This document shows positions 1-64,000 of a DNA stretch of 64,000 bases, piece after piece. The position numbers were made by a program, and so were the translations under genes. Positions within the stretch are counted from its first letter, which is position 1, and the number at the start of each line of letters is the position of its first letter. Source of the stretch: Christensenellaceae bacterium. Lineage in GTDB: Bacteria > Bacillota > Clostridia > Christensenellales > Borkfalkiaceae. The stretch covers positions 1,175 through 65,174 of the forward strand of contig JAZSKA010000018.1 in the NCBI GenBank assembly GCA_045534605.1, in the 5' to 3' direction. A model generated the notes under the pieces. That model was not told where the DNA came from, did no database searches, and was given only the letters and a program-made list of their open reading frames with translations.

Positions 1-3000
1 AAAGTTAGTAGAACGAGCGTTTGATGCTGCAACGTAAGCACTTACGATTACGTTTGCAGTAATCGTTTCACTTAACGCACCTTTAGCATAAAGGTCGGTG
101 AAAGTAATAGTACCAGTTACTGCTTGAGCAGTTGTAACGCTACCGTCGAGAATGAGTGAAGAAATATCCCATGCAACGTCAAGTCCAACAGTTGCAGGTT
201 CGCCGTCTTTATCAGAGTAGTTAGCAACTACTTTTGAAGGAAGGTCGATAATTGTTGCGCCTACGAACACGTTAACGTCAGAAACTGGGTTAATTGAAGT
301 CATTTCGTAGTTGTAAACTTCTACAGAAAGTTTAGCAGTAACGTCTTGACCAAGGTCTAAAGTATTTTCGTCGAAAGTTAATTCGCCAGTATATTCGTTA
401 GTACCAACTAAATTCCAGTCAATTTCAGCATTTTCGAAAGAAACTTGAAGTTGAACGGTTGAATCGTCTGCTAAAGTAGCAACGACAACGGTTGGTAACG
501 TTGCAGTTTGACCAAGTTCAACCGAAACGCTTGAAGTAGCAATTTCAGTAATAGCCAATTTTTCTGCTAAGATAATAACTTTGATAGAAATTACCGTATC
601 AACAGAACTTGCGAAGTTGTATTCTACCGTATCAACAACGTTAGAGATAACGCCTTCGAGAGTATAAGTTCCTACTGCGTATTCTACGTCAACTAAAGAT
701 GCGATAGCGTCAGCCCAGTCGATTGCTAGAGTAACGTCGCTACCGTCGCCAAGTTTTGCAGAAACGCTTGCAGGTAAACCGATAATTTCAGAAATGTCTT
801 GAGTTTCAAGAGCTGTATCAAGGTTTTCTTTTACGATAATGAAATTGGTTAAAGAGTTAGTTGCTACAGAAGTGATTAAAGGTTTATAAATTGCGAAAAG
901 TTCTACGCTTTCAGTCATAACGATCGTATCGTTTGCTACGTAAGAAGTGCCTTGACCGTCTGCTTGAGTGTTCCAAGTAACAAATTCGTAACCTGCTTTC
1001 GTAGGTACTACGCTTGATACGGTTGCGTTTGAGTTCTTTTCGTATTCGCTAGATTTTGGTGCGTTTTCACCGCCGTTAGCGTTGTAACTTAATTCAGCAA
1101 GTTCAGGAACGACCGCCTTTACTCTGATTGCAGTTACGTAAATGTTGTTTTCGCTTGATGCTTGAATATAGTAAACACCGCCCGTCGTTCCGTTGTAAGT
1201 AGCAGTTACTACGGTTGGAGTTTGATAAACTTCAGAGTTGTCGTCAGTGTTAGTTGTAGTTTTGCTAATATCTGCAGAACCAATAGAAGTTGTTCCGTTA
1301 GTAATATGGATAGTACCTTCTTTTCCTGTTGAGTAACCTGCTGCATCAACTTCGATAGAAATCATCGTTGCAGTTTCTGGAACAGTGATTGAAATTGCAC
1401 CAGCCGTTCCTTGTTTAAGTTTAATCATAGGTTCAGTTTGGTCGTGACCTGTGTCTGAAGACGTACCGTTTTCTGCCTTAATGATAATACCGTTTTTAGT
1501 GCCTAATACATTATCAGTATAAACCGTAGTCCAGTCAACACCGTATTCAGAACCGTCTGTATACGCTACCCAAGTGATTTCAGTTTGGTCGATAACGTTA
1601 ACAGTTGCAACTATAGGAACGTTTGCACTGTTTGCTACAGATGCGTCTAAAGTTAACGCACCGTTTACGCTGTAAATACCGAGCGCGCTAGTGTCGATTG
1701 CGTTACCTTCGTTCCATAAAACTTCAAGTTCTTTTTCGTAAGTTCCCATCGTTAAGCTGTCTAGAACCGTAACAGTGATAGTTTCAGGAAGATTTACAAT
1801 TGCACCAACGCCTACGCTTTGTGAAACGCTTTCAACGGATACGATTTCGTCTGCGTACACTTCAATAACTAAAGATACGCCTACGCCTTCGCCAAGTTCA
1901 AATTCGCCAACGTCAACAGTACCAGTTAAAGAATATTGACCAACAGTATCTAAAGCGTAATCGCCAGCCCAAGTAACGCCAAGCGTAACTTGTTGACCGT
2001 TTACGGTTGTTTCAACCGTAGTTGGTAATTCTACGCTTTCAGTTAAAGCGAGAACCTTTATAGTTTCAGGTGCAGTAATTGCTGTGATTTGTGGTGCATT
2101 AGCAAGAATCGTTACGTTTACAGAAACTGTATTTTCAACGCCTTCAGCAAGTTTATAACCGTCAGAAACAATGATAGTACCAGTTACAGTTTGTGGTTCT
2201 TCGTTATCCCCATTAATTACAAGTGAAGATGTATCCCAAGCAACTGCCATATCGACGTTTCCGTCAACGGTTACTACTTTAACAGTTTCAGGAAGACCAA
2301 CTGCATCAATATCTTGTGGTTTAACTTTGATAATGTTTTCAGCGTCAACGATTTCAGTAATAAATGTATTGTAAACTGCAACAAATTCAATCGAATCTGC
2401 ATTTACATCAATCACATAATTATCACCAGGCGCATAAACAGCTTCACCGTCTGACCAACCTATAAACTCTCTTCCTTCTGGAGCGGTTGGAGCCTCACCT
2501 ACAGTGTAGTTGTTTACATCGTCACCGATTTCATAACTGTAATCGCTTGGCGCATCTGTACCGTCAACAGCGTCATAAGTAATGCCACAGAAAGAACTAA
2601 CAGTTTCCATTTCAATAGCGTATAAGAAGAATTTTCTTGTGCTACCGCCGTCTAAAGCTGTCATAAATGCAGCGTTAGCCGTTAAAGTAGTCGTACCTGC
2701 ATTAACTTCAAATTCTAAAGTTCTCAATTTCCCTTTAGTTGCTGTATTAGTTGATTTTTGAACAAATGTTGAACCAGCAATCGTGTATTCAGCTGTTACA
2801 GTTTTTTGAGCAACCGATCCAGTAGTTGCACCGGTTAATGTTGCTGAATAAGTTGCAAAGTTACTTGAATCAACACCAAACAAAATACGAACTGCAGACT
2901 TCTTTGATGCAACAATCGTTATAGTAGTATCGTTTGTCGTGCCACTGTTTGATGTTACACCATATAAATCTCCTGAGTTCAAAGTGTCGCCGGATTTATT

Positions 3001-3288
3001 ATACTTAATATATCCACCATCAGTTGCCACATTGTACGTTACATAATCTATAACGCCAGTAGTACTTGTTAGGTAACCATCGCTGTTAAATGAAACACTC
3101 GTTGGCTTTGAAGAAAAAGCACTCGAATTGTTTGCATACCAACTATTAAAATCAACAGAAATAATAGTTTCGGTTGCAGCTTTGGCAACTTTGTCGCTAG
3201 AAAAACTTGCAACGCCGATTGCAAATGACGCTACCATCATAAGCGACATAAGCACGATTGCAAAATTTCTCATTTTTGCCTTAATCAT
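1..3288 (-). CDS. Large secreted cell-surface protein, 3'-truncated by the window edge (signal peptide, InlB-B/Listeria-Bacteroides-type repeats, Ig-like repeats)
   Basis: Absent from the ORF track because there is no stop in the window. My own minus-strand translation starts at ATG 3288 with GGAGG 8 nt upstream. It gives MIKAKMRNFAIVLMSLMMVASFAIGVASF... and stays open to base 1 (1096 codons). Repeat signatures include AGYEFVTWNTQADGQGTSYVANDTI and VTWAGDYALDTVGQYSLTGTV. Confidence 0.8.
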   Translation of the reverse strand, partial: MIKAKMRNFAIVLMSLMMVASFAIGVASFSSDKVAKAATETIISVDFNSWYANNSSAFSSKPTSVSFNSDGYLTSTTGVIDYVTYNVATDGGYIKYNKSGDTLNSGDLYGVTSNSGTTNDTTITIVASKKSAVRILFGVDSSNFATYSATLTGATTGSVAQKTVTAEYTIAGSTFVQKSTNTATKGKLRTLEFEVNAGTTTLTANAAFMTALDGGSTRKFFLYAIEMETVSSFCGITYDAVDGTDAPSDYSYEIGDDVNNYTVGEAPTAPEGREFIGWSDGEAVYAPGDNYVIDVNADSIEFVAVYNTFITEIVDAENIIKVKPQDIDAVGLPETVKVVTVDGNVDMAVAWDTSSLVINGDNEEPQTVTGTIIVSDGYKLAEGVENTVSVNVTILANAPQITAITAPETIKVLALTESVELPTTVETTVNGQQVTLGVTWAGDYALDTVGQYSLTGTVDVGEFELGEGVGVSLVIEVYADEIVSVESVSQSVGVGAIVNLPETITVTVLDSLTMGTYEKELEVLWNEGNAIDTSALGIYSVNGALTLDASVANSANVPIVATVNVIDQTEITWVAYTDGSEYGVDWTTVYTDNVLGTKNGIIIKAENGTSSDTGHDQTEPMIKLKQGTAGAISITVPETATMISIEVDAAGYSTGKEGTIHITNGTTSIGSADISKTTTNTDDNSEVYQTPTVVTATYNGTTGGVYYIQASSENNIYVTAIRVKAVVPELAELSYNANGGENAPKSSEYEKNSNATVSSVVPTKAGYEFVTWNTQADGQGTSYVANDTIVMTESVELFAIYKPLITSVATNSLTNFIIVKENLDTALETQDISEIIGLPASVSAKLGDGSDVTLAIDWADAIASLVDVEYAVGTYTLEGVISNVVDTVEYNFASSVDTVISIKVIILAEKLAITEIATSSVSVELGQTATLPTVVVATLADDSTVQLQVSFENAEIDWNLVGTNEYTGELTFDENTLDLGQDVTAKLSVEVYNYEMTSINPVSDVNVFVGATIIDLPSKVVANYSDKDGEPATVGLDVAWDISSLILDGSVTTAQAVTGTITFTDLYAKGALSETITANVIVSAYVAASNARSTNF

Positions 3289-3363
3289 TTTGTATTCCTC
3301 CATTATGATTTACAAATTATGGCGCGTGGGCGTAGCGCGCACACGCATACAATTATATGATAT

Positions 3364-3392
3364 ATTCTAAAACAAAATTATCGCGTTGTCAA
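3364..3392 (-). promoter_or_regulatory. Sigma-A type promoter for the surface-protein gene
   Basis: Minus strand reads TTGACA-17 nt-TAGAAT. A roughly 70-nt leader follows, containing the GC-rich hairpin ggcgcgtgggcgtagcgcgc. Confidence 0.45.
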
Positions 3393-3459
3393 CGATTTTT
3401 TTTAACTTTTAATACTATATTATATATTTTATAAAATTTTGTACTTTATTAGAATAAAT

Positions 3460-3527
3460 AAAAAAGGGCGATTTATTCGCCCAAAAAACCAAAAATGGCG
3501 CGATAACCGTGCTATCGCGCCATTTTT
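3460..3527. terminator. Two tandem bidirectional intrinsic terminators downstream of yhbY
   Basis: Hairpins are gggcg-atttatt-cgccc (3466-3482) and ggcgcgata-accgtgc-tatcgcgcc (3497-3521). Each is flanked by A-runs and T-runs. Confidence 0.7.
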
Positions 3528-3528
3528 A

Positions 3529-3822
3529 TTAAAATTCAATGTGTTTTATACCCTTTTTATCACTTCTACGGTACAAGACGATTTTGTGACCTATTACGCA
3601 AACGACTTCAGCGTTAAGACTTTGTGCAAGTTCTATCGAAAAACTTTTTGCGTCCATTTCCGCGTTGTTTAAAACCGTGATTTTTATAAGCTCGCGCGCA
3701 TCGAGCATAGTGCTTAGTGACTCGATAAGATTATCACTTATTCCACCCTTTCCGATTTGCGCAATCGGATCGATAGTTTGGGCAAGACTTCTTAAATTAC
3801 TTCTTTGTTTTGTTGTAAACAT
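3529..3822 (-). CDS. yhbY: YhbY-type CRM-domain RNA-binding protein (ribosome assembly)
   Basis: 97 aa with LRSLAQTIDPIAQIGKGGISDNLIESL and VIGHKIVLYR. It sits immediately downstream of obg. Confidence 0.8.
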   Translation of the reverse strand: MFTTKQRSNLRSLAQTIDPIAQIGKGGISDNLIESLSTMLDARELIKITVLNNAEMDAKSFSIELAQSLNAEVVCVIGHKIVLYRRSDKKGIKHIEF

Positions 3823-3875
3823 ATTTTTATTCCTTTTTTCTATTTTTTAAATTTTCCCAAAAAAACGAGCGAGCG

Positions 3876-5138
3876 TTAATCAATAAATTCAAATTCTATC
3901 TCGCCTATAACTACGGTATCGCCGTTTTTAACTCCTGCTTGTTTAAGTGCCTTTATAACGCCTTTATCGCGCAAAGTCTTTTGCATATAACTTAAAGAGT
4001 CCATATCGTCAAGCACGACGTTACGGGCAAGAAGTTCTGTTAAAGGACCTATAACGACGTACGCGCCGTCGTCGTCACGCTCGATTTCAAACAAGTCGTC
4101 ACTCGGTTTTTCGTAAGAGAATTCTTCGTATTCAATCGGTTGAAGCGGTGGTAATTCTTGCAATTTTTCATAGATTTCATTTAATAAATCTTGCAAGTTT
4201 TCGCCACTTATTGCCGAAATTTCAAAAATCTTCTCGCCTTTTAGTTTCTTTTTGAAAACTTTCAAATTTTCTTCCGCCCCAAAAATATCGCACTTATTTG
4301 CTACGATAATTTGTGGGCGCGAACTAAGTTCTTCGCTGTATTCTTTAAGTTCTTTATTAATTTTAACAAAATCGTCGTACGGATCGCGACCTTCAAGCCC
4401 GGATATATCGACCATATGAACGAGCAAGCGCGTTCTTTCGATATGGCGCAAGAAATTATGCCCAAGTCCTGCCCCTTGCGACGCCCCTTCTATAAGACCA
4501 GGGATATCCGCAACCACAAAACTGTCGTCAAAGTGCTTTACAACCCCTAAATTTGGTGAAAGCGTAGTAAAATGATAGTTTGCAATTTTCGGCTTTGCGC
4601 CTGAAATTTTTGAAAGTAGTGTCGACTTTCCTGCATTAGGGAAGCCTATAATTCCGACGTCTGCGATTATCTTAAGTTCAAGAATAATTTTTTTGATATC
4701 GGTAAGTTCGCCTTTTTGCGAAAAATGCGGTGCGTGACGGCGCGACGTACAGAAATGCACGTTACCTTTACCGCCCCTACCACCTTTTAAAACGAGTTTC
4801 TTTTCGCCTTCATAAAAGATATCACAAATAATTTTCCCAGTTTCTTTGTCGCGAACGACAGTGCCAAGCGGAACGCTGATATACAAATCTTCACCGTCTG
4901 CGCCGTGACATTTCTTAGGACCGCCCTTACCGCCGTCTTCTGCCTTAAACTTCTTTTGATATTCGTAATCTATTAGGCTGACTTTGTGCTTGTCCCCAAT
5001 AACGTAGACGTCACCGCCTCGGCCACCGTCACCGCCGTCAGGTCCGCCGTTTGAAACGCCTTTATAGCGAATAAACGACGTTGCACCGTCGCCACCGTTT
5101 CCCGATTTAATTGAAATAATCTCTCTGTCTACAAACAT
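3876..5138 (-). CDS. obg: GTPase Obg/CgtA
   Basis: MFVDREIISIKSGNGGDGATSF, a glycine-rich Obg fold, the G-domain GFPNAGKSTLL, and a C-terminal OCT domain. Confidence 0.95.
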   Translation of the reverse strand: MFVDREIISIKSGNGGDGATSFIRYKGVSNGGPDGGDGGRGGDVYVIGDKHKVSLIDYEYQKKFKAEDGGKGGPKKCHGADGEDLYISVPLGTVVRDKETGKIICDIFYEGEKKLVLKGGRGGKGNVHFCTSRRHAPHFSQKGELTDIKKIILELKIIADVGIIGFPNAGKSTLLSKISGAKPKIANYHFTTLSPNLGVVKHFDDSFVVADIPGLIEGASQGAGLGHNFLRHIERTRLLVHMVDISGLEGRDPYDDFVKINKELKEYSEELSSRPQIIVANKCDIFGAEENLKVFKKKLKGEKIFEISAISGENLQDLLNEIYEKLQELPPLQPIEYEEFSYEKPSDDLFEIERDDDGAYVVIGPLTELLARNVVLDDMDSLSYMQKTLRDKGVIKALKQAGVKNGDTVVIGEIEFEFID

Positions 5139-5183
5139 AATTTTTCTCTCAATATTTTAGTTTATTTCTAATTTTTGCCTATT

Positions 5184-5196
5184 TTATCGACTTATA
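5184..5196 (+). repeat. D-box copy, variant TTATCGACTTATA
   Basis: One mismatch to TAATCGACTTATA. Lies in the intergenic region between the nth end and the obg start. Confidence 0.6.
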
Positions 5197-5219
5197 GACC
5201 GATATTTATAATTCTTCGT

Positions 5220-5855
5220 TTATTTTTTAACACCGACTTTTTTGCAAAGCGATTCAACTTCACACCCATTACAATTTGGGTTTATCGCCTTACAAACTCT
5301 GCGACCGTGGTAGATTAGATAGTGATGCGATTTCGACCAAAGACTTTTTTCAATGACTTTACACAAGTCCTTTTCGACCGCGTCGGGATTTTTGCCTTTT
5401 GAAAGCCCTAATCTTTTTGCCACCCTAAAAACGTGCGTGTCAACGGCTATCGCATCGCCAGAGAACGCTACGCTGTAAACGACGTTTGCAGTTTTTCTTC
5501 CAACGCCGTCTAAGGTAAGCAAACTTTCAAAGTCGGACGGAACTTGTCCTGCAAACTTTTCGATTATATCTTTAGTTGCGCCGAGTATATGTTTTGCCTT
5601 GTTTTTATAAAGACCGCAACTTTTTATATAAACTTCAAGTTCTTCTTGCGAAAGTGTTACAAGTTTTTCGGGCGTGTTATAATTTTCAAAAAGAACGCTT
5701 GTAACCTTGTTCACTCGTTCATCCGTGCACTGGGCAGAAAGAATTACCGCGACCAAAAGTTCGTAAGGCGTAGAAAAATTTAGCATAGGCTTAGCGTCAG
5801 GATAGCACTTTGCAAGTTTTTCTACTATTTTTTTAGCGCGCTCTTTTTGATTCAT
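5220..5855 (-). CDS. nth: Endonuclease III
   Basis: HhH-GPD motif LTLDGVGRKTANVV and a C-terminal 4Fe-4S cysteine cluster CKAINPNCNGCEVESLC. Confidence 0.93.
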   Translation of the reverse strand: MNQKERAKKIVEKLAKCYPDAKPMLNFSTPYELLVAVILSAQCTDERVNKVTSVLFENYNTPEKLVTLSQEELEVYIKSCGLYKNKAKHILGATKDIIEKFAGQVPSDFESLLTLDGVGRKTANVVYSVAFSGDAIAVDTHVFRVAKRLGLSKGKNPDAVEKDLCKVIEKSLWSKSHHYLIYHGRRVCKAINPNCNGCEVESLCKKVGVKK

Positions 5856-5952
5856 TTTCTTTCACCTTAGGTTATTTTAACACATTTTGACGACTTTTAC
5901 AATCGTTTTATAAATAAATAATGCTAAAGTTAGCCTAAATCACCTATTAAAA

Positions 5953-6213
5953 CTAAAAAATTTTACTCATAACTGAGCGAAATCCCACAACCTGCACCTG
6001 GTACATAGCAAAAAAACTGTTAAATCTTACCGAGTTTAAAATTTCTCTCGCAACCGATAAATTATTTTTTAAAAATCTAACCGACAATCCGCATCCTACT
6101 TTGGCTTCTTTTGGCGTTCCAACTGTTTCGCAAAACACGCCGGAGCGCTTAAGATAATTCATAAACAAAAAAACGTCCGTCTTTGAACGGAATACCGCTA
6201 TACAATATATCAT
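5953..6213 (-). CDS. DUF3343 family small protein (putative Se/S carrier-like)
   Basis: 86 aa with the pattern GTPKEAKVGCGLSVRF typical of DUF3343. GGAGATAAT precedes the ATG. Divergent from a class-V aminotransferase gene. Confidence 0.6.
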   Translation of the reverse strand: MIYCIAVFRSKTDVFLFMNYLKRSGVFCETVGTPKEAKVGCGLSVRFLKNNLSVAREILNSVRFNSFFAMYQVQVVGFRSVMSKIF

Positions 6214-6285
6214 ATTATCTCCGCTTTTGGTATAATCTCTTTCCTTTATTAATATATTGTTTTTATAAAATAAAGGTGATAAATT

Positions 6286-7398
6286 ATGATATATTTCGAC
6301 AACGCCGCAACTAGTGGTTTCAAGCCTAGCGCGTCGGTAAATTCTGCAGTAAACGCCATAAAATACTTAAACGCAAACCCAGGTCGCGGTAGCCATAAAC
6401 TGTCAATTTTAGCCGAAGAGTTCGTCTTTAGAACGCGCGTAAAATTATCGAAAACGTTTAATAACGAACATATAGACAGGGTTATCTTTACTAAAAACTG
6501 CACCGAAAGTTTAAATACGGCAATTTTTAGCCTTGCAAAGCCCAACACTGAAGTAGTTACGACGGTGACGGAACATAACAGCGTTTTAAGACCGCTTTAC
6601 GCTATGCAAAGAAAGTTTGGCGTAAAAATTAAATTTGCAAAGCCAAAACTTGACCGAATTACAAAAGACGATATTCTTCCACTTGTTTCAAAAGACACGT
6701 CGCTTGTCGTTATAAACGCCGTTTCTAACGTAACGGGACAGAAAAACGATTTTGAAGATATAGGAAAACACCTATCTTGTCCGCTAGTTATCGACGGCGC
6801 GCAAGCGTGTGGGCATATTGATATTAATCTTAAAGATATAAACGCAAACTGTTTGGCTGTTGCCGGGCATAAGGGATTGTATTCAACACAAGGAATTGGC
6901 GCGCTTATTTTTGACGGCGAAACGGAAATCGAACCGCTAACTTACGGCGGAAGTGGCGCAGACACTTTTTTAGAAGTTCCATCCTTTTACCCGGAAAAAT
7001 TAGAAGCAGGTACTTTAAACTTACCTGCTATCTGTTCTCTTTTTGACGGCACCGACTACGCATTAGAAAACTTAAGTTTTTCAAACAAGCGATTATTAAA
7101 TAATACCGACGTAATTATTTCCTATCTTAAAAAGATTGGCGCAAAAGTTTATTCAGAAAAAAATCCGTTTGGAATAGTTGCTTTTTCGCTTTCAAAAAGT
7201 TCTTTTGAAGTAAGCGATTTGCTTTCGACAAAATTCGACATTTTCGTTCGCGGTGGATTTCACTGCGCCCCAAAAATGCACGAGTTTTTAAAAACGAAAG
7301 AAAGCGGTCTAGTTCGCGTAAGTTTGGCAATGCAAAACTCCGAAAGCGAAATAGAACGCTTTTTAATGGCAATAACCGAGATAAATACCAGCCTATAA
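6286..7398 (+). CDS. Class-V aminotransferase / cysteine desulfurase (or selenocysteine lyase) family
   Basis: 370 aa with FDNAATS at the N-terminus, a PLP-lysine context AGHKGLY, and an active-site Cys context GGFHCAP. Confidence 0.8.
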   Translation: MIYFDNAATSGFKPSASVNSAVNAIKYLNANPGRGSHKLSILAEEFVFRTRVKLSKTFNNEHIDRVIFTKNCTESLNTAIFSLAKPNTEVVTTVTEHNSVLRPLYAMQRKFGVKIKFAKPKLDRITKDDILPLVSKDTSLVVINAVSNVTGQKNDFEDIGKHLSCPLVIDGAQACGHIDINLKDINANCLAVAGHKGLYSTQGIGALIFDGETEIEPLTYGGSGADTFLEVPSFYPEKLEAGTLNLPAICSLFDGTDYALENLSFSNKRLLNNTDVIISYLKKIGAKVYSEKNPFGIVAFSLSKSSFEVSDLLSTKFDIFVRGGFHCAPKMHEFLKTKESGLVRVSLAMQNSESEIERFLMAITEINTSL

Positions 7399-7406
7399 GT
7401 CGATTA
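7394..7406 (-). repeat. D-box copy (TATAAGTCGATTA on plus strand)
   Basis: Exact 13-mer. It contains the TAA stop of the plus-strand gene (7396-7398) and the stop of the minus-strand gene (7404-7406). Confidence 0.8.
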
Positions 7407-7679
7407 ACAGTTGTTTTTTAACATTTTAACAACTTCATCAAGTTTTTTAACTTGCTCGCCCGACAGCATTGGGTAAAGCATTTTATAAAAGTTGTCGATA
7501 TCGCTATCGGAAAGTTTTCCTTCCTTTTTACTTTTAACCGCGGTTTTTATAATTTCGTCAATAAGTTCAGACTCGCTCTTTCCGTTATAGTTTTTTAAAA
7601 AATCGTCAAGGACTTTTTTAGACTCTGGGCTTAAATCGTTTACCGCGCGCTTTGCTTTAGAATAATCAGAAAAATTCAT
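7404..7679 (-). CDS. Hypothetical small acidic/lysine-rich protein
   Basis: The ORF-track start is TTG. I prefer ATG at 7679 (MNFSDYSKAK...), which has TAGGAG 5 nt upstream. Confidence 0.5.
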   Translation of the reverse strand: MNFSDYSKAKRAVNDLSPESKKVLDDFLKNYNGKSESELIDEIIKTAVKSKKEGKLSDSDIDNFYKMLYPMLSGEQVKKLDEVVKMLKNNC

Positions 7680-7749
7680 TTTAACTCCTACCAAAAACCA
7701 TTACTACAATTTATGCATAAGATATAATAAAATGTCAAAGGAATAAAAA

Positions 7750-8109
7750 ATGGACTTATCAAATTTAATAAATATCTTGCCGTCAATACTTGGCAATAAT
7801 TCAAAAGGAAATATATTAGAAACGCTTTTACCACTTTTAACTATGGATAAAGACGCCTTAAACGATATTTTTTCTACCCTTAATTCCGTTTTAGACGGAA
7901 GCGTTAACTTAAAAGATTTACTTATCGCGCTACTTCCCGTTCTTTTAGAGTATTTTGGTAAAACCGAAGCGCCACCAGACATAAAAAACGCTACGGAAGA
8001 AGTCGTAGCGTTTAATAAAGTTTTAGGTATCGAGCCTGTCAAAGATTTAGCCGACGAAAAAACTCTTTCGGACCTTGTCGATTACTTAGAAAGTTCTACC
8101 GCGTCGTAA
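7750..8109 (+). CDS. Hypothetical protein
   Basis: 119 aa, with AAAGGAATAAAAAATG upstream. Its composition is more protein-like than the overlapping antisense ORF 7704-8042. Confidence 0.45.
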   Translation: MDLSNLINILPSILGNNSKGNILETLLPLLTMDKDALNDIFSTLNSVLDGSVNLKDLLIALLPVLLEYFGKTEAPPDIKNATEEVVAFNKVLGIEPVKDLADEKTLSDLVDYLESSTAS

Positions 8110-9446
8110 ACTGCGCCTTTATTGCTTGCGTTATAAATTTTCTGAACGGAATAGTTAAGTTCTTCGTTCAGTGCCGTCGTCACACCCCTATCGTGAATAG
8201 AAATATCGGTTATTGGCCAGAAAATTTTAGCAGTTGTAAGTTTTATCGCTTGCTGAGTTATCGGATTTTCATAAGTCGTTTGCATAATGCCTTTTCCGTA
8301 CGTTCTATACTCGGTTACAATCTCAATTCTATCTTCGTCAAAGTTAGCGAATTTATAACTAAAGCCTTCTATAACAACTTTAACTATGTTTTTATAATCG
8401 TAGTCAAGCATTGCGCCAAGCAAAACTTCTGACGCTGAAGCCGTTCCAGAATTGGCTAAAACGGTAATGCTTTCAAAGCCAAAATCGTGATAATCAACTT
8501 TTGCAGAATTATACTTTTCTTCTTTATCGTTTTTATACTTAGCAACGGAAACAAGGTTTTTGGTATTATTTTCTGCACCGATAAAATGCGCGGATACGTC
8601 TTGCAAAATATCCATAAAACCGCCACCGTTATTTCTTAAATCCAAAATAAGGTCGGTTTTACCGTCTTGTTTAAACTGACTAAGCGCGCGTGCCATTTGC
8701 CCTGCGCTTCCGTATAGACCGTCGTTTAGCGCGGCAAAACCGTTGTAATCAATTACCGCAAGATCAGATCTTCCTTGCAAGTCGTAAGTTTTATTTTCAC
8801 CAACTTCCACAAACTGCATATCGCCGTCAACTTCGCGGAAACCGTATTCTTTTTCGCTTGTATAATACCTTACGAAAGTTTCTGTATAGCCTGCGCGCAT
8901 TACGGTAAATTCTTTAAGTTCGCCGTCGTATTCAATCAAAAACTGAAATTCTTCGTTATCGGGAATAAAGTCGATAATATCACCGAGCGCCAACTCTCCA
9001 CCTTCGCTAGGCGAAACTATTGTAACAAACTCGTCAGTGTTATATTTAAAAGCACGAATTTTACCACCGGGCTTAATTCCTGCTCTATCTGACGGAGAAT
9101 TCCACGAAACGCTCGCAATTTCGTTCGTGCTTGAGTTATAAGAAATTCCCATCCCCTCTCTTCCGCCTTTGTTCGCTGTATGCATAAGTTCTAAGTCTTC
9201 TTTTGAGTAATACGCAGAATACTGGTCGAGCAATGAACTAGCGAAAGTGTCGACGATAACTTCGCTACTTTCTTCTTCGTAGTAATATCTTTTATACATT
9301 GATAAAATGTAATTAATCGTCTCAAGTTCGCTAGGCAACGATTTTGACCGAACGAAAAAGCCTAGAAAAAACGAGCCGACAGCAATCACCACCGCAAGCA
9401 CAACGCTTAACGCTATTTTTTGTTTTTTATTTATTTCTTTATTCAT
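8082..9446 (-). CDS. S41 family C-terminal processing peptidase with N-terminal membrane anchor and PDZ domain
   Basis: Motifs are LRNNGGGFMDILQDV and NSGTASASEVLLGAM (catalytic Ser context). There is one N-terminal TM helix. Confidence 0.85.
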   Translation of the reverse strand: MNKEINKKQKIALSVVLAVVIAVGSFFLGFFVRSKSLPSELETINYILSMYKRYYYEEESSEVIVDTFASSLLDQYSAYYSKEDLELMHTANKGGREGMGISYNSSTNEIASVSWNSPSDRAGIKPGGKIRAFKYNTDEFVTIVSPSEGGELALGDIIDFIPDNEEFQFLIEYDGELKEFTVMRAGYTETFVRYYTSEKEYGFREVDGDMQFVEVGENKTYDLQGRSDLAVIDYNGFAALNDGLYGSAGQMARALSQFKQDGKTDLILDLRNNGGGFMDILQDVSAHFIGAENNTKNLVSVAKYKNDKEEKYNSAKVDYHDFGFESITVLANSGTASASEVLLGAMLDYDYKNIVKVVIEGFSYKFANFDEDRIEIVTEYRTYGKGIMQTTYENPITQQAIKLTTAKIFWPITDISIHDRGVTTALNEELNYSVQKIYNASNKGAVYDAVELSK

Positions 9447-9465
9447 AAAACCCTTAAAACCCCGA

Positions 9466-9478
9466 TATAAGTCGATTA
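9466..9478 (-). repeat. D-box copy
   Basis: Exact TATAAGTCGATTA. The TTA at 9476-9478 is the stop codon of the PucR-like gene. Confidence 0.8.
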
Positions 9479-10531
9479 AATAACAGTAAGTAACTTGTTT
9501 AGTATAGTTATCAGTTTAAAAGTTACTGCATCTGAAAAGTTTTTTATATTAAGCCCAGTCAAATTTTCGACTTTATCAAGTCTGTACATAAGAGTATTTC
9601 TGTGCATAAAAAGTTTTCTTGAAGTTTCGCTAATATTTAGGTTATTATCCAAAAATTCTTCACACGTTGAAAGCATATCCTGATCGGAAAAAAGTTCTTT
9701 TGCTTCTTTGTCGGTTAAAACGTCTAAAAATTCCATCAACTTAAAACGCGGAATTTCTTCAAGCATTTTTATAAGCACGTATTCTTTATAATTCGATACT
9801 TGCGACTTTGAATTAAACGTCTGCGCCATCTTTAGCGCGTTCACCGACTGAAGGTAAGATAGATTTGCCATAAGTAGACTGCTTACCGTCCCCCCTACGC
9901 CAATTCTAACGTTAATTCCCGTCTCTTCATACACAGATTGGGCGACGATTTGAGCAAACTCAGTTGAAGATTGAGCGTCAAAACGCTCAGACGTAAATTT
10001 TACAAGCGCGATATTATATTCGTCTATAATACAAATTCCGTCTTGACCACTTAAAACTAAGTTTTCAAGCGATGAAAGAACTTCTTGCGATTTTTTTACT
10101 GGCGAATTTATAAGCATAACGAAACACTCGCCGTCGTTTATTGAATAATTTCTTATAAATTTTTGAATTTGCGCACGCGTGCAGTCACCAAGTAGAATAT
10201 TCTTAATTAAATCAGTCTTTCCAACGAGCGATTCTCTGTTTAATACGTTTTCAAGGTACGCCAAAATAAAATGGGCGTAATTTTTTTCTATTTCACCCGA
10301 TCCTGAAATTGAACCGTAAAAGTTTGCGTTTCTGAAACGGAATTTAAAATACGTTCTGTTATTTTTCTCGTCAGAAAAGACTTCAAAAAAGTCAGATCTC
10401 GACGGGTGCACTACTCGGATATCTTGTCCGCGCGTAGAAATGCAATATTGCATATTGTCGCTGAAGGCGTCAATGTCAATTTTCGTCTTTTCTTTAATGT
10501 TTTTAAAAACGGCTAGTAATTCGTTAGTCAT
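9476..10531 (-). CDS. PucR/CdaR family transcriptional regulator
   Basis: C-terminal HTH ISETSRKLFMHRNTLMYRLDKVENLTGLN. AAAGGTG RBS. Confidence 0.8.
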   Translation of the reverse strand: MTNELLAVFKNIKEKTKIDIDAFSDNMQYCISTRGQDIRVVHPSRSDFFEVFSDEKNNRTYFKFRFRNANFYGSISGSGEIEKNYAHFILAYLENVLNRESLVGKTDLIKNILLGDCTRAQIQKFIRNYSINDGECFVMLINSPVKKSQEVLSSLENLVLSGQDGICIIDEYNIALVKFTSERFDAQSSTEFAQIVAQSVYEETGINVRIGVGGTVSSLLMANLSYLQSVNALKMAQTFNSKSQVSNYKEYVLIKMLEEIPRFKLMEFLDVLTDKEAKELFSDQDMLSTCEEFLDNNLNISETSRKLFMHRNTLMYRLDKVENLTGLNIKNFSDAVTFKLITILNKLLTVI

Positions 10532-10634
10532 AACAACACCTTTAACCTATCTTTTGTACAAATTGTACAAACGTCGTTTGTGCAACTTGTATAGTTAATT
10601 CTACAACAAACGTTACAGTTTGTAAAGAGATTTT

Positions 10635-10678
10635 ATAAAAAAGTTTGCAAAGAAAAATAATCTTTGCAAACTTTTTTA
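10635..10678. terminator. Bidirectional intrinsic terminator after the ABC-F gene
   Basis: 12-bp stem aagtttgcaaag / ctttgcaaactt, flanked by an A-run and a T-run. Confidence 0.75.
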
Positions 10679-10713
10679 CTCGTTTTTTATAATTTTTCAT
10701 CAAATAATTGGGC

Positions 10714-10726
10714 TATAAGTCGATTA
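10714..10726 (-). repeat. D-box copy
   Basis: Exact TATAAGTCGATTA. The TTA at 10724-10726 is the stop codon of the ABC-F gene. Confidence 0.8.
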
Positions 10727-12268
10727 TTTGCCTTTTGCGTCGAAAATTTCGTTACAAATTTCACTTGCAAAATCTTGCTCGTGACAAACTAAGATTATCG
10801 CACCGGGATAATTTTGCAATGCCGTTTTTAACGCCTTTTTTGCTAGAACGTCTAAGTGATTTGTCGGCTCGTCAAGAATTAAGATATTCGAAGTCTTTTT
10901 CATTAAAACTGATAGTTTTACCTTGACTTGCTCGCCACCTGAAAGGTTTGAAATAGGCTTCGTTGCTAAATCTCCTTTAATACCGACTTGCGCTAAAGTC
11001 GAGCGCTGTTCTTTTTGGCTTGCGCGCGGATAGTTTTCAGCAAAATATAGCGTAGCGTTCAAACTTGGATTATCAAAATTAAGTTCTTGCTCTAGATACA
11101 AAATTTTAGCCTGCGGATGAAAGGAAAAACTTCCACTTCTTGGCGCAATTTTTCTCATAAGCGTCTTAAGGAGCGTGGTTTTTCCTACGCCGTTAGTTCC
11201 GCGAATCCAAAGTTTTGTCGCACTCGTCATCAAAATATTAATCGGCGGAATTAAAGTGCTATCGTACCCTACTTCTAAGTCTTTTATTTTCAAAAATTCT
11301 TTTGCGTTAGTGTCGATATACGGAAATTCAAAACGACTTTCGTAAACGGTAGTCGGTTTTTGCAAAATATCCATTTTATCAAGCATTTTTTGGCGAGAGT
11401 TTGCCATGCCAGCAGTTGCCGCACGCGCCTTGTTTTTATCAATGTAGTCTTGAAGTTTCTTAATTTCCATTTGCTGACGGCGATAGCTGTCTTCGTACTG
11501 CTTTAATTTAATCTCCCTAAGCTTTAAATACTCGTCGTAATTTCCCGAATACTTATCTATATTTCCATTTTCAATCGCAACGATAACCTTACAGACCTTG
11601 TTTAAAAATTCGGTGTCGTGGGAAATAACCATAAAGGTGTTTTTGTAAGAGTTTAAAAACTTTATAAGCCACTCTACGTGTTCAATATCCAAAAAGTTAG
11701 TCGGTTCGTCAAGAAGCATTATATCTTGCTTTTCAAGTAGAAGTTTAGAAAGCATTAATTTTGCGCGCTCACCACCAGAAAGTGTGCCGATAACCGTGTC
11801 ATAGCCGAACTTATTAACACCTAAACCGTTTGCGACTTTTTTAATTTGCGACTCTAAATCAAAGTAGCCGTCGTTTTCAAGTTCTTCCATAATGCGCGAA
11901 GAACGCTTTATCAATAGGTCTAGTTCATCACCGTCGGCGCTTACCATATCTTCGTAGATTTTTTCAAGTCGTTCGTTCTTTTTGTGAAGATGAGAAAAAG
12001 CGTCAGAGAGATATTCCATAACGGTAAGCGACTTATCAATGGTTGCGTGCTGGTCGAGATAACCCCACCTAACGCCTGAAAGCCAATTAACTTCGCCGTC
12101 GTCCTGAGAGATGCGCTTAGATATAATATTGATAAAAGTAGATTTACCCGCACCGTTTAAGCCAACGATTCCTATATGTTCACCATTATTTACGACTAAA
12201 TTTGCATCAAGGAATAAAAATCTGTCGTCGTAGCGGTGTGTAAGATTTTTAATTTCTAAAATACTCAT
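10724..12268 (-). CDS. ABC-F family ATPase (two NBDs, no TM domain; translation-factor type)
   Basis: 514 aa with two Walker A motifs (GLNGAGKST, GTNGVGKTT), two signature motifs (LSGGERAK, LSGGEQVK) and an inter-domain linker. Confidence 0.88.
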   Translation of the reverse strand: MSILEIKNLTHRYDDRFLFLDANLVVNNGEHIGIVGLNGAGKSTFINIISKRISQDDGEVNWLSGVRWGYLDQHATIDKSLTVMEYLSDAFSHLHKKNERLEKIYEDMVSADGDELDLLIKRSSRIMEELENDGYFDLESQIKKVANGLGVNKFGYDTVIGTLSGGERAKLMLSKLLLEKQDIMLLDEPTNFLDIEHVEWLIKFLNSYKNTFMVISHDTEFLNKVCKVIVAIENGNIDKYSGNYDEYLKLREIKLKQYEDSYRRQQMEIKKLQDYIDKNKARAATAGMANSRQKMLDKMDILQKPTTVYESRFEFPYIDTNAKEFLKIKDLEVGYDSTLIPPINILMTSATKLWIRGTNGVGKTTLLKTLMRKIAPRSGSFSFHPQAKILYLEQELNFDNPSLNATLYFAENYPRASQKEQRSTLAQVGIKGDLATKPISNLSGGEQVKVKLSVLMKKTSNILILDEPTNHLDVLAKKALKTALQNYPGAIILVCHEQDFASEICNEIFDAKGK

Positions 12269-12378
12269 AACGATTCACCTGTTTTTCATTATATAATTTT
12301 CTTTAGTTTAAGTCAAGCATTTGCGTTTTTAAGTCGCTTGTGTTATTATATTTTTAAAGTAATAAAAGGACACGAGTT

Positions 12379-12819
12379 ATGAAAAAATTTCCATATAAGT
12401 TTACGACGTTTTTAAAATGTATGTTTGCGCTCGGCATTTTACTTGCCATTTCAGTAATAGTTTTAAATATTTTAAAATTTGCAAAATCTGAAGTTGTCGA
12501 TAGTTACAGTTATATAACGCTGATTTGCACCGTTGTAGTTGCAATCTTTACAATTGTATTAATTCTTTCGATTGTGCTTTATTCGCGTTTTATAATCGAC
12601 GACACTACCCTGACGATAAGATGGGGACTGATAAAGCACCAGTTTAAAATAGTTAGTATTACTAAACTTGTAAAACTTGACGCAAGCAATAAAATTATTT
12701 TGTACTATAATAGCGACAACTTTATGTACCTTTATATAGATAGCAAGTTTTTCGACGACTTTTCTAAAGAATTAGTAAGCAAAAACAAAGATATCATAAT
12801 CGAGTATACGAACGGCTAG
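12379..12819 (+). CDS. Hypothetical membrane protein (two TM helices plus possible bacterial PH-like domain)
   Basis: 146 aa with hydrophobic N-terminal helices. The function is not recognised with confidence. Confidence 0.55.
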   Translation: MKKFPYKFTTFLKCMFALGILLAISVIVLNILKFAKSEVVDSYSYITLICTVVVAIFTIVLILSIVLYSRFIIDDTTLTIRWGLIKHQFKIVSITKLVKLDASNKIILYYNSDNFMYLYIDSKFFDDFSKELVSKNKDIIIEYTNG

Positions 12820-12839
12820 TTTTAACAAAAACAAGGACT

Positions 12840-12852
12840 AATAAGCCGATTA
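12840..12852 (-). repeat. D-box copy, degenerate (AATAAGCCGATTA)
   Basis: Two mismatches to the box. Lies about 20 nt after the stop of the 12379-12819 gene. Confidence 0.4.
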
Positions 12853-12869
12853 TCGACCATTTTTATAAA

Positions 12870-12908
12870 AAATCACACTAAATAGTTTTTGGTGTGATTT
12901 CTTTTTTT
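12870..12908 (+). terminator. Intrinsic terminator
   Basis: Stem aaatcacac / gtgtgattt followed by cttttttt. Confidence 0.7.
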
Positions 12909-12950
12909 GTAAAATTTTTAACCTTATTTTTGAAATTGGCTTTTATTTAA

Positions 12951-12979
12951 TTGACATACTTTTTTCATATTTATATAAT
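12951..12979 (+). promoter_or_regulatory. Consensus sigma-A promoter of the regulator-potABCD operon
   Basis: TTGACA-17 nt-TATAAT. Confidence 0.6.
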
Positions 12980-13042
12980 AAGTCATAAGTTTATTTTTAC
13001 TAAACTTATTGTTTACAATAAATTAAAAAAGGAAAAAGAAAA

Positions 13043-13576
13043 ATGGAGCTTGGGGATAAGATTAAACAACTTAGACTGCAATGCGACTTTACGCAGGAAG
13101 AACTTGCCGATAGGTGCGAACTTTCCAAAGGCTATATTTCTCAACTTGAAAACGATTTAACGAGCCCGTCGATTGCAACGCTTAACGACATACTTACGGC
13201 ACTTGGCTCGTCACTAAAAGATTTCTTTCAAGATGAAGAAGAAGAAAAAGTCGTGTTTTCAGAGCAAGATTTTATTGAAAAAGTCTCTGATGAGGCTATT
13301 TCAAACTGGCTTGTTCCGAGCGCGCAGAAAAACCTTATGGAGCCTATGCACATAGTTTTAAAACCAAAGTGTCAGACTCAAGAAGACCTTCCGCACGAAG
13401 GCGAAGAATTCGGCTACGTTTTATCGGGTGAAATAACTCTCCACTTAGGAAAGCGCAAATACACCGTAAAGCAAAACGAAAGTTTTTATTTTAAAGCGGA
13501 AAAAGTGCACTACATTATAAACACTAAAGAAGAAAACGCAACTTTTATTTGGATTTCTTCTCCGCCAAATTTTTAA
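13043..13576 (+). CDS. XRE-family HTH plus cupin-domain regulator (PuuR-like)
   Basis: N-terminal HTH LRLQCDFTQEELADRCELSKGYISQLEN and a C-terminal cupin. Sits directly upstream of potA. Confidence 0.8.
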   Translation: MELGDKIKQLRLQCDFTQEELADRCELSKGYISQLENDLTSPSIATLNDILTALGSSLKDFFQDEEEEKVVFSEQDFIEKVSDEAISNWLVPSAQKNLMEPMHIVLKPKCQTQEDLPHEGEEFGYVLSGEITLHLGKRKYTVKQNESFYFKAEKVHYIINTKEENATFIWISSPPNF

Positions 13577-13588
13577 GAAGGAGTTACT

Positions 13589-15079
13589 ATGGCTGAAAAA
13601 ATTATCGAATTAAAAAATTTAGTAAAAACCTACGACGGAACGAACGTCGTTGACGGCATTAATTTATATATTAGAAAAGGCGAATTCGTAACGCTACTTG
13701 GTCCGTCCGGTTGCGGTAAGACGACGACGTTACGCATGATTGCAGGTTTTGAAACGCCTGACGGTGGCGAAGTTTTATTGAACGGAAAAAATATAACGGA
13801 CCTTCCACCCTACCTTCGCCCTGTAAACACCGTTTTTCAACGCTATGCACTTTTCCCACACCTTAACGTTTACGACAACGTCGCTTACGGCTTAAAGCTT
13901 AAGACGGTTACCGCAACTTACGAAAACAAAAACGGCGAAACTATAACGAAAAAACAACGTCTTTCAAAAAAGGAAATCGACGAAAGAGTTTCTAAGGCGT
14001 TAAAGATGGTCGACCTTGAAGAGTTTGAAAAGCGTGACGTCACTACTTTATCCGGCGGTCAACAACAACGTATTGCAATCGCGCGCGCTATCGTTAACGA
14101 GCCTGAAATTTTACTACTTGACGAACCACTCGGCGCACTCGATTTAAAAATGAGAAAGGACATGCAGATAGAACTTAAAGAAATGCACCGCAAACTCGGC
14201 ATTACTTTTATCTACGTTACGCACGACCAAGAAGAAGCGCTTACTATGAGCGATACTATCGTCGTTATGAACGACGGCGTTATTCAACAAATCGGCACTC
14301 CGAAAGATATTTATAACGAGCCTAAGAATTCGTTCGTCGCAGACTTTATCGGAGAAAGTAATATTCTAAGCGGAACTATCGTCGGTAAAAACAAAGTCCG
14401 CTTTATAAACAAAGACTTCGATATGGTTGACGACTTCCCTGAAGGTGACAAAGTCGACGTAGTCGTTCGCCCTGAAGATATCTTTATCGTAAACAAGGGC
14501 TTAGGTCAAGCCGACGGTAAGATTATCGACAGCGTGTTTAAAGGCGTTCACTACGAAATGACTTTTAAAATCGGCAAAACGGAAATTCTAATTCAAGATA
14601 CAGCAGAACGCGCTATCGGCGAAGAAGTTTCTATTATTATAAAGCCTGAAGATATCCACGTTATGGAAAAAGCAGTTGCGTCTAACACCTACATCGGAAC
14701 TATTACAAAGCGCAACACCGTAGAATTTGCCGAAGGCGAATTCGAGTGTGACGTAACGACTCTTTATCCAAACTCTCACCTTGACGAAGAAGGCTATTTA
14801 ATTACCGAGCAAGGCGAAAAACTTGATTTAACAGGCACTGACGTTCTAGTTGAAGTTGCGCTTGATAAAATCGAAATTATCGACAACGAAGACGACGGCG
14901 ACGCTAGCGGTGAAATCATTTCTATCATCTACAAAGGCGACCACTATCAAGTTATTATCAGAACGCCTGAAGACGAAGAAGATTTCGTCGTCGACACCGA
15001 TTATCTCTGGAACGAAAACGACAAAGTCAGCGTGAAAATCAAGCCTGAAGATATCAAACTTAAGCTAAAGGAGAAATAG
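13589..15079 (+). CDS. potA: Spermidine/putrescine ABC transporter ATPase, enlarged (insert in NBD, extra C-terminal TOBE-like region)
   Basis: GPSGCGKTT, LSGGQQQRIAIARA and LLLDEPLGALD. 496 aa, against about 350-385 for typical PotA. Confidence 0.88.
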   Translation: MAEKIIELKNLVKTYDGTNVVDGINLYIRKGEFVTLLGPSGCGKTTTLRMIAGFETPDGGEVLLNGKNITDLPPYLRPVNTVFQRYALFPHLNVYDNVAYGLKLKTVTATYENKNGETITKKQRLSKKEIDERVSKALKMVDLEEFEKRDVTTLSGGQQQRIAIARAIVNEPEILLLDEPLGALDLKMRKDMQIELKEMHRKLGITFIYVTHDQEEALTMSDTIVVMNDGVIQQIGTPKDIYNEPKNSFVADFIGESNILSGTIVGKNKVRFINKDFDMVDDFPEGDKVDVVVRPEDIFIVNKGLGQADGKIIDSVFKGVHYEMTFKIGKTEILIQDTAERAIGEEVSIIIKPEDIHVMEKAVASNTYIGTITKRNTVEFAEGEFECDVTTLYPNSHLDEEGYLITEQGEKLDLTGTDVLVEVALDKIEIIDNEDDGDASGEIISIIYKGDHYQVIIRTPEDEEDFVVDTDYLWNENDKVSVKIKPEDIKLKLKEK

Positions 15080-15080
15080 G

Positions 15081-15902
15081 ATGAACGCACTCAGGTTTTC
15101 ACGTAAACACTTGGGAATTCCTTACGTTATTTTCCTTTCAGTGTTTGTAATTTTACCGCTAGTTTTAATCGTTTTATACGCGTTTACCGACTCAGAGTGG
15201 CACTTTACCTTAAATAACTTCGCAGACTTTTTCTTGCGTAGCGGTAATTTAAAGGTGCTTGCAATAAGTTTTGGTTTAGCGCTTTTAACGACTGTAATCT
15301 GCATACTTATCGCCTATCCCGTTGCGTACGTTTTAGCGCAATCGAAGTTAAAAGCAAGCGGAATTTATCTTTTGCTTTTCATACTTCCAATGTGGATTAA
15401 CTTCGTATTAAGAACGGCGGCTGTTAAAGAACTACTTTATATGCTCGACGGATTAGGTATTTACGACGTATCCGAAAACTACTTCTTAAGCACGATAATC
15501 GGTATGGTTTACGACTATCTACCGTTTTCGATACTACCTATTTATACCGTGCTTATAAAAATTGACAAAAGCGCGATTGAAGCGTCAATGGACCTTGGTG
15601 CAAACCCAGTCCAAACCTTCTTCCGCACTACACTTCCACTTTCTATGCCTGGCATTATGAGTGCGGTGACTATGGTATTTTTACCAACCACGACGACTTA
15701 CGTTATCGCAGATACTTTAGGTAACTCTAAGGTAACGATTATCGGTAACCTAATAAAAACTCAGTTTGACGCAGGAACGGCAGAAAGCTGGCACGTAGGC
15801 TCGGCAATATCGCTCGTTTTATTGGTAATTATTTTCGCATCTATGCTTTTTAGCGGAAAACTTAACGAAAACGACCAAAAAGGAGGTGCTTCAAAATGGT
15901 AA
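15081..15902 (+). CDS. potB: Spermidine/putrescine ABC transporter permease
   Basis: 273 aa, multi-TM, with an EAA-type loop IEASMDLGANPVQTFFRTTLPL. Confidence 0.85.
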   Translation: MNALRFSRKHLGIPYVIFLSVFVILPLVLIVLYAFTDSEWHFTLNNFADFFLRSGNLKVLAISFGLALLTTVICILIAYPVAYVLAQSKLKASGIYLLLFILPMWINFVLRTAAVKELLYMLDGLGIYDVSENYFLSTIIGMVYDYLPFSILPIYTVLIKIDKSAIEASMDLGANPVQTFFRTTLPLSMPGIMSAVTMVFLPTTTTYVIADTLGNSKVTIIGNLIKTQFDAGTAESWHVGSAISLVLLVIIFASMLFSGKLNENDQKGGASKW

Positions 15903-16693
15903 AAAAGATTTTATCGGCATCAATTATTTGGATCGTTCTCGCACTTTTGTATATCCCTGTATTACTTTTAGTAGTTTACAGTTTTAACGCATCAAGCGAA
16001 ATCGGTATTTGGTCAAGCGAGTGGAATTTCAGTCTTTACAAAATGCTTTTTTCAGACGAAAAAATTCTTTCTGCAATAAAGACTACCTTGCTTCTTGCAA
16101 TCTCGAGCGCAACCATTTCAACGATCTTAGGAACGGCTGGCGCAATCGGACTTTACTACTCCAAAAAGCGCACTTTCAAAATTTTTAATATCGTAACGCA
16201 AATTCCAGTAGTTAGCGCAGATATAGTAACGGCGGTAGCAATCGCACTCACCTGCTCGATTCTACTTTTCCCAAGAACGTACGCATCACTTTTAATCGGT
16301 CACGTAGTTTTGTGCTTCCCGTTCGTGTTCACGAGCGTCGTTCCAAAACTTAAACAAATGGATCCTAACCTTTACGAAGCAGGCTTAGACCTTGGCGCAT
16401 CGCCACGTAAAGCGTTATTCTCAATCGTTATTCCTGAAATTTTACCAGGTATCGTATCAGGATTTTTACTTGCAATAACGTTATCTCTCGACGACTACGT
16501 AATAACGACTTTCTTAAAACCGTCGACTATCGACACCATTTCAACTTATGCCTACAACGCTTACGCAAAGAACGCAGCGAACACTTCTATCCCAGCACTC
16601 AGAGCGCTATCTGCAATCGTGTTTGCTATCATTATTATTTTAGTAGTCGTAAACTTCCTTCTTTCAAACAAAAAGAAAAAGGAGGGTAACTAA
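15896..16693 (+). CDS. potC: Spermidine/putrescine ABC transporter permease
   Basis: 265 aa with YEAGLDLGASPRKALFSIVIP. Overlaps potB by 7 nt. Confidence 0.85.
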   Translation: MVKKILSASIIWIVLALLYIPVLLLVVYSFNASSEIGIWSSEWNFSLYKMLFSDEKILSAIKTTLLLAISSATISTILGTAGAIGLYYSKKRTFKIFNIVTQIPVVSADIVTAVAIALTCSILLFPRTYASLLIGHVVLCFPFVFTSVVPKLKQMDPNLYEAGLDLGASPRKALFSIVIPEILPGIVSGFLLAITLSLDDYVITTFLKPSTIDTISTYAYNAYAKNAANTSIPALRALSAIVFAIIIILVVVNFLLSNKKKKEGN

Positions 16694-18447
16694 TGAAAAA
16701 AGCGGTCTATATGTTGATTATCGGCATTTTATGTGCGTCTATCGTTCTTTATTTTACTCAAGGAATTGAAAAGGTAAGCGCAGACGACGTCGAGATTTTA
16801 AGAGTTTACAACTGGGAAGAATACATCTCAGAAGGCGACGAAGACGGCGAGTACGCCGACGTTATAAGCGACTTTGAAACTTATTGCCAAAAAGTTCTCG
16901 GTCGCAACGTTATCGTTGAATATTCGACTTTCGGTACTAACGAAAATATGTATAACGAGTTGAATATGTCGAAAAAATCGGTTGGCGGAAAAACGACTTA
17001 CTCTTACGACCTAGTTTGCCCTAGCGAATATATGATTATGAAAATGATTCGCGAAGACATGCTTGAACCTATTGACAAAACTAAACTTGAAAATTATTAT
17101 AACGGAGCGTCGGGCTACCTTCTCGACCGTTTCGAAAACTTAACGGTCGACGGCAAAAAAGTTAGCGATTACGCAGCCTGCTATATGTGGGGAACGATGG
17201 GTTTTGTTTACAACCCAGAATTCGTTGAAGATATCGACGCTTTCGACTGGTCGCTTTGCTGGAACGAAGATTATAAAGGCACAAGCACCATTAAAGACAG
17301 CGTTAGAGATAGTTACGTTCTCGCTATCGGCTACGTTTACCAAGACGAACTTCTCGCTTTAAACGAACAATACTCAAACGGCGAACTTGACGCAGTAACC
17401 TATAACGCTAAAATAACTGAAATATTCGACAGAACTGACTCTGATACTATCGAACTTGTCAAAAGCGCACTACTAGATCTTAAAGATAATATCTTCGGAT
17501 ATGAAGTTGACAGCGGTAAAAAAGATATGGCGCAAGGCAAAATTTTAATTAACTTTGCTTGGAGTGGCGACGGCGTTTATACGCTCGATACCGCAGAAGG
17601 CGCGTACGACGATATCCCTGAAGACGAAATTTTAGAACTTTCTTGGGCTGTTCCTACCGCTGGTAGCAATATCTGGTTTGACGGTTGGGTTATGCCAAAA
17701 GGTGCTAATACGGAACTTAGTCTTGAATTTATCAACTACCTATCACGCCCTGACGTTGCCGTAAGCAATATGTCGTATATCGGCTATACTTCGGCTATTG
17801 CTGGAGACAGTTTGTACGAAAACGCGGTCGATTGGTACGGCTATGCTGGTGACAGTTTCAACCTTGAACAAGACGGCGTTGAAAAAGTCGTATCCGGCAA
17901 TAAAACGACTTACACCTACTTTGAAGATTGCGACTTTGAAACGGCTTTATCTGACGGCGAAACTGAAGTTTATAAGAATTGGTATATAACTGAAGTTGAA
18001 GACGATACTACCACCTATTTCGTTCGCGAACAGTACTATATTTTAAACGAAGATACTAACGAATACGAACTAGACTACGACGAAACTTTTGAAGTTTTCG
18101 AAGTCGATTTAAGTTATTTCTTCGATAATCTTGAAGAGTACGACAGCGCAAGCATCTTTACCGACACTTTAGGTAGACAATTCTCTGCCCAGTACCCAGA
18201 CTTTGACACCGTTACACGTTGCACTATTATGAAAAGTTTCACCGACAGCGAAACTAAAGACCTTAACGATATGTGGCAAACGGCAAAAATCGGCAGAATT
18301 TCTTCTGCAATTATCTGGAGTATAATCGGCGCTTTAGCAGGAATTATCTTAGTAGTAATAACGCTTACAACTCTTTACAAAAAAGGCAAAATTTTTCAAC
18401 CAAAAGCCCCTAACGGCTACACGTTAAAAAATATCGACCTTCACTAA
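16693..18447 (+). CDS. potD: Spermidine/putrescine-binding protein, enlarged, with N- and C-terminal TM helices
   Basis: 584 aa. It has a PotD-like core (LRVYNWEEYI, NFAWSGDG), a large acidic insertion, and a C-terminal helix ISSAIIWSIIGALAGIILVVITLTTLY. Confidence 0.75.
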   Translation: MKKAVYMLIIGILCASIVLYFTQGIEKVSADDVEILRVYNWEEYISEGDEDGEYADVISDFETYCQKVLGRNVIVEYSTFGTNENMYNELNMSKKSVGGKTTYSYDLVCPSEYMIMKMIREDMLEPIDKTKLENYYNGASGYLLDRFENLTVDGKKVSDYAACYMWGTMGFVYNPEFVEDIDAFDWSLCWNEDYKGTSTIKDSVRDSYVLAIGYVYQDELLALNEQYSNGELDAVTYNAKITEIFDRTDSDTIELVKSALLDLKDNIFGYEVDSGKKDMAQGKILINFAWSGDGVYTLDTAEGAYDDIPEDEILELSWAVPTAGSNIWFDGWVMPKGANTELSLEFINYLSRPDVAVSNMSYIGYTSAIAGDSLYENAVDWYGYAGDSFNLEQDGVEKVVSGNKTTYTYFEDCDFETALSDGETEVYKNWYITEVEDDTTTYFVREQYYILNEDTNEYELDYDETFEVFEVDLSYFFDNLEEYDSASIFTDTLGRQFSAQYPDFDTVTRCTIMKSFTDSETKDLNDMWQTAKIGRISSAIIWSIIGALAGIILVVITLTTLYKKGKIFQPKAPNGYTLKNIDLH

Positions 18448-18623
18448 AAAAATAGCGGTAATCGCCTTATAGCGCGATTACCGCTTAAATTTTATATCTT
18501 ATTTTTTATAATAATCATTTTTAACACCGCCCAAAAAGGGCAAAAAAAATGCCCTAATCCTTACGAATAAAGTGCGCACACCGTAAGATTAAAGCCAAAA
18601 AAAACCTTTTTTCTTAGTCTGTA
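18446..18623 (-). ncRNA. Candidate small RNA (orphan promoter, stem-loops, terminator)
   Basis: Lies downstream of the minus-strand promoter at 18629-18657. Contains the stem aatccttacg/cgtaagatt (18556-18590), competing GCCC/GGGC/GCCC pairings (18529-18554), and ends at palindrome C1 followed by a T-run. There is no ORF. Confidence 0.25.
18454..18485. repeat. 32-nt palindromic repeat, copy C1 (T-variant loop)
   Basis: agcggtaatcgc-cttatagc-gcgattaccgct, a 12-bp perfect stem. Confidence 0.9.
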
Positions 18624-18628
18624 CTTGT

Positions 18629-18657
18629 ATAATAACACAATCTTTACTATTTGTCAA
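18629..18657 (-). promoter_or_regulatory. Orphan sigma-A type promoter pointing into non-coding DNA
   Basis: Minus strand reads TTGACA-17 nt-TATTAT. Confidence 0.4.
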
Positions 18658-18690
18658 CTTTTTTCGAACAAATTTAATTATTTGCAATTA

Positions 18691-18719
18691 AAAATAAAGG
18701 GCAAGATAAGTTGCCCTTT
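18691..18719 (-). terminator. Intrinsic terminator of the GNAT-TIR operon
   Basis: Stem aaagggcaa / ttgcccttt, with a T-run on the minus strand. Confidence 0.65.
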
Positions 18720-18811
18720 AGTGTGGATAGACTTAAATGTCTGGTCGGAACACCCCGACGCCACGTTTATTATTATATGTAATACTACCTCAAAGATCAA
18801 CTAATAAATTT

Positions 18812-18843
18812 AGCGGTAATCGCCATATAGCGCGATTACCGCT
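18812..18843. repeat. 32-nt palindromic repeat, copy C2 (A-variant loop)
   Basis: agcggtaatcgc-catatagc-gcgattaccgct, identical to C3. Confidence 0.9.
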
Positions 18844-18895
18844 TCAATTTTAAGCAATTAATGCAAAGCGAGAACACAATTAAATTAATATTCAC

Positions 18896-20212
18896 TTAAA
18901 ATTTTATCGAATAAATTACATACCCTGCCGAAAATATAACTTCACCCGAAAAGAATCTTTCATTTAGATCATCATAATGTTTTTCGCAAAACTCACAAAC
19001 TTCTTTAGCTATTTGTGATTTTGGATTTTCACGAAGCATGCGCGAGAAATCATTAGGAATAAAACTAAACCACGACTCAAAAAGCGCTATTTTATCTTTT
19101 CTTGACATATTTGAAGTATTTATACCATAACGCTCAAGACAAATTTCTTTAGGCTCCATTTTTCTCACATAAGAGTAAACTTGTCTACCCGTATATCTAT
19201 ACCCGCTATAAATATTATGAATATAAAAAGATTGAAATTTAGAAAACAATCCGTCCTTATCCGGATAAACAAAGACTGCGCCATCGTCAACATCACGCAC
19301 AATCATTACAGCATTTTCATTTAAACAGTTTTGAATTGCCTGTAAAATTTTAAACGGCTTTTTAAAATCCATAATTGCCATGCTCAAATAAACGATATCA
19401 ACGCCGTCTACGCCAACTTTTTCAAGACAACTCATAAGTTGTTCTTCAAAATCTTGAGCCTCAAATTTCACTTGGAAAAAATCTATTTCACCATTTTCTG
19501 TATAATTATGTTTATCTGCATTACCTTGTTTTACAATATCTTCGCTATATGTAAGAGCGATAACTCTAGTTATTTGAGGAAATTTTAAGCGCGCATAAGA
19601 ACCTTTCGTGCTTAAAACGTTCACATCGAGACAAACAACGTCTTCTTTTCCTTCTAACAATTTTTCTACGATAGGTTTTTCATATTTAGCAAGAAGTGCA
19701 TCCTCTGTTCTCAACCTATGCTTTTCAGCCTCGTCCTCATCATAGTAATAACGAACATCATCATGTCGGTCGTTTAGATTGGACTTTCTTTCGTCAATTT
19801 TTACACTGCGAAGCATAGAAATAATTTTTTCGACCGTCGCATCAAAATATTCCCTGCTTGACGGAACCCCATTTAAAAGTGGGAGTACCTGTAATGATAC
19901 AGGTAATTTTTCAGGAAAAGAAAATCCCACCATCATAACTGGTATTATGTTCTTTTTTTGTTTTATTGCGTGCTCAATTTCAAGTCTTAGCCAATCGCTT
20001 TCAGATGCGCATCTATCTAACGAGTTTGGTGGCAAAACTAAAACGAAGTTCTCACTTTCGTCAATTGCTTCGTAAAGTTTTTCGTTAAAAGCACCCGATT
20101 GAAGTTCTTCAAGATCTAAAAAGACAGAAAGCCCCGCTTTATTAAAACACTCATATAGAAGTCGTGCCATCGGAAAACCGCCATCTCGTCTATAACTTAT
20201 AAAAATATCCAT
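18896..20212 (-). CDS. TIR-domain protein fused to a degenerate class-I methyltransferase-like domain
   Basis: The N-terminus DIFISYRRDGG...FVLVLPPNS...SDWLRLEIEHA is a bacterial TIR signature with the conserved Glu. The C-terminal half resembles a Rossmann MTase but has VVCLDVNVLSTKGS in place of a GxGxG loop. Confidence 0.75.
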   Translation of the reverse strand: MDIFISYRRDGGFPMARLLYECFNKAGLSVFLDLEELQSGAFNEKLYEAIDESENFVLVLPPNSLDRCASESDWLRLEIEHAIKQKKNIIPVMMVGFSFPEKLPVSLQVLPLLNGVPSSREYFDATVEKIISMLRSVKIDERKSNLNDRHDDVRYYYDEDEAEKHRLRTEDALLAKYEKPIVEKLLEGKEDVVCLDVNVLSTKGSYARLKFPQITRVIALTYSEDIVKQGNADKHNYTENGEIDFFQVKFEAQDFEEQLMSCLEKVGVDGVDIVYLSMAIMDFKKPFKILQAIQNCLNENAVMIVRDVDDGAVFVYPDKDGLFSKFQSFYIHNIYSGYRYTGRQVYSYVRKMEPKEICLERYGINTSNMSRKDKIALFESWFSFIPNDFSRMLRENPKSQIAKEVCEFCEKHYDDLNERFFSGEVIFSAGYVIYSIKF

Positions 20213-20218
20213 AATTAC

Positions 20219-21325
20219 TTATCCTTTATACACCATTTTATAACACGGAACGTCTTTTACCCCAGGGTATTCATACGCTATTTTAAACCCAAGTCTTTGA
20301 TAAAGCCTAACAGATGAGATATTTGCTACTACACACTCAAGCACGCAGTCCTCGTCTTTTTTGAGTAGATAATCGACTAAAGCACCCGCAATTCCACGCT
20401 TGCGATAATTTGAATCCACCGTTACGTTGGCGATATAAAATCCGCCATCGTCTTCTCCCATTTTTTCGTAATACGCTTCAAAAATTTCATGCGTTCGCGA
20501 GTCGCATTTAACCCCCGAAAGACTAAAAGCCGAACGAATATCATCCTCTTTTTCTGTAAAAGGCAACCTCTTTGAAACCATTGCCCCCGCTATAAATCCT
20601 TCGCTAGTTACGGCAACAGTAATATTTTCCTTGTTGTAAAGCGTAGGCAAATTTATCATTTCGCGAATTACTGAAATCCCATCTTCTATATTATCAAACC
20701 AGTACGGATAAATATAAGGATCGGTTAAATAAATTAATTTGGCTACTTGATTTATATCATCTCCGTCTCTAAACTCGCGTATTACGATATCTTTTGACTT
20801 GTTAGGTTGTATTCCTATTTCTCTAGTCATATATTCGTAAAACGAACGATATTCTTCTTTTTCTAACGCTCTCGGAAAAGACAGAATTTTTAATTCAAGA
20901 TCTTCGTCTCCTAGATGATACTTTGCCTGAATATGGTAATACGGATTCATTATAAAACCGTTTCTTTTATAAAAACCGTATCTTCGCTCAGTCATTTCAT
21001 CAATAGGAGGTTCAATTTCTAGCAAAATAATTTTGTTCTTTTTCTTTAACAAATCTAATGCTTTAGCGCCAAACCCCTTACCTCTTACGATTGGCATAGT
21101 TGCAAAATGCTCTAAAAAAACAAAGTCTTTCGTTTCCCAATAAAGCATTATACCAATAAATACACCATCTTTTAGTATAAGGTCAAAATGATATTCCGCC
21201 TTACCCATCACTCTCACTTGTTCTAAATTATCTCGTCTTTCTTCAACTGGAAAAGCCGATTCATATAACTTAAATGCTTGATTAAATAATTGCTCTTCTT
21301 TGCTTGAAAGTCTTTTTAGTTCCAC
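20219..21325 (-). CDS. Tandem GNAT N-acetyltransferase (two GNAT domains)
   Basis: 368 aa with a GTG start after AAGGTGA. There are two acetyl-CoA binding motifs, VRGKGFGAKAL and YRKRGIAGAL. A 6-nt gap separates it from the TIR gene. Confidence 0.8.
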   Translation of the reverse strand: MELKRLSSKEEQLFNQAFKLYESAFPVEERRDNLEQVRVMGKAEYHFDLILKDGVFIGIMLYWETKDFVFLEHFATMPIVRGKGFGAKALDLLKKKNKIILLEIEPPIDEMTERRYGFYKRNGFIMNPYYHIQAKYHLGDEDLELKILSFPRALEKEEYRSFYEYMTREIGIQPNKSKDIVIREFRDGDDINQVAKLIYLTDPYIYPYWFDNIEDGISVIREMINLPTLYNKENITVAVTSEGFIAGAMVSKRLPFTEKEDDIRSAFSLSGVKCDSRTHEIFEAYYEKMGEDDGGFYIANVTVDSNYRKRGIAGALVDYLLKKDEDCVLECVVANISSVRLYQRLGFKIAYEYPGVKDVPCYKMVYKG

Positions 21326-21355
21326 TTTTCACCTTAAATTTTTCTTATTTATTCT

Positions 21356-21383
21356 ATTATATCATATATTTTATTATTTTCAA
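21356..21383 (-). promoter_or_regulatory. Promoter of the GNAT-TIR operon (extended -10)
   Basis: Minus strand reads TTGAAA-16 nt-TATAAT, with TG upstream of the -10 (TGATATAAT). Confidence 0.5.
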
Positions 21384-21402
21384 TATTTTTTTAGAAAATT
21401 TT

Positions 21403-21434
21403 AGCGGTAATCGCCATATAGCGCGATTACCGCT
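21403..21434. repeat. 32-nt palindromic repeat, copy C3 (A-variant loop)
   Basis: Identical to C2. Confidence 0.9.
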
Positions 21435-21450
21435 TTAACTTTTTTTAAAA

Positions 21451-21933
21451 TTAGTCGTCGTTTTCGTCTTTGTGGTGGTGATGTCCGCAATTGCAACCTT
21501 CTTCTTTATCGCAGTCGCAATCGTCGTCACAGTCGCAATCGCCATCGCAGTCGCAATCGCCATCGCAGTCGCAGTCTCCATCGCAGTCGCAGTCGCAACT
21601 AGAATGGCAACCGCAGTCACATTCTTCTTCATAGTCGTCTTCTTCGTCCATTTCAGCAACGAACGCTTGGAAAACTTCGTCAAGTAATGCTTCGTCTTGA
21701 ACAGGAGCGAGTTGTTCGTCGCCGTCGTCGCCAACAATTTCGAAAATTACGACTTCTTCGTCGTTAAGACCGTCTATTTCTTGAGCAGGTTGGAAAAATG
21801 CGAACCATCTTTTGTTGTGTTCGATAGTTCCGATATGGTAAAATTTAAACACGTCACCGTTTTCGTTTTTAAGGTCTACAACGGCAATGTCTTCTTCGTT
21901 TTCGTTAATAACTTCTTTGTAATTGTCTGACAT
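21451..21933 (-). CDS. DUF1292 (YrzB-like) protein with Cys/Asp-repeat and His-run C-terminal tail
   Basis: The N-terminal roughly 100 aa match the DUF1292 pattern (VDLKNENGDVFKFYHIGTIEH..RWFAFFQP...VVIFEI). The tail is ECDCGCHSSCDCDCDGDCDCDGDCDCDGDCDCDDDCDCDKEEGCNCGHHHH. Confidence 0.8.
   Translation of the reverse strand: MSDNYKEVINENEEDIAVVDLKNENGDVFKFYHIGTIEHNKRWFAFFQPAQEIDGLNDEEVVIFEIVGDDGDEQLAPVQDEALLDEVFQAFVAEMDEEDDYEEECDCGCHSSCDCDCDGDCDCDGDCDCDGDCDCDDDCDCDKEEGCNCGHHHHKDENDD
21511..21597 (-). repeat. In-frame 18-bp tandem repeat encoding (CDCDGD)n
   Basis: The gcagtcgcaatcgccatc unit is repeated about 4-5 times with minor variants. Confidence 0.8.
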
Positions 21934-21945
21934 AATATATCTCCT

Positions 21946-22362
21946 TTATTTGTTTATTTTTCTCATATAATCTTCTAAAATATAAGACGCGGCGATTTTA
22001 TCGATAACGTCTTTTCTTTTTTCTCTACGCATATCGGCTTCAATCAAAACCCTACGCGCTTCCATAGTGGTAAACCGCTCGTCTTGAAAAACGATAGGAA
22101 TATCCGTGCGCTTTTTAAGTTCTTCAACAAAACTTTCGGTAAGCGCAGTTTGCTCGCTTTTAGAGCCGTCAAAGTTGAGCGGAAGTCCACAAACGATAGT
22201 ATCCGCCCCTTTTTCTTTAGCAAGATTTGCTAGGTAATTAAGGTCTTTTTCAAAATTTTTACGCCAATAAGTTTCAAGCGGTAAAGCCATTGAATTAAAC
22301 GGATCGCTTATAGCCACGCCTATTCTTTTATTGCCGATATCAAACGCGATTATTCTTCCCAT
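21946..22362 (-). CDS. ruvX: Holliday junction resolvase-like RuvX/YqgF
   Basis: 138 aa with IIAFDIGNKRIGVAISD and TIVCGLPLNFDGS. Followed by DUF1292, as is typical in Firmicutes. Confidence 0.92.
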   Translation of the reverse strand: MGRIIAFDIGNKRIGVAISDPFNSMALPLETYWRKNFEKDLNYLANLAKEKGADTIVCGLPLNFDGSKSEQTALTESFVEELKKRTDIPIVFQDERFTTMEARRVLIEADMRREKRKDVIDKIAASYILEDYMRKINK

Positions 22363-22372
22363 AACAATTTAT

Positions 22373-22401
22373 ATTATACATAATTAAACTGGTTTAGTCA
22401 A
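22373..22401 (-). promoter_or_regulatory. Consensus promoter placed 10 nt upstream of the ruvX ATG
   Basis: Minus strand reads TTGACT-17 nt-TATAAT-ataaattgtt-ATG. There is no Shine-Dalgarno sequence. Confidence 0.5.
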
Positions 22402-22402
22402 C

Positions 22403-23821
22403 TTAAATATCAATTAAAAAGCCTTGTAATCTTTCTGGCTTAAAACTATACGGATTCAAGCGCAAAAAGTCGAATGCGTTGGTGGTTAAAAGTTCCGCCC
22501 CGCCTTCGTTTAGAAAACTTCTTGAAGCAATACTGCTGTTTAGATAAAAGACAATTCTTGACGGGATATTTGCCTTTATTACGCCGTTAATAAAAATTGA
22601 TTCGAACCGAGCGGTAGATATAATTAAATGTATTCCGCTTGCGCGCGATTTTTGCAAAAGCGTGCAGAGTTTTTTCTCGAAATCTTTTTTCATCATAACT
22701 TCAAGCGCAGAAAACTCGTCGATAGCATAGACAATGTATTTTAACGGTTTTTCACTATTAATCGCGTTATAGCCCGATATATTACGAACTTTACTTTCAT
22801 TAAACAGCGAATATCTTCTTTCCATTTCGTCAATCAAGTCACCTAAAACTTCCATCGTTTTTTCGGCTGAAGTGATAACGCCTTCACCTTCGAGATATTC
22901 AGATTTATCAAAAGACTTAAACCCACCGAATATACTCGAACAGTAAAACTTTACGATATTATGCGAGTATCTTAGCGAAATGCTTTTAAGTATTCCTTCC
23001 ATAAAACGCAAAAGTTCGCTTCCGATAACGCCACTTATAAGTAAGTGCGGTTCACTCGTTAAATCAGAATAGACGACGTCGCCGTCTACGTTTATTCCAA
23101 CGGGATAAACCAAATTTCCGCTTGGAGCAACTAAATTTTCAAGCGAATTCAAACTTGGCAAAGTCTTTTCGCCGTTTTCTACTTCAAAATTAATTATTCC
23201 CCTATCGAAAGTTACCCTTACGCTAAATACGTTTAAAGCAATTTTGACATCGCTAATAAGTTTTAAAAAACTTGTAGGTTTTCCGTCGCAAACGAACGAA
23301 TATTTCGTATAGCACCCCGTCTTTACTGGGGTTAAAATTTCAGTAACAGTCGTAACCTTTTCGATAACGTTTAAAATTTTAATTTGCTCACCAGTCAGTT
23401 TGCCTTTTGGTGGGAATATTTCGTTTATTCTATAAAATAAAGTTTCTAAATGCGTAAATACGTCGTCGCCAACCGCTTCAATCCATTGTGAAAGTTGCAA
23501 AAAATAATTAAGTTTTATAGGTAAATTAGGCGTAATTTTAAACGGAATAATAGTTTTTTCTGCGCTGAACGCTAAGCTCATCTCTGCCCTTACGTGCACA
23601 GATTTATCGGCGTTTTCAGAAAAAATCAACACCACAAGCGCGCAATTTTTTATCGCGTCTTCAAGTTCGTCAGGATAACTTTCACCACCTAAAACGTCGC
23701 GCGACGAAATAAAGCAGTCGTAACCGCGTTTTTCCAAAAATTCGACGACAGTTTCAGCAGTTGACAAATCTTTTGATGAAAATGATATAAATATATCTTT
23801 GTTTGCGTTTATTTTATCCAT
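22403..23821 (-). CDS. TIR-domain protein fused to an FtsK/SpoIIIE-like motor domain with degenerate Walker A
   Basis: The N-terminus is DIFISFSSKD...LVVLIFSENADKSVHVRAEMSLA. The C-terminal region parallels the FtsK core: PHLLISGVIGSELLRF (in place of GxxGSGKS), Walker B YIVYAIDEFSAL, RASGIHLIISTARFE and IPSRIVFYLNSSIASRSFL. Confidence 0.75.
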   Translation of the reverse strand: MDKINANKDIFISFSSKDLSTAETVVEFLEKRGYDCFISSRDVLGGESYPDELEDAIKNCALVVLIFSENADKSVHVRAEMSLAFSAEKTIIPFKITPNLPIKLNYFLQLSQWIEAVGDDVFTHLETLFYRINEIFPPKGKLTGEQIKILNVIEKVTTVTEILTPVKTGCYTKYSFVCDGKPTSFLKLISDVKIALNVFSVRVTFDRGIINFEVENGEKTLPSLNSLENLVAPSGNLVYPVGINVDGDVVYSDLTSEPHLLISGVIGSELLRFMEGILKSISLRYSHNIVKFYCSSIFGGFKSFDKSEYLEGEGVITSAEKTMEVLGDLIDEMERRYSLFNESKVRNISGYNAINSEKPLKYIVYAIDEFSALEVMMKKDFEKKLCTLLQKSRASGIHLIISTARFESIFINGVIKANIPSRIVFYLNSSIASRSFLNEGGAELLTTNAFDFLRLNPYSFKPERLQGFLIDI

Positions 23822-23977
23822 TTAAAAATTAAAAACCTTTTCAATTTTACTATCGCTATTTTAACATACTGCTAAATAAAAATCAATAGATTTTCAAAAA
23901 TTGAATTTATCGAATAAATTTTACTTTTTTCGACAAACTAATTTTAGGGTTAATAAATAACTCTAAAAGGAGATAAT

Positions 23978-24145
23978 ATGGAAAAAGGACTTTGCTTAGG
24001 TCTTATTATCGGTGCTGTTTTAGGTTGTATGATTTGTGCTAACTCTAAAAAGGTTAGAAAAACCGTATTAGATGCGCAAGAAAAAATCAACGAAAAAATT
24101 CAATGCAAATGTGACGAATTAAAAAACGAAAACAGCGAAGCGTAA
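23978..24145 (+). CDS. Small membrane protein (55 aa, YtxH-like appearance)
   Basis: Below the ORF-track cutoff. AAAGGAGATAAT precedes the ATG. Translation is MEKGLCLGLIIGAVLGCMICANSKKVRKTVLDAQEKINEKIQCKCDELKNENSEA. A terminator follows. Confidence 0.55.
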   Translation: MEKGLCLGLIIGAVLGCMICANSKKVRKTVLDAQEKINEKIQCKCDELKNENSEA

Positions 24146-24173
24146 AAAAACGGCGTTTATGCGCCGTTTTTTT
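24144..24173. terminator. Bidirectional terminator shared by the small ORF and metK
   Basis: Stem aacggcg / cgccgtt between an A-run and a T-run. Confidence 0.75.
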
Positions 24174-25338
24174 AAATGTATTTCTTTAAATCGCTTACTT
24201 TATCAAGTTGTTCCCAAGGGAAGTTATTTCTTCCAAAGTGGCCGTATGACGCGGTTAAACCGTAAATTGGCGAATCGAGATTAAACTTTTCAATGATAGC
24301 ACGCGGTCTAAAATCAAATTCTTTTTCAACGATTTTTGCCAAAGTTTCGTCGTCAAGTTTACCAGTTTTGTGACTATCAACCAAGATAGAAACAGGACGG
24401 GCAACGCCGATAGCGTACGCAACTTCAACCGTACACTCGTCACAAAGCCCTGCACCTACTAAATTTTTAGCAGTGTATCTAGCCATATACGCAGCACTTC
24501 TATCAACCTTCGTTGGGTCTTTACCGCTGAACGCGCCACCGCCGTGCGGAGCGTATCCACCGTAAGTATCTACGATAATTTTTCTTCCCGTCAAACCACT
24601 ATCGCCTTGCGGACCGCCAATTTCAAATCTACCGGTTGGGTTGATAAAGATTTTAGTATCGCTATCCATAAGACTTTTATCGATAGCAACGTCGATAACT
24701 TCTCTTTTGATATCTTTACGAAGTGTTTCAATATCAACTTTGTCAGAGTGTTGAGTAGAAACGACTATCGTATCAACTTTGACGACCTTATTATCTTCGT
24801 ATAAAACGGTAACTTGACCTTTACCGTCAGGGCGAAGATAATCTAAAATACCTTGCTTTCTGACGTATGCAAGTCTTTGCATAAGTTTATGTGATAACAT
24901 GATAGGAAGTGGCATAAGTTCTTCGGTTTGGTTTGACGCATACCCAAACATCATACCTTGATCGCCTGCGCCCGTCTCGTCAAAAACGTCGCCACCAGAC
25001 TTAAATTCTTGCGAATTATCGACACCGAGCGCGATATCTGCACTTTGCGCGTTAAGTCTTATATCAATTTTGCAAGTGTCGTACGAGAAGCCACACGTTG
25101 GATCAGTATACCCTATTTCTTTAATTTTTTCGCGAGCAATTTTTTCAACGTCAACCTTAGCAGTGGTCGTTATTTCACCCATAATCAATAAATAATCTGT
25201 TGTAACGCTACACTCACACGCAACGCGTGCACGCTTATCTTGCGCCAAAATCGCGTCAAGTACCGCGTCTGAAATTTGGTCGCAAACTTTGTCAGGATGT
25301 CCTTCGGTTACGCTTTCGCTCGTAAATAATTTTTTCAA
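24172..25338 (-). CDS. metK: S-adenosylmethionine synthetase
   Basis: [30 protein letters not shown] and [16 protein letters not shown]. Confidence 0.97.
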
Positions 25339-25486
25339 AACAATTCACCTTTTTTCTTTAGTTATTTAATTATATAATGCAAAAGAAAAATTGTCAATTA
25401 TAAATCAAATACCTTGCAAAAAATATAAACAAATGCTAATATGTTAATGTATTCAAGTGTGTATTAATAAATTTGAGAAAAAGTTT

Positions 25487-26344
25487 ATGAAAAAATGCAA
25501 TCTTTGTCCAAACCAATGCAATATCAACAGAGAAAATGCACTTGGTTTTTGTAAAAGTTTTGAAAATTTAAAAATAGCAAAGTATTCACTTCACCACTTC
25601 GAAGAGCCGGTAATTTCAGGAACGAATGGCTCGGGCACGGTGTTTTTTTGCGGTTGCTCGCTAAAGTGCGTGTTCTGCCAAAACTTTGAAGTATCGCGAA
25701 ATCTTACGGGAAAAGAAATTACCCCAAAAGATCTTAGCGAAATTTTTAAGGAACTTGAAAGCATGGGCGCGCACAATATTAACCTTGTAAATCCGACGCA
25801 CTACTCGACGAAAATTATTGAAGCGCTTGAAATTTATAGACCGAATATTCCTATCGTTTATAATACCCACGGCTATGAAAGTATTTCCGTCTTAGAAAAA
25901 ATTAACGACTACGTCGATATTTATCTTACCGACCTAAAGTATTTTTCGCCAAGCGTTTCAAATCGCTACTCTAAAAAAAGCGACTACTTTGAAAAAGCAA
26001 TTTTAGCCGTCGAATTTATGATAAACAACAAGAAAACCGTGTTATCGGGCGACTTATTAAAGTCTGGCGTTATTGTTCGCCACTTAATTTTACCGCTCAA
26101 TTCGTCAGATAGCGTAGAAATTTTATCTGCGCTTAGACCTATAATAAAAGACGCGTATCTATCACTTATGGCACAGTATACTCCGTTTGGTGAGATTGAA
26201 AACTTCCCAGAACTTAAACGAAAAATTACTAATCGCGAATATCAAAAAGTTTTGGATAAAGTGTACGAATTAAAATATGAAAACGTGTTCATACAAGATA
26301 CTTCTTCGTCGTCAGCCAGATATATTCCTAAGTGGGACTATTAA
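25487..26344 (+). CDS. Radical SAM protein (PflX/activase-like family)
   Basis: CGCSLKCVFCQN (CX3CX2C). The ORF-track start at 25457 is GTG; I prefer ATG at 25487 (MKKCNLCP). Confidence 0.7.
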   Translation: MKKCNLCPNQCNINRENALGFCKSFENLKIAKYSLHHFEEPVISGTNGSGTVFFCGCSLKCVFCQNFEVSRNLTGKEITPKDLSEIFKELESMGAHNINLVNPTHYSTKIIEALEIYRPNIPIVYNTHGYESISVLEKINDYVDIYLTDLKYFSPSVSNRYSKKSDYFEKAILAVEFMINNKKTVLSGDLLKSGVIVRHLILPLNSSDSVEILSALRPIIKDAYLSLMAQYTPFGEIENFPELKRKITNREYQKVLDKVYELKYENVFIQDTSSSSARYIPKWDY

Positions 26345-26544
26345 TAAAATTCAAGTTCGACAAGCATTTTCAATAAAATGGCGCACTCTTTTGGGCTTGC
26401 ATATTCTAATCTTTTTAAAATTTCATATCTATCCATATGTAAATATGTAAAACCGTTCTTTTAAGGGCGGTTTTTATTAGTATTTACAAAATTTCGCAAA
26501 TTATTTAGTAACATTTCAGAAAAAATCGACATACTACTGTCAAT

Positions 26545-27594
26545 ATGAGTTCGATAGTTTTAACTGGCGGTGGAACGGCTGGCCACGCAATACCAAACCT
26601 TGCAATTTTACCTTATATAAACGATAGTTTCGACAATATTTGCTATATTGGTCGCGAAATTGGAATTGAACGCAATTTATTAGAAAAATACACCGATTAC
26701 TTTTCAATTCCGACAATCAAGTTTAAGCGAAAAATCTGCGCTGATAATTTATTAATTCCTTTTAAACTTTATAAAGCGGTAAAAAAGAGTAAAGAAATTT
26801 TGAAAAAAATAAAACCTAGCGTTATATTTTCAAAAGGCGGATACGTTTCGCTTCCCGTGTGTATAGCAGGAAAACAATTAAAAATTCCAGTTATTTGTCA
26901 CGAGTCTGACTTAACGCTTGGTCTAGCAAATAAATTAACCGCAAAATTTTCAGATAAAGTGTTAACGTCTTATTTTGAAACGGCGCAAAATTTACAAAAC
27001 GGTATATACACGGGCGCACCAATTCGCGAAGGTCTTTTTTACGCAGACAAAAATTTAGCGTTAAGAAAATTTGGATTTAGCGGTCGAAAAAAAGTAATTT
27101 TAATATTCGGCGGTTCAATCGGAAGTCGGTCAATTAACGATTTAACGCGAAAAGTTTTAGACAGACTTTTAGAAAAATATGCAGTCCTTCACATATGTGG
27201 AAATGGTAATAAGTTCACTTATAACACGGAAAACGAGTATTTTCAGGCAGAATTTATCGACGATATGGCAAGTTGTTATCGCGCATGCGACGTTGCCGTT
27301 TCGCGCGGTGGGGCTAACGCACTTTTCGAACTTATGTCGCTTAAAATTCCGTCGCTTATTATACCCTTAGCAAAATCTTCTAGAAACGACCAAGTTGAAA
27401 ACGCCGAATATTTTAAAAAGCGCGGTATGTGTAACGTTGCGTTCGAAAAAAACTTAAACGCAAGTTTTTATTTTCAAGAAATTGAAAAACTTGTAAAAAA
27501 TCAAGATAAAATTAAAACTCGCATTATCGACAATAAAATTCCAATCGGAAATGAAAAAATTTCTGAGATTTTACTCTCTTATGCAAAAAAATGA
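26545..27594 (+). CDS. murG: Undecaprenyldiphospho-muramoylpentapeptide beta-N-acetylglucosaminyltransferase
   Basis: LTGGGTAGHAIPNLA and a C-terminal GT28 domain. The TGA stop lies inside the first linker of repeat element A1. Confidence 0.9.
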   Translation: MSSIVLTGGGTAGHAIPNLAILPYINDSFDNICYIGREIGIERNLLEKYTDYFSIPTIKFKRKICADNLLIPFKLYKAVKKSKEILKKIKPSVIFSKGGYVSLPVCIAGKQLKIPVICHESDLTLGLANKLTAKFSDKVLTSYFETAQNLQNGIYTGAPIREGLFYADKNLALRKFGFSGRKKVILIFGGSIGSRSINDLTRKVLDRLLEKYAVLHICGNGNKFTYNTENEYFQAEFIDDMASCYRACDVAVSRGGANALFELMSLKIPSLIIPLAKSSRNDQVENAEYFKKRGMCNVAFEKNLNASFYFQEIEKLVKNQDKIKTRIIDNKIPIGNEKISEILLSYAKK

Positions 27595-27854
27595 TTTGCA
27601 ACCTTTGGTTGCATGATTTGCTAACAATGTTAGCGTGATTTGCAATCCTTGATTGCATGATTTGAAAAAACAAGTTTTTTCATTGTGGTCGCGAACGCTA
27701 CGCGTTCCGTTATTAAATATGTTATGTTGGCAATTTTTTTAAAAAATCTGCTCGACTTCAATGCAAATCATTTGATTTGCAAATCATGAAAGTTCACTTT
27801 CAAATCATGAGCGACGACAGTTGCTCAAATCATGAAGGCTTGCCTTCAAATCAT
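27591..27854 (+). repeat. Hairpin-array element, family A, copy 1
   Basis: The left arm is 4 x [ATGATTT or GTGATTT + G..C-closed hairpin] at 22-bp period (27591, 27613, 27635, 27657). The unique core is 27682-27762. The right arm is the palindrome gcaaatca/tgatttgc followed by 3 x [hairpin + AAATCAT], ending at 27854. Confidence 0.9.
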
Positions 27855-27878
27855 CTAAAAATATTTTTTAGAAAATAT

Positions 27879-27908
27879 TTGACACACATCTGTCATATTT
27901 GATATTAT
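27879..27908 (+). promoter_or_regulatory. Promoter of the WYL regulator gene
   Basis: TTGACA-18 nt-TATTAT, preceded by TGA (extended -10). Confidence 0.45.
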
Positions 27909-27940
27909 ATAATTGGAAAAACTTAGTTTAGGAGATAATT

Positions 27941-28870
27941 ATGAAATATCAAATACTTATTGAAATTTTATTCTTGCTACTGTCAAGAAAGTCCGTTTCG
28001 GCAAAATATATTGCAGAGCGTTTCGACATTTCTCTACGAACTGCGTATAGATATTTACAAGAAATTGAACTTTGCAATATCCCCGTTATCGCAGAACGCG
28101 GTGCAAGCGGTGGTTTTTCTATTGCAGATACGTTTAAACTACCTGCAAGTTTCCTAACCGAAAGCGAATTTTTGAAATTATCATCTGTAATTAACGCAGT
28201 TGGCGAACAGATTGGTGATGCTAGCGAACTTGAACATATAAAAAACAAGTTATATTGCGCATCAAAAACCGAAAAAGAAAGCAATTTATCTTCATCTCAA
28301 CTTATAATTGACGGTAGCGACTGGTCGGTTGGTAGCAGTTATAAAAACAAATTAAGCGTAATAACACGCGCAATTGACAAGCGGGAAATACTTGAAATTT
28401 CATACCACGACAGAGAAGGCGAAGTTTCGACGCGTATTATCGAACCGCACGCGCTTGCCCTAAAACAAGGTTTATGGTATGCGTATGCATACTGCAGACT
28501 TCGCGAAGATTTTAGACTTTTTAAGATTGGTAGAATTGAGTATGCTAAAGTTTGCGGTAAGTTCGAAATGCGCGAATTTGATGCAAATAATCTTCCTTTT
28601 AACGAGTGGTATAACTCAATAAAGCGCGTTGAGTTTGAATTTGAAGTTGAAAAGTCTGTAAAAAGTGAAGTTGAAGAATGGCTTGGAATTGAAAACGTAC
28701 ATGAGTTAAAATCAGGTAAAATTATTGCAAGCGCGCGACTTCCTTACGATAAAGGACTAGTTTATCAGATTATGAGATTTGGTTCTAAAATTAAAGTGGT
28801 TAAACCTGACTACGTTAAGAAAGAAATTTTAAATTCTGCAAAAGAATTAATAAAATTATACCAAAAATAA
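27941..28870 (+). CDS. HTH-WYL domain transcriptional regulator (YafY family)
   Basis: N-terminal wHTH SAKYIAERFDISLRTAYRYLQEI. WYL region ISYHDREGEVSTRIIEPHALALKQGLWYAYAYCRLREDFRLFKIGRI. Confidence 0.85.
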   Translation: MKYQILIEILFLLLSRKSVSAKYIAERFDISLRTAYRYLQEIELCNIPVIAERGASGGFSIADTFKLPASFLTESEFLKLSSVINAVGEQIGDASELEHIKNKLYCASKTEKESNLSSSQLIIDGSDWSVGSSYKNKLSVITRAIDKREILEISYHDREGEVSTRIIEPHALALKQGLWYAYAYCRLREDFRLFKIGRIEYAKVCGKFEMREFDANNLPFNEWYNSIKRVEFEFEVEKSVKSEVEEWLGIENVHELKSGKIIASARLPYDKGLVYQIMRFGSKIKVVKPDYVKKEILNSAKELIKLYQK

Positions 28871-28950
28871 TTGCTCAAATATGCAAATAACCGCCATATA
28901 GGCGGTTGTTTACGATAAATTAATATATGAACATTTGTTATAAACGTATA

Positions 28951-28980
28951 AAAAACGGATTGCGAACGCAATCCGTTTTA
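28951..28980. terminator. Bidirectional terminator between the WYL gene and dut
   Basis: Stem acggattgcg / cgcaatccgt flanked by an A-run and a T-run. A weaker hairpin aaccgcc/ggcggtt lies at about 28886-28905. Confidence 0.75.
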
Positions 28981-28991
28981 TTCTTTATTCT

Positions 28992-29423
28992 TTAATTCGT
29001 TCCAGTCGAACCAAAACCGCCTGCTCCCCTATCAGTTTCCGTTACTTCGTCAATCATAGTAAACTCTACTTGATAAACAGGGAGAATTACGAGTTGCGCT
29101 ATTCTTTCGCCTTGTTCGATTTGTTGAGTGATTTTAGAGTGATTGTGAACGGCAACCATAACTTCGCCACGATAGTCGCTGTCGATTACGCCAACCTTAT
29201 TTGCAGGAGCGAGACCGCGCTTTAACGCCATACCGCTTCTTGCGAAGATAAAGCCCGCAAAGCCAAGCGGAATTTCAACGGCAAAGCCTGTGCCGATAAG
29301 TTTAGTTTCACCCGGTTCAACCGTTGCACTAGTTACTGCGTGAAGGTCGCAACCTGCAGAATACTCAGTTTGATATTTAGGCAAAATACAATTTTCGTTT
29401 AACTTTTTAATTTTTACTTGCAT
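28992..29423 (-). CDS. dut: dUTP diphosphatase
   Basis: 143 aa with SAGCDL, RSGMALK and GVIDSDYRGE. Confidence 0.93.
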   Translation of the reverse strand: MQVKIKKLNENCILPKYQTEYSAGCDLHAVTSATVEPGETKLIGTGFAVEIPLGFAGFIFARSGMALKRGLAPANKVGVIDSDYRGEVMVAVHNHSKITQQIEQGERIAQLVILPVYQVEFTMIDEVTETDRGAGGFGSTGTN

Positions 29424-29476
29424 AGTTTTTCTATCATAAAAACCGAGATTTTATTCTCGGTTTTTATACTCCTAAA

Positions 29477-31495
29477 TTATTCTTCTTCGGTTTCAGTAAT
29501 TAAATCGCTGTAAGTGTTTTTAAAGTAAGTAACCTTATCTTCGTCGTCTTTGTATTCGTTGATAAGTTTTGACGCTACTTTAGAGATTTCACTTGAAACG
29601 ATAGAGTCGAGTTTTACTTGACGGTAGTTGTAAGCAAGCGTATCTTCAACTTTTAAGTCAGCCATAAATTGAGTTTTTGATGCGTCGCTTATATCGTAAG
29701 TCGTTTCAACGAGTTTAGTACAAATAATTACGTGGTAACCATAGTCAGTTAATACCGTTGTGTAAGCGCCAACGCCTTTTTCAACTACTGCCTTAGAAGC
29801 CTTTTCAAACTCTTCAACGTAAGTGTGAGTGTATGGCGAATACAAATATCCGTATTCTTTACCTAAGCAACCAGTGTCGGTGCTAAACGCGTACATAAGT
29901 TCGTTAAACTTATCAAAAATTTCTTCAGAATAAGTAACGCTACCGATAGTCGTTTCGTTGTTTTCTTCGAAATATATTTCAGCAATTCCAGTGTTTGGAG
30001 TGATATAGTCTGCGAATAAGTCAGTCATTAATATTTCGTTTGCGATAACGTTAGCGAACGACCAAGTAGTTTGATCAACGCCGTTTTCGTCTTTTTCAGT
30101 AATGCCGTCTTCGCCACCTTTTCTTACGATAACTTCTCCGATAAAGTCGTTCAAAGTTTCAATTTCAGCGTTTCTGTAATCTTTATCAAAAGTAAAGGTT
30201 TTGCTATCCTTATTATATTTACCGTAACTTGAGTAAACCCAAGATTCTCTTTGGTCCTTAGCAACGATATTAGATGCTAACTGCTCTCTGTATGCTAGAA
30301 CGTCGTTTTCCGTAATACCTGCTTCGGCTTTCTTTTCGTCTAGTGAAGCAGTTTGTTCATCGCTGAACGGAACTAATAAATTGAGAACGTATCCGTAGTT
30401 ATCAAACGGATTGTATAAAACGAAAGACGTATCGCTTGCTGCGTCGAGTGCAGATTCGTAAGATGCGATATTATTTTTGTAAAGTGCTTCTTGGTTTTGG
30501 TATTCTTTAACGTATTCTTCCCAAATACCGTCGTCGGTAAGTTTTGCTTCAGTTTCAGCATTAAGAGATTCTTCGTACTTAGCAACGATAACGTTTTCGA
30601 TAAGTTGCTTAGTCATTTCTTGGAAATAACTGTAATTAAGAACGTTATCAGAGTTTGCGATATCGTGAGATTCGGTGCTTAAAATCAAGCCCGTATCTTT
30701 TAAGAAAGTTAAAAGTTCGCTGAACGCTTTCTTCTTTTTGTTGTTTGAGATATCAATTTTATAAGCATTATAAACTGCCATATCAAGTTCGTAAACGTTT
30801 GCTTTAGAACTTGCGTCGTCACCGATAACGAGCGCGGCAATCTTAATTTCGTCTTCAGTTGGGGCATCCGCTTTTAGTTCGGTTTCATCTCTACCTGAAT
30901 TATCTTCAACAATTGGAGAAACTCTGTCCGCTACGCTTACGTTTTCCTTTTCGACGGCGTCTTCTTCGTCGTCTTCTTCGTAAGACTTGATAAGGTCGTT
31001 TACGTTTTTACGAGTTTCGTACATAACTTGAGCGTATTCGTACTCAGTAAGATAATTCTTAAGGTTTTCGATTTCGCCACTTTGTGGATTGATTGATTTG
31101 CCACCAGCGAGCGCGTTTGCCTTAAAATATTCTTCAAACTCAGTTAATCCCGTGTCCTTAGTTAAAAGACCGTTGTAAGTTTCGCTGAGAGAAACTCTTG
31201 CTTGTTGAACGACTATTCTGTTGGCAACAAGGTTATCTAAAACCACTTGGTAGGCTTGACTCGTTGTATAGCCGTAATATTGAACGTATTGATAACCGTA
31301 AGAAACGAACCCTGCGTTGAGTTCTTTTTTCTTAACCGATTCAGCGTCAACGCTATCGCTAACTTTAACGGAAGCAATAACTTGATCCATATCTCTGTCA
31401 GTATTTACGGTAATCCAATCGCACGATGCGCAAATACTTAGTACCAACGCGAGCGATAAAGCAAGCGAAAGGATTTTTGCAACAATCTTTTTCAT
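29477..31495 (-). CDS. Secreted or lipid-anchored parvulin-type peptidyl-prolyl isomerase (PrsA/SurA-like), long form
   Basis: Signal peptide with Cys (LVLSICASC). C-terminal parvulin signature TVLTDYGYHVIICTK. Positioned downstream of mfd, as in other Firmicutes. Confidence 0.65.
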   Translation of the reverse strand: MKKIVAKILSLALSLALVLSICASCDWITVNTDRDMDQVIASVKVSDSVDAESVKKKELNAGFVSYGYQYVQYYGYTTSQAYQVVLDNLVANRIVVQQARVSLSETYNGLLTKDTGLTEFEEYFKANALAGGKSINPQSGEIENLKNYLTEYEYAQVMYETRKNVNDLIKSYEEDDEEDAVEKENVSVADRVSPIVEDNSGRDETELKADAPTEDEIKIAALVIGDDASSKANVYELDMAVYNAYKIDISNNKKKKAFSELLTFLKDTGLILSTESHDIANSDNVLNYSYFQEMTKQLIENVIVAKYEESLNAETEAKLTDDGIWEEYVKEYQNQEALYKNNIASYESALDAASDTSFVLYNPFDNYGYVLNLLVPFSDEQTASLDEKKAEAGITENDVLAYREQLASNIVAKDQRESWVYSSYGKYNKDSKTFTFDKDYRNAEIETLNDFIGEVIVRKGGEDGITEKDENGVDQTTWSFANVIANEILMTDLFADYITPNTGIAEIYFEENNETTIGSVTYSEEIFDKFNELMYAFSTDTGCLGKEYGYLYSPYTHTYVEEFEKASKAVVEKGVGAYTTVLTDYGYHVIICTKLVETTYDISDASKTQFMADLKVEDTLAYNYRQVKLDSIVSSEISKVASKLINEYKDDEDKVTYFKNTYSDLITETEEE

Positions 31496-31570
31496 ATAAA
31501 TCTCCTAAGTCGTAAAATCATAGAGTAAATTTCAAATGCGTGTGGGCATACTACCCAAACTTTATATATT

Positions 31571-31599
31571 ATTATACTAAACAAGCGAATATATTGCAA
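31571..31599 (-). promoter_or_regulatory. Promoter of the PrsA-like gene
   Basis: Minus strand reads TTGCAA-17 nt-TATAAT. Confidence 0.45.
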
Positions 31600-31628
31600 G
31601 GCTTTTTCACCAGTTTTTTTACGGATTT

Positions 31629-34600
31629 TTAATTTTTAACTGAAAAATGCAAAAATTCCGTCATAAGTGACAGCGTTTTTTCGCTACTTGCTTGTAAAGT
31701 GAAAGAAATTTTCGGCAAATCTTCAAACGAAAGCACTGAAAAAGATGAAAACTGTTCAAGCGCGTCTTGAATTCCGCCACCTATTTTAGATAAATCGGAA
31801 ACCGTCATATACGCTTGATTTTTTGATAGCACTATCTTTACGACGCTTTTTCTCTGCGCATAACTTTTGATAAGCGCGATATCCAAAAGATTTTCCACTT
31901 CTTTCGGAACTTTTCCGTAAACTTCTTCGATATCCGAATAAATCAAGTCGCGTTCAGATTCAGTTTTAATCTCGCTAATTTTCTTGTACCAATCAAGCCT
32001 TTGCGACGAAACTTCGATATAATCTTCAGGAATAAACGCGTCCATTCTGATATCTAGTTCCGTTTCAAAATCTTTTGTAATCTCGCCAAGTTGTTCTTTT
32101 AAAAGTTTCGAATAAAGTTCGTAACCGATTTTATCCATATGCCCGTGCTGTTCGCGACCTAAAACGTTACCAGCCCCGCGAATTTCTAAATCGCGCATAG
32201 CAATCTTATAACCACTTCCTAGTTCAGTGTGTTCCATAAGCGCGCTAAGTCGTTTGTACGCCGTTTCGCTTAACACTTTATCTTGCTTATAGGTAAAGTA
32301 CGCGTGCGCCATTTTGTCAGATCTACCAACTCTACCCTTTAATTGATAGAGAGTGAAAAGCCCCAAGTTATCCGCATCAATAACGATAAGGGTATTAGCC
32401 GTCGGAAGGTCTATTCCGTTCTCGATAATAGTCGTTGAAACGAGCACGTTTTTTTCGCCCGAATAGAAACTCATAATACTGTCTTCAAGTTGCCGTTTTG
32501 GCATTTTACCGTGTCCGACGACGACTTTTGCTTCTTTAATCAAGTCTTGAACGTGACTTGCAAACTGGTAAATTTTGTCGACTCGGTTATAGAGAATAAA
32601 GACTTGTCCACCGCGCGAAAGTTCGCGAGTAACGGCGTCTTTAATAAGAACGTCACTTTCTTCAACCACGTACGCCTGAACTGGAATTCTGTTCGTTGGC
32701 GGAGTGTTGATTAAACTTATATCTCTAATCCCCGAAAGGGACATATGAAGAGTTCTTGGAATAGGCGTTGCCGTCATCGTCAGCGTGTCAACGTTGCTTT
32801 TTAAAACACGCAATTTTTCTTTATGCTCAACGCCAAAGCACTGTTCTTCGTCTAAAACCAAAAGTCCTAAATCTTTGAACTTTACTTCTTCAGAAAAGAG
32901 TTTGTGCGTGCCTATTACGATATCAATATCCCCGTTTTTCAGCCCTTCAATTACCGCCTTTGATTTCTGCGCCGTGCAAAATCTGTTAAGTATCGCAATT
33001 CTAACACCAAATCCGTCAAAGCGTTTCAGCGCCGTTTCATAATGTTGTTGAGTTAAAATGGTGGTAGGTGCGACTATTGCAACCTGCTTTCCGTCCATAA
33101 CCGCTTTAAACGAAGCCCTTAAGGCAACTTCAGTTTTACCAAAACCAACGTCACCGCACAAGAGTCTATCCATAACCTTGTCGCTTTCCATATCTTTTTT
33201 AATTTCAGCAATAGATTGAAGTTGATCTTCGGTCTCGTCAAATTCGAAAGCGTCGTCAAACTCTTTAGATAGTTCGTTGTCGGGCGAAAATCTAAAGCCT
33301 TTTTTAGTTGCGCGGTCGTTGTAGAGTTTTTTAAGATTAATTTTCATTTCCGCGATGGATGCGCGAACTTTTTCTTTTAACTTTTCAAACTCTACCCCAC
33401 CGATTTTCGAAAGTTTAGGCGTTTTATCTCCACCCAAATACTTCGTCAATCTATCCATATTTTCGACGGGAACGTACAGTAAATCGCCACCTAAATACTC
33501 GATAGCAATATAATCTTTCGTTCCTTCGGTCGTGGAAATTCTTTCTGTTCCTAAAACGCGACCGATACCGTGTTTTTCGTGAACGGCAAAGTCACCAACG
33601 TTTGGTGCAGAAAAAGTATCTTTTCTTCTTGACTTAATTTTCTTTTCTCTTACGCCGACGAACAAATCGCACGAGCCGATTACCACCGTCTTAGCGCCGT
33701 GCAAAATAAAACCGTTCGATAAATAGTCGCTAGTTACGTAAATTCCAGGGAAATCACTAGGCTCGCGAGTTCTGACCGCGACAAGCCCTTGTGCGGAAAT
33801 ATCTCTTGCAACTCTGTCTGCTCTATCATCGGTTGCACACATAATAATCGCTCTATAGCCCGCTCTTTGCCAACTTTTCAAGTCGGTAAAGAGTTCGTCA
33901 GGCTTAAGCGCGTATCTTCTTAGCGAGCCTACGTTCAGCCTTGCGGTTTTAAGCGGAGTAAACAGTGGAACGGAAGTTGTCAGCGTTTGTAAACTTACTC
34001 TCTCGCGCTCGTTTATAAGAGAAATAAGTCTTTCTCTGTCGTAAAAATGGCGCATAGAAAAATCGAAAGCCTGCCCTGCTTGCGACAAAGAATTTATTCT
34101 TTCAACGTGTTCACGGATATTTGCGTCTAAATTGTCCGCGCAAAGTTTACACTCGTCGTAAACTACCGCAAAACTTTTATCGACGTAATCAAAAATTCCG
34201 TTTTCTGCATAATCAAGAAGTGGCGCAATAAAGGATAGCGACGGGTTTACCGCGTCAGAATCAATTATCTCTTTTAACTCGTCACAAATTTGTTTTGCCT
34301 TGGTTCTTGCAAGTAGTACACCGTACTTTTTTAAACTTTCGTCAAGTTGTTTTTTTACGCTTTCTTTATTTTCGCAACTGTAAAAATCTGACGCACTAAT
34401 TAATGTAAACGAGCGGACTTCTTCGCCCGATTTTTGCAAATAAGCGTCGTATAGGCGTATTTTTTCAAGTTCGTCACCAAAAAAGTCACATCTAAAAGCC
34501 GTGTCAGAATTGATAGGATAAACGTCTAAAATATCACCGCGAAGTGAAAATTCACCCTTGTTTTCAACAAACTCAACCCTGCTGTAACCAAGTTTAGTCA

Positions 34601-35036
34601 AATCTTTTAACACCGTGCCAAGCGGATATTCGTTGCTTATTTTATAAGTCCTTTCTTCGACTTTTTTTGGAAATAACTGTAAAAGTGACTCAAAAGTACA
34701 AGTTATAAAACTTGCGCCCTTTTCAATTTCGTATAGCGCAGAAAGTCTTTTATAAGTGCTTTCCTTATTGAAAGCGCGTTTAAACAATAAAACGTCGTCT
34801 TTCGGTGGAAGATATACGCAAGCTTTACCGGTAAGCGCCTGCAATTCTTCTTGTGCGCGCTGGGCTTTTACGCTATCTTTACAGATATAAATTGCCTTGT
34901 CGAAAAGGTGCGCCGAAAGCGCAAATTTAAGCGGGTCTGAAACGCCAAATACCGCAGTCGGAATTAAACTGCGGGTATAGGTTTCAAGATTTTTTATCTC
35001 TTGGTCATTATTTAATTTTATATATTCTGTCAACAT
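31629..35036 (-). CDS. mfd: Transcription-repair coupling factor
   Basis: 1135 aa with CGDVGFGKTEVALRA, LLVLDEEQCFGV and a CarD-like domain FAVHEKHGIGRV. Confidence 0.96.
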   Translation of the reverse strand: MLTEYIKLNNDQEIKNLETYTRSLIPTAVFGVSDPLKFALSAHLFDKAIYICKDSVKAQRAQEELQALTGKACVYLPPKDDVLLFKRAFNKESTYKRLSALYEIEKGASFITCTFESLLQLFPKKVEERTYKISNEYPLGTVLKDLTKLGYSRVEFVENKGEFSLRGDILDVYPINSDTAFRCDFFGDELEKIRLYDAYLQKSGEEVRSFTLISASDFYSCENKESVKKQLDESLKKYGVLLARTKAKQICDELKEIIDSDAVNPSLSFIAPLLDYAENGIFDYVDKSFAVVYDECKLCADNLDANIREHVERINSLSQAGQAFDFSMRHFYDRERLISLINERERVSLQTLTTSVPLFTPLKTARLNVGSLRRYALKPDELFTDLKSWQRAGYRAIIMCATDDRADRVARDISAQGLVAVRTREPSDFPGIYVTSDYLSNGFILHGAKTVVIGSCDLFVGVREKKIKSRRKDTFSAPNVGDFAVHEKHGIGRVLGTERISTTEGTKDYIAIEYLGGDLLYVPVENMDRLTKYLGGDKTPKLSKIGGVEFEKLKEKVRASIAEMKINLKKLYNDRATKKGFRFSPDNELSKEFDDAFEFDETEDQLQSIAEIKKDMESDKVMDRLLCGDVGFGKTEVALRASFKAVMDGKQVAIVAPTTILTQQHYETALKRFDGFGVRIAILNRFCTAQKSKAVIEGLKNGDIDIVIGTHKLFSEEVKFKDLGLLVLDEEQCFGVEHKEKLRVLKSNVDTLTMTATPIPRTLHMSLSGIRDISLINTPPTNRIPVQAYVVEESDVLIKDAVTRELSRGGQVFILYNRVDKIYQFASHVQDLIKEAKVVVGHGKMPKRQLEDSIMSFYSGEKNVLVSTTIIENGIDLPTANTLIVIDADNLGLFTLYQLKGRVGRSDKMAHAYFTYKQDKVLSETAYKRLSALMEHTELGSGYKIAMRDLEIRGAGNVLGREQHGHMDKIGYELYSKLLKEQLGEITKDFETELDIRMDAFIPEDYIEVSSQRLDWYKKISEIKTESERDLIYSDIEEVYGKVPKEVENLLDIALIKSYAQRKSVVKIVLSKNQAYMTVSDLSKIGGGIQDALEQFSSFSVLSFEDLPKISFTLQASSEKTLSLMTEFLHFSVKN

Positions 35037-35079
35037 AGTTTCAGTAAAAACCGCCGTATAAAGCGGTTATTTAAACAAA

Positions 35080-35655
35080 TTACTGTTTTTTGGCGTTAAA
35101 TTTACACATAATTTTTTCGCCGTCAAGCCCTTTTATAAAGTCAACCGAAAGGTCGCAACACAACTTGCAAGCATCTAAAATTACTTCTTTTCTATCCCCT
35201 ACGATTTTAGATAGAACGTAGTCTATCGTAGGAATTTGTGGGTTATCTTTTTTGATACCAATCCTAGCGCGAGAAAACTCGCCCGAGCCAATTTCTTGCA
35301 AAATATTTCTCATTCCGTTATGCGTTCCTGCCGAGCCGTTTTTTCTAAATCTTATATTTCCAACGTCTAAGTCTAGGTCGTCGAAAATAACGAGTAAATC
35401 GTCAAGACTTGCTTTATAGAAGTTTAATACCGCCCTTACGCTTTCACCGCTTAAGTTCATATAAGTTTGCGGTTTTACGATGATTACTTTTTCGCCACCC
35501 ATAAAACACTCTGCAATAAGCGCAAGCATTTTTGACTTTAATAAAAATTTTGCGCCGAGTTTGTCAGCGAGCATATCAACCGCAATAAATCCAACGTTAT
35601 GGTACGTATTTTCGTATTTTGCGCCTGGATTTCCGAGTCCTACGATAATTTTCAT
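35080..35655 (-). CDS. pth: Peptidyl-tRNA hydrolase
   Basis: IVGLGNPGAKYENTYHNVGF and GTHNGMRN. Confidence 0.95.
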   Translation of the reverse strand: MKIIVGLGNPGAKYENTYHNVGFIAVDMLADKLGAKFLLKSKMLALIAECFMGGEKVIIVKPQTYMNLSGESVRAVLNFYKASLDDLLVIFDDLDLDVGNIRFRKNGSAGTHNGMRNILQEIGSGEFSRARIGIKKDNPQIPTIDYVLSKIVGDRKEVILDACKLCCDLSVDFIKGLDGEKIMCKFNAKKQ

Positions 35656-35673
35656 AATACACCCTAAAATTTG

Positions 35674-35703
35674 AAAAACTATCCTTTAATTTTAGGATAG
35701 TTT
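35674..35703 (-). terminator. Intrinsic terminator after prs
   Basis: Stem aaactatcct / aggatagttt, with a T-run on the minus strand. Confidence 0.65.
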
Positions 35704-35715
35704 CTCTCAAGTAGA

Positions 35716-36663
35716 TTAATTATAAATATCAGACATCTTTCTGTCGAGATAGATGTTTTCGATAGCCTTTGCTAAAAGTTTAGCAACTGACAAGACTTCG
35801 ATTTTATCAATTTTCTTATCTTCTGGTAATTGAATAGTGTCTAAACAAACGAGTTTTTCGATACAAGAGTTTTGAATTCTTTCAATCGCTGGGCCTGAAA
35901 GTACCGCGTGAGTACAGCAAGCGTAAACGTGAGCTGCGCCGTTTTTCTTGATTGCTTCTGCACCTAAAACGATAGTTCCTGCGGTATCGATCATATCGTC
36001 AACTAATAGACAAGTTTTACCTTTAACGTCACCGATAATATTCATAATTTCAACTTGGTTAGCGCGTGGTCTACGCTTGTCGATAATAGCGATTGGGCAG
36101 TTAAGTTTAGTTGCTGCCGCTCTTGCTCTACCAACGCTACCAAGGTCAGGAGAAACTACTACGAAATCTTCGCTAGCGTAGTTTTTGAAGTGTCTATATA
36201 AACTTGGTCCGCCAACTAAGTGGTCGAGCGGAATATTGAAAAAGCCTTGAATTTGTGATGCGTGAAGATCAACCGTCAAAACACGGTCAGCCCCAGCGGT
36301 AGTAATTAAGTCCGCTACGAGTTTAGCAGTAATCGGATCTCTTGGCTTAGCCTTTCTGTCTTGACGAGCATAGCCAAAGTAAGGAATAACTGCGGTAATT
36401 CTACCCGCACTTGCTCTTCTAGCCGCGTCAATCATAACCAAAAGTTCCATAAGGCTTTCGTTTACCGGACAAGACGTAGATTGAATTAAGAATACGTCTC
36501 TACCACGAACGGTTTCGTTGATATGAACGCTCGTTTCCCCGTCAGAGAAATGTCCAACTTCAATACTTGACAAACTTACGCCTAAGTGTTTGCAAATTGC
36601 TTCTGCGAGCGGTTTGTTAGAATTTCCACTGAAAACCTTAATTTCCGTACTGTGTGTAATCAA
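35716..36663 (-). CDS. prs: Ribose-phosphate pyrophosphokinase
   Basis: 315 aa with [13 protein letters not shown] and the PRPP-binding loop [11 protein letters not shown]. Confidence 0.96.
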
Positions 36664-36771
36664 AACTTCTTCCTCCTAGTAAATCACAAAAGTGTTTAAA
36701 AGCATTTAAGCATATATATAATATATAATTTATTTATTTTAGTCAAATTAAAAACAATCAAAAAATGAAAA

Positions 36772-37230
36772 TTATCGTCTTTTATTTTTGAAAAAATCTT
36801 TTAAAAGGCTAGCGCACTCTTTTTCCATCACACCGCCCTCGTATTCAGTCGACCAATTAAGCCCACTTTCGTCTAAGAGTTTATACTTACTTACAACCGC
36901 TCCGCCTTTAGGCTCGTACGCGCCAAAATACAATTTTTTTATTCGCGCGTTAAGAATTGCGCCTGCGCACATAACGCAAGGCTCTAAGGTAACGAACATC
37001 TCGCAGTCGTCAAGTCGCCAACTTTTTAGTTTTTTACACGCCCTGTTTATTGCGATAATCTCGGCGTGATAGGTCGCCATTTGAGATTTTTCACGGTTAT
37101 TAAAAGCCCGAGAAATAATCTTTCCGTCTTTAACGATAACCGCGCCAACTGGCACTTCGTCGCGCTTTAACCCTGCTATAGCCTGATTAATCGCCTTTTC
37201 CATAAAATATTTTTGGTGTAATTCGTCCAT
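36772..37230 (-). CDS. tadA: tRNA adenosine(34) deaminase
   Basis: HAEIIAI and PCVMCAGA zinc-binding motifs. Confidence 0.92.
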   Translation of the reverse strand: MDELHQKYFMEKAINQAIAGLKRDEVPVGAVIVKDGKIISRAFNNREKSQMATYHAEIIAINRACKKLKSWRLDDCEMFVTLEPCVMCAGAILNARIKKLYFGAYEPKGGAVVSKYKLLDESGLNWSTEYEGGVMEKECASLLKDFFKNKRR

Positions 37231-37231
37231 T

Positions 37232-37705
37232 TTACTTATGATACTCCGTTTTAGCGTTTATCATATACGCGCGATAAATCTGCTCTAGGCACATCACGCG
37301 AAAAAGCGTGTGCGGAAAAGTCATTTCAGAAAAAGAAATTTTTACTTTTGCGATATTTTTAACCTTGTCCGATAAACCGTACGAACCGCCTATAACGAAA
37401 GTCATTTCTTCGCCTGAAGATATCAAGGAATTGAAACTTTCGGCAAGTTTTTCACTTGAAAAAGTTTTCCCTTCGATACAGGTTGCGAAAACGCTACCTT
37501 TTACTTTTTTCAAAATTTCTTCGCCTTCGCGCTCAATAATTTTCAACTTTTCACCACTTGACGGAACGGTTACGAAATTTTCTTCTTTAATTTCAATAAT
37601 TTTTAATTCACAAAATCTTGAAAGCCTTTTTGCGTATTCATTTATTGCATCTTGAAAATATTTTTCTTTAACTTTTCCAACGCAAACTAAATTTACCTTT
37701 ACCAT
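37232..37705 (-). CDS. rlmH: 23S rRNA (pseudouridine1915-N3)-methyltransferase
   Basis: 157 aa SPOUT protein with FVIGGSYGLSD and SFSEMTFPH. Confidence 0.9.
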   Translation of the reverse strand: MVKVNLVCVGKVKEKYFQDAINEYAKRLSRFCELKIIEIKEENFVTVPSSGEKLKIIEREGEEILKKVKGSVFATCIEGKTFSSEKLAESFNSLISSGEEMTFVIGGSYGLSDKVKNIAKVKISFSEMTFPHTLFRVMCLEQIYRAYMINAKTEYHK

Positions 37706-37732
37706 AATTATTCTTTCTTCTTTATTCTTTTA

Positions 37733-38626
37733 TCAAAAGAGTGCAACCACCCACATTATACACGCCCCGAAAATTCCACCGAGCGCGCCGATTAAAAATT
37801 CGTTTACGCCTTTTTTCGTGCCTTTTTCAAACTTTCTAGTAAAACATAAAACTACGACTGAAACAACAAGCGCAATAACGCCAAAAACCGTCAATAATAT
37901 TTTGGTTGAGTTTTCAAAACTTAAATTTAAGAAATAGTAGTTTATAACGACGAAAAAATTATTCAAAAAGTGAATTATAATCGACGGAATTAAACTTTTT
38001 GACTTTATCGCAATAAGCCCGAACAAAACGCCTGCTAAAAATTGATAAACGGTCTTTTCGGGACTCATATGATATATTGAAAAAAGCAGTGCAGAAATTA
38101 ATATAGCAAAAATTTCACCGTGCTTTTTAAGTCCGCCAAGTATTACGCCACGGAAAATTAATTCTTCAAAACACGCTGGCGCTATGCAAACGAAAATAGT
38201 TACCAAAATTACGGATACGGCGCTTTTATTTGGCAAAGTCGCGCTTGACGGCTCGTAGCCGAGTTTTTGTAAAAAACTTATAAAATAATTGTTTGCTTCA
38301 CCAAGCCCGAAATACATACCGAAAAAAATCAGCAAACAAAGTATATAGAAAATTGGCGAAATCTTAAGCGTGCCTATACACGGTCTTAAATCTTCACCCG
38401 TCACTTTTTTGCCTACTATTAAAGTAATAAATAGCATCACACCGGTTGCTATAATAGATAGGTACTGATACCATAAAAATCCGTCGGGATTTTCTCCTTT
38501 AGATAACATTGTAACGATGATTGAAACAAAAATAGACAAAATTATATAGCAAAGAACGGTAGTGGTATAAAACACCCCTGCCGAACTTGTACTAACTTCT
38601 TTTATTTTTTTGTCTTTTTCAACCAT
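37733..38626 (-). CDS. CPBP family intramembrane glutamic endopeptidase
   Basis: Multi-TM protein with FEELIFRGV, FSIYH and IIHFLNN motifs. Confidence 0.85.
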   Translation of the reverse strand: MVEKDKKIKEVSTSSAGVFYTTTVLCYIILSIFVSIIVTMLSKGENPDGFLWYQYLSIIATGVMLFITLIVGKKVTGEDLRPCIGTLKISPIFYILCLLIFFGMYFGLGEANNYFISFLQKLGYEPSSATLPNKSAVSVILVTIFVCIAPACFEELIFRGVILGGLKKHGEIFAILISALLFSIYHMSPEKTVYQFLAGVLFGLIAIKSKSLIPSIIIHFLNNFFVVINYYFLNLSFENSTKILLTVFGVIALVVSVVVLCFTRKFEKGTKKGVNEFLIGALGGIFGACIMWVVALF

Positions 38627-38647
38627 AAACCCACCTAAAACATCAAA

Positions 38648-38660
38648 TAATCGACTTATT
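38648..38660 (+). repeat. D-box copy (TAATCGACTTATT)
   Basis: One mismatch. The TTA at 38656-38658 is the plsY stop codon. Confidence 0.7.
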
Positions 38661-39390
38661 CAGCGATATCTCTCTTTTTTAGCTTGCTTTTAAATTTGAT
38701 ATTTTTTATCATTTGAAGCCAGTTCGTATCGTGTTCTTCACAAGATAAAAGTTGTTTAATATTTCTTCTGTGAGCAAGCCACGTTACTAAAATAAACAAA
38801 AACAAAAGCATGCAAGAAAAGATAAAATAGCCTGAAATATTACTTATTACAAAATAGTCGTAATAAAGTTTTATAAGCGTTGCAATAACGGTCGGAGTCG
38901 TTGCTATAAACGAGCCGACAGCCCCCATTTTCGTTGCGAAAATAAAAACGAGTGCTAAAACCAATGAAATAAGTGAAAACTGCCAGTTGATTACAAGTAG
39001 CGCACCGATAGTTGACGCGATACCTTTCCCACCTTTAAACCCGTAAAATATTGGGAATACGTGACCAAGCACGACGGATAGCCCCGCCAAACTTTCCGCA
39101 CATAACGTAAGTGGCTCGCCGATCATACTTTTTGCGTGAAGATTTAAAAACAAAAGTTTAACCGTAAGCGTCGGAATTACACCTTTTAAAACGTCGAGAA
39201 CGAAAACGAGTATGCCGATTTTTAGTCCAAAATTTCTACTCATATTCATAGTCCCCGGGTTTCCGCTACCCATTTTACGAATATCTTTACTTTTAATTTT
39301 TGATATAGTTATGGCGCTGTTAAAGTTACCTGCTAGATAGCACGCAACAAAAACAATTAAAAACCGCCACCAAAGTTCAGAAAAAGTCAT
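38656..39390 (-). CDS. plsY: Glycerol-3-phosphate acyltransferase PlsY (with C-terminal extension)
   Basis: GSGNPGTMN and GFKGGKGIA motifs. The start overlaps the der stop (TGATG). Confidence 0.88.
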   Translation of the reverse strand: MTFSELWWRFLIVFVACYLAGNFNSAITISKIKSKDIRKMGSGNPGTMNMSRNFGLKIGILVFVLDVLKGVIPTLTVKLLFLNLHAKSMIGEPLTLCAESLAGLSVVLGHVFPIFYGFKGGKGIASTIGALLVINWQFSLISLVLALVFIFATKMGAVGSFIATTPTVIATLIKLYYDYFVISNISGYFIFSCMLLFLFILVTWLAHRRNIKQLLSCEEHDTNWLQMIKNIKFKSKLKKRDIAE

Positions 39391-40703
39391 CAGTCGTCAC
39401 CCTTTTCTCTTACGAAAATTCTAATTGGCGTACCTTCAAACCCGAAAGTTTTTCTTAAAACGTTCTCTAAATAACGCTTGTACGAAAAGTGCATAAGGTC
39501 TTGATTGTTTACAAAAATTACGAAAGTTGGCGGACAAACACCGTCTTGAACGGCGTAATAAATCTTAAGTCGTCTACCGTGTTTGGTTGGTGGTTCAGTC
39601 ATTCTGACAGCGTCGCCGATAACGTCGTTTAGCGTTCCTGTCGTTATGCGCTTTCTAGCACTTTCAAGGCTCTCTAGCGCGATTTTCAGCACTTTATCAA
39701 CCCTTTGACCAGTTAGCGCAGAAATGTAAACTGCCTTATAATAATCCATAAATGCAAGATCACAATCGAGTTTTTTTCGATATTCTTCAATGGTGTGCGT
39801 GTCTTTATCAACCGCGTCCCACTTATTCATAACGATAACTGACGGCTTTCCTTGTTCGTGGATATAACCGCAAATTTTAACGTCTTGCTCGGTAAGCCCT
39901 TCTTTACTGTCGACGACCATCAAGCAAACGTCTGCTCTACGAATAGAGTTAAACGCACGAATAACGCTGTAATACTCAACGTTTTCTTCAACTGCCTTTT
40001 TCTTTCTGATACCTGCAGTATCAATCAATAAATATTTTTGACCGTCAAGTTCAAACGGCGTGTCGATTGCATCGCGAGTAGTTCCCGAAATGTTTGAAAC
40101 GATCGTTCTTTCGTACCCTAAAAGTTTATTGACTAAACTTGACTTTCCAGCGTTAGGCTTACCTACCACCGCAACTTTTATAACGTCGGAGTTTTCGTCT
40201 TCAGAAAGATTTTTAGGAAAATCTTCGCAAACGGCGTCTAAAACGTCGCCAAGCCCTTTCGACTGCTCGGCAGAAATGCCGTAAGGCTCGCCAAGTCCTA
40301 ACTCGTAATACTCAAATAGTTCTTCCTGTCTGTAATTGTCAAGTTTATTAACGACTAAAACGATAGGCTTTTTACTTCTGCGAAGTTTTTCGGCAACGTC
40401 TCTATCTGCTGAAGTTAAACCGCTTTTTGCGTCACAGAAAAACATAATAACGTCAGCGGTATCAATCGCTATTTCCGCTTGCTTTTTAATGTGTCCCCAC
40501 ATTTCGTCGTCACTTTTAAGTTCAATACCGCCAGTATCAATAAGAGTAAACGAGTGACCGCACCACTCCACGTCACAGTAAAGTCTGTCACGCGTAACGC
40601 CAGGTCTATCTTCAACGATAGCCATTTTAGTGCCCGTTACCTTGTTAAAAAACGTCGATTTTCCTACGTTTGGTCTACCGACTATTGCCACTAATGGTTT
40701 CAT
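39390..40703 (-). CDS. der: Ribosome-associated GTPase Der/EngA
   Basis: Two G domains (GRPNVGKST, GKPNAGKSS) and a KH-like C-terminus. I prefer ATG at 40703 (MKPLVAIVG), preceded by GAAGGTGG. Confidence 0.93.
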   Translation of the reverse strand: MKPLVAIVGRPNVGKSTFFNKVTGTKMAIVEDRPGVTRDRLYCDVEWCGHSFTLIDTGGIELKSDDEMWGHIKKQAEIAIDTADVIMFFCDAKSGLTSADRDVAEKLRRSKKPIVLVVNKLDNYRQEELFEYYELGLGEPYGISAEQSKGLGDVLDAVCEDFPKNLSEDENSDVIKVAVVGKPNAGKSSLVNKLLGYERTIVSNISGTTRDAIDTPFELDGQKYLLIDTAGIRKKKAVEENVEYYSVIRAFNSIRRADVCLMVVDSKEGLTEQDVKICGYIHEQGKPSVIVMNKWDAVDKDTHTIEEYRKKLDCDLAFMDYYKAVYISALTGQRVDKVLKIALESLESARKRITTGTLNDVIGDAVRMTEPPTKHGRRLKIYYAVQDGVCPPTFVIFVNNQDLMHFSYKRYLENVLRKTFGFEGTPIRIFVREKGDD

Positions 40704-40704
40704 A

Positions 40705-42009
40705 TTAATCACCACCTTCAACTAATAAATAGTAATTATCGCTCGATAGCGAATTGAAAAAACTTGCGCCGTCACTTTCGATAACTCTTATAGGCTTTTT
40801 AATTTCTTTAGAAAGATCTTCTAGCGTCTTGCCGTCAATAAAGAGTGGCTCGCCGTTTTTAAGCATTACGCTCGATATCAAAAGTTCGTCAAACTCACCT
40901 AAAAAAGAGTTTACTGCATTTAGGATATCTTGCCCCGTCAAAAGTCCAGCACACGTTACGGTTTTTCCGAAAAACAAGTTCTCAGCACCTAAAACGTAAA
41001 CCTTTAAACCGTCGACGAGTTCTTCTGTCTTTTTAGCAAACTTTTCGATAAAATTTTTAGCCGACTTTCCCGTAATTATTAAAAAAGTGCGCCTATAACA
41101 CCGTTTTTCGCAAACTTCGTTAAATTCTTTTTCAAAAAGTCTTATTCCGCCAACCCCGTTTTCAAGTTGACCAAACTCTCCGTAAAAGTCGGCGTTTGGC
41201 ATTTCAATTTTAGCGCGAATATAAAATTCGTCAGCGCAAAACACAAAATTTCTTCCAAGTTTTTTGTTAAAATTATCAATTTGTTCTATAACTTTTTTCG
41301 AATAATCTTCGTCTATATCTTCGATAGGATAAAGCCCGTCTCTATGCTCGGTAATTCCGCACGGAACGACTGCAAGCGACAAAACGCTGTCAAGAGAAGA
41401 TAAATCTTGCATAGTTTTATCTAAAATTTTTCCGTCGTTTAAACCTTTAACTAATACGACTTGGGTATGAATTGAAATTCCGCCGTCGCTAAGTCTTTTT
41501 AGATATTCGTTGATTTTCCACGCAAAGCGATTGTTTAAAAGCGTTTTTCTCGTGTTTTCGTCCGTTGCGTGAACGGATACGTATAAAGGGCTTAAGTTTA
41601 GCCGTATAATTCTTTCGATATCGCTATCCGTTACGTTCGTAAGCGTTACGTAATTTCCGCAAAGAAAACTTTGGCGATAGTCGTCGTCTTTAATATAAAG
41701 CGTATCGCGCATACCTTTTGGCATTTGGTCGATAAAGCAGAAAACGCAATTATTTCGACAAGTTTTAAGATCAAGATTATCACTTATAAATTCAAGTCCT
41801 AAAGTCTCGTCAAAATCTTTTTCAATCTCAAACTCAAATTCTTCGCCGTCGCGCAAAACGGTCATAACGAAAAATTCTTGCGCGTCGTAATATTCATAGT
41901 CTAAAATATCGACTACGCTAAACTCGTCAAACGCGACGATTTTATCTTTAGGGCGCAAGCCAATTTCAAACCCAACCCCGTCTTTTTCTACATTTTTTAT
42001 CTCAAGCAT
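40705..42009 (-). CDS. DUF512 protein (PDZ plus radical-SAM-like plus DUF512), conserved upstream of der in Clostridia
   Basis: CRNNCVFCFIDQMP. I prefer the start at 42009 (MLEIKNVEKDG). The upstream extension of the ORF-track call runs toward the intergenic region that carries repeat element B1. Confidence 0.8.
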   Translation of the reverse strand: MLEIKNVEKDGVGFEIGLRPKDKIVAFDEFSVVDILDYEYYDAQEFFVMTVLRDGEEFEFEIEKDFDETLGLEFISDNLDLKTCRNNCVFCFIDQMPKGMRDTLYIKDDDYRQSFLCGNYVTLTNVTDSDIERIIRLNLSPLYVSVHATDENTRKTLLNNRFAWKINEYLKRLSDGGISIHTQVVLVKGLNDGKILDKTMQDLSSLDSVLSLAVVPCGITEHRDGLYPIEDIDEDYSKKVIEQIDNFNKKLGRNFVFCADEFYIRAKIEMPNADFYGEFGQLENGVGGIRLFEKEFNEVCEKRCYRRTFLIITGKSAKNFIEKFAKKTEELVDGLKVYVLGAENLFFGKTVTCAGLLTGQDILNAVNSFLGEFDELLISSVMLKNGEPLFIDGKTLEDLSKEIKKPIRVIESDGASFFNSLSSDNYYLLVEGGD

Positions 42010-42095
42010 ACCCTTATTATATACAAAATAAGACTTTTTGTAAAGAATAAACGCGCGTATTAGCCGAATCCTATGAGGGATTTCGGCAACTAAAT

Positions 42096-42307
42096 AAATT
42101 TGCAAGCAAATTTGTTATATTCGTCTAACAACGAGTGATATTGCCTAGCGCAGTGATATTTGCCTTACGGCAAATTATAATTTATTTAATATAACTTTGG
42201 CATAGCCAAAATATAACTGCTTGCGCAGTTGGCGTTCGCTACACTCAGTTAAACTGTTTGCTAGCGCAAACAATATAACTTTTAGCCACAAGGCTAAAAA
42301 TATAACT
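42096..42307 (+). repeat. Hairpin-array element, family B, copy 1
   Basis: The left arm has hairpins separated by GTTATATT/GTGATATT (42114, 42135, 42153). The central perfect palindrome is aaattataattt (42172-42183). The right arm has hairpins separated by AATATAAC (42188, 42210, 42272, 42299). Confidence 0.85.
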
Positions 42308-42332
42308 AATAATTATTTAATATTTTATTGTT

Positions 42333-42374
42333 AAAAAAACACACTAAATTTCGCTTTTAGTGAACTTTAGTGTG
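42333..42374 (-). terminator. Intrinsic terminator after queH
   Basis: Stem cacactaaa / tttagtgtg with a 7-nt T-run on the minus strand. Confidence 0.7.
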
Positions 42375-42402
42375 CCGGCGCTTTTAAAATATTTTACGAT
42401 AA

Positions 42403-42990
42403 TTATCTTTTAGAAAACTCGCAACCGCAGTAGTTTTGGCGGTATAAACCAAACTTACTTGACAGTTCTATCGAGCGTTTGTACCCGTCTTGCTTTTTAA
42501 AATCGGTCGGAAGATAAATTGCCGAAGTTTTCAAACTTTCACCGATTTCATTTAGCCACTGAGAATTTTTATGCGGACTTAAGGTTAAAGTCGTTGCAAA
42601 ATAATCGAATTTTTTATCCGCCAAGTTTGCCGTTTTTTCAAGACGAAGTTTATAGCAGTTATAACACCTTTTACCACGCTCAGGCTCGCTTTCTAAATCT
42701 TTAGAAATTTGATAAAATTTATCTTTTTCAAACTCACCTTCAAAAAGCGGAATTTCTGGGTAAAATTTTTCTAAAAACGAACGAATTTCATCAAGTCTAT
42801 AATTATATTCTTTTTCGTCGGTTATGTTTGGATTATAGAAAAACACGGTTACCGAAAAAACGTCTGAAAGTCTTTCGAGTGCCGTCGTCGAGCAAGGCGC
42901 ACAGCACGCGTGAAGAAGCAACTTTTTCTTTTTACCTTCTTCTTTTTCCTTTTTTATAATTTCGTTGAATTTTTCAAAATAATTAATCAT
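42403..42990 (-). CDS. queH: Epoxyqueuosine reductase QueH (DUF208)
   Basis: LLHACCAPCS and a C-terminal YCGCEFS. Confidence 0.88.
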   Translation of the reverse strand: MINYFEKFNEIIKKEKEEGKKKKLLLHACCAPCSTTALERLSDVFSVTVFFYNPNITDEKEYNYRLDEIRSFLEKFYPEIPLFEGEFEKDKFYQISKDLESEPERGKRCYNCYKLRLEKTANLADKKFDYFATTLTLSPHKNSQWLNEIGESLKTSAIYLPTDFKKQDGYKRSIELSSKFGLYRQNYCGCEFSKR

Positions 42991-43009
42991 TTTTTATAAA
43001 AAATCGCGC

Positions 43010-43022
43010 TATAAGTCGATTA
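43010..43022 (-). repeat. D-box copy
   Basis: Exact TATAAGTCGATTA. The TTA at 43020-43022 is the stop of the membrane-protein gene. The extended match to the C-palindrome core is taatcgacttatagcgcgatt. Confidence 0.8.
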
Positions 43023-43649
43023 TTCGGCTTTTTCTTCTGCATTATCTTTTTTTGCGGTCGCAACTTTAACGATAAAGATGATAAGCATAACGATTGCTAT
43101 TAAGAAAAGTATTAAAATTATCGTGTCGACGTAAGAAGCAAAAAAGTAAGTTAAAAGTGTAATGATAGTACCTGCAATTAAGTTTCCAACAGCAAGTGGC
43201 AAAATGCTTTCGCGAAACCTTAGCCCTAAAAATACTGCCATTGCAGTACCCGTCCAAACACCAGTTACAGGGAAAGGAACGGCTACGAAAATAAACAGAC
43301 TTATCATATAAATTTTCTTTACTGCTTTTTCTGCGTCGCCATCTGCTTTTTTAGCAATTTTTAACGCCTTATTCTTTAAAACGAGTTCTACTTTTTCAAT
43401 AAATCCACCGACGAATTTAATCTTCTTTAATAGGTTGAAAATAGGAACTAATAAAAAGAAAATCGGGATACAAATAAGCGTCGAGCCTAAGTATGCTAGC
43501 GGTGCAGTCTGTAAAAGTTCAAGCCCAAGTTTCGTGCCGATAGGAATCGCGCCTTTAAGTTCGATAAGCGGAAAACAAGACGTAAGCAAAACCAAGAGAT
43601 AGTCGTTTTTTATAAAAGACTGCAAAAAGTTCACTATTATATCTGCCAT
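43020..43649 (-). CDS. Small multidrug-export-like membrane protein (COG2426 type)
   Basis: 209 aa, multi-TM, with IELKGAIPIG near the N-terminus. Confidence 0.6.
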   Translation of the reverse strand: MADIIVNFLQSFIKNDYLLVLLTSCFPLIELKGAIPIGTKLGLELLQTAPLAYLGSTLICIPIFFLLVPIFNLLKKIKFVGGFIEKVELVLKNKALKIAKKADGDAEKAVKKIYMISLFIFVAVPFPVTGVWTGTAMAVFLGLRFRESILPLAVGNLIAGTIITLLTYFFASYVDTIILILFLIAIVMLIIFIVKVATAKKDNAEEKAE

Positions 43650-43746
43650 AAAGCCCCCAATAATTTGATTTTTTTCAAGTTTTAATATATGATATATCTA
43701 ACACGATTATATTAACACAAAAATCGAAAAAGAGCAAAGGTTTTTT

Positions 43747-44517
43747 ATGAATTTACAACAACTACTATCCCCTGCAAGAAAAGCGATTGAAGATTACGAG
43801 ATGATATCTGACGGCGACAAGATTGCCGTCGGGCTTTCTGGTGGTAAAGATAGCGTAACGCTACTTTATATTCTAGCAGGACTTAAACGCTTTTACCCTA
43901 AAAAATTCGAACTTGTCGCAATCACTATCGACTTAGGTCTTAACTACGACCAAAAAGAAGTTGAAAGTTTAAAAAATTTATGTAAAGAGTTAGACGTAGA
44001 ATACCATATCGTTCCTACTGATATCTATCAAATTTTGTTCGTTGAAAGAAAAGAAAAAAGCCCGTGCAGTCTTTGCTCGAAAATGCGCCGTGGCGCACTT
44101 AACACTAAAGCGATTGAACTTGGTTGCAATAAACTTGCTTTAGGTCATCACGCAGACGACCTTATCGAAACGCTGTTTTTGTCGTTATTTTACGAAGGTA
44201 GACTTTCAACTTTCGAGCCTATCACCTATTTATCCCGCGCGAACATGACGGTAATTAGACCAATGATTTATATCGAAGAAAAAAATATCCGCGCTTTTTC
44301 TAAAGACAAACCAGTCCTTTACAACCCTTGCCCAGCGGACAAGCACACCCAGCGCGAGTATATTAAAAATTTACTAAATCAAATTAAAAAAGATATTCCG
44401 ATAGCAAAAGACAGAATGTTATCTGCAATAACCCACCCAGAAAGAAACCACCTTTTTGACGACGCTATCGAAAAATACGCCCGCGAAATGAAAGAACTAA
44501 ACAACAAAAAAGACTAA
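43747..44517 (+). CDS. ttcA: PP-loop ATPase, tRNA 2-thiocytidine synthase TtcA-like
   Basis: GLSGGKDS PP-loop and CSLCSKMRRG. Confidence 0.8.
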   Translation: MNLQQLLSPARKAIEDYEMISDGDKIAVGLSGGKDSVTLLYILAGLKRFYPKKFELVAITIDLGLNYDQKEVESLKNLCKELDVEYHIVPTDIYQILFVERKEKSPCSLCSKMRRGALNTKAIELGCNKLALGHHADDLIETLFLSLFYEGRLSTFEPITYLSRANMTVIRPMIYIEEKNIRAFSKDKPVLYNPCPADKHTQREYIKNLLNQIKKDIPIAKDRMLSAITHPERNHLFDDAIEKYAREMKELNNKKD

Positions 44518-44518
44518 A

Positions 44519-44531
44519 TAATCGACTTATA
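44519..44531 (+). repeat. D-box copy
   Basis: Exact TAATCGACTTATA, beginning 2 nt after the ttcA-like stop. Confidence 0.8.
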
Positions 44532-44576
44532 CCGCGATATTATAAAAACCGTTCTATTTTAAGAACGGTTTTTAGT

Positions 44577-45671
44577 TTAATTAAAAATTGTTTCTTCTGA
44601 TTCTCTATCGAACAAGTGCATTTTGTCGAAGTTGAATTTAACTTGAACTTCAACGTTTGAATCGATTTCAGTCTCTGCTGAAATTATCACGTTGAAATCG
44701 TTTAAAGTTTTTTGGTCGAGTTTTAGCGTTGCAACCTTATACGCACCGTAATTATCAACGCCGTCAACCATAGCAGTAATATCGCCGTCGCTAGATACGA
44801 TTTTCATATCTTCAGGGCGGATACCAACGGTTAATTCCATATCCTTAACTTCTTTAATTTTTGAAACGACGCTAGTTGGCAAATCAAAAGTTTTACCAAG
44901 CATTTCTAAACTTGCACCGCTATCAGTCTTTACAAGGTTAGCCGAAATTAGAGCAATATTTGGCGAGCCAATATAACTTGCAACGAAAACGGTTCTTGGG
45001 TTAAGATAGATATCCTTTGGCGTACCGTCTTGCTCGATTTTACCGTTGTTTAAAAGGATAAGTCTTGAAGCCATCGTCATAGCGTCAATTTGGTCGCGAG
45101 TTGCGTAGATAAAAGTTGCGCCAAGTCTATATTGAAGTTTTATAAGTTCCGAGCGAACGCGTTTTGTAAGCGTGTCGTCCAAACTTGCCAAAACGTCGTC
45201 AAAAAGACAAACGTTTGGATCTCTTACAAGCGCCCTTGCAAGCGTAACGCGTTGGCGTTCGAGAGCGGTAAGCGTTTTAGGCTTTCTTTGTAAAATGTTT
45301 TCAATATCTAAAATACGCGCAATTTCACGCACTTTGATATTAATTTCTTCATACGAAAGTTTTCTTAATTTTAGACCAAACGCGATATTTTCGTAAACGT
45401 TCGCAGGTAAAAGTTGTTGGTTTTGGAAAACCATCGCTAAATTTCTGTCTTTTGGCATAAGTTCGTTTGAAAAAGTATCACCGATATAAAGACTTCCTTC
45501 GTCGATAGTGTCAAGACCTGCGATTAAACGAAGCACCGCACTCTTTCCCGAGCCAGTCGGTCCTAAAAGCACCACAAACTCGCCGTCGTTGATTTCAAGG
45601 TTAAAATTTTCTATCGTAGTCTTATCTTCAACGTACGCTTTTTTAACGTCAATAAGTTTAATATTAGCCAT
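44577..45671 (-). CDS. Orphan sugar-type ABC transporter ATPase (MsmX/UgpC/MalK-like)
   Basis: GPTGSGKS and a C-terminal TOBE-like domain. I prefer the start at 45671 (MANIKLIDVKK), preceded by AGGGGA. There are no adjacent permease genes. Confidence 0.8.
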   Translation of the reverse strand: MANIKLIDVKKAYVEDKTTIENFNLEINDGEFVVLLGPTGSGKSAVLRLIAGLDTIDEGSLYIGDTFSNELMPKDRNLAMVFQNQQLLPANVYENIAFGLKLRKLSYEEINIKVREIARILDIENILQRKPKTLTALERQRVTLARALVRDPNVCLFDDVLASLDDTLTKRVRSELIKLQYRLGATFIYATRDQIDAMTMASRLILLNNGKIEQDGTPKDIYLNPRTVFVASYIGSPNIALISANLVKTDSGASLEMLGKTFDLPTSVVSKIKEVKDMELTVGIRPEDMKIVSSDGDITAMVDGVDNYGAYKVATLKLDQKTLNDFNVIISAETEIDSNVEVQVKFNFDKMHLFDRESEETIFN

Positions 45672-45913
45672 AAAAAGTCCCCTAAATATATTACCTAAAT
45701 ATTGTATCATAAAACGCAAAAAAATACAATATGCAAAATATCCTAAATTTTGGTTAATTTTTGTAAATATTGCATAAAAAGCCCTTGTATACGTCAATTA
45801 ATTAACCATTTTTGAAACTGTGAAAAGATATTTCATTTTTATTTTACGGCTAATTACTTGCGAATAAGTTATTAATATGTTATACTTATAAAAACTTTAG
45901 TTTGGTGGTTATT

Positions 45914-46813
45914 ATGGATATAAACGGATACAGCGTAAGAAACTTTTTAGAATCGGATTCGATAATCTATATTCGCGAGTTATCGCAAAACGATTTGTTT
46001 GAAATTTTACATAACGCAAAAATTTTAAAAACGAGAACTAAGTTCGGCGAAAAAATTAACGACCTAGCAGGCAAAAACGCACTACTTTTAACAAAGCACG
46101 ACCTAGCAAAATTTAGAATTTCTTTTGAAGTTGCAACCCGCTCGCTATCGGGTAACCCAATCGTAAGCCCACTTGCGGGAAATAAAATCGAAGAAGTGTT
46201 ATCAAACAACTACTCGTTAAAAGTTATCGCTCGCTACGGCATTTCTTGCTGTGCGGTTGATACTGACGTTATAACGGATGCAGAAGTTATTTCAAAAGCG
46301 CTCGCACTTCCCGTAGTTAACGCAAACGAAACGGCTGGACCTTGCCAAGCACTTTCCGTTGTTATGACGGTTTGGGAACATTTTTCTAAACTTGCAGGCT
46401 TAAAAGCAACCGTTATAGGCGACTTTACAAAGACTTATCCGTCGATTTTATACACTTTTGCTAAATGCGGTATTGATATAAAACTCGTTTGCCCAAAAAA
46501 CCTAGCGCCAAGCGACGATATTATCGACTATGTCAAACAGTTTGCAGAAATTGAAATTTGCGAAGATTTGTCTTTAGCAATAAAGACCAGCGATATCGTC
46601 TTTGCTTACGAAAACGATTTTGGTGACAGTTATAAAGTTACGCTCGACCTACTTGAAAACGCAAAACCAAACGCAATTTATCTTCAAAACGTAACCGAAA
46701 CTATGACTTCTTGCGACAGCGCCGTTATCAACAGCCCAAAAAGCAAAGTTTTCGTTCAAGGCGAAAACGCAATGCACGTTTTGCGCTCTTGTATAAGTTT
46801 AATATCTAAATAA
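45914..46813 (+). CDS. Aspartate/ornithine carbamoyltransferase-fold protein with degenerate catalytic motifs
   Basis: Aligns by eye to the ATCase/OTCase pattern (FRISFEVATRSLSGNPIV, NANETAGPCQALSVVMTVWEH, ATVIGD). It lacks STRTR, has GPCQ in place of HPxQ, and has no HCLP. ATG at 45914 is preferred over the TTG at 45902. Confidence 0.55.
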   Translation: MDINGYSVRNFLESDSIIYIRELSQNDLFEILHNAKILKTRTKFGEKINDLAGKNALLLTKHDLAKFRISFEVATRSLSGNPIVSPLAGNKIEEVLSNNYSLKVIARYGISCCAVDTDVITDAEVISKALALPVVNANETAGPCQALSVVMTVWEHFSKLAGLKATVIGDFTKTYPSILYTFAKCGIDIKLVCPKNLAPSDDIIDYVKQFAEIEICEDLSLAIKTSDIVFAYENDFGDSYKVTLDLLENAKPNAIYLQNVTETMTSCDSAVINSPKSKVFVQGENAMHVLRSCISLISK

Positions 46814-46824
46814 GGAAAAAAATT

Positions 46825-47403
46825 ATGAATTACGACTTTTTTGCATTTCTATCCCGTATGAAATATATTCGTCGTTGGTGCTTGATGCACTCTATAACCG
46901 ACGAGAACATTATGGAACACACCCAGCAAGTTGCGGTAATTGCTCACGCGCTTGCGGTTATTAAAAATACGTACTACGGTGGCTCGGTAAATATCGAGAA
47001 AACCGTGCTATACGCCCTTTATCACGAAAGTGGCGAAGTAATTACTGGCGATTTACCAACACCTATTAAGTACTTTAACGAAGATATTCGCTCGGCGTAT
47101 AAAGACTTAGAAAAGAACGCTTGCGAAAAACTTTTAAAGATGTTACCCGACGAACTTATCCCAGTTTATAGCGAATTAGTCTTGCCAGACAGCGACACTT
47201 ACGAGTGGAAGATTGTCAAGTACGCCGACAGAATTTCAGCGTACATAAAATGCTTAGAAGAAACGAAAGCAGGAAACAGCGAATTTAAAAAAGCAAAAGT
47301 TTCTATCGAAAAAGATATCCTATCTTTCGACAGTCCTGAAGTTAAATATTTTATGGACAAATTTATCCCAGCCTACAAAAAAACCTTAGACGAATTAGAG
47401 TAG
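46825..47403 (+). CDS. yfbR: HD-domain 5'-deoxynucleotidase YfbR-like
   Basis: FFAFLSRMKYIRRWCLMHS..ENIMEHTQQVAVIAHAL and HESGEVITGDLPTP. Confidence 0.85.
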   Translation: MNYDFFAFLSRMKYIRRWCLMHSITDENIMEHTQQVAVIAHALAVIKNTYYGGSVNIEKTVLYALYHESGEVITGDLPTPIKYFNEDIRSAYKDLEKNACEKLLKMLPDELIPVYSELVLPDSDTYEWKIVKYADRISAYIKCLEETKAGNSEFKKAKVSIEKDILSFDSPEVKYFMDKFIPAYKKTLDELE

Positions 47404-47588
47404 TGTGCCACACTACAACTATATTTGCCTGACGGCAAGTTATATTGCTTTCGCAGTTATATTTTTTATAAAAAGTGTTATTTCCCTTTCGGGAAGTTGG
47501 CAAATATAATATAACTTTAACTTTGTTAAAATATAACTTTTAGATTTACTCTAAAAATATAACTGTTTGCTATGCAAACAATATCACT
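47401..47588 (+). repeat. Hairpin-array element, family B, copy 2
   Basis: It starts at the yfbR-like stop codon. The left arm has linkers CTATATT/GTTATATT/GTTATATT/GTGTTATTT. The right arm has AATATAAC x3 plus AATATCAC. Some hairpins are shared with B1 (tgcctgacggca, tgtttgctatgcaaaca). Confidence 0.85.
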
Positions 47589-47621
47589 TGCTTTTAATTT
47601 ACATTTGGCATTAAAAAAACA

Positions 47622-47653
47622 AGCGGTAATCGCCTTATAGCGCGATTACCGCT
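47622..47653. repeat. 32-nt palindromic repeat, copy C4 (T-variant loop)
   Basis: Identical to C1. Confidence 0.9.
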
Positions 47654-47667
47654 TTAAATTTTCCTTT

Positions 47668-48339
47668 TTATTTAGATGTTTTCTTTAATTGTTTCTTTAA
47701 TTTTCTTTGTTCTTTTTTAGATAACGGCTTATCACCTTCGATTAAAAGAAGTTCTTTATTTTTTTCTAGTTCTGGGGTTTTCTTCTTTCTTGAGAAAAAC
47801 GATTTTATTTTACTTTTAACACCGCTTGCGACTTTAAAAGGCTTGACAACCGCATCTCTGACTTTTAAAAACGGCTCGATATCCTTTTGGAAAGCAGAAA
47901 GAAGAATATCTTTTTGTTTTCTTATTATATAAATTAAAATTTCCGTTACGACTTGGAAAAACCAACCTATAACCATAAACGCAACGAGCAGTAACGAAAA
48001 GAAAGAAACGTTTTCATAAGTTGAATAAATTCCATAGATAGCAACAAACAGAGTAAACATTTTTATTACTATTTTCGACCATTTAGTAATCGTTCGTGCT
48101 TTAAGTTTTACTTTGATAGCAATTTTATTTTTATTGTAGTAAGTTGCCAAAAACACGATAAAATAGCCGACGGTAATGACAAGTAGCAGAATATTTACCC
48201 AAAGTATTCCCCTATGCGTAAAGCAAGCGTAAAAGAGATAGAAGATATTAATTAAATTAGTAGCAATCGAAAAAGCAAAGCCAATTCGTTTAATATCCGC
48301 TAGCATTTTGTTTAAAACTAATTTAGTGTTATCAAACAT
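47668..48339 (-). CDS. Hypothetical membrane protein with Lys-rich C-terminal tail
   Basis: 223 aa with about 4 TM helices. No recognisable family. Confidence 0.55.
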   Translation of the reverse strand: MFDNTKLVLNKMLADIKRIGFAFSIATNLINIFYLFYACFTHRGILWVNILLLVITVGYFIVFLATYYNKNKIAIKVKLKARTITKWSKIVIKMFTLFVAIYGIYSTYENVSFFSLLLVAFMVIGWFFQVVTEILIYIIRKQKDILLSAFQKDIEPFLKVRDAVVKPFKVASGVKSKIKSFFSRKKKTPELEKNKELLLIEGDKPLSKKEQRKLKKQLKKTSK

Positions 48340-48537
48340 AGCCTTGCCCCCTTTAGTAATATTTAAATTTTACACTAATTACAAAAATTCGTCAATAATT
48401 TTTGGTTGTAATTATTTGTAATTGTTTTTGTTATTTGTTTTTGTTATTTGTGTGGGTTAAGTTAATTTTTTATAAAGAGCAAAAATAACAGTTTTTAGTT
48501 AAAACAAGGCTTAAAACCGTATAAAGGAGTATAAAAA

Positions 48538-48792
48538 ATGGATTTATTTACAACGTTTTTATTAGAATTTCTTATAAGTGCAGTCTTATATCTGGCGTTT
48601 CCTATAATTTATAGAGTAGTAAAGGGCGAAAGCATTGAAAAAAAGCCTGCAATAAAAATTGGAATAATAAATAGTGTAATTTGCTTTTTTATTGCTTTTA
48701 TTATAAAAGGCATTATTTTTGACGTACCCGATTATAATATGGTAATTGGCGTAACCTACTATTTTATTTCCTATTTTATTCTAACTAAATAG
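48538..48792 (+). CDS. Hypothetical small membrane protein
   Basis: 84 aa with three hydrophobic segments. AAAGGAG lies upstream. Confidence 0.5.
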   Translation: MDLFTTFLLEFLISAVLYLAFPIIYRVVKGESIEKKPAIKIGIINSVICFFIAFIIKGIIFDVPDYNMVIGVTYYFISYFILTK

Positions 48793-49149
48793 TATAGTGA
48801 AAAGTGAATAGTGAAAAGTGAATAGGTTTTACTTCTTCACTATTACTTCTTACCTTTTACCTTGCTCCCCGCACCCCTTAAAACGCCTTTTTTGTCCGTA
48901 AAAGTTTATGCGTTAAAGATAAGAATAAACTTTTTAATTAGTGTGTTACATATCGGTTATGATTAACTCCAACACAATTTTAAAAGCGCTCGTGAAAACG
49001 AACGCTTTTATCTTTTTATAACGAACTTAAAAGACTTAGAAACAAGCAAGAGAAGGCTCGCTAAGGTTTAGCGGTTTGGATAGACCTTTGCGGTCATCCA
49101 AATTGGGAAACCTTAGCAGAAACGCACTATTGCGCCGTTTATAAGGCTT

Positions 49150-50205
49150 TTAGATTTGTGCAAAATACTTAATAGTTCTTACCATCTGAGAAGTGTAAGA
49201 ATTTTCGTTGTCATACCAAGAAACAACTTGAACTTGGTAAGTATCGTCGTCGATTTTAGCAACCATAGTTTGAGTAGCATCGAAGATTGAACCGAACTTA
49301 GAACCGATGATATCGCTTGAAACGATTTCGTCAGTATTGTAACCGAAAGATTCAGTTGCTTGAGCCTTCATAGCAGCATTGATGCTTTCTTTAGTGATAT
49401 CTTTACCCTTAACGACTGCGATTAAGATAGTAGTAGAACCAGTAGCAGTAGGAACGCGTTGAGCAGAACCGATAAGTTTGCCGTTAAGTTCTGGGATAAC
49501 TAAACCGATAGCCTTAGCAGCACCAGTTGAGTTAGGAACGATGTTCATAGCGCCAGCGCGTGATCTTCTTAAATCGCCCTTTCTTTGTGGACCGTCTAAA
49601 ATCATTTGGTCGCCAGTGTAAGCGTGAACCGTAGTCATGATACCGCTTTGGATAGGATAAGCATCGTTTAACGCTTTAGCCATAGGTGCTAAGCAGTTAG
49701 TAGTACAAGATGCAGCAGAAATGATATGATCGTCTTTAGTTAAAGTCTTGTGGTTTACGTTGTAAACGATAGTAGGAAGGTCGTTACCTGCAGGAGCAGA
49801 GATAACAACGTTCTTAGCACCAGCATCGATGTGTGCTTGAGATTTAGCCTTAGAAGTATAGAAACCAGTACATTCCAAAACAACGTCAACGTCGAGAGCC
49901 TTCCAAGGAAGGTCGTTAGCCTTAGGGCAAGCATAGATAGTAATTTCCTTTCCGTCAACAGTGATAGAACCAGGAGTTACAACAGTCTTACCGTCTTCTG
50001 CTAAAACAGAATCTTTGTAACTTACTTCGTGATTTAAAGCGTAGTTTCCTTGAGTAGAGTCGTACTTAAGAAGATGAGCGAGCATTTTAGGGCTAGTTAA
50101 GTCGTTGATAGCAACGATTTCGTAACCTTCTGCACCGAACATTTGTCTGAAAGCCAAACGACCAATTCTACCAAAGCCGTTGATTGCAACTTTTACATTT
50201 GCCAT
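49150..50205 (-). CDS. gap: Type I glyceraldehyde-3-phosphate dehydrogenase
   Basis: [19 protein letters not shown] and WYDNE. Confidence 0.96.
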
Positions 50206-50369
50206 GATAAATTTCTCCTATTTATTCATATAAATTTTTCTATTATTATATATCAATTAAAAATTTTGGTCAATTTTTTTTACGAGCATTTTAGATAGTC
50301 GTCAAACTTTTTTTGCACTTTTTTGCCGTAAAAGTCTAATTTTGTCCAAAAATGCAAATTTATAGTTCA

Positions 50370-51485
50370 TTACTTCAAATTTTCTGGGTTTAAGCACTTG
50401 AGTTCGTCGATAACGAATATACCGTCTTTACGAATTAATCTGTCGTCAAAATAGATTTCGCCACCGCCGTATTCCTTAGTCATAATAAGCACTAAATCCC
50501 AGTGGATTGCCGATTGATTGCCGTTGTCGCAATCGTCGTAGCAACTGCCTGGCGTAAAGTGGATAGAGCCGGAAATTTTTTCGTCGAATAAAATATCCCC
50601 CATAGGGCTTGTTATAAATGGATTTACGCCTAGCGCAAACTCGCCCACGTATCTAGCCCCAGCGTCAGTATCCAAAATCTCGTTGAGTTTTTTAGTGTTA
50701 TTTGCCGTGGCTTCGACAATTTTACCGTCTTTAAACGTAAGTTTTACGTCGGTAAACTTATAGCCTGAATAAGTCGTTGGCGTGTTGTATTTTATAGTTC
50801 CGTTTACGCTTGTTTTAATAGGCGCAGAATACACTTCGCCGTCAGGAATATTCATATGTCCCGAACACTTTTTGCAACCGATATTTTTTATAGAGAAAGA
50901 TATATCCGTTTCAGGCGCAACGATTCGCACCTTGTCCGTCTTTAGCATAAGTTCTTTAAGCGAATCCATAGCCTTATCCATCTTGCCGTAATCAAGGTTA
51001 CAAACGGAAAAATAGAAATCTTCAAAACTTTCCGTACTCATACTGGAAAGTTGTGCCATCGACGGAGTTGGATATCTTAAAACAACCCACTTAGTATTTT
51101 TAACTCTCTTTTCGTGGTGAACTGGGAAGGAATAAATGCTAGAGTAAAGTTTGTTTTTGTCGCTTGGTACGTCGGATAGTTCGTAAGAATTTGCCCCACC
51201 GCGAATACCGATATAGCAGTCCATATCGTCCATTAAATATCCGTCGTACTTTGCCCAAAGTTCCATTTGTTCTTTCGACGTATTCTTTATAAGCGAGCGC
51301 ATAACCTGATGATCGCGAATCCATACGAACGGATACGCCCCAACCTTATAAACTTCATCACAAAGTGCGCCTATAAGCGCGTTATCAACACCAAACGCTT
51401 CAATAAGCACCTTTTCGCCTTTTTGGGCATTTACCGAATAATTAACTAAATTATGCGCCAAAACGCTTATTCTTGGATCTAACAT
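50370..51485 (-). CDS. M29 family aminopeptidase (AmpS/PepS-like)
   Basis: MLDPRISVLAHNLVNYSVNAQKGEKVLIE. ATG at 51485, with AGGAG 7 nt upstream, is preferred over the TTG at 51491. Confidence 0.8.
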   Translation of the reverse strand: MLDPRISVLAHNLVNYSVNAQKGEKVLIEAFGVDNALIGALCDEVYKVGAYPFVWIRDHQVMRSLIKNTSKEQMELWAKYDGYLMDDMDCYIGIRGGANSYELSDVPSDKNKLYSSIYSFPVHHEKRVKNTKWVVLRYPTPSMAQLSSMSTESFEDFYFSVCNLDYGKMDKAMDSLKELMLKTDKVRIVAPETDISFSIKNIGCKKCSGHMNIPDGEVYSAPIKTSVNGTIKYNTPTTYSGYKFTDVKLTFKDGKIVEATANNTKKLNEILDTDAGARYVGEFALGVNPFITSPMGDILFDEKISGSIHFTPGSCYDDCDNGNQSAIHWDLVLIMTKEYGGGEIYFDDRLIRKDGIFVIDELKCLNPENLK

Positions 51486-51587
51486 ACACAAACTCCTATT
51501 TTATTAATTATAAATACATTATACGAATATTATACGAAAAAATCAAACGATAAATAAGTTCAATTTCAAATTTTAACAAAAAAACTC

Positions 51588-51615
51588 TACGCCGTGCAAA
51601 AATTTGCACGGCGTA
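51588..51615 (-). terminator. Intrinsic terminator after the chromate transporter genes
   Basis: 13-bp stem tacgccgtgcaaa / tttgcacggcgta flanked by A/T runs. Confidence 0.7.
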
Positions 51616-51618
51616 ATT

Positions 51619-52191
51619 TTAAAATAATATTATGCCGAAAACGGCAGAGATGATTATTAAAATTATAGGCGAAACGTTTTTCTTTCTTATTTTTTTGAAG
51701 ATAAACGCAAATGCGCCTAAAGCAATCATTAAACCAAGCGATATAAAGTTTATTCCGTCAAGAGAAAAACTCGTCACGTTTGGAATAAAGTTTTGAACTG
51801 CTAAAAATAGTCCCGTCGTGAAAATCAAGCCGACGATTACAGGCTTTATTCCGTCCATAACGCATCTGACCGCTTTATATTCTAAAAACCGTTTAAATAC
51901 GGCAACGATTAAAAGAATAATTATAATTGACGGAGTTATCGCGCCAAGCGTACAAAGTACACCGCCCAAAAAACCGCCTTGACTCGTTCCGATAAAGGTA
52001 GCCATATTGACGGCAATAGGACCTGGTGTAGATTCTGAAATAGCCAAAAAGTTTAAAAACTGTTCTTCTAAGATTCCAAGTTTCGTCGCTTCTTGTTGCA
52101 TAAGCGGTAGCATACCGTACCCACCACCGAACGAGAACAAGCCAATTTTGAAAAAGGTAAAAAACAAATTAAGATAACCAAGAAAAGTCAT
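51619..52191 (-). CDS. chrA: Chromate transporter family protein (short-chain CHR, second half)
   Basis: 190 aa with FSFGGGYGMLP and SESTPGPIAVN. Confidence 0.85.
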   Translation of the reverse strand: MTFLGYLNLFFTFFKIGLFSFGGGYGMLPLMQQEATKLGILEEQFLNFLAISESTPGPIAVNMATFIGTSQGGFLGGVLCTLGAITPSIIIILLIVAVFKRFLEYKAVRCVMDGIKPVIVGLIFTTGLFLAVQNFIPNVTSFSLDGINFISLGLMIALGAFAFIFKKIRKKNVSPIILIIISAVFGIILF

Positions 52192-52193
52192 AA

Positions 52194-52826
52194 CTATTCA
52201 CTCTCCTTTTTATCTTTAATTTCTTCATTTTCAGCGTTAATCGCGCTATTTGCAGGTTTTTCTTTACTTTCTTTACGCATTTTTGGATAATACGCGCAAA
52301 GCCCTAAAACCCCACCGATAAGTATAAAGTAGATAGTCGAAACGTTTTTGCTGAATATATCAAGTAGCAATAAAACGGTTGCAGAAAGTATAATTAACAA
52401 ATAACTAAGCCACGATTTTTTTACGTTTTTGAAAAGCTTAATAGATGCAGAAATTATCAAAACGACAACCGCACACTGAACGCCCTTGAAGGCTTTAGTT
52501 ACAATTTCGTATTCTAAAAATTTAGGAAGCAATACTGATATTAAATATATAATTAGAAAAGACGGCAAAGATACTGCTATGCTTGAAACAATCGAGCCTA
52601 AAACACCGCCTACCCTAAACCCGATATAAGTTGCGCTGTTTATTGCAACTGGACCGGGCGTAGATTCTGCGATTGCAACTATATCAGAAAACTCGTCACT
52701 AGAAACGTAGTTACGCTTTTCGACAAGTTCGGTAGAAATCATTGAAATCATAGCGTAACCACCGCCAAAGGTAAAAAGTCCTATTTTAAAAAAGTCAAAA
52801 AATAGCCGTAAATATTTTTTAAGCAT
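52194..52826 (-). CDS. chrA: Chromate transporter family protein (short-chain CHR, first half)
   Basis: 210 aa with FTFGGGYAMI and AESTPGPVAIN. Confidence 0.85.
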   Translation of the reverse strand: MLKKYLRLFFDFFKIGLFTFGGGYAMISMISTELVEKRNYVSSDEFSDIVAIAESTPGPVAINSATYIGFRVGGVLGSIVSSIAVSLPSFLIIYLISVLLPKFLEYEIVTKAFKGVQCAVVVLIISASIKLFKNVKKSWLSYLLIILSATVLLLLDIFSKNVSTIYFILIGGVLGLCAYYPKMRKESKEKPANSAINAENEEIKDKKESE

Positions 52827-52881
52827 TATTTCATCTCCAACCTTGGTATACTTAGTATATCATAATTTACGGCTAAATGCA

Positions 52882-53163
52882 ATGATTTGAAGATTTTATC
52901 TTCATGATTTGAGCGACTGTCGTCGCTCGTGATTTGAAAGCCTTGCTTTCATGATTTGCAATTTGAAAACAAATTGCATTATGGTCGGGCAGATTTTTCT
53001 TTGAAAAATTGCCAACTTAACATTTTATATGTTATTCACGGAACGCAAAAGCGTTCGCGACCACAATGAAAAAACTTGTTTTTTCAAATCATGCAACTAA
53101 AAGTTGCAAATCATGCTAACTGTCAAGTTAGCAAATCATGCAAGCGCAAAGCTTGCAAATCAT
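52882..53163 (-). repeat. Hairpin-array element, family A, copy 2 (inverted relative to A1)
   Basis: The architecture matches A1. There are 4 x [ATGATTT/GTGATTT + hairpin] at 52882-52977, a homologous core containing gaacgc-aaaa-gcgttc, and 4 x [hairpin + AAATCAT] at 53068-53163. The last base overlaps the TGA stop of the spoIVFB-like gene. Confidence 0.9.
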
Positions 53164-54005
53164 CATCTTTTTATTTCATTTTTTAGCGTAGAGTATAAAT
53201 TTGCAGACGATAAAAGTTTTTGAGTTTTTACAATATCTAGCCGAGTTTTAATTTTGCCGTTATCGTCAATAACTACTATTTCGCAATCTTTCGAGCCAAC
53301 CACTCTATAAACGTCTAAAATTTTTGAATTCTCGTTTATTGCCACCGTTTCCACCCTTACCCCCGTATCAAACCGTTTTAAAGAAAAGTCGTTGTAAATG
53401 CGGATATAACTGTTTGTATTTGACTTTGTAAGCACGCCGAAAATCATAAACAGAGAGAAAAATAAAATACTTAAGTTAAATGCGGTAAAACACGAATAAA
53501 CGAACAGCCCAAACAAGCAAATCCCTAAGAATAAGCCGATTATCCGACAAATTTTTAAAGCAGTCGACCTTTTCAAATACAAAGATAGCGTAGCAAGCAG
53601 CACCCTTCCCCCGTCAAGCGGATAGCAAGGTAAAAGGTTGATAAAAGCAATCGCTAGATTAGTTGAAACGATAACGTCGGTATAGGCGTATATATCTGGT
53701 ATAAGCCACCAAAGCGCGGTAAAAAATATAACGATAAGTAAGTTTGTGACTGGACCTGCGAGTGCTATAAAAATTTCGTCTTTATACCTAAGACTTACCA
53801 TATCCCCGCTTATTACCGCGCCGTAAGGCATAAGAAGAATTTTGTCGAGTTTATAGCCGTAACGCTCGGAAACCAAAAAGTGTCCGAACTCGTGAAGAAG
53901 TGCGGATATGAACATTATTAAAAAAGAAAATACTTTGCCGATTAAAGCAAAGTATATTCCAAAGAGAAAGAATAACGGATGGATAATCGGTTTTAGCTTT
54001 GCCAT
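53163..54005 (-). CDS. spoIVFB: M50 site-2 protease, SpoIVFB-like
   Basis: LLHEFGHFLV, NLLPCYPLDGGR and a C-terminal CBS-like region. Preceded by a SpoIVFA-like gene. Confidence 0.75.
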   Translation of the reverse strand: MAKLKPIIHPLFFLFGIYFALIGKVFSFLIMFISALLHEFGHFLVSERYGYKLDKILLMPYGAVISGDMVSLRYKDEIFIALAGPVTNLLIVIFFTALWWLIPDIYAYTDVIVSTNLAIAFINLLPCYPLDGGRVLLATLSLYLKRSTALKICRIIGLFLGICLFGLFVYSCFTAFNLSILFFSLFMIFGVLTKSNTNSYIRIYNDFSLKRFDTGVRVETVAINENSKILDVYRVVGSKDCEIVVIDDNGKIKTRLDIVKTQKLLSSANLYSTLKNEIKR

Positions 54006-54712
54006 ACGATTGAACCGTCTGCTATAGTGTAATTTGTCAAAAGAGTATTATCGTTATACATTAAAACTTCGCAACTATCCCCCGAAAAACATACGGGAAC
54101 TGCTTCGTATACCGTTTCGCCAATATCAAAGTAAGCGTAGTCTGCATTTCTTATAATAGTCTTAAAGCGGTCGCTGTGAGAAATGGTTACGGTATACTTT
54201 CCGTCACCTTCAACAATTTCTTCGATAACGCCTAAGCACGGTGCGTAAATTGAGCCACCGCTAGAAACAGTCATAACGCCTTTTTCAACTTCTACTTGAC
54301 TAGCCTTAGACGGAGCGAACGCTTGGAACTCGTAGTATTCTCTCGCGTCTTCAGTTTGAGCGTCGTTTGCAAAAACGCCCTTTAAAAGAGTGTTAATACC
54401 ACTGTCTTCCCAGAAAATATTCGTTACCATAATGGTTACGATCAAAACGAAAATTGCAACAACCTGCGCCGATATAATATCAAAAGAAAATTTCTTTTTT
54501 GGCTCGGTTTTTTCTTCTTCTTTTACGTTTTCAGGTTCGATTACTTGCTCTATAAGCGTGTTATCTTCATTTTTTAGACTTTTGTTTACTTTTTGAATTA
54601 CTCTTTTTCTAAGGTTCTTTTTTTTGCGTTTTTTCGGAAGAACAACCATTTCACAAGTAGAAACGGGAATTTCAATCATTTCTGCGTATTCGCCACCTGA
54701 CATATCTTGCAC
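53993..54712 (-). CDS. spoIVFA: SpoIVFA-like membrane protein with degenerate LytM/M23 domain
   Basis: 239 aa with a basic N-terminus, one TM helix, and a C-terminal beta-rich domain lacking catalytic His motifs. Overlaps the M50 gene by 13 nt. Confidence 0.55.
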   Translation of the reverse strand: MQDMSGGEYAEMIEIPVSTCEMVVLPKKRKKKNLRKRVIQKVNKSLKNEDNTLIEQVIEPENVKEEEKTEPKKKFSFDIISAQVVAIFVLIVTIMVTNIFWEDSGINTLLKGVFANDAQTEDAREYYEFQAFAPSKASQVEVEKGVMTVSSGGSIYAPCLGVIEEIVEGDGKYTVTISHSDRFKTIIRNADYAYFDIGETVYEAVPVCFSGDSCEVLMYNDNTLLTNYTIADGSIVWQS

Positions 54713-54768
54713 CTCACTAATTACTTCAATAAATTAATATGCAAAACTTTTACCAAATATTACAAAAA

Positions 54769-54834
54769 AGCCAAGCAAATTTTTGCTTGGCTAAAAATTA
54801 TTAAAATAAGTCGCGCTTAAACTTAGCGCGACTT
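54769..54834 (-). terminator. Two tandem intrinsic terminators after the LRR lipoprotein gene
   Basis: agccaagca/tgcttggct (54769-54792) and aagtcgcgct/agcgcgactt (54808-54834). Each has a T-run on the minus strand. Confidence 0.7.
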
Positions 54835-54842
54835 TGAGTTTT

Positions 54843-55886
54843 TTAGTTATTGTCAGGAATTGCATCGTTGCCAACTTCAACGCCAGCGTTGTACTTAACT
54901 TCAGTAAGTTTATCGCATCCATAGAAACAAGCCGTTGGGATACGAGTGATTTGAGTTCCCGTTAAGTCAATGCTTGTCAAAGTCGTGCAGTTTTTAAACG
55001 CGCCGTCGTAAAGTTTTGCTAAACTTTGCGGTAAAGCCACCGTGTTAGCACCGTAGCCAAGCATCGAGCAACCTGCGAACGCTTCTTGATAAATTGTAGT
55101 AAGAGCAGTTGCTGCGCTAAAATCTACTTTATAAAGAGCAGTTGCGTTTTTGAAAGCGTATTTACCAATTTCTTTTACGGTTGAAGGGATTTTGATTTGA
55201 GTAAGTTTAGTCATACCCATAAACGCGCCTTCGCCGATATATTCGATTGCACCACTAAGTTCAACAGTTTCAATGCTTGTATTATTGAAAGCATAGTCTG
55301 ACAAAGTATCGCCAGTAACCGTTACTTTCTTTAACGCGGTTGGAAGATAATAAGCCGTACTTGAACCACCGCTTACGTAAACCATTGACGAAACCGTACC
55401 GCCAGTGAACGAACTCGTACCAAAAAGGTAACCTAAAGTTCTTTTTTCGTTTACAGCATCCTTTGTTTCACCAACGAAATTTAAAACGAGTTCTTTAAGG
55501 TTTGCACAGCCTGCGAACGCACCAAGGCCAACCTTTTCAACGTTTTCACCGATAGTAACTTTTCTTAAAACAAGTTGGTTAGAAAATGCACCTGCAGAAA
55601 TTTCTTTAACAGGAATCTTTTCGCCGTCAACTTCGTATTCGTTGATAACTACGTCAACCATTAAATCGCTATAATCGCCTTTAGAAACTTTTTCTGAATC
55701 TTCAGTTGATAGTGTGTACTTAGTTGCAACGGCGTATTTTTTGCCGTCTGCATCTTTCTTAACTTCGTAAACAAAGCCGGTCGTAACTTCGCTCGCTTCT
55801 TCTTTGTCCTTGTTGTTGCAAGCAGTCAACGCTAGGCACGCAAAAGCCAAAGTTAGTATTAAAATTGCGCTGATAAGTCTTTTCAT
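54843..55886 (-). CDS. BspA-type leucine-rich-repeat lipoprotein
   Basis: Lipoprotein signal LALTAC. Repeated units of the form I..GAF..C..L..V.LP. Confidence 0.8.
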   Translation of the reverse strand: MKRLISAILILTLAFACLALTACNNKDKEEASEVTTGFVYEVKKDADGKKYAVATKYTLSTEDSEKVSKGDYSDLMVDVVINEYEVDGEKIPVKEISAGAFSNQLVLRKVTIGENVEKVGLGAFAGCANLKELVLNFVGETKDAVNEKRTLGYLFGTSSFTGGTVSSMVYVSGGSSTAYYLPTALKKVTVTGDTLSDYAFNNTSIETVELSGAIEYIGEGAFMGMTKLTQIKIPSTVKEIGKYAFKNATALYKVDFSAATALTTIYQEAFAGCSMLGYGANTVALPQSLAKLYDGAFKNCTTLTSIDLTGTQITRIPTACFYGCDKLTEVKYNAGVEVGNDAIPDNN

Positions 55887-56038
55887 ATAAACTCCTTAAT
55901 CGAATAACGCTTATAGTTTTTATAATATGCTTATATGATTTTATCATTTTGGATGGCTTTTGTCAATAAAATACTCAAATAATGTTAATATATTAAGAAC
56001 AAAATTATAAAATTTAGGAATATTTTTTGAAAAATTAA

Positions 56039-56068
56039 GCGCTTGGCGAAATTTTTTTCGCCAAGCGC
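56039..56068 (-). terminator. Intrinsic terminator after the M1 peptidase gene
   Basis: 11-bp stem gcgcttggcga / tcgccaagcgc. Confidence 0.65.
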
Positions 56069-56073
56069 CCGTT

Positions 56074-57483
56074 TTAGACGACTGCCTTTCCTTCAATATA
56101 AGAATTTAATATACCTTTTGCTAAAGAGAAATTTTCCAAAAGTTTTTCAGTCGTTACAATCTTAAATTTATATTTTTCGTAATACTTTTTCAAAACCGCC
56201 TTTACCTTTTCTCTACCGATAGCGTCTTCTAAACTTTTCATCATCGTTAGCGGTCTGTTGTACGCAGTATTGACGTATTCTAAACTACCCGAAAACTCTT
56301 TTAGGTGCTTAACCATTTTATAGTCGGTTTCCTTTCCAAGCGATTGTAATATTTCACCGTACGTAGACGCACTTTTTCTTGCGTTTTCAAATATTAATTG
56401 ACTGCTGATATTAAATTCTTTATTCTCGTCGAAAAATATCGCGGTCGAGTATTCTGTAAGACCTTCGTCTAGGTATGCTTCGGTAAGCTGGTTATTTCCC
56501 ACCACGCCGTACCACCATTGATGCGCCGTTTCGTGAACTGCAGTGTAAAGCTTATTCGCTAGATTTAGCGTATCGTTTATATACACAAGTCCCGGATATT
56601 CCATACCGCCTTCTGAAAAGTTGCTTTGACAAACACTGAACTCGTCGTAAGAATATTTACCGAAAGTTTCAGAAAAATATTCGAGTGATTTTTTGGTTAC
56701 TTCTAAAGTTTTTTCCGGCTCAGAATCGTCATAATAATAGTAATTAACCGTCACCGAGCCCGACTTTTCAGAAATTACGCTAAACTTTTCACTTAAAACG
56801 AGCGCAAAGTCGCGTGCATTTTTAAGTTCGTAACTATACAGCGTTTTTTCACCGCTAACGTCACAGGAAGTTGCTTTTGCACTGCTAGCCACAACCATTT
56901 TTGACGGCACGAGCATTTCCACTTTAAAGTCGGCAACTTCAGAATAGAACGGATCGCCTTGAGAGTAATATTCGCACTCGTAAAACGCCCCGTTATCGTA
57001 AACGCAAAGCATTGGAAACCAATTCCCTAGGTTCACGGTGCTTTCACCTTTACAGTATCTGAAATCCCCACTTGGCAAAACTAAGCCAAAGTCAATATCA
57101 ACGGTAATTTTTTCGCCGTAGCAAATAATTTTTCCTAATTCGACCTTTAATATATTTTTATCGCTTCCGCAAATCTCATATTTCAAGTCTTCGCCCTTTT
57201 CTTTTACGGATATAATTTCCGTTTCACCGTAGACGGAAATATCATCTTGAATTGGCGTAATCTTAGCGTCTTTTCTGAACGCGTTCGTAAAAAGGTTAAA
57301 CTTTAAAATATCCGTTCCGTCTTTTACGTTACAAACGTAGTCAAACGACAAACGTGCGCCTATAACGCCGTTATCAAGGTATTCTGCGTAAATTTTATAG
57401 CAAGAATTTTCTAAATCCTGCTTGTTGCACCCAAAACAAGGCACGAAACAAACGATAAGTAAAAGCAATAAAAATTTTTTCAA
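56074..57483 (-). CDS. M1 family metallopeptidase (secreted or lipoprotein)
   Basis: HETAHQWWYG ... EGLTEY gluzincin motif. The start is uncertain: TTG at 57483 (MKKFLLLL) has better spacing to AAGAGGG than TTG at 57492. Confidence 0.8.
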   Translation of the reverse strand: MKKFLLLLLIVCFVPCFGCNKQDLENSCYKIYAEYLDNGVIGARLSFDYVCNVKDGTDILKFNLFTNAFRKDAKITPIQDDISVYGETEIISVKEKGEDLKYEICGSDKNILKVELGKIICYGEKITVDIDFGLVLPSGDFRYCKGESTVNLGNWFPMLCVYDNGAFYECEYYSQGDPFYSEVADFKVEMLVPSKMVVASSAKATSCDVSGEKTLYSYELKNARDFALVLSEKFSVISEKSGSVTVNYYYYDDSEPEKTLEVTKKSLEYFSETFGKYSYDEFSVCQSNFSEGGMEYPGLVYINDTLNLANKLYTAVHETAHQWWYGVVGNNQLTEAYLDEGLTEYSTAIFFDENKEFNISSQLIFENARKSASTYGEILQSLGKETDYKMVKHLKEFSGSLEYVNTAYNRPLTMMKSLEDAIGREKVKAVLKKYYEKYKFKIVTTEKLLENFSLAKGILNSYIEGKAVV

Positions 57484-57545
57484 AATGAACAACCCTCTTA
57501 CAAAAATATACTGTAAGAAGGTTATAAAAATGATTAATTTTGAAA

Positions 57546-58247
57546 TTATTTTCCGTCAATGTCAAGATATTTGAACGGATCGATATTTTTTCCGTTTTCT
57601 TTAACTTCAAAGTGAAGGTGCGCGCCGTCTTTATATTCTTGGCGGTTGTTCGTTGAAATTACGCCTATTTCTTGACCTTTTGAAACGGCTTGTCCTTCGC
57701 TAAGTCCGTCAATTGTTTCAATCGAATTATAAACTGACATAAGACCGTCGCCGTGAGAAATCGTAACCGTCGTACCGGTTAAATAACTTGTGGTAATACT
57801 TTCAATTTCGCCGTCGTAAACTGCAAAAACTTTTGCGTTTTCTTCCCCTGCAATATCAATGCCCATGTGTCCTGTGTAAATTCCAAGCGTTTGATTGTAA
57901 ACTACGCTTGCCGCGGTATATTCAGTCAATAGATAACCACCGCTAACTGGGCTAGCAAATACAATCGGTGCATCAGTTGGTTTGGTGTCTTCGCTCGTTC
58001 CCGATGAATTTGGAGCACTCGTTTCTACCTTACTTGAAGAAGGATTAGTAGTAGTCGAGTTTGAAGTTACAGTCGATTTCGTCGTTGAAGTAACAGTGCT
58101 TTTTGAAGAACTTTTACTTGCGTCAACTTGCGAAGACGATGAGTTTGCTATTGCAATCGTAACTGCAATAACTACCGCAACTATTGCTAGTGACAATAGA
58201 ATTAAGTATATGTTCTTCTTTGAAATTCCTTTTGTTTTTTGTTCCAT
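57546..58247 (-). CDS. M23 family peptidase with Ser/Thr-rich linker
   Basis: TM anchor, S/T-rich linker, GHMGIDIA and AHLHFEV. Confidence 0.88.
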   Translation of the reverse strand: MEQKTKGISKKNIYLILLSLAIVAVVIAVTIAIANSSSSQVDASKSSSKSTVTSTTKSTVTSNSTTTNPSSSKVETSAPNSSGTSEDTKPTDAPIVFASPVSGGYLLTEYTAASVVYNQTLGIYTGHMGIDIAGEENAKVFAVYDGEIESITTSYLTGTTVTISHGDGLMSVYNSIETIDGLSEGQAVSKGQEIGVISTNNRQEYKDGAHLHFEVKENGKNIDPFKYLDIDGK

Positions 58248-58550
58248 AATAAAACCTCCGTGTTATGTAGCCGAAAGGATGAAGTCAAACCAGATTTTAA
58301 GTGGCTAATATTGCTTATTTCAGCGTTAAAGCCCTTGTTAATACGGCAAGTATGAACTTCGGACTTTGCCTTGAAATATACAATATTTTCTCGCTTAAAA
58401 TTGCGAGCACCCTTAAGGCATATGTTATATTTAGCAACTTGCTAGCAATGTCTTATATTAGATGATTTTTGCGCCTTAAGGGCTAGTTCGACCTACAACC
58501 TTTCGACTACCCAGATTATTGCCACCTATTTTTTGTTTTATACTTAAAAT

Positions 58551-58967
58551 TTAAAAACTTCCGAAAATTATTGGCGAGCCTATAGTTATAATATCGTCGT
58601 TTATTGCCGTTTGCACGTTGATTTTATGCCCGTTAATCGTCTTATACACCGAGATTTTATCAGAATAGTAATAATTTATAATAATATTATCCACCTTTTC
58701 AGAAAAAACGAGTTCTGCCTTAAGTCTATTAATTTCCTTTTCAATATTTTCTTTAGAAGTAGTCGTAACGCTTTCACCGCATACGTTTTTCAAACTCTTT
58801 TTAATTTCTTTTGCGCTATTAAAATCTACGGTAATTATCTTCGCGTTTGAACTTGAACTTTCTAGATAAAAAGTGTAGTCACCTTCAATATTGAATATTA
58901 AAGATTTTTCACCAACGAGTGAAAACGCTAATATTACTGCCACAACGAGCGCCAACCTTTTAAGCAT
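58551..58967 (-). CDS. Hypothetical secreted protein
   Basis: 138 aa with an N-terminal signal-like helix. No family recognised. Confidence 0.5.
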   Translation of the reverse strand: MLKRLALVVAVILAFSLVGEKSLIFNIEGDYTFYLESSSSNAKIITVDFNSAKEIKKSLKNVCGESVTTTSKENIEKEINRLKAELVFSEKVDNIIINYYYSDKISVYKTINGHKINVQTAINDDIITIGSPIIFGSF

Positions 58968-59036
58968 AAAAAAATTCCCCTGAAAATCACTTTCAAGGGA
59001 ATTATTGACTGTTGTTTTATTTTTTATACTTATTTT

Positions 59037-60206
59037 TTAAAGACACTCTAACATACCGCTGTCATTTAAAAGTTTTAAAAGTCCACCGTCGTAAATATAA
59101 GAAGATAATTTTAAAACTGTTTTAAGTTCTGCTATGCTAAAACCAGCGCGCTTTTGTCTGCCTTTATATACGTATTTATAGTTATCTTCGAGTTTTTCGT
59201 TAAGTTTATAAACCTTTCTTATAAGCGATAAAAAACCGCTGTCGATTAAGGCTTGTCTTTTAGAAATAAGGTCGTCAAATTCTAGCGGTTTATACTTTTT
59301 AATAATCTCAAGTTCTGACGAATTTAATAAGTTTGCAAGTTCGCTAACGTGTTCGTTATAGTCGGGCGACACCCTAGTTTTTATCGTATCCACACGCAAA
59401 AAGAGTTCGTATAACTTGATTAACGGCTTATTTACAAAAAATGCGTTCTCGCACTGGGAGTTTTCTTTTTGGGTAGATAATATGTACGCTAGCGATTTTT
59501 CATTTGCCGAAAACTCGCCAAAAGTTTTTAAAAACAAGCCCATTGAGAGTTGTGCATTGATAATACTTATTTTGCAAGCGTTACCTTCAGAATCAATTTT
59601 TGTAAGCCTTGTTAATATATTAAAAACTTCGTCAATCTCTTTAGAGTCGCGATTATTTAGAATGCAATCAACCTTATAATCTAAAAATGCAATCGATTTA
59701 GAAGCAACTTCGCAATACGCGTCTGCAAAGGCTTGTTTTTTAAGCCCTGCTAAAAAAGGAAGGTCGATAACACAAAGATCGGGGACTTGAACGGAGAAAA
59801 GTTCTGGTAGTTTTTCATTTATTAGATAGCACGATTTTGAAAAGATAGTCATAAAAGCAATTTCTGTCGGAACTGCAATTAGTTGTATTTTAAACATCGT
59901 CGCGAAAAATCTTGCCAGATTAATAAGTTCTGCGTTTCCTACCGCAATAATTAAACTTACGTCTTCAGAAAAACAAAAAAGTTTCAAGTAGGTGTTCGGT
60001 TCAGGTGAAAAACTGTCGTCTAAAACGATGTTTTTTAAAGTTACGCCCCTATCTTCAAAATCGTCTTTAATTTCTTTTGCAAGCGCAAAATAGTCGCTAT
60101 CTCTTGAGATAAGCGCAACACTTCCACCTAAATCTTTTTGAAATTCTTTACAAACTTTTACGGCGTTTGAAAAACAAACGCCGTTTAAATTATTTTTATC
60201 TGACAT
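59037..60206 (-). CDS. Dehydroquinate-synthase/Fe-ADH-fold protein (glycerol-1-phosphate dehydrogenase-like), degenerate
   Basis: Resembles the fold pattern by eye (LIIAVGNAELINLARFFA ... LIAVPT). The glycine-rich NAD loop is not canonical. Confidence 0.35.
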   Translation of the reverse strand: MSDKNNLNGVCFSNAVKVCKEFQKDLGGSVALISRDSDYFALAKEIKDDFEDRGVTLKNIVLDDSFSPEPNTYLKLFCFSEDVSLIIAVGNAELINLARFFATMFKIQLIAVPTEIAFMTIFSKSCYLINEKLPELFSVQVPDLCVIDLPFLAGLKKQAFADAYCEVASKSIAFLDYKVDCILNNRDSKEIDEVFNILTRLTKIDSEGNACKISIINAQLSMGLFLKTFGEFSANEKSLAYILSTQKENSQCENAFFVNKPLIKLYELFLRVDTIKTRVSPDYNEHVSELANLLNSSELEIIKKYKPLEFDDLISKRQALIDSGFLSLIRKVYKLNEKLEDNYKYVYKGRQKRAGFSIAELKTVLKLSSYIYDGGLLKLLNDSGMLECL

Positions 60207-61402
60207 TACTCGCCCCTACCGATTTTCGCAAAAAGTCTAACCTTATCTTCAAAATTAACGTTTAGAGAAGATAAAACGTATCCTTCTGCGGTTTGGTTTT
60301 GACTCATTTCGCTACCGACGACTACAAAGCAAGACTGCTTCATTAAATTTTCGCTTCTCTCATCAGGGAAACGGAATTTAAAGTCTTGGCGCGGAAATTC
60401 TATGCTCGAAAGTAAAAACGGCAACATTTCAAGATCTTTAAGTTTATCAAATACTGCATTTCTTAAACTTTCGTCCATTTTTGACGGGTCAAAAGAAAAA
60501 CCGTCAAAGCCGAGTTTTTTCAAGTTTTCAATAAGCGAAGAAAGTTTTTGCCTATTTTCGTCGTTATCTTCAAGTTTTTCAAGGGTTTCATACTCAAACG
60601 AACAGATTGCGCCAACGTCTTTGCTTAAAGAAACGGCACTTTCTGCGCTTTGGTAATTTTTCTTTGCAGAAAACTTTGACTTTTGTAAAAACAGCGCGCT
60701 TGCAAGGTCGTATTCGTAGTAGACGTTATTTTCAACAGTCAAAAGTTTTATTTCTTCGTTAGATAAATTAAGCCCTAACTCGTTTAAAATATCGACAACT
60801 TTTTCTTTAGAAAATTTTTCTTTAAGTTTTTTAGATAACGAAAAGTAAGCGTATTTACTTAAATAAACCTTAGACTTACTCTTTTTAACCTGACTTAAAA
60901 CGTCTTTCTTAAAGTCAACTCTAACGCCGTATTTTTCAAAACGCGCGTTAATCTCTTCGGTCGTTTTTAGTACGTTTGAATATTGGTTTTGCTGAAACGG
61001 GAGAAGTCTTTTTTCGACGTCTTTGAAAAAGCGGGAAGCAATACCCATAACGGAAACGTTATAAAAAGCACCGCCCAAAAAATCGAACTTTGCGCGGATT
61101 TGAACGCCCGTTGAATATGTTACGCCCAAAATTTTACTCGCTTTAATAAATTCGTCAGCCCCAGATAGAGTATAATTATCCATAACACCAGCAAGTCTTA
61201 ACCCGAATTTATCTGCCATAAAGCACGCAAGACTTGGTGAATACGGAGAAAATGAATAATCGGTATGAATAGACAAAAGCGTGTCGTCAGAATACTCTTT
61301 TTCACCGCGAATTTTTGCGAGTTTTTTCAAAGCCTTAAGACGCGCGCCTTTACGCTTTGAACTGAGCGCGTCTACGAACTGATTTGTTAGCATTTCTTCC
61401 AC
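60206..61402 (-). CDS. PHP-like domain protein, degenerate metal motif
   Basis: LSIHTDYSFSPYSP resembles PHP motif 1 but has a single His. The stop overlaps the downstream gene start. Confidence 0.35.
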   Translation of the reverse strand: MEEMLTNQFVDALSSKRKGARLKALKKLAKIRGEKEYSDDTLLSIHTDYSFSPYSPSLACFMADKFGLRLAGVMDNYTLSGADEFIKASKILGVTYSTGVQIRAKFDFLGGAFYNVSVMGIASRFFKDVEKRLLPFQQNQYSNVLKTTEEINARFEKYGVRVDFKKDVLSQVKKSKSKVYLSKYAYFSLSKKLKEKFSKEKVVDILNELGLNLSNEEIKLLTVENNVYYEYDLASALFLQKSKFSAKKNYQSAESAVSLSKDVGAICSFEYETLEKLEDNDENRQKLSSLIENLKKLGFDGFSFDPSKMDESLRNAVFDKLKDLEMLPFLLSSIEFPRQDFKFRFPDERSENLMKQSCFVVVGSEMSQNQTAEGYVLSSLNVNFEDKVRLFAKIGRGE

Positions 61403-61546
61403 CCTTTAATGCTTTTTATTTAAAATAATAATAGTATATTTTATTGAAAAAGTCAAATAATAAACTGTAAAGAAGACTTTTTGTGTAAATATCACCAAAC
61501 TTTCACAAAAAATGTTGTTTTTTGAAGAATTTTTTCAAAAAACATA

Positions 61547-61575
61547 TTGAAATGTCACTTTTTTTGTGATATAAT
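61547..61575 (+). promoter_or_regulatory. Promoter of hup (extended -10)
   Basis: TTGAAA-17 nt-TATAAT, preceded by TGA. Confidence 0.55.
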
Positions 61576-61626
61576 ACACTTAATCAAGGTTTGATACAAA
61601 AGTCAAACGAATTTTGGAGGATTAAA

Positions 61627-61899
61627 ATGAATAAGAACGAATTTATCAGAAAATACGCTGACAAACAAGGCGTTACCATTAAAGATGCTGAACAAAGCTT
61701 CTCTGCTTTTGTTGAAACTTTAACCGATTGCTTAAAGGCTGGCGAATACGTACACATCTCTGGCTTTGCTACTTTCGAAATCAAAGAAAAGGCTGAAAGA
61801 GAAGGCGTTAACCCTAAGAACAAAGAAAAAATCGTTATCCCTGCTTGCAAATCACCTTCAGTTAAGTTCAGCAAAACTTATAAAGATTTATTCAACTAA
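61627..61899 (+). CDS. hup: HU family DNA-binding protein
   Basis: MNKNEFIRKYADKQGVT...GFATFEIKEKAEREGVNPKNKEKIVIPA. ATG at 61627 after TTGGAGG. Confidence 0.93.
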   Translation: MNKNEFIRKYADKQGVTIKDAEQSFSAFVETLTDCLKAGEYVHISGFATFEIKEKAEREGVNPKNKEKIVIPACKSPSVKFSKTYKDLFN

Positions 61900-61910
61900 T
61901 AAAAATTCAA

Positions 61911-61978
61911 AAACCCGCTTGCAACAAAAATTGCAAGCGGGTTTAATTTTAAAAGCGGACAAAATTTTGTCCGCTTTT
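61911..61978. terminator. Two tandem bidirectional terminators between hup and mreB
   Basis: aaacccgcttgca/tgcaagcgggttt (61911-61944) and aaaagcggac/gtccgctttt (61951-61978). Confidence 0.8.
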
Positions 61979-61979
61979 A

Positions 61980-62987
61980 TTATCTTTTATTAATTCTTAA
62001 TTTCTTTAAAAGTTCTTTGTTTGATGCGACGGTTCCGCCACCTACGATAACGGAAAGTTCTGGGTTTTCTGCAATGTTAGCCCTAATCCCCATTTTTAGC
62101 CTAAAATATTCTTCTAGACCTACGGTTTTAGCAACGCCACCTGAAAAATACACACCGTTTTTTCTGATATCTGCTGAAACTTCGGCAGGTAGTTTAGCCA
62201 TAACCATACCCATAATTTGAAAGATTTTATCAAAGAAAATGTAGATTGGCTCGCTAATTTCGCCAGCAGAGACTTTGAGCGCACGAGGCCTACCCGTTTC
62301 CACGTCGCGACCGTTAATTACCATTTGAGTATTTTCACCTTCAACCAAACTTCCGATAGAAATTTTAAGTCTTTCGGCAGTTAGCGCACCTATTAAAAGC
62401 CCAAACCTTTCTTCAATGAAGGTTTGTAACATAGCATCAATGCTTATACCGCCCATATTGACGTTAACGCCACAGATAACCCCGTCTAAAGAAACGGCTG
62501 CAATATCCGTCGATCCGCCACCGATATCAACGACGAAACAAGGCGTTGCATCCGCCATAGGAATTTGCATACCGATAGCAGAAAGAATTGGTGCTTCAAC
62601 AAACGAATAGTTAGAAACGTCGCACGCAATAAGCATTTTTTCAAACTTTCTAATTGCAGGAAGTTCAATACCGCAAGGCACGCTGAACACGACTTGTGGG
62701 CGCGCGCTAAGTTTTTTAAGCGTAATTTTATTCAAAAATCTTTCGCACATAGCAGTTGCAGCCGACTCGTCTTCAATCTCCGACTCAAATATAGGGCTTA
62801 AAACAACGGTGCTATCGCTCGTTCTGCCGATTAAACTTTTTGCAGATTTACCGACTTCTTTAACCTTTCTTTTAGAGTCGGTTGAAAGTGCCACGACACT
62901 CGGCTCGTACAAAACTACGCCCGTACCAACCTGGTAAATAGCCGTAGACGACGAGCCCATATCAACTGCAATTACGTTTGATTTCAT
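61980..62987 (-). CDS. mreB: MreB/Mbl-type actin-like rod-shape protein (divergent)
   Basis: VDMGSSSTAIY, EPSVVA and VVDIGGGSTDIAAVS. Sits downstream of maf. Confidence 0.8.
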   Translation of the reverse strand: MKSNVIAVDMGSSSTAIYQVGTGVVLYEPSVVALSTDSKRKVKEVGKSAKSLIGRTSDSTVVLSPIFESEIEDESAATAMCERFLNKITLKKLSARPQVVFSVPCGIELPAIRKFEKMLIACDVSNYSFVEAPILSAIGMQIPMADATPCFVVDIGGGSTDIAAVSLDGVICGVNVNMGGISIDAMLQTFIEERFGLLIGALTAERLKISIGSLVEGENTQMVINGRDVETGRPRALKVSAGEISEPIYIFFDKIFQIMGMVMAKLPAEVSADIRKNGVYFSGGVAKTVGLEEYFRLKMGIRANIAENPELSVIVGGGTVASNKELLKKLRINKR

Positions 62988-63010
62988 TTTAGTATATCCC
63001 CTTTATTATA

Positions 63011-63568
63011 TTAAGGTTTAAACCCGTGATTTTTTAATATAACGTCAATTTTTTCAATAGGAAGTCCAACGACGTTGTAATAACTTCCGTCAACACTTTT
63101 AACGAGATTAAATTGGTCTTGTATACCATATCCGCCAGCCTTGTCAAGCCCTAGCCCAAGCGCCACGTATTCGTCGATTATTTCCTTCGATAAATTGTTA
63201 AATATTACGTTCGATACGTCGTATCCTGAAATCTCTTTACCGCCTACGATAAAGCAAAACCCAGTAATGACTTGATGCGCTCTACTGCTTAACCTTTCAA
63301 GCATCTCTTTAGCGTGCTTATTGTTTTTCGGTTTCCCTAAAATTTCACCGTCTAAAACGACGATAGTATCTGCGCCTAAAGTCGGTCTTTTATGTATTTT
63401 ATAAACGGAACGCGCCTTCTGAGTCCCTAAAGAAGTCGCTATATAGCACGGTAAAACGCCCTTTTCGACTATTTCATCTTCAAGTGACGGAATTATATCA
63501 AAACTATATCCGTATTTTTCTAATATCTCTTTACGCCTTGGCGATGCGCTTGCGAGTATAAATTTCAT
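63011..63568 (-). CDS. maf: Maf nucleoside triphosphate pyrophosphatase
   Basis: ILASASPRRKEIL and GKAGGYGIQ-like GGYGIQD. Confidence 0.92.
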   Translation of the reverse strand: MKFILASASPRRKEILEKYGYSFDIIPSLEDEIVEKGVLPCYIATSLGTQKARSVYKIHKRPTLGADTIVVLDGEILGKPKNNKHAKEMLERLSSRAHQVITGFCFIVGGKEISGYDVSNVIFNNLSKEIIDEYVALGLGLDKAGGYGIQDQFNLVKSVDGSYYNVVGLPIEKIDVILKNHGFKP

Positions 63569-63570
63569 AA

Positions 63571-64000
63571 TTATTTTATTTCGGTTAAAGACGCAGCGGC
63601 AATACTTTGACCGACGCGCTTATTCTTCTCGTCAGGCATTTCAATATTGATATTAAGATGCGGGAATTCTTCTTTTAAAACTTTATTAGCATTTTCCATA
63701 ATAATACTACCGCCCTTACCGCTCGTTACTCTACCCAAAAGTAAAAGGTGCTTAATATCGTAGAATTCAGCGTAAAAAGGAATAGCGTAGCCAAGATATA
63801 TTCCGATATCCGCGTAAATAGTTTTTGCCATTTCGTCGCCGTCTTTCATAAGGTCTTGAACAACGTTAAGTTTTTCCGCAGGAGTAAGCCCTTCTTCGAA
63901 TTTAAATCCCGAGTTTTGGGCAAGTTTTATAACTGCGTCTTGAGAGAAATACTTAACGCCACAACCGATATCACCACTCCACTCGTCTTGCATAGCATTA
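63571..64000 (-). CDS. ASKHA/ROK-like sugar kinase family protein, C-terminal part (5' end probably outside window)
   Basis: The frame stays open upstream of the listed Met to the window edge. LLLGRVTSGKGGSIIMENA resembles the ROK C-terminal pattern. Confidence 0.35.
   Translation of the reverse strand, partial: NAMQDEWSGDIGCGVKYFSQDAVIKLAQNSGFKFEEGLTPAEKLNVVQDLMKDGDEMAKTIYADIGIYLGYAIPFYAEFYDIKHLLLLGRVTSGKGGSIIMENANKVLKEEFPHLNINIEMPDEKNKRVGQSIAAASLTEIK

Follow-up and report, generated by a model that had tools for sequence, protein, structure and literature searches.

The DNA analysed here, a window of 64,000 nt from a Christensenellaceae bacterium, carries an intergenic array of short hairpins, B1, between the gene for QueH (PF02677) and an operon for a DUF512/TIGR03279 radical-SAM protein, Der and PlsY. 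The identity of these neighbours had been predicted correctly, and the earlier reading of positions 42096-42307 as constant words, a palindromic centre and hairpins agrees with the letters of the window. The operon promoter, TTTACA-17-TATAAT, lies at 42016-42044 on the minus strand, and a terminator hairpin followed by a T-run stands downstream of queH at 42340-42374, also on the minus strand. B1 itself consists of two mirrored arms. In the left one, the G arm (42114-42173, plus strand), the word GTTATATT (42114-42121) and two copies of GTGATATT (42135-42142 and 42153-42160) alternate with hairpins at 42122-42134, 42143-42152 and 42161-42172; this is the part of B1 that matches the Rfam family Gut-1. 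The centre (42172-42187) holds the perfect palindrome AAATTATAATTT at 42172-42183 and then TAATTTATTT at 42178-42187, the 3' strand of a long-range helix whose 5' strand, AAATAAATTT, lies at 42092-42101 and overlaps the hairpin Hb (42096-42113). In the right one, the T arm (42188-42306), copies of AATATAAC start at 42188, 42210, 42272 and 42299, and hairpins occupy 42196-42210, 42218-42227, 42255-42272 and 42280-42299. The order of these T-arm units is identical in other loci, L267 and L270 among them.

In some details the original prediction has to be amended. The hairpins that it listed are present, but the cgt/acg stem is just 3 bp long in B1 (cgtc-gtta-gacg in the relative at 91% identity described below), and the spacing of 18-27 bp does not hold throughout, since one word spacing in B1 amounts to 62 bp, with a word-less module (42228-42254) between two hairpins. 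The extent, too, was drawn too short. The conserved element includes an outer hairpin at the G-arm end, Ha (gccgaatcc-tatga-gggatttcggc, 42063-42087, no strand assigned), which is found in the same position in relatives of the same centre class (class III, see below), and in these relatives the element is linked to the terminator hairpin at 42340-42374; a homologous terminator stands at the T-arm end of other class III members in unrelated loci.

The pattern in B1 is beyond chance. The word AATATAAC occurs 19 times in the window against 4.9 +/- 2.4 expected, a count reached by none of 100 shuffles, and 10 of the 19 fall in two ~200-bp arrays, while the DNA folding z-scores of B1 against shuffles are -5.6 for the plus strand and -6.9 for the minus strand. 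Nor is B1 alone in the window, as a second copy of the family, B2 (47400-47587, plus strand), lies 5 kb away between convergent genes. It has an outer hairpin at 47400-47416, a G arm with GTTATATT at 47439 and 47456, a centre that ends in GCAAATAT, and a T arm with AATATAAC at 47508, 47530 and 47556 and AATATCAC at 47580, and it is conserved in another locus (L355). A further pair of arrays, no strand assigned, forms a separate family, A, with the words RTGATTTG and CAAATCAY. Its first copy (27591-27854) runs through four RTGATTTG, a core of ~85 bp and five CAAATCAT, and its second (52882-53163) lies in the opposite orientation with the core conserved. The proposal that families A and B share one grammar, in which arms that mirror each other combine a constant word with variable hairpins, is borne out, with RTGATTTG in the one, GTKATATT in the other and GUGAAAU in Rfam.

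Family B turned out to be already catalogued, a point that the original prediction had missed. Gut-1 (RF01706) was described as a likely ncRNA in human gut sequences, of unknown function, with a consensus of three short hairpins joined by heptamer linkers, GUGAAAU or GUGAUAU, and was taken as RNA by the Rfam curators on the strength of covariation (Weinberg et al. 2010, PMC2864571; RF01706). In the literature searched for the words and for Gut-1 we found no mention beyond that 2010 paper. B1 aligns to the full model (positions 1-77) over 42112-42185 on the plus strand with 37.3 bits, below the gathering cut-off of 50, at an E-value of 1.1e-5 in a local search and 1.2e-3 across the whole window; the alignment places all three adjacent stems and the GUGAWAU linkers. 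B2 likewise aligns to the full model (47416-47486, plus strand, 31.8 bits, E=1.3e-4), whereas family A gave no match to Rfam, local search included. At the curated threshold, two of 18 relatives pass, L241 (class III) with 58.0 bits and L263 with 53.4, and the other 16 fall below. B1 is thus a genuine sub-threshold homologue of Gut-1. Conversely, the Gut-1 seed rows BAAZ01000095.1 and BAAZ01025322.1, which carry the words GUUAUAUU/GUGAUAUU, are flanked by the centre GGCGAAUAU and then by four copies of AAUAUCAC, so the mirrored arm is present there as well. The Gut-1 motif is one arm of a mosaic element of 200-320 bp. The two descriptions share the three linker-separated hairpins and the gut origin, and they differ in that the Rfam model describes a single arm of 77 nt and a single strand, whereas the family-B unit adds an outer hairpin or terminator, a centre and a T arm, is multi-copy and insertion-polymorphic, and in B1 and B2 scores under the gathering cut-off.

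Scanning one genome per species with the pattern AGTTATATT-N14-44-AATATMACT-N8-19-AATATMACT returned at least 119 stretches with mirrored words, and all matches listed came from gut, rumen or faecal Clostridia MAGs, with Christensenellaceae, Acutalibacteraceae, Oscillospiraceae, Faecousia and Ruminococcus among the carriers. In IMG/VR the same mirrored pattern matched 9 stretches, spread over 5 contigs, and palindromic spacers were lacking in all of them; the result in the genome collection is therefore specific. Among the matches listed, 836 kb in all, there were 128 arrays of at least three words, most commonly in a 4+4 form, and in these 128 GTKATATT always stood on the left and AATATMAC always on the right. 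These and the following element counts rest on related MAGs among the matches listed and are non-independent through shared ancestry, and the ORF calls are crude. Looser array patterns run against IMG/VR returned unrelated tandem repeats, as did a metagenome scan for family A, in which L437 alone among the matches listed was family-A-like. The element had no match in a search of plasmids and two weak ones in a search of phages, both on unverified faecal 'Bacteriophage sp.' scaffolds.

When 114 elements among the matches listed were oriented by their asymmetric centre, a shared order emerged, consisting of an outer hairpin (H0), the G arm, the centre and the T arm, with words spaced ~20-24 bp apart. 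H0 is often a bidirectional terminator ending ...TTTTCA. The G arm has up to four GTKATATT words and GC-rich hairpins of 8-14 nt, the second of which is usually gcttcgc or gctttcgc, and the T arm up to four AATATMAC words and hairpins of 14-18 nt. By the end of the centre, three classes can be told apart, GCGAATAW (57 elements), GCAAATAT (18) and ATTTATTT (36; class III, which includes B1). Hairpins H1-H4 and T1-T3 are position-specific, recognisably homologous across Clostridia families and changed by compensatory substitution, and RNAalifold on 21 elements found double changes in 15 of 40 predicted pairs and almost no broken ones. A common generating mechanism for both families, as had been suggested, is not supported, as the hairpins are inherited homologous units with compensatory change and not freshly made palindromes. 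Family-specific recognition of the linker, likewise suggested, is a hypothesis.

The centre is also tied to the G arm by a 10-bp long-range helix, in which its last 10 nt are complementary to the outermost G word and the first bases of H1. This match extends to at least 9 of 10 positions in 92 of the 114 elements, a level that two controls each reached in 1 of 114, and the helix, which was recovered both by RNAalifold and by a DNA fold, covaries across classes (ATATTCGCC/GGCGAATAT, ATATTTGCC/GGCAAATAT, TTATTCGCC/GGCGAATAA and AAATAAATCC/GGATTTATTT). The B1 version, AAATAAATTT/TAATTTATTT (TT/AA), is complementary at 9 of 10 positions. The outermost G word, with the centre, is the only word that pairs. 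A ladder of four-way junctions in which words of one arm pair with those of the other was considered and rejected, as 132 of the nested partners were compatible at the variable K/M position and 164 were not.

With respect to neighbouring genes, elements among the matches listed lie between convergent (34), tandem (34) or divergent (14) pairs. The gene on the G-arm side points toward the element in 61 cases and away in 29 (p=0.001). A tRNA or tmRNA gene precedes 17 of 126 arrays at a distance of 24-46 bp, equal to the length of H0, and wherever the orientation is known (16 adjacencies) it is the G arm that faces the 3' end of that gene and never the T arm. Bidirectional terminators of class I/II elements are likewise found mostly at the G end (29-31 of 64; the T end has them in 8-9 of 64). 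The mirroring of the arms is thus real, but the arms are not equivalent, the G arm being enclosed by the helix and abutting terminators and tRNA or tmRNA genes, and the T arm having the longer hairpins. Orientation showed no bias relative to GC skew (51:49), and hence no link to the direction of replication was found. No recurrent enzyme gene was seen beside the arrays in 8-kb loci, and the genes between paired arrays were ordinary; the only recurrent neighbour was a gene for a 23S_rRNA_IVP four-helix bundle, at seven loci. The distance to outward-facing neighbour genes did not discriminate between the models discussed below.

Much of this context would be accounted for if the element were an array of terminators or insulators in the Rfam orientation, in which units of a hairpin and the U-rich GUKAUAUU stop or process read-through from both flanks, backing up the canonical terminator. 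Mirror symmetry and the absence of an orientation bias would follow naturally, elements lie at 3' ends, the G-side gene points inward, and arrays stand directly behind tRNA or tmRNA genes and their terminators; in class III the T end carries an inward terminator, which in B1 is that of queH. A lenient scan flagged several units as terminator-like, 3 against 0.4 expected, and a further comparison gave 5 against 0.2 expected. An intrinsic terminator, however, has a GC-rich stem of at least 5 bp and, directly after it, a U-tract, while the tract of the element reads GUKAUAUU and the stems of the G arm, at 2-5 bp, are too weak for RNA terminators; the exact conservation of an 8-mer across families exceeds what a U-tract requires, and the T side has no significant preference for 3' ends (47:34). 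Added to the loop chemistry described below, these points make us regard a terminator array as quite unlikely.

A different transcriptional reading starts from the centre. In 48 of 75 class I/II elements a promoter-like site is found on the bottom strand at the junction of T1 and the centre (TTGAAA/TTGACT, 16-17 nt, (TG)TATTAT or TATATT), with hexamers that match at 5 of 6 positions and often an extended TG, against a background rate of 1 per 852 nt-strand; a perfect TATAAT faces the other way, on the top strand, in 67 of 75. In B1, TATAAT stands on both strands of the centre, in two divergent promoter-like matches of 10/12 each. It can be hypothesized that the centre is a bidirectional promoter for divergent small RNAs, one running outward through the G arm to the H0 terminator, antisense to the Rfam model, and one through the T arm in the opposite direction, whose AAUAUMAC linkers would bind or titrate a putative RNA-binding protein in the manner of a CsrB/RsmZ-type sponge. 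The terminators at the G end, which in the Rfam-modelled orientation sit 5' of the motif, would then be in place, and the unit duplicated in one MAG (L283, see below) ends at the T-run of H0; in L264 a tRNA-His gene starts 14 nt past the T arm with no other obvious promoter. Against this, the promoter-like site is missing from class III, the class of B1 (0 of 36), about half of the G ends have no terminator, and a promoter-like match in an AT-rich element of 250 bp is not rare by chance. Furthermore, the predicted starts lie downstream of both covarying strands of the long-range helix. That helix, being upstream of both predicted outward starts, fits DNA, or a read-through RNA, better.

The chemistry of stems and loops bears on both of these readings. 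Read in the GTK sense, the stems contain 1331 Watson-Crick pairs (98%), 17 A.C, 8 G.T and one other, i.e. 1.9% non-Watson-Crick pairs, which is very little for an RNA; the excess of A.C over G.T also speaks against terminators in the Rfam sense. In the oriented subset, read outward, there were 15 G.T against 7 A.C among 1207 scored pairs, a ratio that would suit outward RNAs. The loops are asymmetric between strands, and on the strand that runs 5' to 3' away from the centre they are of the form R..A in 175 cases and T..Y in 15, a bias that holds whichever hairpin position, arm or class is considered. This sense of the loops would again suit outward RNAs, and it runs the wrong way for terminators in the Rfam sense, whose loops would read UNC or UNNC. 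The commonest loops are GAA, AAA, GTA, GCA, GTAA, GATA, ATA, GTTA, GCAA and GAAA, nearly always closed by a C-G pair; triloops dominate, and among tetraloops GNYA (28) is about as frequent as GNRA (33), which is not what outward RNAs would lead one to expect. On the outward strand the short units read TGCGAAGC (18 times), TGCGAAAGC (10), TGCAAAGC (8) and TGCGTAGC (4).

As DNA, mini-hairpins of the type d(GCGNAGC) or d(GCGNNAGC) have a melting temperature of 76.5 C and are nuclease-resistant; r(GCGAAAGC) melts at 39 C, and hairpins with TTC loops behave like ordinary DNA (PMC13037366, PMC3201870). The 2-bp GC stems with GAA loops of the element would be marginal as RNA (PMC13037366). Because the short units match the mini-hairpin consensus GCGNAGC or GCGNNAGC, the chemistry, as read from the sequences, favours DNA as the structured form, and in each arm the outward strand. 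For the Gut-1 motif, loop sense and the ratio of G.T to A.C both point to the strand opposite to that of the Rfam model. With stem, loop, promoter and helix evidence taken together, we consider a pair of divergent small RNAs unlikely, though slightly more likely than an array of terminators.

The reading that we tentatively prefer, while holding it somewhat short of an even chance, is that B1 acts, much as REP/BIME repeats do, in a folded single-stranded DNA form and displays the heptamer ATATMAC. Where the duplex is opened, be it by a replication fork (on the lagging-strand template), by supercoiling from heavily transcribed neighbours or by the entry of single-stranded DNA, each palindrome would snap into a very stable mini-hairpin with a C-G closing pair and a GNA or GNNA loop, and the invariant 5'-ATATMAC-3' would be presented as a single-stranded linker every ~20 nt, presumably to a conserved host protein that reads it. 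As the favourable sense of either arm points outward (5' to 3') from the centre, either strand, once exposed, would have one active arm, and the element would work in either orientation; the even split against GC skew fits such a design because the design is orientation-independent. The comb might thereby serve as a signal for priming or restart, as a site for a topoisomerase or to protect 3' tails. Several observations weaken the single-stranded DNA model. The promoter-like site of classes I and II, the terminator at the G end and the abutment to tRNA and tmRNA genes would, taken together, fit a small-RNA gene as well; DNA is not alone in forming GNA triloops and GNRA loops; and the Rfam curators judged Gut-1 to be RNA, while the short unit of B1 itself, gcctagcgca, is no canonical mini-hairpin.

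Comparison of loci provides a view of how the element is inherited. A homologue of the DUF512 protein with 91% identity is encoded on two metagenome contigs that match the window at ~90-92% DNA identity over 17 kb. The pattern is kept at this orthologous locus, with 3 substitutions in the ~255 bp of B1, one of which replaces a C-G pair by T.G as read on the outward strand, and with Ha identical; over its ~250 bp, B2 shows 3 substitutions plus one indel. Outside the element, the spacer that flanks it is visibly more diverged. With further copies present and the pattern retained in a relative, the original observation withstands both of the checks set for it. The element is strongly constrained where it sits, evolving several-fold more slowly than the neighbouring genes. 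In two other relatives (63% and 62%), the gene order is the same and the operon promoter is kept, but the element is absent, the spacer between queH and the DUF512 gene measuring 82 bp and 12 bp, respectively, against 390 bp in the window. In the L283 MAG, two copies ~98% identical to each other lie 2.3 kb apart within unrelated flanks, and the unit they share is bounded by the outer T word and the T-run of H0. Since it is present or absent between relatives and occurs as near-identical copies with unrelated flanks, the element was once mobile and has moved. Synteny was rejected as the cause of its recurrence, as the flanking genes differ between loci. A 5'-deoxynucleotidase gene does recur as a neighbour in L281, where the element is inverted and of another class.

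These same features recall a selfish miniature transposable element devoid of host function, in which the words would be subterminal binding sites of a putative transposase. Copies are dispersed without synteny, and inverted arrays of words are reminiscent of Tn7- or Mu-type ends. Nevertheless, the copies evolve several-fold more slowly than the flanking genes, no target-site duplication was seen either beside the L283 copies or in comparing the filled and empty queH-DUF512 sites (where the divergence of the flanks could hide one), neither a version with cargo between the arms nor a transposase-like neighbour gene was found among the matches listed, and covarying hairpins between sites are untypical of transposase-binding ends. 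We therefore consider a purely selfish element very unlikely, and describe B1 instead as a multi-copy, once-mobile and now host-maintained intergenic element of gut Clostridia, for which we suggest the name mirror-symmetric 'hairpin comb'. It resembles Correia, BOX, RUP and ERIC repeats in being small, non-coding, dispersed, modular and insertion-polymorphic at orthologous sites. Such MITE-like repeats can carry promoters or terminators. The comb differs from them in that, although its outer words are inverted, a terminal inverted repeat coupled to a target duplication was not found, in the strong purifying selection on its copies, and in its grammar of words and hairpins, which those families do not show.

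Other arrangements of short repeats were compared as well. If the words were sites for a dimeric or oligomeric protein on double-stranded DNA, as in an operator, an iteron array or a centromere-like site, then the conservation of an exact 8-mer across Clostridia families, the inversion of the arms and the spacing of ~20-24 bp would all be expected. Such a putative array leaves unexplained both the palindromic spacers that are kept by compensatory change and the strand-specific bias of the loops, and, with spacers that vary within 8-14 and 14-18 nt, helical phasing would be lost; we regard it as highly improbable. CRISPR arrays (repeats of 23 nt or more, separated by unique spacers), attC sites (hairpins of 50-150 nt with RYYYAAC/GTTRRRY cores) and simple tandem repeats were rejected, the element having an 8-nt repeat, palindromic 'spacers' and mirrored arms, and the only match to a CRISPR direct repeat having E=1.5.

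Similar in general character are the REP/BIME repeats of Proteobacteria, which are multi-copy extragenic palindromes in inverted clusters with conserved linkers, at 3' ends or between convergent genes, and of a conserved structure and a mosaic, modular build. In these, the single-stranded DNA form is recognised by a partner enzyme. The comb, too, is extragenic and multi-copy, with inverted units and a bias toward 3' ends. It differs from them in its hosts, which are Clostridia, and in its much shorter palindromes: the hairpins are 7-19 nt long and position-specific, and the conserved part is the linker, in place of an imperfect palindrome of ~20-40 nt that ends in GTAG/CTAC and is conserved throughout a genome. 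On the outward strand, its short units TGCGAAGC, TGCGAAAGC and TGCGTAGC, with their C-G closed GNA or GNNA loops, resemble DNA mini-hairpins such as the G4-type priming signals and the N4 hairpin promoters; a review describes such hairpins at start sites of primase to which SSB does not bind (PMC13037366). They occur singly in the origins of phages or plasmids, whereas the comb forms chromosomal arrays with three or four hairpins per arm and an invariant linker.

Gut-1 has been an orphan motif in Rfam since 2010, 'from human gut only'. It now appears as one arm of a larger, multi-copy, insertion-polymorphic and slowly evolving element that is widespread in uncultured Clostridia of gut and rumen. 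The strand asymmetry, the mini-hairpins and the long-range helix lead to testable hypotheses as to DNA or RNA, the strand and the word, and they are grounds for redrawing the Rfam model both in its extent and in its orientation. A wider proposal would be that Gut-1 together with the rest of family B and, by its grammar, family A are not RNA genes at all but a new class of chromosomal single-stranded DNA signal, a Firmicute counterpart of REP/BIME that follows a different logic, in which mirror-symmetric combs of ultra-stable mini-hairpins that show an invariant heptamer to a conserved host protein are kept by selection at tens of intergenic sites per genome in gut Clostridia; we put this forward as a speculative and, on balance, rather doubtful extension. 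If the DNA reading were true, the comb would be a rare conserved single-stranded DNA structure of the chromosome outside the ends of mobile elements and origins. As to the words themselves, the family A word RTGATTT is close to both GTKATAT and GTGAAAT.

Among the matches listed, 17 of the 126 comb arrays had the 3' end of a tRNA or tmRNA gene 24-46 bp upstream, and in every one of these whose orientation is known the outer hairpin H0 and the G arm (the arm of GTKATATT words) were directed toward the tRNA or tmRNA gene. Arrays placed in this way include the loci L236, L239, L253, L264, L265, L272, L273, L283, L305, L326, L327, L333, L350 and L353. In the case of L264, the element lies within a tRNA cluster, with tRNA-Arg on one side and tRNA-His on the other, and the last word of its T arm (AATATMAC words) is 14 nt from the start of tRNA-His. 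The sole recurrent protein neighbour among the matches listed was a small four-helix-bundle gene, PF05635 (23S_rRNA_IVP), found beside the T-arm end at seven loci, including L248 (5368-5721), L271 (2425-2793), L305 (2970-3389), L307, L309 and L350. It reads away from the T arm and starts ~35-70 bp past its end, or 26 bp in L350. In most members of class III, one of three classes based on how the AT-rich centre ends, the terminator tail on the T-arm side carries a perfect DnaA-box sequence, TTATCCACA, as in the outer flanks of L254, L256, L267, L269 and L270; this sequence is absent from B1, the class III comb at 42063-42374 of the window.

Signs of local rearrangement were seen at three loci. 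The two copies in L283 (1-500 and 2290-2790) differ by an inversion (flip/flop) of the H0 loop, with compensated changes in the stem. The T arm at L302 (~6690-6900) has expanded to nine words through triplication of a three-hairpin block, and the entire element is duplicated in tandem at L330 (6800-7500).

As for viral sequence sets, a class I element was matched at 70-75% in MT835815.1 (5062-5192) and MT835718.1 (39638-39795), two unverified scaffolds of human faecal virome origin, recorded as 'Bacteriophage sp.', that may be phage DNA or bacterial carry-over. Several of the large IMG/VR contigs L482-L490 (88-344 kb) have mirrored AAAAGTTATATT and AATATAACTTTT words adjoining a G-run. No palindromic spacers were found between the mirrored words in these contigs; they share an identical 8-mer with the combs but differ in grammar.

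The second comb family of the window, family A, has copies at 27591-27854 and 52882-53163, built of RTGATTTG and CAAATCAY words with a period of ~22 bp. Its asymmetric core of ~85 bp, flanked by CATTGTGGTCG...CGACCAyAATG, contains two covarying hairpins. Since Rfam gives no match, even in a local search, family A appears to be uncatalogued; L437 was the only convincing relative among the matches listed in the metagenome scan.

Distinct from the combs is a repeated 34-nt hairpin, AAGCGGTAATCGCc[t/a]tataGCGCGATTACCGCTT, at 18455-18490, 18815-18848, 21402-21437 and 47621-47654 of the window. It was scored as a bidirectional terminator with a 13-bp stem in the terminator scan, copies are also present in the 91% relative L355, and the hairpin seems to form a separate family of REP-like terminators.

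The DUF512-der-plsY operon has a TTTACA-17-TATAAT promoter on the minus strand (window 42007-42044). The fact that the ATG is just 7 nt past the -10 box suggests that the mRNA could be leaderless. The same promoter-ATG layout occurs in the 63% relative L357 (1990-2030), whose site is without the element. Separately, repeats based on a 9-nt unit (GCAGTCGCA, with variant forms) follow one another at 21509-21590, within a coding region, the minus-strand DUF1292 ORF at 21451-21933.

Follow-up and report, generated by a model that had tools for sequence, protein, structure and literature searches.

Two intergenic spacers in one stretch of clostridial DNA, one behind a murG-like gene and the other between an M50 peptidase gene and chrA, carry long arrays of small hairpins that resemble each other in mirror image. 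Do these arrays represent copies of one element and, if so, is that element a functional RNA, a binding site, a mobile insertion or a relic? The window, by which we mean the whole 64-kb stretch analyzed here, contains the two copies A1 and A2. A preliminary description had taken A2 for an inverted homologue of A1 through the core, and we find that A2 is indeed a true second copy: it spans ~280 bases at 52883-53162, is intergenic, is inverted with respect to A1 (27592-27853) and has a column identity of 86% with reverse-complemented A1. Each copy is built from two mirrored arrays of four short hairpins, punctuated by the heptamer TGATTTG/CAAATCA, around a core of ~85 nt. The parts are as follows.

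26545-27594, plus strand: murG-like open reading frame, whose stop TGA at 27592-27594 lies in the first heptamer of A1
27592..27681, plus strand: A1 left arm, with hairpins L1 (27598-27612), L2 (27620-27634), L3 (27642-27656) and L4 (27664-27681)
27592, 27614, 27636 and 27658: TGATTTG heptamers of A1
27682..27762, plus strand: A1 core, with its closing helix (27682-27691 with 27753-27762), GAACGC hairpin (27693-27707) and palindrome GGCAATTTTT..AAAAATcTGC (27729-27751)
27762..27853, plus strand: A1 right arm, with hairpins R1 (27762-27781), R2 (27788-27801), R3 (27809-27826) and R4 (27834-27847)
27780, 27801, 27826 and 27847: CAAATCA heptamers of A1
27855-27871 (within 27855..27881), plus strand: A1 terminal hairpin CTAAAAA-tat-TTTTTAG
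27594-98 and 27877-81: first and second copies of the A1 ATTTG repeat, the second after the terminal hairpin
27879..27908, plus strand: promoter-like TTGACA-18-TATTAT, TG-extended, of the downstream WYL-regulator gene, outside A1
52883..52978, minus strand: A2 arm adjoining chrA, homologous to the A1 right arm, with hairpins R4 (52889-52903), R3 (52911-52928), R2 (52936-52950) and R1 (52957-52978)
52883, 52905, 52930 and 52952: A2 heptamers reading TGATTTG on the plus strand
52978..53067, minus strand: A2 core, with its 10-bp closing helix (53058-53067 with 52978-52987), GAACGC/GCGTTC hairpin (53041-53056) and palindrome GGCAnATTTTT/AAAAATTGCC (52988-53013)
53068..53162, minus strand: A2 arm adjoining the M50 gene, homologous to the A1 left arm, its linkers reading TGATTTG on the minus strand, with hairpins L1 (53140-53156), L2 (53115-53132), L3 (53093-53107) and L4 (53068-53085)
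53085, 53107, 53132 and 53156: A2 heptamers reading CAAATCA on the plus strand
53163-54005, minus strand: Peptidase_M50 gene, whose TGA (53163..53165) directly adjoins the heptamer at 53156-53162

The pattern TGATTTG-N12-19-TGATTTG occurs 12 times in the window and in none of 100 shuffles, and ATGATTTG occurs 16 times against 2.6 expected, with 15 of the 16 matches inside A1 or A2. A k-mer chain scan and a covariance model found no further array of this kind in the 64 kb, leaving two copies in that length. Element-free TGATTTG/CAAATCA heptamers in the window number ten, which is no depletion against the 7-11 expected, and these ten sites indicate that the heptamer alone is an insufficient target.

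What do the host sites look like without the element? The M50-chrA spacer is 336 bp in the window and 66 bp in a relative (L130) that lacks the element and whose M50 protein is 72% identical and four codons longer; an exact look-up of the window's own M50 protein returned no record. Similarly, L144/145 have a murG-WYL spacer of 64 bp and L146/147 one of 51 bp, against 346 bp in the window. With both sites empty in more distant relatives (spacers of 51-66 bp), we conclude that the elements inserted at the stop codon of the upstream gene. The empty murG site of L144 reads TAAaaTGATTTGACA and holds one TGATTTG, the sole one in this 5.3-kb locus, exactly at the insertion point. Excising the sequence between the two ATTTG copies of A1 restores that empty site to within one A, which defines the inserted segment as ~27599-27881. 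No flanking repeat equivalent to ATTTG was seen at A2, where L130 is too diverged (72% in protein) to fix the junctions.

Both copies touch the TGA of the upstream gene, as originally reported, by overlap at murG and by abutment at the M50 gene. The proposal drawn from this, that the element inserts at or near TGA, is upheld by the empty sites and by the heptamer at the murG insertion point, but the murG overlap is, by sequence comparison, secondary: in L119, a 95%-identical relative, a TAA stands three bases upstream of the heptamer TGA, and in the window this TAA has become AAA, so that the frame reads through to the heptamer's TGA. The notion that the same arm faces the upstream gene fares less well. 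It holds for both window copies, but with two copies the chance of agreement is 1 in 2, and ORF-less elements of the sister subfamily lie in both orientations relative to transcription.

Close relatives also inform on conservation. Genomes with ~95% identical flanks share A1 at 100% identity over 298 nt, the longest perfect run in 21 kb; as other perfect runs in the same comparison reach 249 nt, this is only a hint. Between the window and L126, whose flanks are 94% identical, the A2 core and chrA-side arm differ at about one position (counted by eye). The invariance of A1 and near-invariance of the A2 core hint that there may be a host-level or sequence-specific function beyond ‘junk’. Turnover is visible as well: the murG site of a relative at 89% (L120) contains only half an element, whose linkers read ATATCGA and whose core resembles that of A2, and in L126 hairpin L3 has given way to a new palindrome.

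Judging by their sequences, the arms of A1 and A2 are part of a family that occurs in uncultured Clostridia of gut and rumen. Here an arm consists of short hairpins, three to five in number, that are perfectly paired but free in sequence; an invariant 7-base linker joins them and is xTGATTT here (AUGAUUU or GUGAUUU in the window) and GTGATAT, GCGATAT, TCGATAT or GUGAAAU in other subfamilies. Among the 118 matches listed from a scan of genomes, heptamer-hairpin arrays occur only in Clostridia MAGs, and the nearest relatives come from MAGs labelled ‘Clostridia bacterium’ and from gut- or rumen-type metagenome assemblies. A metagenome scan with the core pattern gave four chance matches and no family member. 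We also considered a phage origin and rejected it, as the heptamer-array scan of viral contigs yielded nothing but plain tandem repeats. A covariance model (R1) built from 17 arms, none of them from the window, picks out precisely the four window arms and scores them at 52-66 bits, with the next best match at 15.9 bits, a score range to be read against the 46.9 bits that plain tandem TGATTTG repeats can attain. Its matches are these.

27591-27664, plus strand: A1 left arm, 66.1 bits, E 1e-12
53085-53163, minus strand: A2 M50-side arm, 61.1 bits, E 1.4e-11
52882-52958, plus strand: A2 chrA-side arm, 53.0 bits, E 1e-9
27780-27854, minus strand: A1 right arm, 51.7 bits, the weakest E of the four being 2e-9

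One arm type of this otherwise barely described family is the orphan Rfam family Gut-1 (RF01706), whose model matches a GTGATAT arm at L043 7482-7560 with 62.6 bits, serving as a positive control. Around the window copies (27500-27950 and 52800-53250), Gut-1 gave no match even with the threshold relaxed to E <= 10. No Rfam family reached its gathering threshold anywhere in the window (50 bits for Gut-1), and around both copies the known families that surfaced at E <= 10, such as cow-rumen-4 and TD-1, were at chance level and were set aside.

The regularity of the arms raises the question of whether they are read as duplex DNA. Four direct 7-bp boxes per arm, two mutually inverted arms and, in the A1 left arm, spacings of 22, 22 and 22 bp, near two helical turns, are what an iteron-like array for a regulator, partition or replication protein might look like, and a gene for an HTH-WYL regulator lies directly downstream of A1. 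Elsewhere, however, the boxes are not phase-locked (21-25 bp in the window arms, 15-26 bp in relatives), no regulator lies beside A2, and the WYL gene and its promoter-like site are kept at filled and empty sites alike. Moreover, binding to a duplex requires no palindromes between the boxes, yet the spacers are always palindromic. We regard such a binding array as very improbable.

The palindromes have been maintained as stems. Across 67 pairs in ten helices, A1 and A2 differ at 17 bases, which resolve into eight double changes and a one-sided change from G-T to G-C. None of these changes is disruptive, and when 17 substitutions were placed at random 200,000 times, no placement preserved all pairs. 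The examples originally quoted are correct, with two changed pairs in gaaGGC/GCCttc versus gaaGAT/ATCttc, one in gaaagT/Actttc versus gaaagC/Gctttc, and in gcaaCC/GGttgc versus gcaaGC/GCttgc what is in fact one C-G to G-C flip; overlooked were two double changes in L3 (gcaaTC/GAttgc versus gcaaCT/AGttgc) and two in hairpin R1. When five distinct sequences are compared, 94.5% of cells are paired and 14 pairs carry double-sided changes, a level of pairing that no shuffle among 500 matched and that slid controls (29-46% paired) fall short of. Outside the stems, 39 of 97 positions in loops and unpaired core differ between A1 and A2, and the linkers, previously called unchanged, are the same at 48 of 49 positions and differ at one. 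The covariation on which the preliminary description based selection on structure is thus real and statistically strong, and what is preserved is hairpin-forming potential rather than stem sequence, but this does not demonstrate an RNA.

Paired changes may also have a mutational source, in palindrome-templated correction, and a quite unlikely alternative builds on this: that A1 and A2 are decaying relics with no present activity or function, in which short palindromes correct themselves as template switching or mismatch correction copies a change across the arms, so that hairpins persist unselected. Quasipalindrome correction is an established mutational mechanism. It predicts palindromes that are perfectly Watson-Crick on both strands, as are observed; whole hairpins have been swapped for new palindromes between close strains, as for L3 in L126; and the half element of L120 attests to decay by deletion. 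The most conserved part of the element, however, is its linkers, which are not palindromic and are common to distant Clostridia MAGs and to the PF05635 cassettes described below, and self-correction cannot account for them. In addition, the core sequence is conserved among A1, A2 and L120, as are arm number and order.

Does the structure act as RNA or as DNA? Folding is strongly favored for RNA of the two strands (z = -5.5 and -4.9) and for DNA (z = -6.1). The minimum free-energy structure is a ladder that is also found in the centroid, and RNAalifold gives the full ladder; in these predicted folds, the complementary ends form a stem around the insert that is branched rather than continuous. 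The mirror symmetry of the arms lets either strand fold as well as the other. A count over 60 well-formed hairpins from the family gave 350 pairs, of which 342 (98%) are Watson-Crick and six wobble, with G-T counted once in one reading and five times in the other, a strand bias that is not significant. Read in the linker direction, the loops are rich in pyrimidines (T 98, A 45), and G-U pairs occur in both the 10-bp core-closing helix and hairpin R3 on the strand that runs with the upstream gene. No internal promoter occurs in A1 or A2 and no intrinsic terminator (a G+C-rich stem with a U-tract) on their sense strands, the sole terminator-like match being antisense at 27613-27597. Lacking both, the element would be carried on the host transcript as a 3' UTR or intercistronic insert. 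Transcription as the upstream gene's 3' UTR, one of the options offered initially, is therefore plausible, with each copy lying between co-directional genes and no terminator separating gene from element.

From here it is a short step to a structured non-coding RNA with a host function, either a Gut-1-like small RNA or a cis-acting 3' UTR or intercistronic RNA whose hairpins, with their single-stranded AUGAUUU linkers, would bind or titrate a protein or control the stability of the upstream mRNA or the termination of its translation. We consider this step unlikely to be right, even though the kindred Gut-1 arm is a likely RNA in the Rfam classification and the strong covariation, the shared orientation of both window copies directly behind a gene, the G-U pairs, the pyrimidine-rich loops and the unusual conservation of element and core between relatives are all in keeping with it; REP hairpins of E. 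coli that lie no more than ~15 nt from a stop codon are, moreover, reported to modulate translation (Liang, Rudd and Deutscher 2015). Against these points stand the near-absence of wobble pairs and the lack of significant strand bias, the equal folding of both strands of a mirror-image array, the missing promoter and terminator, and the two orientations of sister elements. Finally, relatives keep the same gene pairs around empty sites, and the host operons therefore need no element. That the Gut-1 model covers one arm of what is a mirrored element further weakens the small-RNA reading. On balance, a selfish, structured insertion resembling intervening sequences (IVS) or REPs is more likely than a classical small RNA.

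In some relatives the arms enclose a gene. At five independent sites, genes of PF05635 (23S-rRNA-IVS, four-helix-bundle) are bracketed by the same arm type. A CAAATCA-type arm precedes the PF05635 ORF at all five, a TGATTTG-type arm supplies or adjoins its stop codon at four of them, and every one of these ORFs points the same way as the host genes. In L174 and L169, a module of the window type (‘++++ core ----’) adjoins the host stop codon and immediately precedes the PF05635 gene, and L174 shows an ORF-arm-ORF-arm repetition. The order of arms in the window, ‘++++ core ----’, is opposite to that of the PF05635 cassettes, ‘---- ORF ++++’, and tblastn with the L107 PF05635 protein found no PF05635 gene in the window or in L119-L131. 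Nor does the 64-kb window hold a transposase, recombinase or RAYT-like gene, a search in which a single-copy gene elsewhere in the genome is easily missed.

We favor, with about as much confidence as reserve, the interpretation that A1 and A2 lack an ORF and belong to a family of structured, inserted and probably selfish elements found in uncultured Clostridia from gut and rumen. It builds on the demonstrated anatomy, compensatory changes, insertion polymorphism, family membership and link to PF05635. Insertion took place at the very end of the upstream gene, for A1 into or beside a TGATTTG already present, and left the spacer with the downstream promoter and ribosome-binding site intact. In a single strand of RNA or DNA, the linkers of one arm could pair with those of the other, and the modeled fold, which we infer to form in vivo, would be a rod of stacked four-way junctions closed by the 10-bp core helix. 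Each TGATTTG linker supplies a UGA, and by arithmetic from their positions the four linkers of a window arm cover all three frames, so that translation entering the element would halt at once. A factor acting in trans presumably reads the linker; spread could proceed by heptamer-directed recombination or single-strand transposition; and the fold may render the insert harmless, for example through processing or hairpin-capped ends. The related copies with a PF05635 (S23p) gene between their arms share the architecture of ORF-bearing 23S rRNA intervening sequences.

A more specific version, which we offer tentatively and with more doubt than belief, is that the heptamer-linked arrays are the cis-acting ends or recombination sites of unrecognized mobile cassettes that carry only an S23p/Avd-like PF05635 gene. 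Hairpin-heptamer units would be recognized by the encoded protein, TGATTTG-like heptamers at the ends of genes would serve the cassettes as homing targets, and A1, A2 and the Gut-1 ‘RNA’ would be non-autonomous derivatives. If this version were true, the orphan Gut-1 and the PF05635 ‘rRNA IVS protein’ would gain a common biological context.

More broadly, these observations tie Gut-1, PF05635 and the repeats of the window into one family of inserted, foldable elements. In this family the heptamer could serve as target or recognition site, with the four-helix-bundle protein as its reader, and the fold could keep an insert harmless within an operon. To our knowledge, nothing has been established about Gut-1 beyond its occurrence in ‘human gut metagenome only’, and we know of no role assigned to PF05635 proteins, which are encoded by the ORFs of rRNA intervening sequences and are related to Avd, an accessory protein of DGRs. 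There are also practical implications: elements that adjoin or supply stop codons and lengthen spacers five-fold bear on how genes are called and operons predicted in MAGs. Very short contigs carry many of the PF05635 homologues, a possible sign that the repeats break assemblies.

How does the element compare with known systems? Type III toxin-antitoxin RNA repeats were discarded as a model, the units being non-identical and a toxin gene being absent downstream, and so were Tn7/Mu-like ends, with several sites per end and a 5-bp duplication: the insert lacks TG...CA ends in the ATTTG register, and duplex-binding sites would need no palindromic spacers. Bacterial MITEs such as pneumococcal BOX and Neisseria Correia are likewise small, ORF-less, intergenic, co-transcribed, variably present and bounded by inverted ends, and BOX also has a repeated internal module. 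In contrast to MITEs, the window ends have no similarity to transposase-bearing IS elements, the flanking repeats are inconsistent, and each arm strings hairpins of free sequence onto a fixed linker. Integron attC sites share conservation of structure rather than sequence, inverted 7-nt core motifs at both boundaries, a presumed action as folded single strands, and a start at or overlapping the preceding ORF's stop, and the alternation of ORFs and arms in L174 is a further resemblance. They differ in having one bulged stem instead of many hairpins, and the neighbors here are ordinary housekeeping genes, with no integrase or attI seen in the 64 kb; by direct reading the RYYYAAC/GTTRRRY core sites are absent, the end motifs being TGATTTG/CAAATCA, and an attC identity was rejected.

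The REP, BIME and REPIN sequences of proteobacteria are similar in design. They too are extragenic palindromic units that combine a short, constant single-stranded motif with a compensatorily varying stem, form direct and inverted mosaics, typically lie just behind genes and are co-transcribed. This analogy is one of design only: the constant motif of the window is xTGATTT and GTAG is absent, there is no RAYT in the 64 kb, the host belongs to Clostridia, the array is a regular 4+4 around a conserved core, and a PF05635 gene is the cargo in some of the element's relatives.

Gut-1 (Weinberg et al. 2010, PMC2864571) has been in Rfam since 2010. Its hallmarks of at least three tandem, covarying short hairpins on a conserved 7-nt RUGAWWU linker, from uncultured gut-type Clostridia, recur in the window arms, which have four hairpins each and derive from gut-associated uncultured bacteria. 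In the original Gut-1 sequences, too, a second, inverted arm with AUAUCAC linkers follows the first, giving the ‘++++ core ----’ layout of the window. The Gut-1 linker is GUGAAAU or GUGAUAU (consensus GUGAAAU) as opposed to AUGAUUU, the Rfam model describes one arm classed as an sRNA, and the window element adds four hairpins per arm and a core of ~85 nt with hairpins of its own.

Finally, the intervening sequences of 23S rRNA (S23p/PF05635; Coxiella IVS, PMC4990558) differ from the window elements in several respects. The latter lie between protein-coding genes, with no rRNA in the window, rather than in rRNA helix 25 or 45; their ends are branched hairpin arrays with 7-bp rungs, as opposed to a continuous stem of ~28 bp; and they lack an ORF and have the opposite arm order. 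As the linker helices span only 7 bp between junctions, classical recognition by RNase III is uncertain. By analogy, however, both kinds of insert would travel within a host transcript, each is enclosed by inverted ends that zip together, both occur in ORF-less versions, and it is relatives of the window element that hold a PF05635 gene between their arms.

The two heptamer arrays of the window, A1 and A2, are one element present twice. A1 and the reverse complement of A2 align with 86% column identity and have both arms and the core in common, as the preliminary description had proposed. The elements, their parts and the genes that they follow are:

27592-27853, A1, in the spacer between murG and a WYL-regulator gene
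52883-53162, A2, inverted, in the spacer between an M50 (spoIVFB-like) gene and chrA
Left arm of each: four units (hairpins L1-L4), each TGATTTG plus a 14-18-nt hairpin
Core of each, ~85 nt: a GAACGC/GCGTTC hairpin and a GGCAATTTTT...AAAAATCTGC palindrome, closed by a 10-bp helix
Right arm of each, mirroring the left: four units (R1-R4), each a hairpin plus CAAATCA
26545-27594, murG-like ORF (Glyco_transf_28 N and C domains), whose stop is the TGA of the first heptamer
53163-54005, minus strand, Peptidase_M50 ORF, whose TGA stop adjoins the first heptamer

TGATTTG-N12-19-TGATTTG occurs as 12 spaced pairs versus 0 in shuffles, ATGATTTG has 16 matches versus 2.6 expected, and A1 and A2 are the only heptamer arrays in the 64 kb. 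Linkers are spaced by 22-25 nt within each arm, and, worked out from their positions, the UGAs of each arm's linkers cover all three frames. A second, REP-like family in the window is unrelated to these arrays: a 32-nt palindrome, AGCGGTAATCGC-CTTATAG-CGCGATTACCGCT, at 18454-18485, 18812-18843, 21403-21434 and 47622-47653, with related copies near 10702, 16696, 38637, 42998 and 44508 and a related motif, AATCGACTTATAGCGCGAT. Between the inverted palindromes at 18812 and 21403 lie a TIR_2 and methyltransferase gene and a GNAT acetyltransferase gene (18896-21325, minus), seemingly absent, as judged from the Pfam gene table, from a 95% relative (L119), where that table places an HTH_3 gene; a TIR and FtsK/SpoIIIE gene (22403-23821, minus) adjoins this region, which looks like a variable defence-type islet. 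Six 18-nt tandem repeats of ATCGCAGTCGCAATCGCC (21490-21627) fall within a DUF1292 ORF (21451-21933, minus), and an intergenic stretch (47502-47560) has three copies of AATATAACT, spaced by 22-26 nt.

The stems of A1 and A2 differ at 17 of 134 bases: eight pairs are changed on both sides, one has gone from G-T to G-C, and no pair is broken; with 17 substitutions placed at random, all 67 pairs were kept in 0 of 200,000 trials. When orthologous copies from relatives were added, giving five distinct sequences, 94.5% of cells were paired and 14 pairs had double-sided changes, a level of pairing reached in 0 of 500 shuffles (slid controls, 29-46% paired). The paired stem substitutions reported earlier are thus real, and the three examples then quoted are all correct, except that one of them involves the flip of just one pair, not two. 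An inert relic with palindromes upheld by templated correction is one reading of such complete pairing, improbable in our judgement when weighed beside the uneven divergence of the copies: 39 of 97 positions differ in loops and unpaired core, versus 17 of 134 in stems and 1 of 49 in the linkers, which are therefore nearly, not wholly, unchanged as had been stated.

Against shuffles, the element folds with z = -5.5 and -4.9 as RNA (two strands) and z = -6.1 as DNA. In the predicted fold, which RNAalifold recovered, linkers pair arm to arm and hairpins protrude, forming a ladder of four-way junctions. Solo arms are present at two other loci (L095 and L120), so inter-arm pairing cannot be the sole reason for the invariant linker, and we infer that a trans-acting reader of the linker is likely. 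Across 60 well-formed family hairpins, 342 of 350 pairs are Watson-Crick, with one G-T pair in the TGATTTG reading and five in the opposite reading; wobble this scarce is not typical of structured RNAs and agrees with palindromes working on both strands. We rate a duplex-DNA binding array very improbable. Three weak hints favour a sense-strand RNA: the core-closing helix and hairpin R3 contain G-U pairs, loops are rich in pyrimidines in the linker reading, and A1 and the core of A2 are very highly conserved. Those hints would in turn speak for a genuine functional RNA, which seems unlikely to us when set beside the scarcity of wobble and the finding of no promoter and no terminator inside A1 or A2.

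In relatives lacking the element, both spacers are short and gene order is kept at the orthologous 3' ends. The M50-chrA spacer measures 66 bp in L130 (72% protein identity) versus 336 bp in the window, and the murG-WYL spacer 64 bp in L144/145 (63%) and 51 bp in L146/147 (57%) versus 346 bp. These comparisons indicate that A1 and A2 are insertions. Each element is still followed by about 55-85 bp of the native spacer, which after A1 includes the WYL promoter (27879-27908), so within its spacer each insert lies at the end nearest the stop codon. To this extent the suggested insertion at or near a TGA stands, and both elements do overlap or touch the upstream stop, but the murG overlap itself is secondary, because in L119 (MurG 95% identical) murG stops at a TAA three bases ahead of an identical element; in the window this TAA is AAA, and murG therefore reads on into the TGA of the heptamer. 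The empty murG site of L144 is gcaaaaTAAaaTGATTTGACA, and the sole TGATTTG in that 5.3-kb locus lies exactly at the insertion point. The A1 insert is bracketed by ATTTG copies (27594-98 and 27877-81), and deleting the segment between them restores the sequence of L144, save for one A. The A2 counterpart, in the only empty-site relative, too diverged for junction definition, is cgCAAAATCAat. At the murG site of an 89% relative (L120-L125, about 11048-11200, orthologous to window 27595-27860) there is a right half-element only, in which every linker is ATATCGA and whose core and first hairpin have more in common with A2 than with A1; this points to copies having exchanged sequence or to a renewed insertion there. 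In a 94% relative (L126), hairpin L3 of A2 is swapped for a new, longer palindrome, and turnover of the element continues. This swap replaces GCAACTTTTAGTTGC (window 53093-53107) with the unrelated GCACTCTGCGAGCAGATTGC (L126 8209-8236), keeping GCA...TGC ends and linkers, in strains whose flanks are 94% identical.

More broadly, three spaced TGATTTG heptamers were sought in one genome of each species, which gave at least 118 stretches, mostly plain tandem repeats; at least 10 among the matches listed are true heptamer-hairpin arrays, several per 8-kb locus, and all of these come from uncultured Clostridia (Acutalibacteraceae and unclassified rumen/gut MAGs). Array-bearing genomes have further linker types, GTGATAT, GCGATAT and TCGATAT. 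Metagenomes scanned for a pattern from the core yielded 4 chance matches and no member of the family. A covariance model built from 17 arms, all from loci other than the window, found exactly the four arms there (52-66 bits, E 1e-9 to 1e-12; next best score, 15.9 bits), and its strong matches across all fetched loci were at Clostridia loci only. At one locus (L107), a 121-aa ORF between two arms matches PF05635 (23S_rRNA_IVP; E 2.6e-27) and PDB 2RLD (1e-25). Its homologues (4,292 with E <= 1e-20, of which many come from very short contigs) yield five independent insertion sites, defined by flanking genes:

Site 1, UDG / ABC-3
Site 2, ABC-3 / DRTGG
Site 3, CbiQ / pseudouridine synthase
Site 4, DHODB / NMN transporter
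Site 5, TRAM-methyltransferase / PNPOx

At all five, the PF05635 ORF is co-directional with host genes and a CAAATCA-type arm lies ~20 nt upstream of its start codon; at four of five, a TGATTTG-type arm starts at or just before its stop. Two loci, L174 and L169, carry a full window-type module (TGATTTG arm, core, CAAATCA arm) adjoining the host stop directly upstream of the PF05635 gene, and in L174 a 75-nt, 96% identical copy of the TGATTTG arm follows the PF05635 stop. Further copies across the family bear out the wider pattern of stop codons that a TGATTTG arm either provides or adjoins: in L174 a first-linker TGA serves as stop codon for the PF05635 gene and likewise for the host methyltransferase gene, and the second linker holds the stop of several PF05635 ORFs. 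The direct TGATTTG/TGAATTG arms of L174 (1010-1085 and 1560-1635), each beginning with the preceding ORF's TGA, flank the core, inverted arm and PF05635 gene, a layout reminiscent of Campbell-type integration, or else of a cassette array of ORF-site-ORF-site form.

Some Acutalibacteraceae MAGs carry ORF-less elements in which the CAAATCA-type arm precedes the core and the TGATTTG-type arm follows it (L017 5757-5872; L105 2299-2383, reverse complement; L095 1210-1276; L021 4852-4935). A conserved ~90-nt non-coding core, ..CTTTCCTCGGTG..CTCAATG..CATTGAGGTATTAAAAA, sits where other copies hold the PF05635 gene; it had no Rfam match and could be a small RNA cargo. These elements have arm hairpins in common with PF05635-bearing copies and lie both ways relative to flanking genes.

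The preliminary observation as a whole is upheld, and its interpretation in part. On two copies in 64 kb of host genome and distant empty-site relatives, we give about even chances to A2 and A1 being ORF-less members of an inserted, foldable IVS/REP-like family, which would be carried on host transcripts and would either target TGATTTG-like sites at the ends of genes or build on them. So far this kind of element is known only as the orphan Gut-1 motif (Rfam RF01706), described solely as occurring in human-gut metagenomes (PMC2864571). The Gut-1 consensus has GUGAAAU separating three hairpins, and an arm at L043 (7482-7560) matches it at 62.6 bits versus a threshold of 50. With E <= 10 allowed, the Gut-1 model still gave no match in the window copies, which are a new linker and core variant. 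In the alignment file, the original Gut-1 sequences continue into an inverted arm with AUAUCAC linkers, the same arm-core-inverted arm layout as in the window. We found no paper tying PF05635 or Gut-1 to hairpin arrays; the mirrored architecture, insertion polymorphism and PF05635 association appear to be undescribed. ORF-bearing rRNA intervening sequences, which are excised by RNase III, hold a PF05635-family protein within inverted termini (PMC4990558), as the array cassettes do. Moreover, in the Coxiella burnetii intervening sequence, tandem GACAGAT heptamers, varying in number between strains, precede the S23p ORF (PMC4990558), echoing the heptamer-bearing arm upstream of the PF05635 genes.
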